This document shows positions 1 through 64,000 of a stretch of 64,000 nt of DNA, piece by piece. The notes beneath the pieces were generated by a model. It worked only from the letters and a program-made list of their open reading frames with translations. It searched no databases and had not been told where the DNA came from. Origin of the DNA: Clostridia bacterium (lineage in GTDB: Bacteria > Bacillota > Clostridia > TANB77 > UBA1234). The stretch spans positions 2,364-66,363 of the forward strand of contig CAAFRB010000058.1 of the NCBI GenBank assembly GCA_900765095.1, given 5' to 3'. Made by a program: the position numbers and the translations under genes. How positions within the stretch are numbered: the stretch's first letter is position 1; each line of letters opens with the position of its first letter.

Positions 1-2092
1 AGTTTGCTTCCATGGCATTTGTAATATCTTCAGTTGCTTTATCCCAAATTTTAATTACTGTATTGTATCTTTCTTCGTTTGAAATCAAACCTCTCTTATA
101 TTGTTTCGTTACTTCATCTACTTTTGCTTCTGATGCTGCAAGAATTTCTTTCTTTTCCTTTGGAACCATAACATCAGCAATTGATACTGTTATTGCACCT
201 TTTGTTGAATATTTGTATCCTAATGCTTTTATGCTATCCAATAATTCTGCTGTAACACTTAAATCATGTACCTTAATACATGCTGCAATAATCTTTCCTA
301 TTGTTTTTTTCGTTACAGGGAAATTAATTTCTAGTGCGAATGTATTTTCTGGATTTGTTCTATCTACTAATCCTAAATCTTGTGGTACAGCTTCATTGAA
401 TATAATCTTACCGATTGTTGTTTCAATGATACCATGTTTCATTTCACCATCAATTTCTTTATACATTCTGACTTTTATCTTTGCATGTATATCTATATCT
501 CCGCCTTGATATGCCATCATAGCTTCGTCTTTATCTTTGAAAATCATGCCTTCGCCTTTTACTCCAGCTCTGTCAATTGTTAGATAGTATGAACCTAAAA
601 TCATATCCTGTGTTGGAACTGTGACTGGCTTTCCATCTTGTGGTTTTAACAAGTTGTTAGCTGATAACATTAAGTATCTTGCTTCTGCTTGAGCTTCTGG
701 TGTTAATGGAAGGTGAACAGCCATCTGGTCCCCATCGAAGTCAGCGTTGAACGCCGTACATACAAGTGGGTGTAGCTTTATAGCTCTACCTTCTATTAAT
801 ACTGGTTCGAATGCTTGAATACCTAATCTGTGAAGTGTTGGAGCACGGTTTAGCATAACTGGGTGGTCTTTAATTACGTACTCTAATACATCCCAAACTT
901 CTGGTTTTAATCTCTCTACCATTCTCTTTGCATTCTTTATGTTGTGAGCAATTCCTCTTGATACAAGCTCTTTCATAACGAATGGTTTGAACAATTCAAC
1001 TGCCATTTCTTTTGGTAGTCCACATTGATAGATTTTTAGTTCTGGTCCTACAACTATAACTGAACGTCCCGAATAGTCAACACGTTTACCTAGTAGGTTT
1101 TGTCTAAATCTACCTTGTTTACCTTTTAACATATCTGATAATGATTTTAAAGCTCTATTTCCAGGTCCTGTAACAGGTCTGCCTCTTCTACCATTATCTA
1201 TCAAGCTATCTACAGCTTCTTGAAGCATTCTCTTTTCGTTTCTAACGATTATTTCTGGTGCCCCAAGTTCTAGTAATCTTTTCAATCTGTTATTTCTGTT
1301 TATTATTCTTCTATATAGATCGTTTATATCTGATGTTGCAAATCTTCCACCATCTAGTTGAACCATTGGTCTTAAATCTGGTGGTATTACTGGCAATACA
1401 TCAAGAATCATCCACTCTGGTTTGTTGCCTGAAAGTCTAAAGCTATCAACTGTTTCAAGTCTTTTTATTATTTTAGCTTTCTTTTGACCGTTAGCTGTTT
1501 CTAATTCTTTTCTTAGATCTGCTGCAAGTTTTTCTACATCTATTTCTTGTAGCATCTCTTTGATTATTTCGGCTCCCATACCTACTCTAAATGCTTTTTC
1601 ACCATATTGTTCAACGTAATCTCTATATTCTTTTTCTGAAATTACTTGTCCTTTTACTAGTGCTGTATCGCCTGGATCTGCTACTATATATGCTGCAAAG
1701 TATAATACTTTTTCAAGAGCTCTTGGTGCTATATCTAGCATTAATCCAAGTCTACTTGGTATTCCTTTAAAATACCAAATATGTGAAACTGGAGCTGCTA
1801 GCTCTATGTGTCCCATTCTTTCTCTTCTAACTTTTGATTTTGTAACTTCTACGCCACATCTATCACAAACAATTCCTTTATATCTAGCTCTTTTATATTT
1901 TCCACAATGACATTCCCAATCTTTTGTAGGTCCAAATATTTTTTCGCAGAACAAACCATCACGTTCTGGTTTTAATGTTCTATAGTTAATAGTTTCTGGT
2001 TTCTTTACCTCACCTTTAGACCATTCTCTTATTTTTTCAGGAGATGCAAGGCCTATTTTAATACGGTCAAACACTTCTAAATCAACCATTTT
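1..2092 (-). CDS. rpoC: DNA-directed RNA polymerase beta' subunit, N-terminal ~697 codons (gene continues past window start)
   Basis: Manual minus-strand translation from ATG at 2092: [24 protein letters not shown]...CHCGKYKR...; frame checked continuous to position 1 (...[20 protein letters not shown]...); directly downstream of rpoB. Confidence 0.9.
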
Positions 2093-2129
2093 TTTGCTCC
2101 TTTCTTATTATACAATCTTATGATTCTAA

Positions 2130-5100
2130 TTAGTCTATATCTCCGTCATCATAATCATCATCTATAAATGCGTCCTCGTCGTCTGTGAATACTGGCTCAT
2201 CTTCATCGCCAAAATCATCTTCATCTTCTTCATCTTCAATAGCATTTCCGTCTGAATCTTCTATGATCATTCCATCTTCTAAATCGGAGTCTGCAACTGG
2301 AAGTGTTATATTTGGAGTTGTTCCGTCGTCGTCAACGGCTTCTTTTAATTCAACTTCATTTTCATCATTTTGATTATATAATTTTATATCTAATCCTAAG
2401 CTTTGTAGTTCTTTTATCAATACTTTAAAGCTTTCTGGAATTCCTGGTTCTGGTATGTTTTCACCTTTTACTATAGCTTCATAAGTCTTCACTCTACCAA
2501 CAACATCGTCTGATTTCATTGTTAAGATTTCTTGTAGTGTATATGCTGCACCATAAGCTTCAAGTGCCCACACTTCCATTTCACCAAATCTCTGTCCACC
2601 AAATTGTGCTTTACCACCAAGAGGTTGTTGTGTAACTAAGGCATAAGGTCCAGTTGAACGAGCGTGGATCTTGTCGTCTACTAAGTGGTGTAGTTTTAGC
2701 ATATACATTATTCCGACTGTAACTTCATTATCAAATGGCTCACCTGTTCTTCCGTCATATAGTACTGTTTTTCCTGATGCTGGTAAACCTGCTTTTTGAT
2801 ACATTTCTTCGAAGTCAGCATCTTTTGCACCATCAAATACTGGCGTTGCAACTTTAAATCCTAACGCTCTAGCTGCATAACCTAAATGTACTTCCAAAAC
2901 CTGTCCAATGTTCATACGAGAAGGAACGCCAAGTGGGTTCAATACGATTTGTAGTGGTGTACCATCTGGTAAGAATGGCATATCTTCTTCTGGTAATATT
3001 CTTGAAATAACACCTTTATTACCATGACGTCCAGACATTTTATCACCAACAGAAATCTTTCTCTTTTGAGCAATATATACTCTAATTACTTCGTTTACGC
3101 CTGTTCCTAGTTCGTCAGAATTTTCTTTTGTGAATTTCTTAACGTCTACTATGATACCAGCTTCTCCGTGTGGGCAACGCAATGATGTATCTCTAACTTC
3201 TCTTGATTTTTCACCAAAGATTGCACGTAATAATCTTTCTTCAGCTGTTAGTTCAGTTTCTCCCTTTGGAGTAACTTTACCAACTAGAATATCTCCTGGT
3301 CTAACTTCCGCACCAATTCTTATAATTCCTCTATCGTCTAAGTCTTTTAGTGCGTCATCACCAACGTTTGGAATATCTCTTGTTATTTCTTCAGGTCCTA
3401 ATTTTGTATCCCTTGATTCGCAATCATATTCCTCTATATGTATAGATGTTAATACATCTTCTTTTACTAATTTTTCATTTATCAAGACAGCATCCTCGTA
3501 GTTGTAACCTTCCCATGTCATGAAACCTACTAAGATATTTTTACCTAATGCAAGCTCTCCTTGGTCTGTTGATGGTCCATCACCAATTATATCTCCTGCA
3601 CTAACCTTATCGCCTTTTTTTACTATTGGTCTTTGGTTTGAGCATGTACCTTGGTTTGAACGCTTGAATTTAATCAAATTATATTCATCTAGACCTTTTT
3701 TAGTTTTGATTGTTATCTTGTCTGATGTTACTTTTTCTACAACACCATCTTCTTTTGCAACTACACAAACACCAGAGTCTTTTGCTGTTCTGTATTCCAT
3801 ACCTGTACCAACTATTGGTGACTCAGTCTTAATTAGTGGAACTGCTTGACGTTGCATGTTTGATCCCATTAGCGCACGTTTTGCGTCGTCGTTTTCAAGG
3901 AATGGTATAAGTGCCGCAGCAACTGATACTAATTGTCTTGGAGATACATCCATCAAATCAACTTCATTTGGTCCAACCTCCAATAAATCTTCTCTATGTC
4001 TAACTTTAATCTTTGTATTTAAGAATTTTCCCTTTTTGTCTAGTGGCTCATTAGCCTGTGCAATTATGTAGTTGTCTTCTTCTTCTGCCGGGAAGTATCT
4101 GATTTCATCAGTAACAATACCCTTTTTCTTATCTACAATTCTATATGGTGTTTCGATAAATCCATATTTATTAATTACAGCATAAGTTGAAAGTGATCCA
4201 ATAAGACCAACGTTTGGTCCTTCTGGACTCTCTATAGGACATAATCTACCATAGTGTGAATGGTGAATATCTCTAACTTCAAATCCTGCTCTATCTCTTG
4301 ATAAACCACCAGGTCCTAATGTTGAAATTCTTCTCTTGTGAGTAAGCTCGGTAAGTGGGTTGTTTTGATCCATGAATTGTGATAACTGGCTACTTCCAAA
4401 AAATTCTTTTATTGATGAAACAACTGGTTTGATGTTAATCAATGATTGTGGTGTTACTATGTCTAAGTCTTGAACAGCCATTCTCTCTCTTACAACTCTT
4501 TCAAGTCTTGTTATTCCAATTCTAAATTGGTTTTGTAGCAATTCGCCTACGCATCTAACACGTCTATTTCCTAAATGGTCTATATCATCTGTATTACCGA
4601 TTCCATGTGCCAAGTTTGTCAAGTAGTTTATTGCAGCTATCATATCTTCTTTAGTTATATGGTTTGGTAATAATCTATCATAATTTTCTTCAAGAGTTTT
4701 ATACAAATCTTTCTCGTTTGTATCTGCTAATATTTCTTTAAGAACTGCATAATTAACTCTTTCTTCAATTCCTAGTTCAGATAAGTCACCGTCTACGAAA
4801 CTACTTAGCCATACTGTTCCGTTACCTATAACGTTTACGATTTTATCTTCAACTTTTACCTTAACTTCATTTACACCAGACTCTTGTATAGCTTCTGCTA
4901 TTTCTGGAGTAATTTGCTTGTCTTTAGAAACAAGAAGCTCACCCGTTTCAGGGTTTACAACTTTTTCTGCTGCAATTTGTCCAGCAATTCTTGTTGCTAA
5001 AGACAATTTAGTATTATATTTAAAACGTCCAACTTTTGTTAAATCATATCTTCTTGGATCAAAGAACAAAGCTGTTAATAGGTTTTTAGCAGCTTCAACA

Positions 5101-5834
5101 GAAGGCATTTCACCTGGTCTTAATCTCTTATAAATTTCAATTAAAGCCTCATCCTCTGTTTTAATTGGATCTTTTTCAAGTGTTGCAACAATTCTCTCAT
5201 CTTCGCCGAATAATTCAAGTATTTGGCTATCTGTTGCAATTCCAATTGCTCTCAAGAACAATGTGATTGGTAGCTTCCTAGCTTTATCAATTCTTATATT
5301 ATAAATATCATTTGAATCCGTTTCAAGCTCTAACCAAGCTCCACGGTTTGGCATAATTGTGGCTGTATACAATTTCTTACCCAACTTATCGTAAGTTCTG
5401 TCATAATAACAACCTGGAGAACGAACCAACTGTGATACTATAACTCTTTCTGCTCCGTTTATTATGAATGTACCATAATCAGTCATTACAGGGAAGTCAC
5501 CCATAAATATTTCTTGCTCTTTTACTTCTCCTGTTTCTCTGTTGATAAGTCTAACTTTTACTTGTAATCTTGTAGCATAGGTAGTATTTCTTGCCTTTGA
5601 CTCTTCAATTGTATACTTAGTTTCCTCACTAAAGTGATAGTCAACAAATTCAAGTATAAGTTTTCCAGAATAATCTGTAATTGGTGAACACTCTGTTAGT
5701 ACTTCCTTTAATCCTTTTTTAATAAACCAATTATAAGAATCCTTCTGTACTTGAATAAGGTTTGGCATTTCGATAACATCTTCTATGTTACCAAAGTACA
5801 TTCTGCTAGTTTTTCCACTTTTAACTTCTCGCAT
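2130..5834 (-). CDS. rpoB: DNA-directed RNA polymerase beta subunit, with an unusually long acidic C-terminal tail
   Basis: 1234 aa ORF with hallmark beta-subunit motifs (..[12 protein letters not shown].., ..[12 protein letters not shown]..); rpoB-rpoC adjacency. Confidence 0.95.
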
Positions 5835-6374
5835 TTTTTCACCTCATCATTAAATTTAGTTAAATTTCAAAACTCTTACTAGCCACCACGTCAATCATTA
5901 CCCCAACTACGTTCAAGATGCACGCGAATGTCAATTATTTATTCATTTGTTTGGTATTAAAATAAATTTTTTAACATAAAAAGATTGTCAGTCAAATTAG
6001 GGTTGAAAACAAAGATTTTATTAAACGACAAAAAGGCAATTAGCTCGTCCTCAAAAAAGACGCCAATTACCTTTCTAATTTACGCATTAAATTCTTTATT
6101 ATTAACCGATAACCTTTTTATATTAATCAACCCTTACTTAATACATTATCGTTAAAGATTATAGCAGAATTTACATATATATGTCAATAGTTTGCGAACA
6201 TTTTCTTTTTACGTGTTATGTAAAGTACATTGCTGTTCAAGTTCTGTTTTTAATTCGTTTTTGGTGCTTTTCATAATTTACTTAATATTTCGCATAATCT
6301 GTGTAATTCTGTATTTATTTTATCATATTGAACTTTATTGGCAGTATTAATTTAGCAGAATGAATGTAAGAGTT

Positions 6375-7952
6375 TTATTTGTATATTTCATAGATCATTT
6401 TTGCTGTTTCTGCTCTTGTAATATCTTTTGTTGGTTTGAATGTGCCGTCTTCGTATCCGTTAATTATTTTCTTTTCACTTAGTTCTTTTATGTATTTGTA
6501 AGACCATGATGTTTTATCTATATCTTTGTAGTTTGGACATTCTTCTATGGCTACTTTTTCACTTGCTAGTTTACTTAATATTTTTGCTAACTCCTCGCGT
6601 GTTATGTACTTGTCTGCTCTAAATTCTCCGTTTTCGTATCCCTCTACAATGTTTAATTTACTTATTGCATTTATATATTTTTCTGCCCAATGTCCTTGGG
6701 TATCTTTATATATAGTTTCACCTTCTGCAGGAGTTAGTTCAAGTATTCTGCAGATTATTGTTGCTACTTCTCCTCTTGTTATTGAGCTTTCTGGCATGTA
6801 TAGTTCTTCTGTTCTTCCTATGATCCAGCTTTTTTCTTTCATGTATTTAATTGCTTTTTCTGCCCAGTGCCCATTCTCAATATCGCTGAATACTCTTGTT
6901 TCTTGCGATAAGTATTCTTCAAATATTTTCCAAATACTTTTTTCCTCCATTCCCAATCTCCATGTTCCTGTACCTTTTATGTCGTATTTACTTACTAGTT
7001 CTAGTTTTGCTTTTATGCTTTCTTCGTTTTCATACCAAATGGTGTATGTGCCTGGTTGTAATACTTTTCCGTATATTGTTGGCTTTGTTCCAACTGCACT
7101 GATGAATATTTCTGCCTGTGGTGTTTTTGTTTTTTCGTCGAATGTTACTTTGCCGTTTCGTGTTCTAATTAATTCTGCAACCGTTTCAAGCGAGACTGCT
7201 CTTCCTCCAGTTGTTGAGCCGTTTTTCCAGTAACGACCGTAAAGTGGTATTCCGAGTACTATTTTGTCTTTGTCCACTCTTTCCAATGCATATTGTATAG
7301 ATTTTTCTACAAATTCTATGCTTGCTACTGCTCCTGCTTCTCCGCCCTCGTAGTGTTCATCATAAGCCATTATCATTAGATAATCTGCATATTTAGATAG
7401 TGCTGTATAATCGTAAGATCCATGCCAGCCTGTTGTCCAACCATAAGGATTGGCTGCAACACTTACTACTACACTTTTTTCTTCTGGCAATTTTTCTCTT
7501 AACATTCTTACTAGGTCTGTGTAATCTGCTCTATCGCTTTCTGTAACATTTTCGATATCTACGTTGACACCATCTAGTCCATATTGTATGACGGCATTTG
7601 CTATGTCTGTCGCAATTTTTTCTCTATTTTTTAATGCTAATCTTCCTACTTCTCTATCCCAATGATTACTAAAGAATGGAACTATCTTTTGGTTTTGATT
7701 ATGTACTTCTATTATTAGATTTATATCGACTGTATTTAGTATCAGATTTCCTGTTGTGTCTATATCGAAATAACTTGGTGACACTTCATTTAATGTGTTT
7801 TCTGTTTGGTTAATCATTGATATGTAATTGCCACTTCCATATAGGTATGTCATGTTGTATCTTTGTGCCCCTACCTGGCTATACGATACTATAATTAATG
7901 TTATTGCCAACATTATAACGCAAACCGTGTAATATTTTTTCATATTCTCCAC
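6375..7952 (-). CDS. secreted glycoside hydrolase family 18 (chitinase-like / peptidoglycan hydrolase) with three C-terminal S-layer homology (SLH) domains
   Basis: Signal peptide; GH18 catalytic motif LDGVNVDIENV (DxxDxDxE); three repeats of the SLH pattern ..F.D....HWA...I.. Confidence 0.7.
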   Translation of the reverse strand: MENMKKYYTVCVIMLAITLIIVSYSQVGAQRYNMTYLYGSGNYISMINQTENTLNEVSPSYFDIDTTGNLILNTVDINLIIEVHNQNQKIVPFFSNHWDREVGRLALKNREKIATDIANAVIQYGLDGVNVDIENVTESDRADYTDLVRMLREKLPEEKSVVVSVAANPYGWTTGWHGSYDYTALSKYADYLMIMAYDEHYEGGEAGAVASIEFVEKSIQYALERVDKDKIVLGIPLYGRYWKNGSTTGGRAVSLETVAELIRTRNGKVTFDEKTKTPQAEIFISAVGTKPTIYGKVLQPGTYTIWYENEESIKAKLELVSKYDIKGTGTWRLGMEEKSIWKIFEEYLSQETRVFSDIENGHWAEKAIKYMKEKSWIIGRTEELYMPESSITRGEVATIICRILELTPAEGETIYKDTQGHWAEKYINAISKLNIVEGYENGEFRADKYITREELAKILSKLASEKVAIEECPNYKDIDKTSWSYKYIKELSEKKIINGYEDGTFKPTKDITRAETAKMIYEIYK

Positions 7953-8077
7953 ATCCTTTTACCTCTTTATAATATTATTGTAAATTTCATTGCATTTTGG
8001 TTCAATGTAAAATTTTTGTCTATTCTGGTAATTTGTGTGGTATAATGTGCTCGATATATTTTGGGCTTGGAGGAATT

Positions 8078-8782
8078 ATGAATTATATAATTTTGAATGG
8101 ACAAAGAATTGAATATAGATTGACTAGAAATGCAAAGAGAAATGTTAATATTTCGATAAAAGATAATGGGATTGTTAACGTTTCTGCTCCTAAAAGAGTG
8201 TCTATTAGTGAAGTAGAAGGAATTGTTGCTTCAAAGCAAGACTGGATTTTAAAAGCTCTTAAAAGGTTGTCATCTAAAACTTTATTATCGAATGAATATT
8301 CTTTTGATGCACATTCTACATTGTATTATCTTGGACATGAATTGAAGATTGAGTGTGTTGCGTCGAATAGTAACTCTTTAGAGATATTAGAAGATAGAGT
8401 AAAGTTTTTTGTGAAAGAAAGTTATATTGATAATGTAGAATATAAAAATAGAGTTTTTAATCGTTTGCTTAAGGATGATTTAGAAAATATAACAACTGGT
8501 ATGCTTATTAAGTATTTGAAATTAACATCAAAAGAAGTTTTAGAGTTTAAAATTAGGGACATGAAAAGTCGTTGGGGCACTTGTATTCCAAGCAAGAAAG
8601 AGATTATTTTGAATTTTAATTTAGTTCATTGTCCTCTTGATGCTATCGAATATGTTGTTTTGCACGAGGTTACTCACTTAATTCATGCTAATCATAGTAG
8701 AAGTTTTTATAATACTATAGAAATGTATATGCCCGACTGGAATATTAAAAGAAAAAAGCTAAGAGATTACACAATCTCCTAG
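8078..8782 (+). CDS. YgjP/DUF45-family (M48-like) zinc-dependent hydrolase
   Basis: C-terminal HExxH motif VLHEVTHLIHANHSRSF; RBS GGAGGA immediately before ATG at 8078 (the ORF track start at 7997 is probably too far upstream). Confidence 0.65.
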   Translation: MNYIILNGQRIEYRLTRNAKRNVNISIKDNGIVNVSAPKRVSISEVEGIVASKQDWILKALKRLSSKTLLSNEYSFDAHSTLYYLGHELKIECVASNSNSLEILEDRVKFFVKESYIDNVEYKNRVFNRLLKDDLENITTGMLIKYLKLTSKEVLEFKIRDMKSRWGTCIPSKKEIILNFNLVHCPLDAIEYVVLHEVTHLIHANHSRSFYNTIEMYMPDWNIKRKKLRDYTIS

Positions 8783-9024
8783 TTTTCTATGAATTCGACT
8801 AAGTTTCCGGCTTCCGCTTTTCGTGCGTTTTCTTCTATTGCATTTATTCTGAATTTTATAATTTTTTCTCCGTAACGAATTTCTACTATGTCGTTAACTT
8901 TCACGTCATAGCTTGCTTTAGCTGGTTTGCCGTTGATTGATACTCTTCCTGTGTCGCACGCTTCATTAGCAACTGTTCTTCTTTTTATTACTCTGCTTAT
9001 TTTTAAAAATTTATCTAATCTCAT
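8779..9024 (-). CDS. S4-domain RNA-binding protein (YabO/Hsp15-like)
   Basis: 81 aa, MRLDKFLKISRVIKRRTVA... typical S4 fold N-terminus. Confidence 0.7.
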   Translation of the reverse strand: MRLDKFLKISRVIKRRTVANEACDTGRVSINGKPAKASYDVKVNDIVEIRYGEKIIKFRINAIEENARKAEAGNLVEFIEN

Positions 9025-9040
9025 TGTGTTCCTCCTTTTT

Positions 9041-9180
9041 TAGTCTTTCGACTCTCGAGAGTTTTCGACTTAAAAGGAAGAAAATCTCTCGCATAAATTA
9101 AAGTTTTTTTATACAATAGGAAAGAAAAATAATACGTGAAATATTTCGAAATTAGCTACTTTCCTATTATATAAAAAAAG
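9041..9180 (+). repeat. composite palindromic intergenic repeat, copy with modules B+C
   Basis: ..ctctcgagagttttcgac..gaagaaaatctctcgcataaattaaagtttttttatacaataggaaag..ctttcctatt.. Confidence 0.8.
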
Positions 9181-9199
9181 AGTTACACCTAGTAACCCT
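9172..9199 (-). terminator. intrinsic terminator downstream of hup
   Basis: Minus RNA GGGUUACUAGGUGUAACUC + U7. Confidence 0.45.
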
Positions 9200-9252
9200 T
9201 TTTATTATATATTGTTTGCACAATAATCATCCTAATTTATTTAAAGAATAAA

Positions 9253-9531
9253 TTATTTTTTGTTTACCAAGTCTTTTAGAGGCTTACCAGCTTTAAATAC
9301 TGGAGCTTTTGATGCTGGTATTTTAATTTCTTCTTTAGTTTGTGGGTTTCTGCCTTTTCTAGCAGCTCTCTTTCTAACTTCAAAAGAACCAAATCCAACT
9401 AATTGAACTTTTTCACCTTTCTTTAAAGCACCTTCTACAGCTTTAATAAATGCGTTTAATGCAGCTTCTGCTGATTTTTTTGAAAGCTCTGCATCTTCAG
9501 CAATCTTTGCAACTAAATCAAGTTTGTTCAT
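9253..9531 (-). CDS. hup: DNA-binding protein HU
   Basis: [12 protein letters not shown]...[20 protein letters not shown]..; conserved HU arm motif. Confidence 0.9.
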
Positions 9532-9705
9532 CTTTTTTATCTCCCTTCTAGATTTTCTTTATTTGATATAGTATATACTACTACAATCACTATATTTATA
9601 TTTCGCCATTTTTTTTAATATTCCTGCTATTTTTTTAACTTTTTTTAAAAAAGTGTTGATTTTTAGCATATTACAGCAGTTATGTATACCATTTTTGCCT
9701 TTATA

Positions 9706-11418
9706 CTAGGGTTTTACAATTTTTAGCTTCTGTAAAAACTTGTATATCTTATCCCCCAAAGGTAACATGTGGTAGTCTTCTCTATCAAATACCTTTAGGC
9801 TAAGTATCGCAAAAATGTATACAATTACAGCAAGTAATATGGCTATGATTGTTGCGATTCTATCTTTTTCTATAAGCATGTTTGCATAGTAATGTGTCAA
9901 AAATGCAACAGCTCCCATCACTAACGTGGCTATGATTGGTTTAATTATTAAAGAAACTTTGTCTGTGTCTAGTTTTATTTTCTTTCTTAGTACTATTAGG
10001 TTTATTATCATTGCTGTCAAAGCTGCAGCTACTGAGCTTATAGCAGCACCGTATATTCCTATTTGAGGATTTCTTATTAATATAAGATTTAATATTAATT
10101 TTACTATTGCACCACAGCCTAAGCTTGCTGCTGGTGCCATTACCTTTCCAAGTCCTTGTAACGCTCCTGCTACTGTTTGATTCATTAATGTAAATATTAT
10201 TGTAAATGAACTTATCTGTAATAGTAAGCCTGCTTCTTTTGCATATACGTTAGGGAATAATAAATTAAGTATAGGCTCTGCAAGTACACACATTCCAATA
10301 GCACAAGGTAGTGCTATTAATAGTGTTGTCCTAATTGAGAAAGTTATTCGTCTTCTTGCTGTTTTTGCATCTCCTTTTGCCATTGTTTCTGAAACTGCAG
10401 GAACTAAAGCTGTTGCAAACGCAACGTTTAGTGCTGTTGGTAGTCCTATTAGTGTATCTACCCTACCTGATAATATTCCATATAGTCTTGTTGCTTCATT
10501 TTGTAATAATTCGACTGTGGGATATAATCCGGCAAGTGCTACTTTTAGTCCATTAATTACTGTGAATGTATCTATGTTTCTGTTTATTGCTGATATTATT
10601 GATGCAAGTGAAATTGGTATTGAAACTGCTAATATTTTTTTCATTATGCTTGTTTTTTTTTCTTTCTTATATCCAATTTCATTCGCTTCATTTATATTTT
10701 TCCAAATTTCCTTTTTGCTTCTTTGATAATAAATAAGTAAATATCCACAACATATTACTGTTGCTATTGTTGAGGCTGCGTTTGCCGCAGTTGCCATTGC
10801 TACTGTTACTGTATCTACTGATAATCCTAAACTTTTGGCTAGGTCTGTTGGATTTACAACTGCTAAGAAGTATACTGCTACCACTAATCCTATTGTTAAG
10901 ATACTTTTAAATAGTTGTTCTAACATTTGTGAATTTGAAGAAACTTTCATGTTATACATGCCATTGAAGTATCCTCTTATTACTGCTGATACTGCTACAA
11001 AAAATACTGCTGGTGCAAGAGCGACCATAATTCCCTCTACATCGGGATTTCCGATTAATGATGTTGCTATGTATCTAGCCCCAAAGAATAAAATAGAGCT
11101 TCCTATAAGTCCTATAATTCCAAACAGCAAGAGTGCTGTTTTAAAAATATCATGTGCTTCTCTATGTTTGCCTACTGCAATCTTTTCTGACACGAGTTTT
11201 GCAATTGCACTCGGCACACCTATTGACGCTATTGCCAAAAGTAATGTGTATATCTGATACCCCGCCGAATATAGTCCGTTTCCTGCATCTCCAAAGTAAG
11301 GTATATTAGTGATTATAAGTCTATATATCAATCCTAATATTTTTATTACAATTTGTGCAAAAAATAGAGTTAGTACTCCTGCCATAAATGATTGTTTTTT
11401 ATTTGTTGTGTTTTCCAT
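9706..11418 (-). CDS. MOP-superfamily polysaccharide/lipid-II flippase (SpoVB/YabM/MurJ-Wzx-like), ~14 TM
   Basis: 570 aa polytopic membrane protein; position next to spoVT as in the Bacillus spoVT-yabM arrangement. Confidence 0.65.
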   Translation of the reverse strand: MENTTNKKQSFMAGVLTLFFAQIVIKILGLIYRLIITNIPYFGDAGNGLYSAGYQIYTLLLAIASIGVPSAIAKLVSEKIAVGKHREAHDIFKTALLLFGIIGLIGSSILFFGARYIATSLIGNPDVEGIMVALAPAVFFVAVSAVIRGYFNGMYNMKVSSNSQMLEQLFKSILTIGLVVAVYFLAVVNPTDLAKSLGLSVDTVTVAMATAANAASTIATVICCGYLLIYYQRSKKEIWKNINEANEIGYKKEKKTSIMKKILAVSIPISLASIISAINRNIDTFTVINGLKVALAGLYPTVELLQNEATRLYGILSGRVDTLIGLPTALNVAFATALVPAVSETMAKGDAKTARRRITFSIRTTLLIALPCAIGMCVLAEPILNLLFPNVYAKEAGLLLQISSFTIIFTLMNQTVAGALQGLGKVMAPAASLGCGAIVKLILNLILIRNPQIGIYGAAISSVAAALTAMIINLIVLRKKIKLDTDKVSLIIKPIIATLVMGAVAFLTHYYANMLIEKDRIATIIAILLAVIVYIFAILSLKVFDREDYHMLPLGDKIYKFLQKLKIVKP

Positions 11419-11622
11419 TTTTCCTCCTGTGTTTTAACGTTTTTTATATTAAATTCTATATATGATTATATTGTTTTTATTACACTTTTTCAACAAAAAT
11501 ATGAATAAGTCACAATGTGTTTTATTAAGCTGGTAAGCTTTTTTCTGCTTTATATCATTTACACTTAAATTATGATACCTCATTGCTTTTTTATTAAATG
11601 TCAATGAGGTATCTATAAATTT

Positions 11623-12180
11623 TTATTCTTCCATTTGTTTTCCTAAAAATCCGGCTGCTGACTGCACAACTTTTAGTTCAACATCGTTCATTCTTGTGTT
11701 AGGCTCTGTAGATAGTAGCATTACGGTGCCTATAGTATCTCCTTCGGCAATTATCGGATAAATCATTTGTGACGTGTATTTTTCACCATTGTCACTATCC
11801 GTCAATAACACCGGAATTTGTTTTTCTGTCTTGCCTTTGCTCGTCCATATAACTTTATCTTCCATTAATTTTTCTAGTTCAGAACTTACGCTTTTTTCTA
11901 GATATTCTTTTTTTGGTGCTCCTGATACCGCTATTATCGTGTCTTTGTCACTAATGCAAGCTATATGCCCCGTTGTCTTTGCTAATGTTTCGGCATATTG
12001 TGATGCGAATTCATTAAGTTCACCAATTGGTGAGTATTTCTTTAGTATTATTTCGCCTTCTTTATCTGTAAATATTTCTAAAGGGTCACCTTCTCTTATT
12101 CTTAATGTTTTCCTTATTTCTTTTGGGATTACTATTCTTCCAAGATCATCTATTCTACGAACAACTCCTGTTGCTTTCAA
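11623..12180 (-). CDS. spoVT: stage V sporulation protein T (AbrB-type swapped-hairpin N-domain + GAF domain)
   Basis: N-terminus MKATGVVRRIDDLGRIVIPKEIRKTLRIREGDPLEIF (AbrB/SpoVT family); 185 aa. Confidence 0.8.
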   Translation of the reverse strand: MKATGVVRRIDDLGRIVIPKEIRKTLRIREGDPLEIFTDKEGEIILKKYSPIGELNEFASQYAETLAKTTGHIACISDKDTIIAVSGAPKKEYLEKSVSSELEKLMEDKVIWTSKGKTEKQIPVLLTDSDNGEKYTSQMIYPIIAEGDTIGTVMLLSTEPNTRMNDVELKVVQSAAGFLGKQMEE

Positions 12181-12256
12181 TTAAAAATCTCCTCCTTCTG
12201 CATAATATTATACATATCATATTATTGCTTTTTTTGACAAATATTATGCAAAGGTT

Positions 12257-12294
12257 CAAGAAAGAATGAAAATCAAAGATTTTCAGCTTTCTTA
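12257..12294 (+). repeat. repeat module A only (hairpin aagaaag..tgaaaatc..gattttca..ctttctt)
   Basis: Directly downstream of the KAP NTPase gene. Confidence 0.6.
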
Positions 12295-12317
12295 TTTATG
12301 AAATTCTTTCTAAGCCT

Positions 12318-22261: not shown

Positions 22262-23932
22262 TTATCTTTTAATTTTGTTTGTTGTAGTCTTTTTAAATTC
22301 TTCTTCTCTGATTTTTATGTCTGTTATATGCTTATATACTGGTAGTTCTTTTGTAACCTTTGAAATATCCTTTTTCAATACCTCTTCTATATCTACTTCT
22401 CCAATCTCTTTAACTTTTTCTTTGTTTAAGTATACCTCTGCCATAAGAGAATGTTCATGGCCAGAATCATCATTTTTGCCTCTAACAACAACCTCGGCAA
22501 CGTAAGGCACTTTTAATATGTAACTTTCTATTTCCTCTGGATATATGTTCTTTCCATTGTCTAAAACTATTACATTCTTCTTTCTTCCATTTATAACTAA
22601 CAATCCTTTATCATTAAATCTGCCGTAATCCTCTGTGTTAAACCAACCGTCCTTCAATACTTTTTCAGTACGTTCTTTGTCTTTGTAATATCCCATCATT
22701 ACGATATCACCTTTTACACAAATTTCTCCGTCACCATCACTATTGACATTTTCAAATTTAATTTCACAACAAGGAAGCACTACACCAACAGTTCTTGGAT
22801 CATTAAATTCTTCTCTATTTACACTAACTAGAGGTGAACATTCAGTTATTCCATATCCATTTATCAAGTCAATACCAATTGAATCAAAGAAATATCCTAT
22901 GTCTGCTCTTAATGGTGCTCCACCAACTACAATCTTGCGTAGTTTTCCACCAAAGGCTTCGTGAATAGATTTGAAGAAAGTTTTTCTCTTGTCAATTCCA
23001 ATCTTTCTTAAGCAATTACTTAATTTAATTAAAAATTTCAATCCACTTTCTTTATTAGTTTTTTTAGCATTATTCCATATATTTTTATAGAAGATTTCAG
23101 CAAATGCCGGAACTAAATATATGTAATCTGGCTTGTAGTATTGTATGTTTTTCAAGACATTCTTTAAACTATCATTTATACATATAGTTGAATGTTTTAG
23201 CATTCCAACAAGAAGACCAGAAACAGCTTCATAAGTATGGTGATATGGCAAAACAGACAAACATTTTGTATATATAACAGCTACTCTTAAGCCATAATAT
23301 GCACTACTTACTAAATTATGTTCTGAAAGCATTACTCCCTTTGGTTTATCTGTTGTTCCAGAAGTATAAACAAGCATCTTTAATTTTTTAGTATCATCAT
23401 GTTCTATCTCTTCAAATATGTGATTTCCGTTTTCAATTTCTTTCCTACCAATTTCTAAGAACTTAGAATAAGATAACGACACATCATCGTCATCCTTCTT
23501 ATTAAAAGCAACAAAGTACTTAATTTGAGGTAATTCTTTTTTTATGTCATCTATGTATTCTTCGTACTTTGAAGAATAAAATAAAAGTTCACTCTCACTA
23601 TTTTTTAACACGTTAATTATCTCAATCTTTGTCAATTCCTTGTCAATAGGCACAAACACTCCGTTTGAACGTAAAGCCGTCAAATATGTAGTAATCCAAT
23701 TGTAACTATTTTCGCCTATCGTAGCCAAATGCTTATCCGCCATTCCTATCTTTAGCAAAGCTGTGCCTAAACTGTTAATATCGCTCTTAAATTGCTTATA
23801 TGTTATTTCTATTAGTTTATCTTTTTCTTTATATTCAAACGCATTCACATTTCCTGCTTCTTTTTCCGCCAAGTCAATAATTTCTTTTATTGTATTTACT
23901 TTAGGTACGTCGTTATACTTTATATCCTTCAT
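22262..23932 (-). CDS. AMP-dependent long-chain acyl-CoA synthetase/ligase
   Basis: AMP-binding motif YTSGTTDKPKGV; 556 aa. Confidence 0.8.
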   Translation of the reverse strand: MKDIKYNDVPKVNTIKEIIDLAEKEAGNVNAFEYKEKDKLIEITYKQFKSDINSLGTALLKIGMADKHLATIGENSYNWITTYLTALRSNGVFVPIDKELTKIEIINVLKNSESELLFYSSKYEEYIDDIKKELPQIKYFVAFNKKDDDDVSLSYSKFLEIGRKEIENGNHIFEEIEHDDTKKLKMLVYTSGTTDKPKGVMLSEHNLVSSAYYGLRVAVIYTKCLSVLPYHHTYEAVSGLLVGMLKHSTICINDSLKNVLKNIQYYKPDYIYLVPAFAEIFYKNIWNNAKKTNKESGLKFLIKLSNCLRKIGIDKRKTFFKSIHEAFGGKLRKIVVGGAPLRADIGYFFDSIGIDLINGYGITECSPLVSVNREEFNDPRTVGVVLPCCEIKFENVNSDGDGEICVKGDIVMMGYYKDKERTEKVLKDGWFNTEDYGRFNDKGLLVINGRKKNVIVLDNGKNIYPEEIESYILKVPYVAEVVVRGKNDDSGHEHSLMAEVYLNKEKVKEIGEVDIEEVLKKDISKVTKELPVYKHITDIKIREEEFKKTTTNKIKR

Positions 23933-23953
23933 CTATATGCCTCCTTAATCCTT

Positions 23954-24056
23954 TAAGAAAGATGAAAATCTCCGATTTCCATTCTTTCTACAATAGGAAA
24001 GAGAAAACAATATAAAAAACATTGTGAAATTTGTTACTTTCCCATTGTATAAAAAT
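23954..24056 (+). repeat. repeat copy, modules A+C (no B)
   Basis: taagaaagatgaaaatctccgatttccattctttc + tacaataggaaag..ctttcccattgtataaaaa. Confidence 0.75.
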
Positions 24057-24072
24057 ATAAATTAGTTTTTCT

Positions 24073-24098
24073 TTTGATTATAATTTGATAATCAAAAA
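24073..24098 (-). promoter_or_regulatory. candidate TetR operator palindrome overlapping the -10 of the acyl-CoA synthetase gene
   Basis: TTTTGATTATAATTTGATAATCAAAA (TGATTAT-N6-ATAATCA) directly downstream of the TetR gene and upstream of the ligase gene. Confidence 0.3.
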
Positions 24099-24150
24099 CT
24101 TACAGTCAAATTATATTTTAAAAAGATATTAAAGTCATTAAACTAGATGG

Positions 24151-24723
24151 TCAGTTTTTTAAAAGTTTCAATATGTAATCAGTATATTCTTTATACAACT
24201 CATTTATAGTAAGCTCTTCTTTTCCTTTATACATAAGGCATGAACATATCACACTATATATTACGTAAGCAGTAACTTCAGGGTTTCCTTTTTTTATCTC
24301 GCCTTTACTCATTCCCTCTTCAACAACATTCTTTATTTTAAACAAATAGTTTTCTATACATTTCTTGCAGGCCTTATTTCTTTCGCCATTGCCCCACATA
24401 TCGCCTAATATTATTCTAACAAAGTTTTCATACTTAATTATTACCTTTATTTGTACTAATATTATTTCTTTTATCTTTTCTATAGAATTATCAGCCTTTT
24501 TTATTCTCAATTCAACACTATTTATTAATAGCTTTCCACCCTCTTCAACTAAAAAGAAAAATATGTCTTCTTTCTTTTGGAAATGATAATAAAACGTTCC
24601 TTTGGCAATGCCTGCAACAGCAGTTATTTCCTCGATACTTGTTGAATCATAGCCTTTTGTTGCAAAAAGTTCCATAGCCTTTTCAAAAATCTTTCTTTTT
24701 GTTTTATGCATAATAATTTTCAC
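24151..24723 (-). CDS. TetR/AcrR-family transcriptional regulator
   Basis: N-terminal HTH ..IFEKAMELFATKGYDSTSIEEITAVAGIAKGTFYYHF.. Confidence 0.8.
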   Translation of the reverse strand: MKIIMHKTKRKIFEKAMELFATKGYDSTSIEEITAVAGIAKGTFYYHFQKKEDIFFFLVEEGGKLLINSVELRIKKADNSIEKIKEIILVQIKVIIKYENFVRIILGDMWGNGERNKACKKCIENYLFKIKNVVEEGMSKGEIKKGNPEVTAYVIYSVICSCLMYKGKEELTINELYKEYTDYILKLLKN

Positions 24724-24863
24724 CTCTTCAAATTACTTTTATTTTGTTTTCACGAATGTTACCCATATTTCATAAATAAGAAAGTAGAAAGCTTTTGTTT
24801 CCTATCTTTCGAATCTCGCAAATCTTTGCTGTATAAAATTAAAACATATAAATACTATCATAA

Positions 24864-25994
24864 CTACTCTTCCCATTTCAAATATTTTTTGCCAAAATGA
24901 CCATAATTAGTAGTATTTTTGTATATAGGTTTCCTCAAGTCAAGTGCCTTTATAATCCCTTTAGGAGTTAAGTCGTACTCATGATTTATTTTATTCACTA
25001 TTTCCTCATTTGAGATTTTGTTTGTTCCAAATGTTTCAACTAATATCGATACTGGCTTTGCAACACCAATTGCATAAGCAAGTTCAATTTGACATTTATC
25101 TGCTAAACCATTTTTTACAATATCTTTTGCAATCTTTCTAGCCATATACGTTGCAGACCTATCAACTTTAGTTGGATCCTTTCCTGAAAACGAGCCACCA
25201 CCATGTGGAGCATAACCACCATAAGTATCTACTATTATCTTTCTGCCTGTAAGTCCGCTATCGCCTGCCGGTCCTCCAATTACAAATCTTCCTGTAGGGT
25301 TGATAAGGTATCTAGTATCTTCATCAAGAAACTCTTCTGGTATAGTAGTCTTTATTACTTTTTCTATTACATCTTTTCTTAAAATCTCTTGTGTTACATT
25401 CTCGTCATGTTGTGCAGAAATAACTATAGCATCAATTCTTTTCGGCTTTCCGCTTTCATCATACTCCACAGTCACTTGTGTTTTTCCATCTGGTCTTAAG
25501 TATGACATAATTTCCTCTTTTCTTACACAAGCTAACTTCTTAGCAAGTTTATGAGCATAATATATAGGAAATGGCATGTATTCTTCAGTTTCATTACAAG
25601 CATATCCAAATATAATTCCTTGATCACCAGCACCTTCTCCCATGTTTTCACCACTTTTTTCCTCTTGTGATTTGTCTACACCTAATGCAATATCAGGAGA
25701 TTGTTGCTTTAACATTACTTTTATTTCGCACGTATCAGCATTAAAGCCATACTCTTCCTTCGTATAACCTATGCTCTTTATTGTATCTCTCACTATTTTT
25801 TCAATATCCACTTTTGCTTTTGTTGTAACTTCGCCCATTACAAGCACAAAATTATTATTAGCACATACTTCACAAGCAACCCTTGAATCTGGATCTTGCT
25901 CTATCATTGCATCTAAAATATTATCTGCTATTAAGTCACATACTTTATCTGGATGTCCTTCTGTTACACTTTCACTTGTAAATAATTTTTTCAT
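24864..25994 (-). CDS. metK: S-adenosylmethionine synthetase
   Basis: ..[14 protein letters not shown].., ..[16 protein letters not shown]..; full-length 376 aa. Confidence 0.95.
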
Positions 25995-26014
25995 ATTAAA
26001 CGTTTCCTTTCTAT

Positions 26015-26175
26015 TCTATTACTCAGAGATGGAAATCTACGATTTTCATTCTTTCGACCCTCGAGAGTTTTCGACTGAAAATGAGAAAAGTTCTCGCATA
26101 AATTAAAGTTTTTTTATACAATAGGAAAGATAATTAATGCATAAAAGGTTGCAAATTTGTTAATTTCCTATTGTA
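26015..26175 (+). repeat. repeat copy A(partial)+B+C inserted in the metK leader between the riboswitch terminator and the metK RBS
   Basis: ..gattttcattctttcgaccctcgagagttttcgactgaaaatgagaaaagttctcgcataaattaaagtttttttatacaataggaaag..tttcctattgtataaaaaaa. Confidence 0.8.
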
Positions 26176-26315
26176 TAAAAAAACGATAGGACACAAAATC
26201 CTATCGCTAACATTTTGTATCACTCAAGCCTTTGCTTGTCGGTATTAGCACCTTAGTTTTAACTAGGTTGCTGTGGAGTCATAAAGCCGATCTCTCGTCC
26301 ACTCTTGATATCTAT
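26176..26315 (-). promoter_or_regulatory. SAM-I (S-box) riboswitch aptamer plus intrinsic terminator in the metK leader
   Basis: Minus-strand RNA: UAUCAAGAGUGGACGAGAGAUCGGCUUUAUGACUCCACAGCAACC...AAGGUGCUAAUACC...CUUGAGUGAUA (S-box-like P1-P4 elements), followed by the hairpin CGAUAGGAUUUUGUGUCCUAUCG + U7. Confidence 0.55.
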
Positions 26316-26352
26316 TTATTCACATTATTATCAAATTTTATTCATAAGCGTT

Positions 26353-26793
26353 TCACGCCAACATAGAACGTACTATATCGCTTAATAACTTGTTATCTGC
26401 TCTTCCCGCTGTTTTTGTTTTAGCAATCTGCATTACTTTTCCCATGTCTTTTATAGAAGTAGCGCCAGCCTCTTTAACAGCATCTTCAACTATCTTCTGA
26501 ATCTCTTCTTTAGTAAGTTCTGCTGGTAAATATGCTTTTATAATTGCAATCTCGTCATTAACTTCAGAAATCAAATCGTTTCTTCCACTTTTTTCAATAT
26601 CCGCTAATGTTTCTTTTCTCTTCTTTAACTCTTTAGCAATTATTTCTAGTATTTCATTTTCACCTAATTCTTTTTGGGTATCTTTTTCTATTTGTAATAT
26701 TGCAGATCTTATCATCATTATTGTGTTCTTTTTTAGTTCGTTTTTTTCTTTCATAGCATTTTTGAAGTCTTCTAATAATTGTTCTTTTAGCAC
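26353..26793 (-). CDS. GatB/YqeY-domain protein
   Basis: 146 aa, typical YqeY architecture, immediately downstream of rpsU as in many Firmicutes. Confidence 0.75.
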   Translation of the reverse strand: MLKEQLLEDFKNAMKEKNELKKNTIMMIRSAILQIEKDTQKELGENEILEIIAKELKKRKETLADIEKSGRNDLISEVNDEIAIIKAYLPAELTKEEIQKIVEDAVKEAGATSIKDMGKVMQIAKTKTAGRADNKLLSDIVRSMLA

Positions 26794-26842
26794 AATATCA
26801 CACTCCTTTATAGCAAGATTCGTTTCTATTCTATAAAAACTA

Positions 26843-26868
26843 AGGCAGATTTTTCAATCTGCCTCAAC
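26843..26868 (-). terminator. intrinsic terminator downstream of rpsU
   Basis: Minus RNA GAGGCAGAUUGAAAAAUCUGCCUU + AGUUUUUAU. Confidence 0.55.
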
Positions 26869-26897
26869 ACTGTATGCTTTACAATCTATATTAAAAA

Positions 26898-27071
26898 TTA
26901 AAACTTTCTCTTTCTAGCAGCCTCTGATTTTTTCTTTCTTTTTACACTTGGCTTTTCATAATGCTCTCTTTTTCTAACCTCTTGTAAAACTCCACTTTTT
27001 GCACAATCTCTTTTGAATCTCTTTAGTGCATTATCTATTGACTCATTATCTCTAATTCTGATACCTGACAT
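26898..27071 (-). CDS. rpsU: 30S ribosomal protein S21
   Basis: [21 protein letters not shown]...; RBS GGAAGGAGGG. Confidence 0.9.
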
Positions 27072-27135
27072 CCTTTTCCCTCCTTCCAAAGCGCTTTACT
27101 TAAGTACAGTACCATGTTTCAGGTACCGCATAATA

Positions 27136-27396
27136 CTAAAGTGTATTTAAAGCTCTTGCAAGGCTTGATTTTTTTCTAGAAGCAGTATTATCTTTAATAA
27201 CTCCTTTATTTGCAGCTTTCTCAACAGCTTTTGTTGCTACTTTAAATAATTCTGTTGCTTTTTCTTTATTTCCTTCTTCAACAGCAACTTTAAAGTTCTT
27301 TACAGCTGTCTTATAAGCAGTTTTAACCATAGCGTTTTGTGCTGATCTAGTTTTTGTTGTTTTTACTCTTTTGATTGCAGATTTAATATTTGGCAT
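27136..27396 (-). CDS. rpsT: 30S ribosomal protein S20
   Basis: MPNIKSAIKRVKTTKTRSAQN..; RBS AAAGGAGGTG. Confidence 0.9.
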   Translation of the reverse strand: MPNIKSAIKRVKTTKTRSAQNAMVKTAYKTAVKNFKVAVEEGNKEKATELFKVATKAVEKAANKGVIKDNTASRKKSSLARALNTL

Positions 27397-27721
27397 ATCA
27401 ATTGCACCTCCTTTTGCACATTTTGTCAGTTTACTTACGATAGTGTAGCATACTACTGCCAAAAATGCAAGTATTATTTTACAATTTTACATAAATTTGG
27501 TTATAGCTACAACTACTCTTTCCCTAGGTATTCACGTAATATATGCTGATATTTGTGCTTGTTTACACTAATATTTGTCTAAATTTTTATAAAATTGTAA
27601 ACCAATTATTTCCGTAATATTTATAGTATTTTTTGCTTATTTTTCAAGTGTTTACAAGTTTTTTGTGATTGATTTTTATAGTTTACCATGCTATAATTAT
27701 GTTATACAGTCTGAATAGGAG

Positions 27722-27991
27722 ATGGTTTCTATGGTAAATAATATTGTAAACAAATTAAATTCTATAAATAATTTTTCTAAAAAAATAATTGTCGTAGCTT
27801 CTATTGTTTCTCTAATATTATGTGTTACTGGCACCGGTATAATTACATATAACGATAACGGTAGCTCAACAATGATGCTATACACGATAGGTTCTACAAT
27901 GATTTACACATCAATTGTATTATTTGCACAGTTTGTAATTGGTAGCCTTGTCATCGACTTTGTAAATACTTTAATTAATAATAAAGATTAA
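27722..27991 (+). CDS. small membrane protein (89 aa, 2 TM)
   Basis: RBS AGGAGA 8 nt upstream; sigma-A-like promoter TTGATT-N17-TGcTATAAT at 27669-27697. Confidence 0.4.
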   Translation: MVSMVNNIVNKLNSINNFSKKIIVVASIVSLILCVTGTGIITYNDNGSSTMMLYTIGSTMIYTSIVLFAQFVIGSLVIDFVNTLINNKD

Positions 27992-28830
27992 AAATTCGAC
28001 CTCATGTAATAAAACAGATATTGTTGTGCGATTCCTGCATGCTCTCCAAATTTGTGTTCTGCAAATGTGGAGATTTTTTTTATATCTTTTGACTCGTTAT
28101 AAAGCTGTGCCATGACCTTTTTAATCCATGTGTCTACCGGGAAAGCCTCTCCCTTTTTCATAGAGAAAAGTAATATGCAATCTGCTACCTTTGCACCAAC
28201 ACCTGGTATTTGCAGTAAATTACTTTTAGCTTCTTTGTAGCTCATTTTCTTTATCTCGCTTAAATTTATACCACCAGAGCACACCATTTGTGTAGCATTA
28301 TATACATATTTATCTCTAAAGCCTAGATTAAGACCTCTTAAGTCATCTATACTTGCCAAAGATAATTCTTCTGGAGTTGGGAATTTATAATATTCTTTTC
28401 CATTCCAACTTATTTTCTGCCCATATACCCTCGATATATTCTCAACAATCCTTGATATTCTCGGAATGTTATTTGCAGCAGATATTATAAAACTTATAAG
28501 CATTTCCCAAGGGTCTTGATTCAATATTCTAATTCCGTAACCATATTCAATTGCTTTCTTCATATTTAAGTCATTTTCTTGTAATTTTTCTTTTATTAAT
28601 GTGTAATCTGTTTTACAGTCAAAATAGTCCAGAATTTTATCTCTATCTTTTTCATCAAAATTTCCAGATATGATAACATCTTTATTTTCTTTCTTTATAT
28701 TAATAACTCCATATTTAATTACGCCTGTATAGCTTCCATCATTTTCTTTTTGCCACCTAAAACACTGTCCACATTCGAAAATGTGGACAGGTTCAAAGTC
28801 GCTTAAATTATTAAGTTTAATTATCGCCAT
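27988..28830 (-). CDS. HhH-GPD superfamily DNA glycosylase (Ogg/AlkA-like 8-oxoguanine or 3-methyladenine glycosylase)
   Basis: N-terminal CGQCFRW (Ogg-like); HhH-GPD segment ..LLQIPGVGAKVADCILLF..; catalytic Asp context ..FPVDTWI.. Confidence 0.7.
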   Translation of the reverse strand: MAIIKLNNLSDFEPVHIFECGQCFRWQKENDGSYTGVIKYGVINIKKENKDVIISGNFDEKDRDKILDYFDCKTDYTLIKEKLQENDLNMKKAIEYGYGIRILNQDPWEMLISFIISAANNIPRISRIVENISRVYGQKISWNGKEYYKFPTPEELSLASIDDLRGLNLGFRDKYVYNATQMVCSGGINLSEIKKMSYKEAKSNLLQIPGVGAKVADCILLFSMKKGEAFPVDTWIKKVMAQLYNESKDIKKISTFAEHKFGEHAGIAQQYLFYYMRSNF

Positions 28831-29389
28831 TTCTTCTCCTCAAATTACTATTCTCTCGCCGGTTCATCCTCTTTGCCCAACAATGGCCACACAATGGGAC
28901 ATATTCTTTATCGCCAATCAGAATGTCTTTATCCTTATTCCCAATGTGAAAAGAATGAGTAGCACTACCACACTTACAATCCACGCAAATAGCCTTCCTC
29001 TTATCTACAGAAGTAGCTATGCAGAGTAAATCACGCATGATAGCAAATGGTTTTCCTTCTGCTGTCATATCCAAGCCTGCAATGTAGAAATTCTTACCTT
29101 CATTTGCCAAATTTTGAATTATATGAATATCACCTTCTAGGAATTGAAATTCATCAATGAAGTAATCCTGTGCATCGTAAGACAAGATTTCGCTAAGATT
29201 AGAAATGCAAAAAGCCTCAATGCTTCCTGCGTTCCGACTCTTTATGGTGTCCTTTCCAAACCGTTCATCAATAACTGGTTTAAACGCAACTGTTTTTCTT
29301 CCAGCTATCATTGACCTCTCATACTCAGCAAGTAAAAAAGCAGTTTTCCTCGAAAACATTGGCCCCGTATACACCACAATCTCAGCCAT
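28817..29389 (-). CDS. tdk: thymidine kinase (TK1-type) with a zinc-ribbon lid; atypical Walker A (Gly->Arg)
   Basis: YTGPMFSRKTAFLL (canonical is GxMFSGKS); C-terminal CVDCKCG...CGHCW; RBS AAAGGAG 9 nt before ATG at 29389. Confidence 0.8.
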   Translation of the reverse strand: MAEIVVYTGPMFSRKTAFLLAEYERSMIAGRKTVAFKPVIDERFGKDTIKSRNAGSIEAFCISNLSEILSYDAQDYFIDEFQFLEGDIHIIQNLANEGKNFYIAGLDMTAEGKPFAIMRDLLCIATSVDKRKAICVDCKCGSATHSFHIGNKDKDILIGDKEYVPLCGHCWAKRMNRRENSNLRRRNGDN

Positions 29390-29538
29390 TACAAAAGCTC
29401 CTTTCACAGATTCTTTTTTATTTATCAACCATCAAATACTATATACAATAATTTTAAATTGTGCAATATATTTTTCAGTGGTATAATATGGAATAGCATT
29501 TGGAATGCTTAATATACAGCTTTTAGAAAGGAAAAAAT

Positions 29539-30201
29539 ATGTCATCTTCAATTTTAAAGATTTTAGCATGTATTTTTATGTTAATAGATCATATTGGATT
29601 TTGCCTACTTCCAGGGTTGCCAATACTTAGAATAATAGGAAGGCTTGCATTTCCAATTTTTGCTTTTCAGATAGCTGTTGGATTTAAGCATACTAGTAAC
29701 AGAAAAAAATATTTTCTTAGAATGTTGATTTTTGCATTAGTTTCGCAAATACCATTTTTCATTTTCAGAGATGTAGCAGGTTATTCTGGTATAGCACTTA
29801 ATATAGGATTTACGTTCGTGTTATCCATAATTTCGCTTTACTTTGTTGAGTTAGCAAAAAAGAAAAATATACTTTTTGCACTGCTAGCAATCCCTGTATT
29901 GATATTAGCTAGTTATTTAAATGTTGATTACAAATGGTATGGTATAGCTGTTGTTATAACTTTTTACTTATTTGATTTAAAAAGTGCATTTGGATTTGTA
30001 TCAACCTTTATCATATTGTTAGCACTTTTGCTTGTGCATGTATATACATCAAACACTTCGGCAATTCAGCTGTACTCGCTATTTTCACTAATATTGCTGA
30101 TGTTCTATAATAATAAAAAAGGGTATGATTTGAGATATTTATTTTATGCATTTTATCCTGTGCATTTATTGATACTTAGTTTGATTAAGTATATAATGTG
30201 A
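29539..30201 (+). CDS. TraX-family integral membrane protein
   Basis: N-terminal ..LKILACIFMLIDHIGF.. TraX signature; 7 TM. Confidence 0.65.
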   Translation: MSSSILKILACIFMLIDHIGFCLLPGLPILRIIGRLAFPIFAFQIAVGFKHTSNRKKYFLRMLIFALVSQIPFFIFRDVAGYSGIALNIGFTFVLSIISLYFVELAKKKNILFALLAIPVLILASYLNVDYKWYGIAVVITFYLFDLKSAFGFVSTFIILLALLLVHVYTSNTSAIQLYSLFSLILLMFYNNKKGYDLRYLFYAFYPVHLLILSLIKYIM

Positions 30202-30290
30202 AAGTTCTCATTTATTTTATGTTTTTTTCACAAAGAAGACATATTTTTTTATTAATATTTAATTAAAGTTTTATTAAAAGGGTGAGTTAA

Positions 30291-30959
30291 TTGAGTGATT
30301 TTAAAATATTAGTTGTTGATGATGAAGCTCGTATGCGTAAGCTTCTAAAAGATTTTTTAAGTATGAATAATTATGAAGTGATTGAAGCAGAAAATGGTCA
30401 AAAAGCTTTAGAGGTTTTTAGTATGAATCCAGATACAAGCTTAATCATATTAGATATAATGATGCCATTATTAGATGGTTGGTCTACACTTCGTGAAATA
30501 AGGAAAACATCAAAGATTCCAGTTATAATGTTGACCGCTCGTGGTGAAGAACGTGATGAGTTGTTTGGATTTGAACTTGGTGTAGATGAATATATTTCTA
30601 AGCCATTTAGTCCTAAGATTCTAGTTGCAAGAGTAGAGGCTTTATTAAAAAGATGTTATCCATCATCTGATTCGGTAACGAGTTATGATGGCATTGTTAT
30701 TGATACAGATGCTCACATTGTTACTGTTGATGGCCAAAATGCAGACCTTAGTATGAAGGAGTTTGAACTTCTTAAGTTTTTAGTAGATAATAAAGGCTCT
30801 GCATTATCTCGTGAGAAAATTCTAAATCACGTATGGAATTATGATTACTATGGTGATTCAAGAACTATCGATAGCCATATAAAAAAGATACGTAAAAAAT
30901 TAGGCAAAAAAGGAGAACACATTCAAACTATTAGAGGACTAGGGTATAAATTCGAATAA
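30291..30959 (+). CDS. OmpR-family response regulator (TTG start)
   Basis: Receiver ..ILVVDDEARMRKLL.., DIMMP..DGW; C-terminal winged-helix trans_reg_C. Confidence 0.85.
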   Translation: MSDFKILVVDDEARMRKLLKDFLSMNNYEVIEAENGQKALEVFSMNPDTSLIILDIMMPLLDGWSTLREIRKTSKIPVIMLTARGEERDELFGFELGVDEYISKPFSPKILVARVEALLKRCYPSSDSVTSYDGIVIDTDAHIVTVDGQNADLSMKEFELLKFLVDNKGSALSREKILNHVWNYDYYGDSRTIDSHIKKIRKKLGKKGEHIQTIRGLGYKFE

Positions 30960-30983
30960 AATAGTTTGTTTAGGAGGAAAGTT

Positions 30984-32468
30984 ATGAAAAAGACTTCAAT
31001 AAATTCTAAATTGTCGCTTTGTTTTTCTGCGTTAGTATTGCTAGTAATTCTAGCAATATTAATTTTGAATTCAACAGTTTTAGAAGGATATTATCAAAAT
31101 TTCAAGGAGAAAAGCTTGATAAAAGTTTTTAATTCTATAAACGAAACTTATATTAGCAGTTCTGGAGATGATGATTATGTTGAATTAGAAAAAATAGAAA
31201 CAAATCAAAATATGGACATAGTTATCAAGGATGGAAAGAAATTGACTGTTTATTCCACTTCTAAGGATTTTTCAAACAACCTTTGGATTTCACGTGACTA
31301 CGTTTCTTTAAATATTGATTATATTAACAATCATTTATCCGACACCACTTCGTATTTTACAACAATAATCAGTGATGATAGAATTCATTCCGAGTTCGTT
31401 GCGCTATTCGGTAAGTTAGATAATGGATATATGGTCTTCATAAGAACACCAATTGAGTCTATAAAAGAAAGTGTTTCCGTAACAAATAAATTCTTGTTAC
31501 TAGTGGGAGTCATTTCAATAACAGCTGCTGGTATTTTGTCACTATTTATTTCCGAATCATTTACAAAACCTATAAAAGAGGTAACAAATGTGGCAAAGAG
31601 CATTAGTGAATTAGACTTTTCAAAGTATTGCTTAATAGATACGAACGACGAGATAGAAACGTTGGGTAATAGTATAAATATTTTGTCTAAGAAACTAGAA
31701 ACTAAGATTCAAGAATTAAACAATGCAAATATTGAATTAGAAAAAGATGTGGAGCAAAAATCTAAGCTAGCTGAGATGAGAAGTCAATTCGTTTCCGATG
31801 TATCACACGAATTAAAGACCCCAATCGCTCTTATTCAAGGATACGCAGAAGGTCTGATAGATGGCATTGCAACCACAGAGGAAGATAAGAAATATTATCT
31901 CGAAGTAATTTTGGACGAAGCAAATAAGATGAGCTCTTTAACACATGACTTATTAGATTTATCTAACTTAGAATACGGTAAAAATAATTTGAATATTGAA
32001 AGATTTAACTTGATAGAGCTTATATCTGGCGTAATAAAGAAAAACGAAATAATTTTTAACGAAAAAAAAATTAATTGTTCATTTGTACATGATGATGATG
32101 AGTTATATGTTGATGGTGATATCTTTAGAATAGAGCAAGTTCTTACAAACTATATAAACAATGCTGTTAAAAACATTGATGATAATAAAGATTTAAAAAT
32201 AATCATAGTGCATGATGAAAAGAAAGCAAAAATACGTGTATTTAACTCTGGCAAACATATTGAAAGAGAAAATTTAAGTAGAATATGGACTAAATTCTAC
32301 AAGGTAGATTCTGCAAGGACTCGTGATTTAAGTGGATCTGGAATCGGTCTATCTTTGGTAAAGGCAATTATGGATCAGCATAAAAATCATTATGGAGTAA
32401 ATAATGTTGATGGTGGTGTGGAGTTTTGGTTTGAACTAAACATAAACAAAGAATCCGAAATCGTTTAA
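30984..32468 (+). CDS. sensor histidine kinase (2 TM, HAMP, HisKA, HATPase_c)
   Basis: H-box ..SDVSHELKTPIALIQGY..; G-boxes ..GSGIGLSLVK..; RBS AGGAGG before ATG at 30984. Confidence 0.85.
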   Translation: MKKTSINSKLSLCFSALVLLVILAILILNSTVLEGYYQNFKEKSLIKVFNSINETYISSSGDDDYVELEKIETNQNMDIVIKDGKKLTVYSTSKDFSNNLWISRDYVSLNIDYINNHLSDTTSYFTTIISDDRIHSEFVALFGKLDNGYMVFIRTPIESIKESVSVTNKFLLLVGVISITAAGILSLFISESFTKPIKEVTNVAKSISELDFSKYCLIDTNDEIETLGNSINILSKKLETKIQELNNANIELEKDVEQKSKLAEMRSQFVSDVSHELKTPIALIQGYAEGLIDGIATTEEDKKYYLEVILDEANKMSSLTHDLLDLSNLEYGKNNLNIERFNLIELISGVIKKNEIIFNEKKINCSFVHDDDELYVDGDIFRIEQVLTNYINNAVKNIDDNKDLKIIIVHDEKKAKIRVFNSGKHIERENLSRIWTKFYKVDSARTRDLSGSGIGLSLVKAIMDQHKNHYGVNNVDGGVEFWFELNINKESEIV

Positions 32469-32764
32469 TTTCCAGATTCTCGATTGTCATGAATTTTTGA
32501 GATAGAATAAAAAGAAAATTTTTCCAACATAAATTAAAGTTTTTCATATTCAATTTTCTTTTTATTCACATTCTATACACAATTCATTGATATCTTATAT
32601 ATAGTGAAATGAATAAATTTTAACGAGTATTTATTTATTTTACACGTGAGTTATTGATTATGAGTGGTTTTGTTACCTTTTCTTCTCCTACGGTTCTATA
32701 GCCGTATTAGAAACCAGATTTTCATATAAATTATTTGTGATAACTCACTTCCCTTACTTTTGAT

Positions 32765-32813
32765 GGCAAACTTCTTTATGGTTCCCCCTTTTAGAAGTTT
32801 GCCATATTTTTTA
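32765..32813 (+). terminator. intrinsic terminator downstream of the two-component operon
   Basis: GGCAAACUUCU-17 nt loop-AGAAGUUUGCC + AUAUUUUUUA. Confidence 0.55.
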
Positions 32814-32892
32814 TGCGAGAATTTTTCTTTCTTTTAAATCAAAAACTCTCGGGGTTCTAAAGACTGAAAGTCGAATCTTTTCAGCTTTCTTG
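32811..32892 (-). repeat. repeat copy in inverted orientation (modules A+B on minus strand)
   Basis: Minus strand: caagaaagctgaaaagattcgactttcagtcttt..ccccgagagtttttgatttaaaagaaagaaaaattctcgcataa. Confidence 0.7.
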
Positions 32893-32913
32893 TGCAAAAG
32901 ATTTTATTCCTCA

Positions 32914-33231
32914 TTATTTTAATTCTTCTATTAACTCTTCAAGCTCTTCTTTTGGCAAAAATCCAACTTCTCTTTCAATCTCCTTGCCATCTTTAAAGAA
33001 TACAAGTGTTGGCATAGCATTGACACCATATCTAATTGCACAATCTTGACTTTCATCAACGTCAACCTTATAAAATTGAACTTCTCCGTTATATTGTTTA
33101 TCAAGCTCAACTAATATAGGTGACAACTCTTGGCATGGTCCACACCAAGTTGCAAAAAAATCCACCACAACCAACTTATCGCCATTTAAAACTTCTGATA
33201 ATATTCTTTCATTTTCTATATGATGTATCAT
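32914..33231 (-). CDS. trxA: thioredoxin
   Basis: Active site WCGPCQ. Confidence 0.9.
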   Translation of the reverse strand: MIHHIENERILSEVLNGDKLVVVDFFATWCGPCQELSPILVELDKQYNGEVQFYKVDVDESQDCAIRYGVNAMPTLVFFKDGKEIEREVGFLPKEELEELIEELK

Positions 33232-33328
33232 TTATAATTCCTCCAATTTTGTTTTATTTTTTGTTAATATTATTATACCAATATATATGAATTTTATTAG
33301 ATATTAAAGCTTTATTTCTAAGCAAATA

Positions 33329-33955
33329 CTACATTTCATTTAACGCCCTCAAAATCTTATCCGGCATATCACTCATTGATTCTATAATTTTACAATAATT
33401 GTAAAGCTTTTCTTTATCTATTTTGCAGTGATACCACCTAGTTTTTACAATGTCAAAAATCTTTCCAGAAAAGAATCGTATGCATAGGATATCATCTTTC
33501 AAAATCATCTCACATTCAATGCCTGTTTCTTTGTAAAATTTCAATATAGCCTCCATTACTCCATTTGCCAACATCATTTTAGCATTTATTACATCGCTCG
33601 AATATGTAACAAAGTTTTCATCAAACTCCTGATACCCCATTAGCACTTTGCTCTCTTCTGGTAATATTTTTCCCATACTCCTTAATATCTTTTTATTTTG
33701 TAACACATAGATTGTCATATCAAAAGATTTAGGTAGTCTTGTAACAGATACCATTCCTGTAAAGCTTTCTACTTCGCCCCAATTTACATCATAGTGCGTT
33801 GTATTAAGCATTGCAAAATTAAGGTTATTTTTCGTTACTCCGTTACCGAAAAAATACGTTTTTACAACTCCAATATCTTCAGGGCTTGCACTTGCATAGC
33901 ATTTTAGTACATCGTCTTCTTGCATAGAAAACTCTTTAGGCAAGGATTTTTTCAT
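33329..33955 (-). CDS. hypothetical protein (208 aa, soluble), translationally coupled to the upstream membrane protein
   Basis: ATG overlaps the upstream stop (TAATG); no recognisable domain. Confidence 0.45.
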   Translation of the reverse strand: MKKSLPKEFSMQEDDVLKCYASASPEDIGVVKTYFFGNGVTKNNLNFAMLNTTHYDVNWGEVESFTGMVSVTRLPKSFDMTIYVLQNKKILRSMGKILPEESKVLMGYQEFDENFVTYSSDVINAKMMLANGVMEAILKFYKETGIECEMILKDDILCIRFFSGKIFDIVKTRWYHCKIDKEKLYNYCKIIESMSDMPDKILRALNEM

Positions 33956-34434
33956 TAAAGAACTAGCACTGAAACCATGTGGCCTAACAAAAAATGATTT
34001 GGGGTTATAAACTCCTGATATCTCCTTAAAGTATTTTTTATGATTCTTTTTTCCAAAATAGGTAGAATAATACTATTACCGTATTCTTTTGAACCATCAG
34101 TTGTAAGAAAATCTGTAATACTTAATTTAACATCAAATTTTTTCGTTACTATTTTATTGACAATAAAAAATTTGCACATAGTCAAAGCATAATAGTTAGC
34201 TACCAAAAATATTATAAGACACACGAGACCAAGGCCCAAGATACTACCATTTGAAAGTGCTTCAACTATAGCATAATGATTTCCCCTAAAAAGAATACAT
34301 ATCACTAAAAAAGTGACAGTAACCTCAACCAAAAATAGTATAGTCACTCTTTTCGTTCCTTTTTCAACATTTTTTATTTCCTCAAATTCTGTCACTTCGT
34401 TATAAAACTTTTCAAATTCAAAATCTTCTTTCAT
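33955..34434 (-). CDS. hypothetical membrane protein (159 aa, 2 TM)
   Basis: Acidic N-terminus then two hydrophobic helices; first gene of a 2-gene unit. Confidence 0.45.
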   Translation of the reverse strand: MKEDFEFEKFYNEVTEFEEIKNVEKGTKRVTILFLVEVTVTFLVICILFRGNHYAIVEALSNGSILGLGLVCLIIFLVANYYALTMCKFFIVNKIVTKKFDVKLSITDFLTTDGSKEYGNSIILPILEKRIIKNTLRRYQEFITPNHFLLGHMVSVLVL

Positions 34435-34650
34435 ATGCTCTTCTCCTTATATGACAACCAAGCTTTGATTATAATTCATTAATTTCGTGGTAACTTCACT
34501 ACTCTTATACTACCATTCGAACAATTGAATGTCAATTTTCTAATTGCTCGATTTCTTGAACATATCAGCAATAGCAAAAATTTTTAAAATACTAAGATAA
34601 AATTTTGTAATATATTCCTTTAATTATGATATAATGATACCACCATCACA

Positions 34651-34703
34651 TAAAGGAAGGAGATTTGTGACAATAATAATATATCATTGTCACACAAAAT
34701 AAT
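34651..34703 (+). promoter_or_regulatory. murI translation-initiation region: SD, then a 9-bp perfect hairpin (also readable as an 11-codon uORF) ending 1 nt before the murI ATG
   Basis: AAGGAAGGAGAUUUGUGACAAUaauaauauaucAUUGUCACAcaaaauaauAUG; uORF GTG(34667)..TAA(34702). Confidence 0.4.
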
Positions 34704-35465
34704 ATGGATAATAGACCAATAGGCATGTTCGACTCTGGTTGTGGAGGTCTTACTGTCTTAAAAGAATATATAAAAAAATTACCTAACGAAGATTTTATTT
34801 ATTATGGAGATACCGCACATTTGCCTTATGGAGATAAATCGCCTAGTACAATACTTAAATACTCTGAAGAAATTGTAGATTTTCTAATAAATAAAAACGT
34901 TAAGATGATTGTAATTGCATGTGGCACAGCTAGTGCAATATCGTATAAATTTTTAAAAAATAAATACAATATAGAGATAAAAAATATAATTGAACCTGCT
35001 GTAAAATCTCTAAAAGACACCAACATTGGAGTAATTGCAACCAAAGCAACTATAAACAGTAATGCTTGGGAAAATGCAATTCTAAAAATGCACCCATCCG
35101 CTAAAGTAACTTCTGTTGCATGTCCTCTATTTGTTCCTCTTATAGAAGAAGGGTTTATAGAAAATCCTGCCACAGACTTTGTTATTAAAGAATACATGAA
35201 AAACTTTGATGGTAAAAATATATCTTCGTTGATACTTGGATGTACGCATTACCCTCTTCTTAAAGAAAAAATCAAAAAGAGTTTCGATTATGAAATAAAC
35301 TTAATCGATGTTGGTGAAGCATCAGCATTAGATACAAAATCGTACCTGGACGAAAACATGCTGAATAACGATAGAAATCATATAGGCACATGCTCTTTTT
35401 TCTCTAGCGATGATTTTAATGACTTTATTCAGAAAGCCAAATGTATAGGAATAGACGTTGAATAA
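34704..35465 (+). CDS. murI: glutamate racemase
   Basis: ..PIGMFDSGCGGLTVL.. and ..LILGCTHYPLL.. motifs. Confidence 0.9.
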   Translation: MDNRPIGMFDSGCGGLTVLKEYIKKLPNEDFIYYGDTAHLPYGDKSPSTILKYSEEIVDFLINKNVKMIVIACGTASAISYKFLKNKYNIEIKNIIEPAVKSLKDTNIGVIATKATINSNAWENAILKMHPSAKVTSVACPLFVPLIEEGFIENPATDFVIKEYMKNFDGKNISSLILGCTHYPLLKEKIKKSFDYEINLIDVGEASALDTKSYLDENMLNNDRNHIGTCSFFSSDDFNDFIQKAKCIGIDVE

Positions 35466-35507
35466 AAACTTGCTACATAAAAAATATTGTTTTTAGTTAA
35501 ATTAAAT

Positions 35508-35560
35508 AAGGATAAAGCTTAAAGTTCATACGGACCTCAAGGCTTTATCCTTATTTTTAT
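35508..35560 (+). terminator. intrinsic terminator downstream of murI
   Basis: AAGGAUAAAGC-24 nt loop-GCUUUAUCCUU + AUUUUUAU. Confidence 0.55.
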
Positions 35561-35564
35561 ACGA

Positions 35565-35660
35565 TAAAAAAGTAACAAATTTGTAATCTTTTATGTACTA
35601 ATTTTCTTTCCCATTGCATAAAAAATTTAATTTATACGAGAGTTTTTAAGTCTTTCTTGT
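35565..35660 (-). repeat. partial repeat copy in inverted orientation (module C 3' part + B/C junction)
   Basis: Plus strand agtaacaaatttgtaatcttttatgtactaattttctttcccattgcataaaaaatttaatttatacgagag = reverse complement of the module C/B junction. Confidence 0.6.
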
Positions 35661-35702
35661 AACATGTTAAGAATTTCAAACACACGTATTTGTATATGTT
35701 TA

Positions 35703-36166
35703 CTAATTATATTTTTCAATTTCTTCATGAATATTATCTGTTGATGAAAGTGGAATAACAACATTCAATTTATAGTTTACAACATAATCCTCATCGATAT
35801 ATTCTATCCCCATTTCACTTAATGTAGCACTATCCAATAAATACCAATCATTACCGATTGCCTTTATTACTTCTTCTTCCACACCCTCATCATTGATTCT
35901 TACAGAACTGATTTTAGCATTCTTCACCCCATACAAAGTAGCATTTGCTGGAGTTAATACCCCTGATGTTGCAACTTTAGCTGATTCTCTACTTACCACA
36001 GCCTTTACTTCTGACAAATTCGTTTCTTTAACTTGTGCCTTTGCCTCTCTTAATACTTTTACGCCACCAACTATTGATACGGATGCTATTATCGCCATGA
36101 CTATAATCATAGCTATTATAGTTACAAGTGTTACGCCTTTTTCTTCTTTTATATCTAGTCTTCTCA
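35703..36166 (-). CDS. prepilin-like protein, paralog 3 (leader MRRLDIKEEKG, hydrophobic helix)
   Basis: Strong RBS AGGAGGA 5-6 nt before the internal ATG at 36166 (the ORF track start at 36200 is probably too far upstream); KG|VTLVTIIAMIIVMAIIASV; C-terminal EDYVVNYKLNVVI matches paralogs 1 and 2. Confidence 0.5.
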
Positions 36167-36338
36167 TTAATATCCTCCTCTTACACTCTCGCTCTGGCAT
36201 TTTAAGTAATTAATTTTATTCAAGTTTATATTTAAAACGAAAGTTTACGCTTTTGTTATAGTTATCAAAATTATACTAAACTTAAATTGCTATCGTAATA
36301 ATCTTTAATACCTAACAGCATTATATCATTTGAATAAA

Positions 36339-36385
36339 AAAAAGAGAATAGACTTTTTAATCTATTCTCTAATTAATTTTATAAA
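36339..36385 (-). terminator. intrinsic (bidirectional) terminator downstream of the rpsF-ssb-rpsR operon
   Basis: Minus RNA AGAGAAUAGAUUAAAAAGUCUAUUCUCU + U8. Confidence 0.7.
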
Positions 36386-36436
36386 ATGTTTAAATATCAT
36401 CTTATTATATAATTTATTACATCCACTTTATATAAA

Positions 36437-36724
36437 TTATTCAGCTGTGTATGGTAATAAAGCTATATGTCTAGCTCTCTTAACAGCAAGAGTCATTTCT
36501 CTTTGGTGTTTTGCACAAAGACCTGTTACTCTTCTTGGTAAGATTTTACCTTTTTCACTGACATACTTCTTTAACTTATCTGAATCTTTGTAATCAATAA
36601 CTAAGTTTTTATCTGCACAAAATGCGCAAACTTTCTTTTTGATTCTTCTTTGTCTTGGCATTGAATCATCATCATTATTGTTGTTTCTGTTATTGAATTT
36701 TCTATTTCCTTTTTTATCAGCCAT
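36437..36724 (-). CDS. rpsR: 30S ribosomal protein S18
   Basis: ..[28 protein letters not shown].. Confidence 0.9.
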
Positions 36725-36769
36725 TTTAATATTTCCTCCTATCTTTTTTATTCAAGAGTTACAATTACC

Positions 36770-37201
36770 TTAGAATGGTAAATCGTCATCTGTAACTTGT
36801 GAAAAATCACTAGGTGCAGCATTTGCATTGAAAGTAGTTCCTGTAGCATTATTGTCGCCGAAAGGATTAGCTTCCGCTTCTCTCTTCGTGTCCGCAAAAT
36901 ACGCTTCTTCAGCAATAACTTCAGTAACATATACTTTCTTGCCATCTTTGTCATCGTAATTTCTTGTTTGTAATCTTCCGATTACACCAACTTGTTGACC
37001 TTTTTTAAAATACTTACTACAAAATTCACCTGTTTTATCCCAAGCAACTATGTTTATAAAATCTGCTTGTCTTTCTTCTCCTTGTTTTGCAAATCTTCTG
37101 TTTACAGCAAGTGAAAAAGAAGCTACAAGTGTGTTATTTGTAGACGTGTATCTTACTTCTGGATCTCTAGTTAATCTACCCATTAGAACAACTTTATTCA
37201 T
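36770..37201 (-). CDS. ssb: single-stranded DNA-binding protein
   Basis: MNKVVLMGRLTRDPEVRYT.. OB fold; acidic tail ..DDDLPF. Confidence 0.9.
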   Translation of the reverse strand: MNKVVLMGRLTRDPEVRYTSTNNTLVASFSLAVNRRFAKQGEERQADFINIVAWDKTGEFCSKYFKKGQQVGVIGRLQTRNYDDKDGKKVYVTEVIAEEAYFADTKREAEANPFGDNNATGTTFNANAAPSDFSQVTDDDLPF

Positions 37202-37216
37202 TATAAGTCCTCCTCT

Positions 37217-37495
37217 TTACTTTTTGATAACTATGTGTTTGATAACTTCATCAGTGATGTTATAAACTCTGTCTAGTTCATCAATAAATTCTGGGTTGCT
37301 AGTAAAATTAACTAAAGTATAGTATCCTTCGTTTTGTTTTTGGATAGGATATGCTAGCTTTTTCTTTCCCCATTCCTCTGTTGATTCAACTGTACCATGC
37401 TCACCAATAAGTGCTAAGAACTTATCGATTGTTGCTTTTGTGGCAGCTTCATCAAGAGTAGAATCAATAATCATAATTGTTTCGTATTTGTTCAT
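37217..37495 (-). CDS. rpsF: 30S ribosomal protein S6
   Basis: MNKYETIMIIDSTLDE..; rpsF-ssb-rpsR order. Confidence 0.9.
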   Translation of the reverse strand: MNKYETIMIIDSTLDEAATKATIDKFLALIGEHGTVESTEEWGKKKLAYPIQKQNEGYYTLVNFTSNPEFIDELDRVYNITDEVIKHIVIKK

Positions 37496-37594
37496 TATTA
37501 CACCTCCTTTTGGACTAACGGCCCCATACCTAGTATGGAGCAAGGCAGTTTTTACTGCTCTAATATATTACCACGATTTAACAAATTTTGCAAG

Positions 37595-38767
37595 TTAAAT
37601 ATTTATAGTTTTTCGTGTTAATTCTACCAAATTCAATTCGGTATATCCTTTAATATCAATCTTGCTCCTATCTTTTTTCGCTTCATTTTGCATTATTTTA
37701 ATTATTTGACTCTGATTTTCTTTGTTAAGCAAGTCAATATAATCAACAACAATAATACCACCAACATCTCTTAGCCTTATCTGATGCATTATTTCTGCCG
37801 CAGCTTCTTTATTTACTATTAATGCCGTTTGCTCTAAATTTTTATTACCAACATATTTTCCAGAATTAACATCAATTGCAGTTAAAGCTTCTGTCTTATC
37901 TATGACTATGTATCCTCCGCATTTTAGCCAAATTTTACGTTTAAATGCACTTTCATAACTAGACATAAAGCCTTGGTCTTGAATGATATTTTTCGAATCA
38001 ACAAACTGTATTGATTCTTCAGACTTTAAGCCTACTTGTTTTATTTGTTGATATAGTTCCTTATCATTTACATATATTTTCTTAGTTTCTCTAGTTATCA
38101 AATCTCTACTTATTTTTGAAACAAGTTCATGTTCATTATATAATAGCTCTTGTTTTTCATCTTCCTCGTATTTACAACATATATTTTTCCACTTTTCAAC
38201 AAGTTCGTTTATATCTTTTTTTATTTCTCCTTCATTAATACCAACAGCATCCGTTCTTACAATCGCTCCGTACCCTTCTGGTATGTTCCTTTTTAACATT
38301 TCTACTAATCTATCTTTTTCTTCATTTCCTTCTACTTTTTGAGAAATAGTTATAATGTCTGTGTTTGGCATTAACACAATGTAATTTCCAGGAATTGTTA
38401 TATGCGTTGACACTCTTGCACCTTTTAATGATGTAGGTACTTTCCTTACTTGAACTAAAATCTTTTGTCCAACATGCAAAACATCTGAAATTTTAAAAGC
38501 AATACTTTGACTTTCTTTAGTTACATCCGTCTTTGGTATAGCATCTTTTATAGGTATAAAAGCATTCTTTTCTAGTCCAATATCCACAAAAGCCGCCTGC
38601 ATACCATCTACTACATCTTTCACTTCTCCTCTATAAATATTTCCTAATATACTTTCTTCGCCCTGTTTGTATGAATATATTTCTACAATTAAATTATTTT
38701 CTAACACACATACGTCAATTTTCTCATCGTCTTTGTTTACTATTAACTCACTCATTTTTTTCCCCAC
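37595..38767 (-). CDS. rng: ribonuclease G/E-family endoribonuclease (S1 domain + RNase E/G catalytic core)
   Basis: 390 aa; ..GNIYRGEVKDVVDGMQAAFVDIG.. S1 motif; ..AIDVNSGK.. catalytic segment. Confidence 0.75.
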   Translation of the reverse strand: MGKKMSELIVNKDDEKIDVCVLENNLIVEIYSYKQGEESILGNIYRGEVKDVVDGMQAAFVDIGLEKNAFIPIKDAIPKTDVTKESQSIAFKISDVLHVGQKILVQVRKVPTSLKGARVSTHITIPGNYIVLMPNTDIITISQKVEGNEEKDRLVEMLKRNIPEGYGAIVRTDAVGINEGEIKKDINELVEKWKNICCKYEEDEKQELLYNEHELVSKISRDLITRETKKIYVNDKELYQQIKQVGLKSEESIQFVDSKNIIQDQGFMSSYESAFKRKIWLKCGGYIVIDKTEALTAIDVNSGKYVGNKNLEQTALIVNKEAAAEIMHQIRLRDVGGIIVVDYIDLLNKENQSQIIKIMQNEAKKDRSKIDIKGYTELNLVELTRKTINI

Positions 38768-39327
38768 TTTTATTATACAAATTCATAGCTTTCTGAACTC
38801 CATGTTTGATAATCTCATCTACGGCTTTGTAAACTCTATTCTTTAAATCTTTAACACATTCCATCTCTTCTTTTGTTAACTTCATTAAAACATAATCTTT
38901 TAAATCTATTTCTTGAGGAGGTCTGCCTGTTCCCATTCTTACTCTTGTAAAATTCTGGCTTTTCAGCAATTCCGTAATGTTTCTCATTCCGTTATGAGTT
39001 CCTGGACTTCCACTTGGCTTAATTCTTAATCCTCCAAAAGGTAAGTCGATATCATCATATATAACAATTAAATCTTCCAAATCCAACTTATAAAAGTTTA
39101 CTATCTTGATCATGCTTTCACCACTTAAATTCATATATGTTTGTGGTTTCACTAGCATTATCTTTTCACCATCTAGTATTCCCTCACCAATCATCGCATC
39201 AAATTTGCTTTTATTCACTTTAATATTCCATTTTGAGGCAATTTCATCTATTGCCATAAATCCGAAATTATGACGTGTATCATCGTATCTAGAACCCGGG
39301 TTTCCGTAAGCCTACTATCACTTTCAT
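38748..39327 (-). pseudogene. pth: peptidyl-tRNA hydrolase with the reading frame broken by a single extra nucleotide (plus-strand G at ~39305); almost certainly a sequencing/assembly indel in an essential gene
   Basis: From ATG 39327: MKVIVGL then frameshift. Removing one base restores [33 protein letters not shown]... (canonical Pth N-terminus), continuing into the annotated ORF (..YMNLSGESM.., ..GTHNGMRNI..). Confidence 0.75.
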
Positions 39328-39387
39328 ACTGATTCCTCCAACAAGTATCAAATTTACATAAAAATTAAACAAATTTACAGATATCAC

Positions 39388-39416
39388 TTGAATTTTTACT
39401 TAAAATATAGCATAAT
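39388..39416 (+). promoter_or_regulatory. sigma-A promoter (TTGAAT-N17-CATAAT) for the T4CP-like gene
   Basis: TTGAATttttacttaaaatatagCATAAT, ~45 nt upstream of the RBS. Confidence 0.45.
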
Positions 39417-39460
39417 ATAGATGATGATTTTTGTCAACAAAATGAGCGTGGAGGTTATTT

Positions 39461-49100: not shown

Positions 49101-49865
49101 TTAAAGAGTTGTCAAAATTTCAGCACCATTTTTAGTTATCACAATTGTGTTCTCATAATGTGCTGACAATTTTCCGTCTTTTGTTAAAACAGTCCAGCCA
49201 TCTGGTTCTGTTATGATATCATAAGACCCTTCATTTATCATGGGTTCAACAGCAATAACCATGCCAGCTTCTAGCCTTGGACCTCTTCCACTTCTTCCAT
49301 AGTTTGGCACACCTGGATCTTCGTGCATATCTCTACCTATTCCATGTCCTTGATATTCTCTAACTACTGAAAAGCCATTTTTTTCCACGTATTCTTGAAT
49401 AGCATGAGATATATCCGATATCCTATTTCCTGGTTTAGCATATTTAATGCCTTCATAGAAGCTTTCTTTTGCAACTTCAATCAATCTCTGTGCTACCTCA
49501 GAACCTTCACCAACAACATAACACCTTGTTGCATCTCCAAAATATCCATCTTTGTCTGCAACTAAATCGACGCAAACTAAATCGCCATCTTTTATAACTC
49601 TATTGCCAGGTATTCCATGAATTACCTCGTCATTTACAGATATGCAACTTGCTGCAGGAAATGGATTCTTATATCCTTTTGGATAGCCCTTGCAAGATGG
49701 ATTAGCTCCATTTTCTCTAAACACTCTTTCTGTAATATCATCTATATCTTTTGTTGTCATACCAGCCCTTAAACTTTTTCCTATTTCTTCATGGGCTTTG
49801 GCAACAATTCTTGAAGCCTCTCTAATTTTTGCAATCTCTTTTTCAGAATAAATATTTATCATCAT
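49101..49865 (-). CDS. map: methionine aminopeptidase type I
   Basis: Metal ligands ..DLVCVDL.., ..HGIGR..HE.., ..AVEPMI.. Confidence 0.9.
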   Translation of the reverse strand: MMINIYSEKEIAKIREASRIVAKAHEEIGKSLRAGMTTKDIDDITERVFRENGANPSCKGYPKGYKNPFPAASCISVNDEVIHGIPGNRVIKDGDLVCVDLVADKDGYFGDATRCYVVGEGSEVAQRLIEVAKESFYEGIKYAKPGNRISDISHAIQEYVEKNGFSVVREYQGHGIGRDMHEDPGVPNYGRSGRGPRLEAGMVIAVEPMINEGSYDIITEPDGWTVLTKDGKLSAHYENTIVITKNGAEILTTL

Positions 49866-49930
49866 TATCCCTCTTTCTTTCTATCATTTAAGAACCAAAA
49901 CATTGATTCCAAGCGTAATCGCTAACGCTC

Positions 49931-49959
49931 ATTATACCCTATTTTTTACATAAAAGCAA
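49931..49959 (-). promoter_or_regulatory. sigma-A promoter (TTGCTT-N17-TATAAT) for map
   Basis: Minus strand TTGCTTttatgtaaaaaatagggTATAAT. Confidence 0.45.
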
Positions 49960-49983
49960 GGTGGGAAACATAAGTTTCCCACC
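49945..49983 (-). terminator. intrinsic terminator downstream of the ThyX-like gene
   Basis: Minus RNA GGUGGGAAACUUAUGUUUCCCACC + UUGCUUUUAUGU. Confidence 0.65.
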
Positions 49984-50015
49984 CCCCAAAATAGTAAAAA
50001 TTGTAAAAGCTATAC

Positions 50016-51167
50016 TCAAATAATTCTATTCAATGCGCCTTTTCCGCCAAACATACATGGCGATTCACACTTCCAACCCGGAAAAGTACAACGTGCCCCT
50101 TTCGAATATGGTAGCAAATATTCGTAAAGCTCTGGTTTTTCTTTCACCGCTTCAAAATATTTTTTCATTGTGATGTTCGTCTGCTTCATTATTTCCAGCT
50201 GAGCACAACCACAAAGACGTTCAGTACACTTCAAGACAAAGTTTTCTATCGTTCCTCTCTCATTAACTCTAACCAGCATGCCTTGTGGGAACAAGTCTTC
50301 TATTGAATGCATATCACGAATCCATTCTTCCTCAAACCTTGTGGCTTTAATTATGTCTGGAACATAAAATTGTTTTTCATCCAACATAGACATTTCGTAA
50401 GTTAACGTCCTATGCCTTTGTGCTTGTGCAAGCTGAGCAAAACTGGCTAAATACGTAGTAGAATAGTTTTCACCGAATTCTTCGTATCTTTTATTCCTAT
50501 CCGAAAAAAGAGAAAATTTACGTTTTTTGATTTTAGAATTTAAGCCTTCAACTTCAATATTATACGTTTCAATGCTATGCAAAAATTCTTCCAATACCGA
50601 CTTTACTTTCAAAGCAAATCCATCATTTGCATCACTATCAATATAATCTCTCGCCCAACCTATTATATAATTAAGCTGCTCAAAGCTAACTGTATATTCC
50701 ATTACTGTGGATGGTGTAAAAATACTAATTAAATATCTTGCGTTTTCAAGTGCAAGTTTTTCAGCATATTTTTCTTTTATATCTGGATATTTTTCAAGAA
50801 TCAATCCTTTATATATATTAGCCCACTTTTCGTACAACTTACTTTCACGTTCACCAGGTACCATTTTAGTATACCTAGCGGACTTTTCAGATGTGTTGTA
50901 TATCTTTTCATTATTCAGAATCATTGCAAGTATTTTAGGAATCCCTTCAAAAAGTAAGTTGTAATGTGGATGACCAAACACGCTGTGATGTCCTAATTTT
51001 ATGTTGCTTTTCGCCCTTTTCAACGTTTTCTCCTCAGGTTCATTAAACAACTTTTCAGTAGTATCTGGCAGGTAACAGATACCAGCAGACTTGCCAGAGA
51101 AGATAATAGCTTCACTAGCAGGCATTTCATAACCAGGTTTGGTAGAAGCAAGGATTTTGACTTTCAT
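50016..51167 (-). CDS. ThyX-like (flavin-dependent thymidylate synthase family) protein with a duplicated/fused two-half architecture and Cys-rich C-tail
   Basis: N-half GHHSVFGHPHYNLLFEG (matches the ThyX GHESVxEH..FxIEG motif); C-half ..AQAQRHRTLTYEMS.. (ThyX RHRxxSY.E.S motif) and ..NERGTIENFVLKCTERLCGCAQLEI.. (ThyX C-terminal helix); own promoter and terminator. Confidence 0.5.
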   Translation of the reverse strand: MKVKILASTKPGYEMPASEAIIFSGKSAGICYLPDTTEKLFNEPEEKTLKRAKSNIKLGHHSVFGHPHYNLLFEGIPKILAMILNNEKIYNTSEKSARYTKMVPGERESKLYEKWANIYKGLILEKYPDIKEKYAEKLALENARYLISIFTPSTVMEYTVSFEQLNYIIGWARDYIDSDANDGFALKVKSVLEEFLHSIETYNIEVEGLNSKIKKRKFSLFSDRNKRYEEFGENYSTTYLASFAQLAQAQRHRTLTYEMSMLDEKQFYVPDIIKATRFEEEWIRDMHSIEDLFPQGMLVRVNERGTIENFVLKCTERLCGCAQLEIMKQTNITMKKYFEAVKEKPELYEYLLPYSKGARCTFPGWKCESPCMFGGKGALNRII

Positions 51168-51237
51168 AGAGCACTTCTCCTTTCACATTCATAAATGTAG
51201 TCACATTTTGTTATTTACCTATTCAATTTTCTTCTGA

Positions 51238-51266
51238 ATTATATCAATTTACTACCCAAAAAGCAA
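51238..51266 (-). promoter_or_regulatory. sigma-A promoter (TTGCTT-N17-TATAAT) for the ThyX-like gene
   Basis: Minus strand TTGCTTtttgggtagtaaattgaTATAAT. Confidence 0.5.
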
Positions 51267-51278
51267 CAAAAAGTGACA

Positions 51279-51330
51279 CATAAAAAAGCTATCATCATAA
51301 GTATTTCTATTTACTTAAAATGATAGTCTT
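51279..51330 (-). terminator. intrinsic terminator downstream of adk
   Basis: Minus RNA AAGACUAUCAU-21 nt loop-AUGAUGAUAGCUU + U6AUG. Confidence 0.5.
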
Positions 51331-51335
51331 AAACA

Positions 51336-51992
51336 TTATTTTTCAAGTTCTGCTTTAACAAGAGCAATTGTATCCGCTAATTCCTCTTGTCCAACAACTG
51401 TAGCAACTAAACCTTTCTTAGTATAGTAATCTATTAAAGGTTCAGTTTGTGAATGATAAACTGCAAGTCTGTTACTTACTGTAGCTTCATTATCATCATC
51501 TCTTTGGAATAGTCTGCTACCACATTTATCACAAACACCTTCAACCTTAGGAGGATTATCCCTTAAATTATATATTTCTTTACAATCAGGATTTTCACAA
51601 GTTCTTCTATTTATTGTTCTTGCCATTATTTCTTCATCTGGTACATGTAAATTTATTACTTTGTCCAACTTAATTCCATTAGCATCAAGATATTCATCAA
51701 GAACTTCTGCTTGATGTAATGTTCTTGGAAAACCGTCTAATAAGAATCCGTTTTCTTTACAATCAGCTTCTTCTAATCTTGACTTTAATAAATCAACAAC
51801 CAATTCATCTGGAACTAATTTTCCTTCGTCCATGTACTTTTTAGCTTCCATTCCTAAAGCTGTCCCTTCAGCAATATTTTTTCTAAAAATATCACCAGTT
51901 GATATATGAGGAACATTATAGTCCTTTGTTATCCATTTACATTGTGATCCTTTTCCACTTCCTGGTGCTCCTAATATTATAAATCTTTTCAT
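51336..51992 (-). CDS. adk: adenylate kinase (zinc-lid type)
   Basis: MKRFIILGAPGSGKGSQC..; lid C..C..C..C. Confidence 0.95.
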   Translation of the reverse strand: MKRFIILGAPGSGKGSQCKWITKDYNVPHISTGDIFRKNIAEGTALGMEAKKYMDEGKLVPDELVVDLLKSRLEEADCKENGFLLDGFPRTLHQAEVLDEYLDANGIKLDKVINLHVPDEEIMARTINRRTCENPDCKEIYNLRDNPPKVEGVCDKCGSRLFQRDDDNEATVSNRLAVYHSQTEPLIDYYTKKGLVATVVGQEELADTIALVKAELEK

Positions 51993-52031
51993 AATCTACC
52001 TCCATTAATTTATATTGTGTAATTTTGAAAT

Positions 52032-52412
52032 CTAATCGCCACTAACACTACTCAAGTTGCCCGATTCATTATTTCTTTCATCAACTTTTGTATTGTTTTC
52101 ATCTATATTTTTCACTGAAGCATCTCCACTTATTTTTTCTACATCTTGGTGGTTTTCATCTTTCTTATCTTCGTCACCGCTTGCACTGTCATCTACATCT
52201 CCACTTGAATTTTGCTCGCCACTTTCAACGTTTTCATACTCACCGCTCAAATCTGATTTTTCATTATCACCGGATATTCTTTCTATAACATCTCCTGAAA
52301 TATTATTTGCATTTCCATTATAAATGTTATTTTGATCTCTTAAAAATGTATAAACAAAAATTAATACAGCAACAATTATCACGCACATTAAAAATCTCAA
52401 AAACTCTTTCAT
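52032..52412 (-). CDS. small signal-anchored protein with acidic, SGD-repeat low-complexity tail, inserted between secY and adk
   Basis: MKEFLRFLMCVIIVAVLIFVYTF then ISGDV..ISGDN..SGEYE..SGDVDD..SGDED..ISGDAS; promoter TTGATA-N17-TATACT at 52449-52477; RBS AAGGAGG. Confidence 0.5.
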   Translation of the reverse strand: MKEFLRFLMCVIIVAVLIFVYTFLRDQNNIYNGNANNISGDVIERISGDNEKSDLSGEYENVESGEQNSSGDVDDSASGDEDKKDENHQDVEKISGDASVKNIDENNTKVDERNNESGNLSSVSGD

Positions 52413-52448
52413 TGCAACATTTTCCTCCTTTATTTTCAATCCAAATTT

Positions 52449-52477
52449 AGTATACTATAACTTTCACCTCTTATCAA
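52449..52477 (-). promoter_or_regulatory. sigma-A promoter (TTGATA-N17-TATACT) for the small acidic protein gene + adk
   Basis: Minus strand TTGATAagaggtgaaagttatagTATACT. Confidence 0.5.
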
Positions 52478-52489
52478 CAAAAAAGCTCA

Positions 52490-52530
52490 AGAAATAAAAA
52501 AATAAAGCACTGCCTGAAAGCAATGCTCTA
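52490..52530 (-). terminator. intrinsic terminator downstream of secY
   Basis: Minus RNA AGAGCAUUGCUUUCAGGCAGUGCUUU + AUUUUUUUAUUU. Confidence 0.65.
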
Positions 52531-52539
52531 TCTTTATTC

Positions 52540-53892
52540 TTATTCTAAAAAGCCTTTGTAATGTCTTGTCAACATTTGTGCTTCTAGTTGTTTTACAGTT
52601 TCCAAAGCCACACCAACTACGATAAGTATTGCTGTACCTCCAAATGAAATTGAAAGTCCTGCAAATTGAGTTAATATTGGCAATACTGCAATTATTGCAA
52701 GGAATACCGAACCAAATGCTGTAATATAAGTTAATACAGCTTTTAAATAATCAGATGTTGGCTTTCCAGCTCTTATTCCTGGAATGAAACCACCATTTTT
52801 CTTTAAGTTATTTGAAACTTCTACTGGATTGAATGCCATTGCTAATGTGTAGAAATATGTAAATCCAACAATTAACAATACATATATTAAAATATGAAGT
52901 AATCCATATCCTAATAAAGACCAGTCAACAGCTTTAGTAGTTGCATCTACTATTCCACCTGTTTGAAGAGATGTAAATGCAAATACTTTATATACTCCAG
53001 CCCAGAAACCTGTGCTATTTGCTATATCATGATTTACTAACTGCATAATGATAGCTGGTAGTTGCATGAATGACATTGCAAAGATAACTGGCATAACACC
53101 AGCCATTGCAAGTTTCATAGGAATGTGTGTGTTTTGTCCACCATACATTCTTCTACCTACAACCTTTTTAGCATACTGAACTGGAATTCTTCTTTCAGCT
53201 TCAGTTACCCAAATTACTCCTGCAATCAATACTATCGCACCTATTATAACTGCTATTGCAGTTACAACACCGCCTACGCCACCAGTAGCAGCTACTTGAT
53301 ATAAATATCTAGTAGCAGAAGGTAGTCCAGAAACGATACCTGCAAAGATAAGCATTGAAGTACCATTTCCTATGCCCTTGCTAGTAAGCTGTTCTGATAT
53401 CCACATTAAAAGTGTTGAACCAGCCGTTAGTGACAAAATAAATAGTAATGGTGCTAATGGTGCATTTTGTAAGAATATACCTTGATTTCTATATGTAGCA
53501 TAGATACCAAAAGCTTCTATAGCTGCAAGTATAACCGCAGTATATCTTGTATATTGATTTAATTTCTTTCTTCCATTTTCGCCTTCTTTAGACATCTCTT
53601 CTAAAGCAGGAATTGCAAAAGTTAACAATTGTATAATAATTGATGCTGTAATATAAGGGCTTACTGAAAGCGCAAATATTGAAAAGCTTGAAAAAGCTCC
53701 ACCAGTAATTATATTAACAGTATTTATAACAGAATTTGAAGACGCTGAGCCAACTAATTCTAATAATTCGGCATCAACTCCTGGTGCTGTTATGACACAA
53801 CCAAATCTAAAAATTGCTAAAAGCAACAAAGTGTATAGAAGTTTACGTCTTAATTCAGGAATTTTCCAAGCGTTAATTAGTGTTTTAAACAA
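52540..53892 (-). CDS. secY: preprotein translocase subunit SecY
   Basis: 450 aa, 10 TM, ..IPELRRKLLYTLLLLAIFRFG.. Confidence 0.95.
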   Translation of the reverse strand: MFKTLINAWKIPELRRKLLYTLLLLAIFRFGCVITAPGVDAELLELVGSASSNSVINTVNIITGGAFSSFSIFALSVSPYITASIIIQLLTFAIPALEEMSKEGENGRKKLNQYTRYTAVILAAIEAFGIYATYRNQGIFLQNAPLAPLLFILSLTAGSTLLMWISEQLTSKGIGNGTSMLIFAGIVSGLPSATRYLYQVAATGGVGGVVTAIAVIIGAIVLIAGVIWVTEAERRIPVQYAKKVVGRRMYGGQNTHIPMKLAMAGVMPVIFAMSFMQLPAIIMQLVNHDIANSTGFWAGVYKVFAFTSLQTGGIVDATTKAVDWSLLGYGLLHILIYVLLIVGFTYFYTLAMAFNPVEVSNNLKKNGGFIPGIRAGKPTSDYLKAVLTYITAFGSVFLAIIAVLPILTQFAGLSISFGGTAILIVVGVALETVKQLEAQMLTRHYKGFLE

Positions 53893-54333
53893 TTAAACCA
53901 CCTCTACCTTTCCTCCAGCAGCTGTAATTTTTTCTTCAGCTGTCTTTGTAATTCTAGCCGCTTTTACATTTAGTTTTTTAGTCAATTCTCCATTTCCTAA
54001 TACAACGATACCGTCGTTAATCTTTTTAATTAAACCTAGTTCACGAAGTGTTTCAGCTGTAACTTCTGTTCCATTTTCAAGATTTTCTAACATTGAAAGT
54101 GTAACTTCTGTATATACTTTTGAATTTATATTATTGAATCCTCTCTTAGGAATTCTTCTAAATAAAGGCATTTGACCACCTTCAAATCCTGGTCTAACTC
54201 CACCACCAGATCTAGCGTTTTGTCCTTTATGACCTTTTCCAGAAGTTTTTCCAAGTCCTGAACCAATACCTCTACCTACTCTTCTTCTAACTGTTTTTGA
54301 ACCAGGTGCTGGTCTTAATTCATCAAGTTTCAT
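53893..54333 (-). CDS. rplO: 50S ribosomal protein L15
   Basis: [22 protein letters not shown]..; RBS AAGGAGGTG before ATG at 54333. Confidence 0.9.
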
Positions 54334-54375
54334 TTTGTGCACCTCCTTTTATTTTCTTTAAATATATTTTATCGA

Positions 54376-54867
54376 TTATAAAATTTCTTCTACTTTCTTT
54401 CCTCTTAAAGCAGCTACTTGTTCAGCTGTTTTCATATCTTGAAGAGCTTTGATTGTAGCAAAAACTGCATTTCTAGGATTGCTTGATCCTAAGTTCTTTG
54501 TTCTGATGTTTTTATAACCTGCAAGTTCTAATACTGATCTTGCAGCACCACCAGCGATAAGTCCAGTACCTTCGCCAGCTGGTTTTAATAAAACTTTACC
54601 AGAACCAAAGTTACCAATCATTTCATGTGGAATAGTATCATTAACAATTGGAACTTCAACAATATTCTTTTTAGCATCTTCAATTGCTTTCTTTATAGCA
54701 TCTGGAACTTCGGCTGCTTTTCCGTTACCTACACCGATATGTCCAGCACCATCGCCAACAACTACAAGTGCGCTAAATCTAAAAGTTCTACCACCTTTAA
54801 CAACTTTAGCAACTCTGTTGATTACAACAACTTTCTCTTGAAGATCTAATGTGCTTGCATCTATCAT
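54376..54867 (-). CDS. rpsE: 30S ribosomal protein S5
   Basis: ..[28 protein letters not shown].. Confidence 0.95.
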
Positions 54868-54886
54868 TTATATTTACTCCTTTCAA

Positions 54887-55246
54887 TTAAAATTCTAGTC
54901 CACCTTCACGTGCAGCTTCAGCTAATGCTTTAACTTTTCCGTGATATTGGTATCCGCCTCTATCAAAAACAACTACCTTGATACCAGCTTTTTCTGCTCT
55001 TTTAGCTATTAATGCTCCAACTTCAGTAGCAGCAGCAATGTTACTTGCTTTTGTTTTTACTTCTTTATCTAGTGTTGAAGCGGCAGCTAAGGTTTTACCA
55101 TTAACATCATCGATAAGTTGAGCGTAGATACCTGTTAAGCTCTTATATACACTAAGTCTTGGACGTTCAGGAGTACCGCTAATTTTATTACGAACTCTTT
55201 TATGTCTAATATCTCTTGATACGCTTTTAGCCTCTTTTTTAATCAC
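54887..55246 (-). CDS. rplR: 50S ribosomal protein L18
   Basis: ..[23 protein letters not shown].. Confidence 0.95.
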
Positions 55247-55288
55247 TTATCTTCTCTCCCTTCTTAACGTTCTAACTACTACCTAGAA

Positions 55289-55825
55289 CTATTTTTTACC
55301 CATCTTTCCTTCTTTTCTAATTATTCTTTCTCCGATATATTTAATACCTTTACCTTTATATGGTTCTGGAGGTCTTACTTTTCTAATTTCTGCTGCAAGT
55401 TGTCCTACAGCTTCTTTATCTGGACCAGAAATAATTATACTTGTTTGAGATGGAGCATCGATTTTTATATCTCCTCTATCTTCAAATTCTACTGTATGAG
55501 AAAATCCCATATTCATTATTAATTTGTTTCCTTGTTTTTGAACTCTATAACCAACGCCATTTACTTCAAGCTCTTTTTTGAATCCTTCAGTAACACCAAT
55601 AACCATATTGTTAATAAGTGTTCTTGTTAAACCTTGAAGCGCATTTTGTGATTCGTCTTTCATTTCAACTGTTACTACATCTGCGTTTTTGTTGATTACC
55701 ATAGCTGGATGTAATTGTTTTACAAGAGTTCCTTTTGGACCTTTTACAGTTACAAGATTTCCTTCAGCTATTGTTACTTCAACACCAGCAGGTATAGTTA
55801 TAGGTTTCTTTCCTATTCTAGACAT
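55289..55825 (-). CDS. rplF: 50S ribosomal protein L6
   Basis: MSRIGKKPITIPAGVEVT.. Confidence 0.95.
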   Translation of the reverse strand: MSRIGKKPITIPAGVEVTIAEGNLVTVKGPKGTLVKQLHPAMVINKNADVVTVEMKDESQNALQGLTRTLINNMVIGVTEGFKKELEVNGVGYRVQKQGNKLIMNMGFSHTVEFEDRGDIKIDAPSQTSIIISGPDKEAVGQLAAEIRKVRPPEPYKGKGIKYIGERIIRKEGKMGKK

Positions 55826-55872
55826 CTTATATTACTCCTTTCTTTAAAATACTTAAACAATCATGTTTCAAA

Positions 55873-56268
55873 CTACCAAACAAATGCAAGGACTTCTCCT
55901 CCGATACCTTCCTTACGAGCTTGTTTATCAGTCATAATTCCTTTTGATGTTGAGATTAATGCAATACCAAGTCCACCAATAACTTTTGGTAATTCATCTT
56001 TGTTAGCATATACTCTTAAACCTGGTTTACTGATTCTTTTTAGTCCACTTATAACTTTTTGTTTATTAACGTATTTTAAAGTTATTCTTATAATGCCTTG
56101 TGCATTATCTTCTATTTCTTCAAATGACTTGATGTATCCTTCATCTAGCAAAATTTGAGCTATTGACTTTTTCAATTTTGATGAAGGGATATCAACAGTT
56201 TCATGTCTTTGTGTATTTGCATTTCTAATTCTTGTTAGCATATCTGCTATTGGATCAGTAATGTTCAT
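55873..56268 (-). CDS. rpsH: 30S ribosomal protein S8
   Basis: [18 protein letters not shown].. Confidence 0.95.
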
Positions 56269-56425
56269 TTGACTACTCCTTTCTTTATCTAGAAATTAGA
56301 GATTAGAAGCTAAAAGCTACCTCTCTATTTCTAAACTAAATTTTGATTTTTATTATTAGAAACTAAATAACTACCTCTAACATCTAGTTTCTTTCTTCAT
56401 ATCTAACTTTCAACTTTTAAAGGGA

Positions 56426-56611
56426 TTACCAGCTAGCTTTCTTTACACCTGGTATTTCACCCTTGTGAGCTAATTCTCTAAAGCAAATTCTGCAGATTCC
56501 AAATTTACGAATGTAAGCATGTGGTCTTCCACAAATTTTACATCTGTTGTAATATCTTGTTGAAAACTTTGGAGCTAACTTTTGCTTTGCGATCATAGAT
56601 TTTTTTGCCAT
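56426..56611 (-). CDS. rpsZ: 30S ribosomal protein S14 type Z (zinc-binding)
   Basis: 61 aa; [23 protein letters not shown]. Confidence 0.95.
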
Positions 56612-56622
56612 GGTTTACCTCC

Positions 56623-57162
56623 TTATTTTGAAAATGGCATACCAAGAAGTCTTAATAACTCTTTTGCCTCTTCGTCTGTATTTGCTGTTGTTACGAAAAT
56701 TACGTCCATACCTCTAACTTTATCAATTTTATCATATTCAATTTCAGGGAATATAAGTTGTTCTTTAACACCCATTGAATAATTTCCTCTTCCATCGAAA
56801 GAATTTGGAGATAATCCTCTAAAATCTCTAACTCTTGGAAGTGCAACTGCAAATAATTTTTCAGCAAAATCGTACATTTTGTCATTTCTTAATGTAACTT
56901 TACATCCGATTTCCATACCTTCTCTAATTTTAAACCCAGCAATTGATTTCTTTGCTTTAGTTGAAACAACTTTTTGTCCAGTAATGATTGTTAAATCTCT
57001 CATAGCATTCTCTAAAGCTTTAGCATTTTCACGAACATCACTTACACCCATGTTAATAACTATTTTTTCTAGCTTTGGTACTTGCATAATTGATTTATAG
57101 TTAAATTTTTTCATTAATTCTGGAACTACTTCATTTTTATATAATTCTTTTAAACTTGACAT
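56623..57162 (-). CDS. rplE: 50S ribosomal protein L5
   Basis: [16 protein letters not shown].. Confidence 0.95.
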
Positions 57163-57180
57163 TTTAGATTACCTCCTTTC

Positions 57181-57501
57181 CTACTTGATTTCTGTGCCAC
57201 ACTTAGAACAAACTCTTACCTTTGTACCATCTTTTTGTACTTCAGTTTTTGTTCTTGTGCCTTTTCCACATTTATCGCAGAATAAATTTACTTTAGAAGC
57301 ATTAATTGCAACTTCAGCTTTAACTATTCCACCTTGTTCTCCAGCTTTTCTAGGTTTTCTATGTTTACTTCTAACATTTACACCCTCAACAACAACTTTA
57401 TTATCTTTTGGGCTTGCATGTAGAACTTTTCCTTTTTTACCCTTGTCAGCGCCAGAGTTTACCATTACCATATCACCTTTTTTAACGTGCATGTTATTCA
57501 T
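57181..57501 (-). CDS. rplX: 50S ribosomal protein L24 (KOW) with a Cys4 zinc-ribbon-like C-terminal region
   Basis: ..MHVKKGDMVMVNSGADKGKKGKVL..; C-terminus FCDKCGKGTRTK..RVCSKCGTEIK (two CxxCG knuckles). Confidence 0.9.
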   Translation of the reverse strand: MNNMHVKKGDMVMVNSGADKGKKGKVLHASPKDNKVVVEGVNVRSKHRKPRKAGEQGGIVKAEVAINASKVNLFCDKCGKGTRTKTEVQKDGTKVRVCSKCGTEIK

Positions 57502-57566
57502 TTATCCTTTACACCTACCTCTCAGATTTTATCTCTGCATAATTACTACTTATAAAGCAATTACAA

Positions 57567-57935
57567 TTATAGAACTTCTGGAGCAAGTGAGATGATTTTC
57601 ATATAATCTCCATCTCTTAATTCTCTTGCAACAGGCCCAAATATACGTGTTCCTCTTGGGTTCTTATCATCTTTTATAATAACAGCGGCGTTCTCATCAA
57701 ATCTTATGTAAGAACCATCTGGTCTTTGAAGACCTCTCTTGCTTCTTACGATAACAGCTTTAACAACATCACCTTTTTTTACCATTCCGCCTGGAGTAGC
57801 ACTCTTAACAGAAGCAACTATAACATCACCGATATTAGCTGTTTTTCTGAAAGATCCACCCAAACATCTGATACACATTAATTCTTTAGCACCAGTATTA
57901 TCTGCTACTTTAAGTATTGTCTGTTGTTGTATCAT
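57567..57935 (-). CDS. rplN: 50S ribosomal protein L14
   Basis: [23 protein letters not shown].. Confidence 0.95.
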
Positions 57936-58023
57936 TTCTTTTCTCCTTTCAGATGCATCAATCCTTTATCTCAAGGACATACATCAAATATACTAATTTA
58001 ATTGTAAATAACTTCTATTCAAA

Positions 58024-58284
58024 TTATTTAGCTTTTTCAACAATTTCAACTAATCTCCATCTTTTATCCTTAGATAGTGGTCTAGTTTCCATTACCTTTA
58101 CTGTATCTCCGATTTGACATTCATTATTCTCATCATGAGCCTTTAGTTTGAATGTTCTTTTCATTATCTTACCATATAAAGGATGTTTGTAACTAGTTTG
58201 AATAGCAACAACTATCGTCTTGTCCATTTTGTCGCTTACAACTTTACCAACTCTTGTTTTTCTTAAAGCTCTTTCTTCAGACAT
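58024..58284 (-). CDS. rpsQ: 30S ribosomal protein S17
   Basis: ..[19 protein letters not shown].. Confidence 0.95.
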
Positions 58285-58319
58285 CTTTTTTCTCCTTTCT
58301 TAGGATTAATAGTTTTATA

Positions 58320-58520
58320 TTATTCAGCATCTTCTAGTTCTTTTTCTCTAAGAACTGTTTTAATTCTAGCAATATCTTTCTTTGTATTTCTAATCTTCAT
58401 CGGATTATCTAATCCATTTGTAGCTAATTGAAATCTTAATTTAAATAATTCAGATTTTAATTCTACTAATTCTTTTTCTAAATCCGATGAAGTCATTTTC
58501 TTATATTCATTAGCCTTCAT
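58320..58520 (-). CDS. rpmC: 50S ribosomal protein L29
   Basis: [31 protein letters not shown].. Confidence 0.9.
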
Positions 58521-58950
58521 CGTCTTCACCACCTTCGTTTTTATCTGCATAAACAAACTTTGTTTTTATAGGAAGTTTATGAGCAGCAAGTCTGAAAGCT
58601 TCTCTAGCTACATCTTCTGTAACTCCTGCCATCTCAAACATAACTCTTCCTGGTTTAATAACTGCAACCCAATATTCTAGTGCACCTTTACCACTACCCA
58701 TACGAGTTTCAGCAGGTTTTTTTGTTATTGGCTTGTCTGGGAATATTTTTATCCAAACTTGACCGCCTCTTTTAATGAAACGTGTCATTGCAATTCTGGC
58801 AGCTTCGATTTGGTTAGATGTAATCCAACCAGCTTCAAGAGCTTCTAATCCGTACTCACCATAAGTAACTGTATTACCTCTTGTAGCCTTACCTCTATTT
58901 CTACCTTTTTGCATTTTTCTAAATTTTGATCTTTTTGGCATTAGTGGCAT
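58510..58950 (-). CDS. rplP: 50S ribosomal protein L16
   Basis: [22 protein letters not shown].. Confidence 0.95.

Positions 58951-64000: not shown

Follow-up and report, generated by a model that had tools for sequence, protein, structure and literature searches.

A three-hairpin repeat lies directly behind the terminator of an apparently ordinary SAM-I riboswitch at metK in an uncultured gut Clostridia lineage

The stretch of DNA analysed here (64 kb, hereafter the window) carries metK, whose homologues bear the name methionine adenosyltransferase, on its minus strand. Read on that strand, the leader of the gene consists of an aptamer, an antiterminator/terminator pair with its U7 tract, a 157-nt repeat, the metK ribosome-binding site (RBS) and the start codon (Table 1). 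A preliminary description of this DNA had given the order as aptamer, terminator, repeat and RBS, and all four parts were indeed found on the minus strand at essentially the coordinates it proposed. In relatives, the position of the RBS is occupied by AGGAGG.

Table 1. Parts of the metK leader and further copies of the repeat, in window coordinates
Feature	Position	Strand	Basis
metK (S-adenosylmethionine synthetase, 376 aa)	24864..25994	-	ORF; Pfam S-AdoMet_synt_N/M/C on identical protein
metK RBS AGAAAGGA, 10 nt before ATG	26005..26012	-	read from sequence
Module A hairpin, degenerate	26025..26055	-	nhmmer E = 8.4e-7
Module B hairpin, weakened	26058..26097	-	nhmmer E = 3.5e-19
C-B linker CTTTAATTTAT, ending in TTTAT	26098..26108	-	alignments
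Module C, long hairpin T7-ATACAATAGGAAA...TTTCCTATTGTAT-A7	26109..26183	-	nhmmer E = 4.8e-18
U7 tract of terminator = first 7 nt of module C palindrome	26177..26183	-	sequence
Riboswitch terminator hairpin AGCGAUAGGA/UCCUAUCG + closing pairs	26184..26208	-	folding, terminator scan
Putative antiterminator 5′ strand GAUACAAAAU	26212..26221	-	overlaps 3′ side of P1; partner AUUUUGUGUC at 26190-26199
SAM-I (S-box) riboswitch aptamer	26214..26314	-	RF00162
Weak promoter-like site GTGAAA-18-GATAAT, upstream of aptamer	26327..26356	-	low confidence
Repeat copy C-B, directly after terminator hairpin	9023..9178	-	
Repeat copy B then C, directly after terminator; site empty in sister species L088	15022..15126	-	
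Repeat copy B-A, about 30-50 nt upstream of next gene start; empty in L088	19045..19131	-	
Repeat copy C-A, 26 nt upstream of AMP-binding gene start; empty in L088, L008, L097	23958..24055	-	
Repeat copy B-A, directly after terminator of + strand gene; empty in L088	32810..32882	+	
Repeat copy C + start of B, after terminator of + strand gene	35554..35651	+	
Repeat copy B then C, after terminator of + strand gene	42082..42196	+	
Repeat copy full C-B-A, after terminator	44937..45099	-	
Repeat copy full C-B-A, after terminator, 97% identical to consensus	63599..63755	-	

The aptamer, previously described as S-box-like, proved to be a significant SAM-I match in a cmsearch run, aligning to model positions 1-108 of RF00162 without truncation (71.2 bits against a gathering score of 44.4 bits, E = 1.1e-14), and the metK aptamers of relatives score similarly (69.9-73.8 bits). 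In the cmscan alignment, P2, P3 and P4 all pair, non-canonical pairs being limited to the three outermost pairs of P1, and the pseudoknot partners UCGG/CCGA are available between the P2 loop and J3-4. The departure from the SAM-I consensus in P2, which had left the identity of the aptamer in need of confirmation, is real in that P2b reads GAG/CUU in place of GGG/CCC, but it is harmless, since the two strands still pair, and the SAM-I assignment stands. The GGACGAGAGA of P2 is unchanged in every relative. The gene downstream also fits, a function in SAM metabolism being what is expected behind an S-box leader.

The intrinsic terminator reported 3′ of the aptamer was recovered as a hairpin plus U7 (26177-26208, minus strand) that reads AGCGATAGGA-TTTTG-TGTCCTATCGTT at 26208-26182 with a T-rich tail after it. 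Its hairpin, folded alone, reaches -14.7 kcal/mol, and it is the one terminator-like site between 25900 and 26450, where shuffled sequences give 0.1. Competing with it would be the putative antiterminator GAUACAAAAU/AUUUUGUGUC, a 10-bp helix of -8.5 kcal/mol compared with the -14.7 of the terminator; equivalent pairings can be read in the leaders of two relatives (L008 and L091), with compensating changes. Across 10 related leaders, aptamer and terminator are kept and stem changes compensate each other, as in the terminator stem, where GG/CC covaries to AG/CU. To judge by its sequence, metK has an ordinary, intact SAM-I riboswitch, which we infer to be functional. It would act through premature transcription termination: with SAM bound, P1 would retain its 3′ strand, leaving the terminator (26184-26208) and U7 to form, and with no SAM that strand would pair with the loop and 3′ arm of the terminator as antiterminator, letting RNA polymerase read through. 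The GTGAAA-18-GATAAT site upstream of the aptamer is the sole sigma-70-like match in 25900-26450 and does not exceed chance expectation.

Behind the terminator, nhmmer places a C-B-A copy of the repeat at 26025/26026-26181 (E = 8e-47), which extends to 26183 when the T-run is included. The preliminary description had announced a full copy with a partial module A; the C-B-A copy is present, but module A is degenerate rather than truncated. It had also noted that the U-tract is shared with the A-run ending module C. T7 does serve both the terminator and the C palindrome: as the 5′ base of the latter, T7 (26177-26183) is predicted to pair with A7 (26109-26115), and the T-run is already there at the empty sites of relatives. 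The three hairpins of the copy have aged unequally. That of module C is fully intact (-22.8 kcal/mol, about 21 uninterrupted pairs), those of B and A have fallen to -5.4 and -4.1 kcal/mol, compared with -13.6 and -11.3 kcal/mol in the family consensus. With 84.5% identity to that consensus, the metK copy is old. The earlier expectation that the insertion adds about 160 nt of highly structured RNA was borne out, the 231 nt from terminator to start codon folding at -57.4 kcal/mol (z = -4.1 relative to shuffles).

This copy belongs to a family of non-coding three-hairpin units of 157 nt (C-B-A) that occupies 11 loci of the window; besides metK, three of these (9023-9178, 44937-45099 and 63599-63755) have near-full copies and the other seven partial ones. 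The B core occurs in 46 metagenome stretches, where CBA (157 nt) is the main architecture (33 times), and about 29 separate CBA sites, each with flanks of its own, occur in a related gut metagenome; the majority of these copies share 91-99% identity with the consensus. The modules are A+T-rich, with stems of 11-21 bp and long loops. Stem pairing is maintained throughout: 96% of cells are paired, as opposed to about 50% when the partners are slid, and three pairs of the C stem have changed on both sides across the family. The pentamer TTTAT precedes every B module, copies that begin with B lie directly after a terminator plus TTTAT, and most C and B modules have either TTTAT or a T-run ahead of their start. 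TTTAT also forms the end of the C unit, and none was found at the right end of CBA. The repeat matched no Rfam family at gathering score, hits up to E = 10 amounting to hairpin-like noise (for example miRNA models far below their cut-offs). It is previously undescribed, and is set beside the bcr1 repeat (discussed below) by description only. A search of viral contigs with the B-core pattern returned no match, on which ground a phage origin of the repeat was rejected.

What dominates in the family is where its copies lie. Of 61 distinct 5′ junctions, 48 begin no more than 3 nt from a T-run preceded by a strong hairpin that is particular to the locus; a hairpin was counted if it was at least as stable as -8 kcal/mol and no more than 3 nt separated its end from the T-run. 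In the control, 22 of the 587 other runs of five or more Ts in the window have such a hairpin (Fisher p = 3e-43), and a few copies have no adjoining hairpin whatsoever. Copy orientation follows that of the terminator: of 53 copies that could be classified, 42 come after a gene of like orientation, and the window's three plus-strand copies come after plus-strand genes. Copies are also found 3′ of tRNA, 5S rRNA/tRNA, RNase P RNA and 6S RNA as well as of a T-box leader, and they often lie within about 25-125 nt of the next gene start, between the terminator and the next RBS. In this respect metK is not special, but represents one strike by a family that inserts after intrinsic terminators generally. 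The element would insert immediately 3′ of the terminator hairpin, at the T-run (usually ...TTTTTAT), and the terminator would thereby fix its orientation. Part of this adjacency could also stem from selection, with terminators serving as safe landing zones, rather than from targeting.

Several comparisons indicate that copies come and go. Four window copies have empty sites in the sister species L088, the junction falling right after the terminator T-run or TTTAT. A related strain about 95.5% identical to the window (L138) has an extra copy behind a terminator whose counterpart in the window (about 52440-52500) has none, and in the racemase intergenic region copies are oppositely oriented in L088 and L097. 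No direct repeat is common to the flanks of 29 CBA copies, and filled-versus-empty comparison revealed no target-site duplication at two sites and an ambiguous result at a third. Terminal inverted repeats are absent, the left end of C and the right end of A being unrelated and all inverted repeats internal to the modules. Neither a transposase nor an autonomous parent was found in the window plus 405 kb of related loci, and orthologous overlaps apart, those 405 kb hold no multi-copy segment of at least 300 bp at high identity; one weak 429-bp match (82% identical) between L113 and L130 lies outside the overlaps. IS4-type transposases near metK in L091 and L094 were considered as a parent and dismissed, as they have no C or A ends. 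The repeat behaves as a mobile, non-autonomous element, its presumed mode of insertion being read from these comparisons, and the presence of nearly identical copies at about 29 sites of a single metagenome hints at a recent burst.

At the metK site itself, the full repeat is present in the window, L147 and L009, module C only in L091, L094 and L149, remnants in L088, L148, L008, L097 and L151, and nothing in L010. The riboswitch is conserved in all relatives, whichever state the repeat is in. For instance, the closest sister species (MetK 92% identical) has kept riboswitch, terminator and T7 with an 8-nt remnant of the repeat only, and a species with 79% identical MetK shows no trace of it. 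The idea that the repeat is an insertion is therefore upheld by the relatives, in which the sequence does not occur as an ordinary conserved leader but as a full, C-only, remnant or missing element. The preliminary description had proposed that the insertion might modulate metK expression or transcript stability; going by these comparative data, the repeat looks optional at metK rather than required. The L009 copy, with 93.5% identity to the consensus, falls into another C-stem subfamily than the window copy (GTGTAATAGG/CCTATTACAC against ATACAATAGG/CCTATTGTAT). The leaders of L001-L003 are identical to that of the window, and that of L147 differs by three substitutions.

We consider it highly probable that metK is governed by a normal SAM-I switch whose terminator was struck like any other by a mobile, non-autonomous, terminator-homing repeat, with SAM control left unchanged. 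The riboswitch terminator would have been hit because it resembles any other terminator, and the repeat would have settled exactly where the U-tract ends. Since the whole insertion is located downstream of the point of decision, it should leave both the sensing of SAM and termination as they were. The repeat would be transcribed in the low-SAM read-through mRNA only, lengthening its 5′ UTR by about 160 nt that would fold into a perfect hairpin of about 21 bp and two hairpins in decay. We infer that the effect on metK is most likely neutral or slight. Two further ideas about the repeat were rejected. A promoter within the repeat that bypasses the riboswitch finds no sigma-70-like site inside 26025-26183, and in the only match close to a consensus copy, the -10 box falls in the host flank. 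Nor does the repeat resemble a strong terminator: the C stem has A-U pairs at its base and CUUUAAUUUAU behind it, and the A hairpin has three G-C pairs and a weak tail. The C hairpin would make a poor terminator because of this A-U-rich base and the CUUUAAUUUAU that follows.

Other readings of the locus can be weighed against the same data. That the repeat was misjoined into the leader during assembly is next to impossible. Short-read Logan contigs do break within the repeat, 75 nt upstream of metK, and one low-coverage contig (L096) has a different upstream sequence at a C-like module, but four assemblies that were made independently, with differing samples and pipelines, contain the full leader in identical or near-identical form (L001, L002, L003 and L147), and a full copy also occupies this site in L009, which is another species; because the arrangement recurs in independent assemblies of other samples, it is not an artefact. 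A single ancestral insertion at metK, inherited vertically and decaying in each lineage without recurrent targeting, is possible, if on the unlikely side. All three clades with at least 81% MetK identity retain at least a remnant at the exact site, the only species without one is the outgroup L010, which has a different terminator, and two deletions would turn an L009-type copy into the L008-type spacer, with TCGAGAGT...GAAAG retained; the low identity of the window copy to the consensus (84.5%) likewise suits an old event. Against such a history, the L009 copy is young (93.5%) and of another C-stem subfamily than the window copy, three different states coexist among species whose MetK proteins are 94-95% identical, and at a different locus a T-box terminator is likewise occupied. 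What looks like re-insertion could be the work of gene conversion between copies, which makes these objections less than decisive.

Two further readings assign the repeat a task in the host. In one of them, the copies throughout the genome are terminator-associated modules that serve the host in the manner of REP/BIME, be it as insulators against read-through, as protection against 3′ exonucleases or as protein-binding or DNA-structural sites. Such a role would agree with how strictly the copies are placed and oriented with respect to terminators, with the both-side changes that preserve the C stem and with the near-identical sequence in species with about 85% identical MetK (e.g. the L009 copy, 93.5% identical to the consensus). 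Yet we deem it decidedly unlikely, given that occupied sites vary from one sister species to another and among strains about 95% identical, that truncation, shuffling (BC, CA, B alone) or decay has affected many copies, that by a rough count only about a quarter of the terminator-like sites in the window carry a copy, and that the roughly 29 near-identical sites in one metagenome suggest a recent burst. The repeats moreover lie 3′ of the terminator, and most of them would consequently be outside the upstream mRNA. The other reading concerns metK alone and has the C hairpin co-opted in its control, as an RNase III site that removes the aptamer, as a 5′ stabiliser or as a weak second attenuator. 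RNase III cuts the repeat hairpins of Correia elements in Neisseria mRNAs, every contig of the species examined has the insertion, the C hairpin is intact (-22.8 kcal/mol) in an old copy with decayed B and A, and the clade of L091, L094 and L149 has a C-type module at this very place. Co-option is nevertheless most unlikely: close relatives have an unchanged riboswitch and metK with a remnant of 8-15 nt or nothing behind the terminator, the same repeat is present at dozens of unrelated loci, and a hairpin with an A-U-rich base followed by CUUUAAUUUAU would attenuate poorly. A selfish DNA that has settled in the leader of a gene is the best reading of the metK case, and not a surprising one.

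The closest analogues of the arrangement are bcr1 of Bacillus cereus and a pneumococcal BOX element that lies between two T-box riboswitches. The latter is found in the trp leader of Streptococcus pneumoniae, a long compound 5′ UTR, in which the flanking riboswitches are reported to work still despite the insertion; BOX elements are thought to be mobilised via their terminal inverted repeats (Croucher et al. 2011, PMC3049150). Like C-B-A, BOX is a modular (A-B-C), small interspersed repeat in a riboswitch-controlled leader of a Firmicute. The riboswitches there are of the T-box rather than the SAM-I type, however, the host is another one, no kinship in sequence is established, and the C-B-A family has no terminal inverted repeats and is far more tightly tied to terminators. 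bcr1 measures about 155 nt, is described as limited to the B. cereus group and shows TTTAT-associated mobility, with 5-bp TTTAT direct repeats flanking it; bcr1 and other group A bcr copies often lie in 5′ or 3′ UTRs or in intra-operon spacers, and compensatory changes keep their fold (PMC6542083, PMC6199540, PMC3184786, PMC3446304). Both bcr1 and C-B-A are non-coding, folded, high-copy repeats of Firmicutes with nearly the same length (about 155 and 157 nt) and a distribution that is unconserved between relatives. They differ in that C-B-A regularly has TTTAT at its left junction and its C-B boundary only, with no duplication around CBA, and in that adjacency to terminator hairpins dominates in C-B-A, a comparison made between descriptions. 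As its host is an uncultured gut Clostridia lineage, C-B-A is to be seen as an analogue of bcr1, not as a member.

Other classes of small repeats share single properties with C-B-A. SPRITE is likewise enriched near gene 3′ ends and has a link to transcription termination, but it is itself terminator-like (18-bp stem plus U-rich tract), whereas C-B-A adjoins a pre-existing terminator and makes a poor one itself. Classical MITEs are also small, non-coding and multi-copy and differ in presence between relatives; in contrast to them, C-B-A has neither terminal inverted repeats nor a target duplication common to its 29 copies. The G+C-rich palindrome of 20-40 nt with a GTAG or CGTC head that marks REP/BIME is absent from C-B-A. 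PATEs derived from IS200/IS605, as well as REP/REPIN, do without terminal inverted repeats and target duplication, have hairpins at both ends and use a short fixed target. C-B-A resembles PATEs in anatomy only: no inverted ends or duplication, hairpins near the ends and insertion 3′ of a T-run or TTTAT. No Y1/HUH transposase partner was found in the window and 405 kb of related loci, and a pure replication-strand bias would not predict the orientation of C-B-A, which on either strand is that of the adjoining terminator (of the 11 window copies, 3 lie on plus). Group IIC introns, finally, are mobile retroelements that home to the stem-loops of intrinsic terminators, inserting immediately 3′ in a fixed orientation. 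C-B-A also inserts just 3′ of terminator hairpins in a fixed orientation; unlike these introns it measures 157 nt and contains neither ribozyme domains (a group II match being absent) nor a reverse transcriptase. Taken as one proposal, C-B-A might be a new class of non-autonomous element that homes to terminators by structure (perhaps with the help of an HUH-type transposase or a reverse transcriptase), lacks terminal inverted repeats and duplication, and uses attenuators as landing pads, the C hairpin being kept at metK for processing or stabilising the read-through mRNA; in its entirety we hold this to be rather unlikely.

The metK leaders amount to a natural experiment, in which one and the same SAM-I switch comes with a complete insert behind its terminator, with part of one, with remnants or with none. 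That the riboswitch is kept whatever lies there supports the notion that its regulatory decision needs nothing past the U-tract. Leader attenuators appear to be exposed to mobile DNA that recognises terminators, as seen here for SAM-I and T-box leaders, and insertions at such sites can lengthen and restructure 5′ UTRs. Should the family truly represent a terminator-homing class, the leaders of this gut Clostridia lineage would be remodelled recurrently and systematically, with the SAM-I leader at metK and the T-box leader at an aspS-like gene as cases in point. Current understanding is not overturned by this, as there is published precedent for a repeat within a riboswitch leader. In practical terms, the family breaks up short-read assemblies and puts more distance between riboswitch and gene than annotation pipelines may expect, and its copies can serve as strain-level markers for an uncultured gut lineage.

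Some minor observations deserve mention. The perfect C hairpin next to decayed B and A hairpins and the occupation of the metK site in three clades could both hint at selective retention. In L096, the metK contig (2.6x coverage) joins a different upstream sequence at a C-like module. It was not accepted as a riboswitch-less metK allele and is probably chimeric, given its low coverage and the position of the junction at a repeated module. L096 also holds a group II intron (145.7 bits) that sits immediately 3′ of a terminator hairpin.

In the window, metK is preceded by an intact SAM-I riboswitch, and a single repeat copy lies behind the riboswitch terminator (see table). The preliminary description had doubted the aptamer because of a deviant P2. 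This doubt is dispelled: P2b has GAG/CUU for GGG/CCC with pairing kept, the pseudoknot partners are present, and the RF00162 match at 71.2 bits exceeds the gathering score, which upholds the SAM-I identity. The same P2 sequence is common to every relative, whose aptamers score 70-74 bits. In predicted folding, a 10-bp antiterminator (GAUACAAAAU with AUUUUGUGUC, -8.5 kcal/mol) takes up the 3′ side of P1 and rivals a terminator of -14.7 kcal/mol; competition between a P1-strand antiterminator and a terminator is the standard S-box layout. The gene neighbourhood comprises rpsT, rpsU, yqeY, metK, a TetR-family regulator and an AMP-binding enzyme, and the metK RBS is AGAAAGGA in the window and AGGAGG in relatives.

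Features of the metK leader, the repeat modules, repeat copies behind RNA genes, and the metK site in relatives (L-handles are related contigs or loci from other assemblies and metagenomes)
Feature	Location	Strand or sense	Description
yqeY	26353-26793	minus	upstream neighbour of metK leader
Promoter-like site, weak	between yqeY and metK, before aptamer	minus	
SAM-I aptamer, full-length	26214-26314	minus	RF00162 71.2 bits, gathering score 44.4, E = 1e-14
Terminator hairpin and U7 tract	26177-26208	minus	sole terminator-like site in region
Repeat-derived spacer, ~157 nt	3′ end 31 nt from metK start	minus	
metK	24864-25994	minus	gene downstream of leader
Module C		transcript sense	T7-ATACAATAGGAAAG...CTTTCCTATTGTAT-A7, then linker CTTTAATTTAT
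Module B		transcript sense	GCGAGAGATTTTC...GAAAACTCTCGAG
Module A		transcript sense	GAAAGAATGAAAATC-GAA-GATTTTCATCTTTC
Repeat copy	L111:6556-7159		just 3′ of RNase P RNA
Repeat copy	L140:3682-4114		just 3′ of 6S RNA
Repeat copy	L107:3115-3422		just 3′ of 5S rRNA and tRNA
Repeat copy	L105:10129-10844		just 3′ of tRNA cluster
Repeat copy	L117:11856-12118		just 3′ of single tRNA
metK site, window and L147			MetK 99%; full copy, old, with 3 substitutions in L147
metK site, L088 (sister of window/L147)			MetK 92% to window; terminator, T7, and of module C just its initial 8 nt, ATACAATA
metK site, L008, L097, L151			MetK 99% mutually; remnant TCGAGAGT...GAAAG
metK site, L009			MetK 94-95% to L008 group; young full copy, other subfamily
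metK site, L148			MetK 94-95% to L008 group; 5′ remnant of C
metK site, L091, L094, L149			MetK 96% (L091 vs L094); C-type module only, ~70% identical to C consensus
metK site, L010 (outgroup)			MetK 79% to window; different terminator, without element

That a repeat lies between the riboswitch terminator and the metK start, as first described, is confirmed: the 157-nt spacer (26025-26183) matches other window loci, being 85-88% identical to 9023-9178, 44937-45099 and 63599-63755, with partial matches at seven more. RNAalifold exactly recovered the three hairpins C, B and A from 20 copies, and 96% of cells are paired in this structure vs ~50% with partners slid by 1-3 columns. Two-sided changes are limited to three adjacent C-stem pairs, where paired changes define the subfamilies ATACAATAGG/CCTATTGTAT, ATGCAATAGG/CCTATTGCAT and GTGTAATAGG/CCTATTACAC. 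Because the copies share kinship, these changes are modest evidence, suggestive of constraint on the palindrome and short of proof of RNA function. The element matches no Rfam family and contains no promoter-like site.

All B modules open with an ATG (in TTTATGCGAGAG; metK copy at window 26047-26100, minus), from which a conserved frame of 17 codons runs to a TGA in module A (consensus MREIFFLSVENSRGTKE, metK MRELFSFSVENSRGSKE). Since no Shine-Dalgarno precedes it, this frame has probably arisen incidentally from sequence conservation. Solitary A-type hairpins (AAGAAAG..GAAAATC-loop-GATTTTC..CTTTCTT) also stand at gene ends (window 12260-12289, 19377-19400 and 42223-42252), and may be ordinary A+T-rich, module-A-like terminators or solo repeat remnants.

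For every window copy with C or B first, the starting point is the T-run of a G+C-containing hairpin that is specific to the locus and resembles an intrinsic terminator serving the upstream gene; all three plus-strand copies lie behind plus-strand genes. Scanning public metagenomes with the B core yielded 46 stretches, most of them from one human-gut assembly with contigs ~95% identical to the window where overlapping; viral contigs gave no B-core match. The 157-nt CBA unit is the dominant architecture (n = 33, with C, B, BA, CB, BC and CA also found), occupying 29 distinct sites with unique flanks and mostly 91-99% identical to its own consensus. A hairpin at least as strong as -8 kcal/mol, with its end at most 3 nt from the T-run, adjoins 48 of 61 distinct 5′ junctions, vs 22 of 587 other T5+ runs in the window (Fisher p = 3e-43). 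Among 53 classifiable copies, 42 are downstream of a co-oriented ORF and 31 between co-directional genes, often 25-125 nt before the next start, so that a 5′-leader position is common in the family. Copies first thought to lack an upstream gene follow tRNAs, 5S rRNA plus tRNA, RNase P RNA or 6S RNA; the family thus follows RNA-gene terminators as well as protein-gene ones.

Orthologous sites of four window copies (23958, 32810, 19069, 15022) are empty in the sister species L088, some of them also in more distant relatives. Near 52440-52500, the window has an unoccupied terminator at which L138, a contig of ~95.5% identity to the window, bears a C module. The racemase intergenic region holds copies in opposite orientations in L088 and L097. 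The empty/filled junction falls directly behind the terminator T-run or TTTAT, with no target duplication visible at the compared sites. Both lone C and lone B-A are found immediately behind a terminator and TTTAT, and TTTAT also closes the C unit, so that CBA may be a composite that has come to spread as a single unit. Neither a transposase nor a longer parent element for the repeat was found in the window and related loci examined. In two relatives (L091:1574-8189, L094:1577-8192; MetK 81-83% identical), the interval from ogg to rpsT, which lies a few kb upstream of metK, holds an insertion made up of two IS4-family (DDE_Tnp_1) transposase genes together with several genes that lack annotation. 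No TetR gene follows metK there, and these transposase regions bear no C or A module ends.

The closest precedent for a repeat in a riboswitch leader is the pneumococcal trp leader, where an A1B2C1 BOX element lies between two T-box riboswitches, both still working (PMC3049150). The closest analogue of the CBA repeat, likened by description and not by sequence, is bcr1 of B. cereus (~155 bp, TTTAT-associated, with compensatory changes and often within UTRs; PMC6542083, PMC6199540, PMC3184786, PMC3446304). Without terminal inverted repeats or duplication, CBA is no classical MITE, and it resembles IS200/IS605-derived elements in anatomy only, no partner enzyme having been found in the window and related loci examined. 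It also failed the defining tests for REP/BIME membership and for a group II intron. The CBA family is a new, lineage-restricted, terminator-homing interspersed repeat.

Grouped by MetK identity, the relatives form three clades and an outgroup. All those listed keep the aptamer, antiterminator and terminator, the stem of the latter with compensating changes; the outgroup lacks the element and others have remnants or C only, which bears out the insertion reading. The varied states across clades imply a long-occupied site with rapid turnover. They could stem from recurrent hits or from a single ancient insertion followed by decay and conversion; two or more insertion events are favoured by the subfamily difference between the L009 copy (93.5% identical to the consensus) and the window copy (84.5%). 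Under either history, the repeat is dispensable for the riboswitch. As the insertion starts past the terminator's last U, the termination decision should precede transcription of any repeat, and only read-through mRNA would carry it. In predicted folding, the C hairpin of the metK copy is intact (-22.8 kcal/mol, ~21 uninterrupted pairs), and B (-5.4 vs consensus -13.6 kcal/mol) and A (-4.1 vs -11.3 kcal/mol) are weakened. It is rather improbable that this C stem serves as a processing or stabilising element; we infer a neutral or slight effect of the repeat at metK.

The metK riboswitch is not the sole attenuator hit, since a repeat copy also adjoins the terminator of a T-box leader before an aspS-like gene. 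This leader (L145:6680-7209, minus; RF00230, 95.3 bits vs cut-off 93) has a full CBA copy (6805-6961) immediately 3′ of its terminator and, beyond it, a further, incomplete T-box 3′ domain (GGGTGGTACCACG with its own terminator, about 6680-6735), by which the antiterminator/terminator is duplicated; the downstream gene is seemingly split into ORFs of 78 and 491 aa. An ORF-less group II intron (L096:1085-1790; GTGCG...CCTAC, ~670 nt; RF02001 145.7 bits, RF01998 66.4 bits) lies directly behind a terminator T-run (TTTTTTTTATA), so the lineage has another type of terminator-homing element besides the repeat. The intron's 3′ end adjoins a C-like module and metK on a contig without the riboswitch, likely a chimeric join at the repeat given its 2.6x coverage.

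Four independent short-read Logan contigs (L004-L007) all break off within module B at their position 1, equivalent to window ~26069 and 75 nt ahead of metK, and L101, L106, L111, L129, L131, L137 and L138 likewise have an end within a repeat module. Assemblies of the window species are fragmented by the family. In the copy at 9023-9178, AAGGAGG and an ATG opening MRLDKFLKISRVIKRRTVANE replace module A (window 8960-9045, minus), so that module B directly adjoins the RBS of a small gene, whose product presumably resembles a small S4-domain RNA-binding protein (<90 aa). Between the TetR and AMP-binding genes (window 24056-24140, minus), a promoter-like ATGACT-17-TATAAT (24138-24110) is followed 3′ by the palindrome TTTTGATTATCAAATTATAATCAAAAG, which could be a TetR operator, and beyond it a C-A copy (23958-24055) lies within the presumed 5′ UTR.

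Follow-up and report, generated by a model that had tools for sequence, protein, structure and literature searches.

A 64-kb window of a Clostridia genome (the whole stretch of 64,000 nucleotides analyzed here) carries, between adk and map, an open reading frame whose product a preliminary description took to be a ThyX-like protein with two halves, each keeping a complementary subset of the catalytic residues. Is this protein a thymidylate synthase, and how might two incomplete halves form an active site? ThyX, which is also an antibacterial drug target, is a textbook example of identical subunits that share active sites. The ORF, at positions 50016 to 51167 of the minus strand, starts with ATG and has a product of 383 aa; the other features of the gene and its flanks given below lie on the same strand. 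It is flanked by adk (51336 to 51992) and map (49101 to 49865), and the minus-strand gene order is rplO-secY-orf135-adk-X-map-KOW-infA-rpsM-rpsK-rpsD-rpoA-rplQ, in which X is the ThyX-like gene.

We located all of the motifs that had been read in the protein: GHHSVFGH at residues 59 to 66, NNE(K) at 85 to 88, SEKSARY at 93 to 99, QAQRHR at 248 to 253, and ERLCGCAQLEI at 316 to 326. The whole protein scored 45.5 bits against Pfam Thy1 (PF02511; cut-off, 24.8; E = 9.7e-12), which places it in the ThyX/Thy1 superfamily by gathering score. The match came in two stretches, and the better one paired residues 26 to 149 with profile positions 15 to 143 of 191. The NCBIfam thyX equivalog TIGR02170 gave only 28.4 bits, below its cut-off of 87.9, and matched residues 27 to 116 alone. 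Among PDB sequences, the query had a marginal match to H. pylori ThyX (residues 54 to 150; E = 0.013), and the family profile retrieved no ThyX at E < 1, only spurious coiled-coil designs that have QRHR in common with it. BLASTP of T. maritima ThyX against the 383-aa protein likewise gave weak local matches only. The Pfam score, an HHalign probability of 95% for the N-terminal half, and the invariance of the motif residues in an alignment of 74 family sequences bear out the ThyX-like nature proposed for this protein. Judged by its sequence, it is a genuine, very divergent member of the ThyX superfamily.

We assessed conservation in two sets, the 74-sequence alignment (members 42 to 85% identical to the query) and a group of 170 representatives clustered at 50%. 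For residue equivalences we used an alignment of canonical ThyX sequences with T. maritima ThyX, 100% identical to the PDB chain, as its first entry. The N-terminal domain spans aa 1 to 202, with an approximate end (50562 to 51167). On its own, the N-half scored 38.6 bits against Pfam Thy1, again with residues 26 to 149 on profile positions 15 to 143. When its 74-sequence profile was aligned with canonical ThyX in HHalign, residues 1 to 205 matched canonical residues 1 to 211 over 194 columns (probability, 95.4%; E = 5.9e-9). By these profile comparisons, the N-half is a complete ThyX domain.

The N-domain keeps part of the catalytic set. Its His motif, G59-H60-H61-S62-V63-F64-G65-H66 (50970 to 50993), corresponds to T. 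maritima H53...H59, with H60, S62, and H66 in the places of H53, T55, and H59; these three residues are invariant in the 74 sequences and present in 169, 162, and 167 of the 170 representatives, respectively. The substrate loop, S93-E94-K95-S96-A97-R98-Y99 (50871 to 50891), supplies equivalents of E86 (E94), S88 (S96), R90 (R98), and Y91 (Y99), with E94, S96, and R98 invariant, and R144 stands for R147. The domain has lost the rest: Q75 is replaced by I83, R174 by A172 at a nonconserved position, and the R78-H79-R80 triad by part of N85-N86-E87-K88 (50904 to 50915). The preliminary description was right that RHR is replaced here but had the register off by one residue, since N86-E87-K88, not N85-N86-E87, aligns opposite R78-H79-R80. 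N85 is conserved in 74, N86 in 70, and E87 in 73 of the 74 sequences, which indicates that the replacement is under selection and is not decay.

The C-terminal domain, aa 203 to 355 (50103 to 50561), is a truncated ThyX fold that has no N-terminal strands, His motif, or Ser/Arg loop. In the profile alignment it begins at the strand before the RHR helix, and most of the helical insert is also missing. It retains what the N-domain has lost. Q248-A-Q-R251-H252-R253 (50409 to 50426) aligns with Q75 and R78-H79-R80, and Q248 and the RHR triad are invariant in the 74 sequences and present in 158 to 167 of the 170 representatives. The EFYVP block is kept, as is the active-site helix E316-R317-L-C319-G-C-A322-Q323-L-E325-I (50190 to 50222), which includes the AQxE element (A322-Q323-x-E325) and in which R317 falls on R174; R317 is found in 168/170 and E325 in 170/170 representatives. 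The ThyX C-terminal helix claimed for this half is in place, with AQLEI aligned on canonical AQWEI. The RHRxxSY.E.S signature also claimed for it holds for RHR, together with Q248, but not for the Ser/Arg/Tyr part, since the stretch after RHR is not conserved.

We found that the two halves differ in how readily they can be recognized. Pfam reported the two stretches mentioned above for the intact protein and recognized the N-half by itself, but the C-half alone gave no match at E ≤ 1, so the proposed check for two PF02511 domains came out positive for one half only. A local profile alignment of the C-half with canonical ThyX was weak (probability, 13%; E = 2e-3; 145 columns) but colinear, and it set motif on motif: RHR on RHR, Q on Q75, EFYVP on EFYIP, R317 on R174, and AQLEI on AQWEI. 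The N-half and C-half profiles had no mutual similarity (probability, 0.7%), and sequence cannot show an internal duplication. With the C-half also giving no significant match, duplication is therefore deduced from the fold only. The full-length AlphaFold2 model is confident (pLDDT, 91.5; pTM, 0.90), and its three-dimensional fold is that of ThyX. The pLDDT drops to 57 at residues 91 to 100; this segment is the substrate loop, which is mobile in ThyX (PMC3498832), so the dip is as expected. These data support a ThyX fold in both halves, for the N-half by sequence and for the C-half by the predicted structure and the weak colinear alignment. The two-domain claim accordingly rests on structure prediction and motif colinearity.

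Taken as a whole, the protein holds equivalents of Q75, R78, H79, R80, E86, S88, R90, Y91, R147, and R174, spread over the two domains, and this dUMP/FAD set is near-invariant in the 170 representatives. The contiguous RHRxxxxxxS(x)RY motif is found in neither domain: RHR is in the C-domain and S96-x-R98-Y99 is in the N-domain. In PBCV-1 ThyX, the uracil pocket is formed by FAD, Gln75, and Arg182 from monomer A and by Ser88/Gln89 from monomer B (PMC3498832). R174 activates dUMP, and methylene transfer requires S88, R90, and Y91 (PMC8316439). Since one active site takes its Gln75/Arg174-type residues and its Ser88 loop from separate monomers, the split seen here is the pattern expected of a covalent pseudo-heterodimer, in which, by analogy, the C-domain would play the role of monomer A and the N-domain that of monomer B. 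The residue conservation in both sequence sets and the profile alignments confirm the complementary catalytic subsets noted earlier, and the agreement with the monomer contributions in PBCV-1 ThyX (PMC3498832) gives good support to the earlier idea of a covalent pseudo-dimer.

This pattern suggests how the enzyme could be built. Two ThyX-fold domains would have been fused in one chain and would then have lost complementary parts of the active site. The C-domain (Q248, R251 to R253, and R317) would hold FAD and the uracil ring, as Q75, R78-H79-R80, and R174 do in canonical ThyX, and the N-domain would supply the mobile substrate loop (E94, S96, R98, and Y99) plus R144 and the His motif (H60, S62, and H66). 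Each N/C pair would thus have one complete composite active site and a dead reciprocal site. We infer that the contact between the N- and C-domains reproduces the native dimer interface and that two chains would make a pseudo-tetramer with two active sites rather than four. The dN/dS ratio is about 0.11 against relatives at 66 to 70% identity, at which dS is saturated.

Compared with canonical ThyX (PF02511, EC 2.1.1.148; T. maritima TM0449 and the H. pylori, M. tuberculosis, and PBCV-1 enzymes), the predicted fold is the same in both halves, and the catalytic residues are the same in the protein as a whole. The canonical enzyme is a homotetramer of four identical chains of about 220 aa, with four FAD and four active sites that use residues of different monomers, and it converts dUMP to dTMP with FAD, CH2-H4folate, and NAD(P)H. 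The fused protein, in contrast, is one 383-aa chain with two nonidentical folds, and its site is expected at the domain interface. It further differs in its split RHR...S.RY motif, its truncated C-domain, its score below the equivalog cut-off, the expected halving of the number of active sites, and a set of conserved cysteines.

The preliminary description had also noted a Cys-rich C-terminal tail (CGC..C..C..C). We found that C319, C360, C367, and C371 of this pattern are conserved but that C321 is not, and that a fifth conserved cysteine, C31, is in the N-domain, in its first long helix. The tail cysteines are spaced C360-x6-C367-x3-C371 (50055 to 50090) and, with C319 and C31, form a candidate metal site. 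Across the 170 representatives, C319 is present in 170, C367 in 169, C371 and C31 in 168 each, and C360 in 161, with all five together in 159; C321 and C314 vary. A near-terminal arginine, R381, is conserved as well. One clade of viral contigs (L021 to L025) lacks C360 and keeps the other four cysteines, so the core set is C31, C319, C367, and C371. C319 lies two residues past the catalytic R317. The conservation of four cysteines in three segments far apart in the chain suggests that a metal is bound close to the active-site arginine. Such a site would clamp the C-terminal tail, the C-domain, and the N-domain together next to R317, and it could hold either zinc in a structural role or an iron-sulfur cluster. 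We regard as speculative, and on balance improbable, the stronger proposal that the cysteines bind an Fe-S cluster that passes electrons from ferredoxin or flavodoxin to FAD. The protein would then be a thymidylate synthase that does without pyridine nucleotides and is covalently asymmetric, with two sites in each pseudo-tetramer, and strictly anaerobic gut Clostridia would have it in common with their large phages.

The protein belongs to a large family. A word-indexed search with the query returned 4,835 relatives at E ≤ 1e-3, of which the 120 listed were all 380 to 388 aa long; a search seeded with a 44% identical protein (L010) extended the range among the matches listed to 372 to 443 aa. 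Exhaustive search of 50%-identity representatives gave 644 clusters at E ≤ 1e-3 and 328 at E ≤ 1e-30, a comparison that does not recover canonical ThyX in bulk, because of its distance from the family. Full-length members are mostly 380 to 420 aa long. The hosts are uncultured Clostridia, and the samples come from human gut, goat, and other animals. Where sources give a name, it is "FAD-dependent thymidylate synthase," "thymidylate synthase ThyX," or "hypothetical protein"; the family is thus large, uncharacterized, and already labeled ThyX in databases. One member is 529 aa long, a length that suggested Chlamydia ThyX, but its only source is a metagenome.

Nine members, at 35 to 44% identity and with all catalytic residues kept, are on IMG/VR contigs of 45 to 268 kb, where their neighbors are co-directional ORFans, a helicase, and an exonuclease. 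These contigs look like large phages, in which a thymidylate synthase is no surprise, since such enzymes are common in phages (PMC7824862). A tblastn search of 50,697 GenBank phage records with the query gave no match. At a greater distance, Foldseek aligned the full length of the protein with a 491-aa protein of Microcystis phage Ma-LMM01 (E = 2.4e-11; TMq, 0.63; 481 columns) and with other long phage ThyX-like proteins, including the 413-aa "thymidylate synthetase" of Bacillus phage SP-15.

The Ma-LMM01 protein (BAF36111, "putative thymidylate synthase"; PHROG 36506) is arranged as the query is, with two ThyX folds and RHR only in the second. Its N-half lacks RHR and has ERSTRY, and its C-half has NRHRS. 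When the N-halves of the two proteins were aligned by profile (probability, 85%), ERSTRYQKM stood opposite EKSARYTKM. It differs from the query in having no cysteine tail and only about 13% identity; at this distance, the two proteins have a common architecture and a remote relatedness, not a demonstrated subfamily. The same split in Ma-LMM01 implies that the two-domain architecture is older and wider than the Clostridia family. Our search of the open-access literature found no biochemical characterization of the long ThyX-like proteins of Ma-LMM01 or SP-15 and no description of a tandem or fused ThyX.

The genomic setting points to a housekeeping gene that moves. The gene had been described as inserted into the otherwise conserved secY-adk-map stretch. 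This is true of our window and of the nearest relative, L004 (81% identity), in both of which it stands between adk and map, but not of the other loci (L001 to L003 and L005 to L019), where it is not between these genes. It lies directly upstream of the S10 operon in L014, 1.7 to 2.7 kb past rplQ in L008 and L005, next to plsX-acpP-rnc in L011 to L013, near rpsO-pnp in L018, and between aspS and comEC in L019. In L017 it is beside a tadA-like deaminase gene near rpsB-tsf. A deaminase gene is also present in L010; dCMP deaminase was considered as the identity of this upstream gene in the two loci and was rejected, as the motifs read as TadA. We found no conserved operon partner across the loci examined: the upstream neighbors of 188 to 190 aa in L012 and L014 are unrelated to one another, and the P-loop protein adjoining the gene in L014 has only subthreshold matches to kinases and AAA proteins. 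We concluded that this is a free-standing housekeeping-type gene that has been relocated repeatedly, often around the ribosomal-protein cluster. A foreign origin was not indicated by composition, as the GC content of the gene equals that of its flanks.

Transcription signals at the locus agree with a separate unit. A putative promoter at 51238 to 51266, TTGCTT and TATAAT with a 17-nt spacer and TG at -15/-14, can be read at the place proposed earlier and is plausible. Its TGnTATAAT block is conserved in L004; a consensus scan did not flag it, since the -35 element matches at 3/6 positions. Downstream of the gene is a strong intrinsic terminator at 49948 to 49985 (noted earlier at 49945 to 49983), which we confirmed, with its hairpin at 49958 to 49985, as a 12-bp stem with 6 G-C pairs, a loop of 4, and a T-rich tail. 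Just past adk, at 51280 to 51330, RNA folding predicts a hairpin followed by a U tract, also present in L004; this is likely the adk terminator and would separate adk from the ThyX-like gene. The terminator, the plausible promoter, and the conserved hairpin together substantiate the independent transcription unit of the preliminary description, and expression of the gene seems to be governed by a promoter and a terminator that belong to it alone. No Rfam match, and thus no riboswitch or other known RNA, was found in the leader in a scan of 46 to 56 kb. A palindrome in the 5' UTR, AAATGTAGTCACATTT, was dismissed as a signal because it is conserved in L004 only and occurs in the window at chance frequency.

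What does the protein do? Its most likely activity is conversion of dUMP to dTMP, given the complete and conserved FAD/dUMP residues, the housekeeping neighborhood, and the copies in phages. From its sequence, the protein is probably a divergent thymidylate synthase of the ThyX superfamily that makes dTMP from dUMP with two fused domains, and the gene would then most likely supply dTMP in this gut Clostridium. tblastn with E. coli ThyA and T. maritima ThyX found no match in the 64-kb window. The window does contain a thymidine kinase gene, tdk (28817 to 29428), so de novo synthesis of dTMP need not be essential.

We weighed this reading against three others. The extra cysteines and the conserved N-N-E-K, which have no counterpart in characterized ThyX, could mean a different chemistry. 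The protein might then be a neofunctionalized ThyX-like enzyme that makes 5-hydroxymethyl-dUMP, methylates UMP, CMP, or dCMP, or acts on nucleic acid, with the metal site serving the altered chemistry. The score below the thyX equivalog cut-off and the lack of a PDB match by profile fit such a change of product. ThyX paralogues with changed substrates are known (PMC5954106), and long ThyX-like proteins are found in phages that have modified bases, among them SP-15, for which a hydroxymethyluridylate synthase has been proposed (PMC5977210). Nevertheless, all residues known to bind or activate dUMP are kept, and the broad, tight conservation in many Clostridia chromosomes is that of a core function. 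The gene is also surrounded by housekeeping genes and is part of no modification, antibiotic, or DNA-modification cluster. PolB, the UMP/dUMP C5-methylase of polyoxin biosynthesis (PDB 4p5a), is in contrast a single-domain homo-oligomer encoded in a nucleoside-antibiotic cluster, and in every locus examined the gene described here has housekeeping neighbors and no linked biosynthetic cluster. We consider a changed substrate or product unlikely, although it is the main rival reading.

The other two alternatives concern the architecture and the activity of the protein. If a single ThyX domain had been broken by a large insertion with a chance RHR tripeptide, the strong Pfam match would be limited to residues 26 to 149, as it is, and the silence of the C-half in Pfam and the dissimilarity of the two profiles would follow. 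However, the N-half spans the whole canonical domain end to end, and the C-half is colinear with ThyX through the strand, the RHR helix, EFYVP, the next strand, and the R174/AQxEI helix. With the ThyX fold predicted for both halves as well, we rejected this arrangement as almost certainly wrong. A catalytically dead ThyX derivative that serves as a nucleotide- or flavin-binding regulator or as a scaffold would agree with the incompleteness of either domain alone and with the nearby tdk. It would not be expected to keep the complementary residue set near-invariant down to about 35 to 40% identity, viral copies included, and we hold it to be very improbable. The fused, two-domain thymidylate synthase thus remains our preferred reading.

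In the open-access texts we found no published description of a ThyX whose two fused domains are complementarily degenerate and which has a conserved cysteine site. A fusion that nature has made, with the role of each partner fixed in one domain, dissects the shared ThyX active site without mutagenesis: it would show which protomer has to contribute which residues and that a particle needs no more than two sites. A conserved cysteine site by the catalytic arginine is new for ThyX and, if redox active, would be relevant to the question of what reduces ThyX in living anaerobes. The copies on large viral contigs suggest that phages and their hosts have exchanged the enzyme. Finally, the equivalog model misses this family, and the Pfam match covers only a third of the protein; dTMP synthesis may therefore be mis-scored when the metabolism of the many uncultured Clostridia of gut and rumen is reconstructed.

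Reading the sequence ahead of map, we found TTGCTT-17-TATAAT at 49931-49959 of the window (minus strand), directly 3' of the terminator of the ThyX-like gene. This is the same hexamer pair, at the same spacing, as in the putative promoter of the ThyX-like gene itself. Transcription of map therefore appears to restart independently. The 5' untranslated region of the ThyX-like gene contains a palindrome, AAATGT-AGTC-ACATTT (51193-51208), located past the -10 element and ahead of the ribosome-binding site. We found that its counterpart in L004, the closest related locus, is a perfect 16-bp palindrome, AAATGTAATTACATTT (4954-4969). Upstream of the ThyX-like gene, the palindrome was not found in loci other than these two, and it occurs within the window at chance level. 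The palindrome may serve as an operator, or it may form a small hairpin in the leader.

The L004 copy of the ThyX-like gene carries a 1-nt insertion at codons 319/320 (5957-5959) that shifts the frame exactly at the invariant Cys319 (TTTGCCGGTTGT versus TTTGTGGTTGT). The protein collection contains an intact counterpart with 81% identity (P0003), and therefore an assembly error in the L004 metagenome-assembled genome is a likelier explanation than a pseudogene.

The normally tight junction between secY and adk contains an additional ORF of 135 aa (52032-52439, minus strand), whose product has a hydrophobic N-terminal segment and, after it, a low-complexity tail that is acidic and rich in Ser, Asp, and Glu. 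Its sole domain match, to DUF7502, is below threshold. L004 carries this ORF as well, at 41% identity. We concluded that it is a second lineage-specific gene within the junction.

Other genes of the window were also noted. The thymidine kinase gene (28817-29428, minus strand) overlaps the start of a gene for an OGG-type 8-oxoguanine glycosylase (27988-28830, minus strand) by 14 nt, and the organism can use thymidine salvage. A RecD2-type helicase is broken into two adjoining ORFs (16838-17404 and 17433-19016, both minus strand), with OB, HHH, and AAA_30 domains on the 527-aa ORF and SH3_13 and UvrD_C_2 on the 188-aa ORF; the gene could be frameshifted or a pseudogene, or the split could come from an error in sequencing. 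Among proteins with S-layer homology (6375-7952, with GH18, and 15178-16824) lies a 675-aa KAP-family P-loop NTPase followed by a 215-aa phosphoribosyltransferase-domain protein (12318-15010, minus strand), a possible defense-type gene pair.

In L014, another locus with a relative, the ThyX-like gene forms a divergently transcribed pair with a gene for a 190-aa P-loop protein with the sequence IIIVEGPQGTGKTT (7131-7703, minus strand). All matches of the P-loop protein are below threshold, including one to thymidylate kinase (E 0.035), which we considered too weak to make it a functional link to the ThyX-like gene.

The split motif arrangement of the window protein recurs in Microcystis phage Ma-LMM01, in the 491-aa "putative thymidylate synthase" BAF36111 (L020, 15717-17192, minus strand). 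Its N-terminal half lacks RHR but carries ERSTRY, and its C-terminal half carries NRHRS; the Pfam match is confined to the N-terminal half. Members of the same family as the window protein, at 35 to 44% identity, lie on large viral contigs, IMG/VR contigs of 45 to 268 kb (L021-L029), where their neighbors include a helicase and an exonuclease as well as ORFans. Within this group, the clade formed by L021-L025 lacks Cys360 and retains C31, C319, C367, and C371. These four residues define the minimal cysteine set, and the viral copies suggest that the ThyX-like family has been exchanged between phages and hosts.
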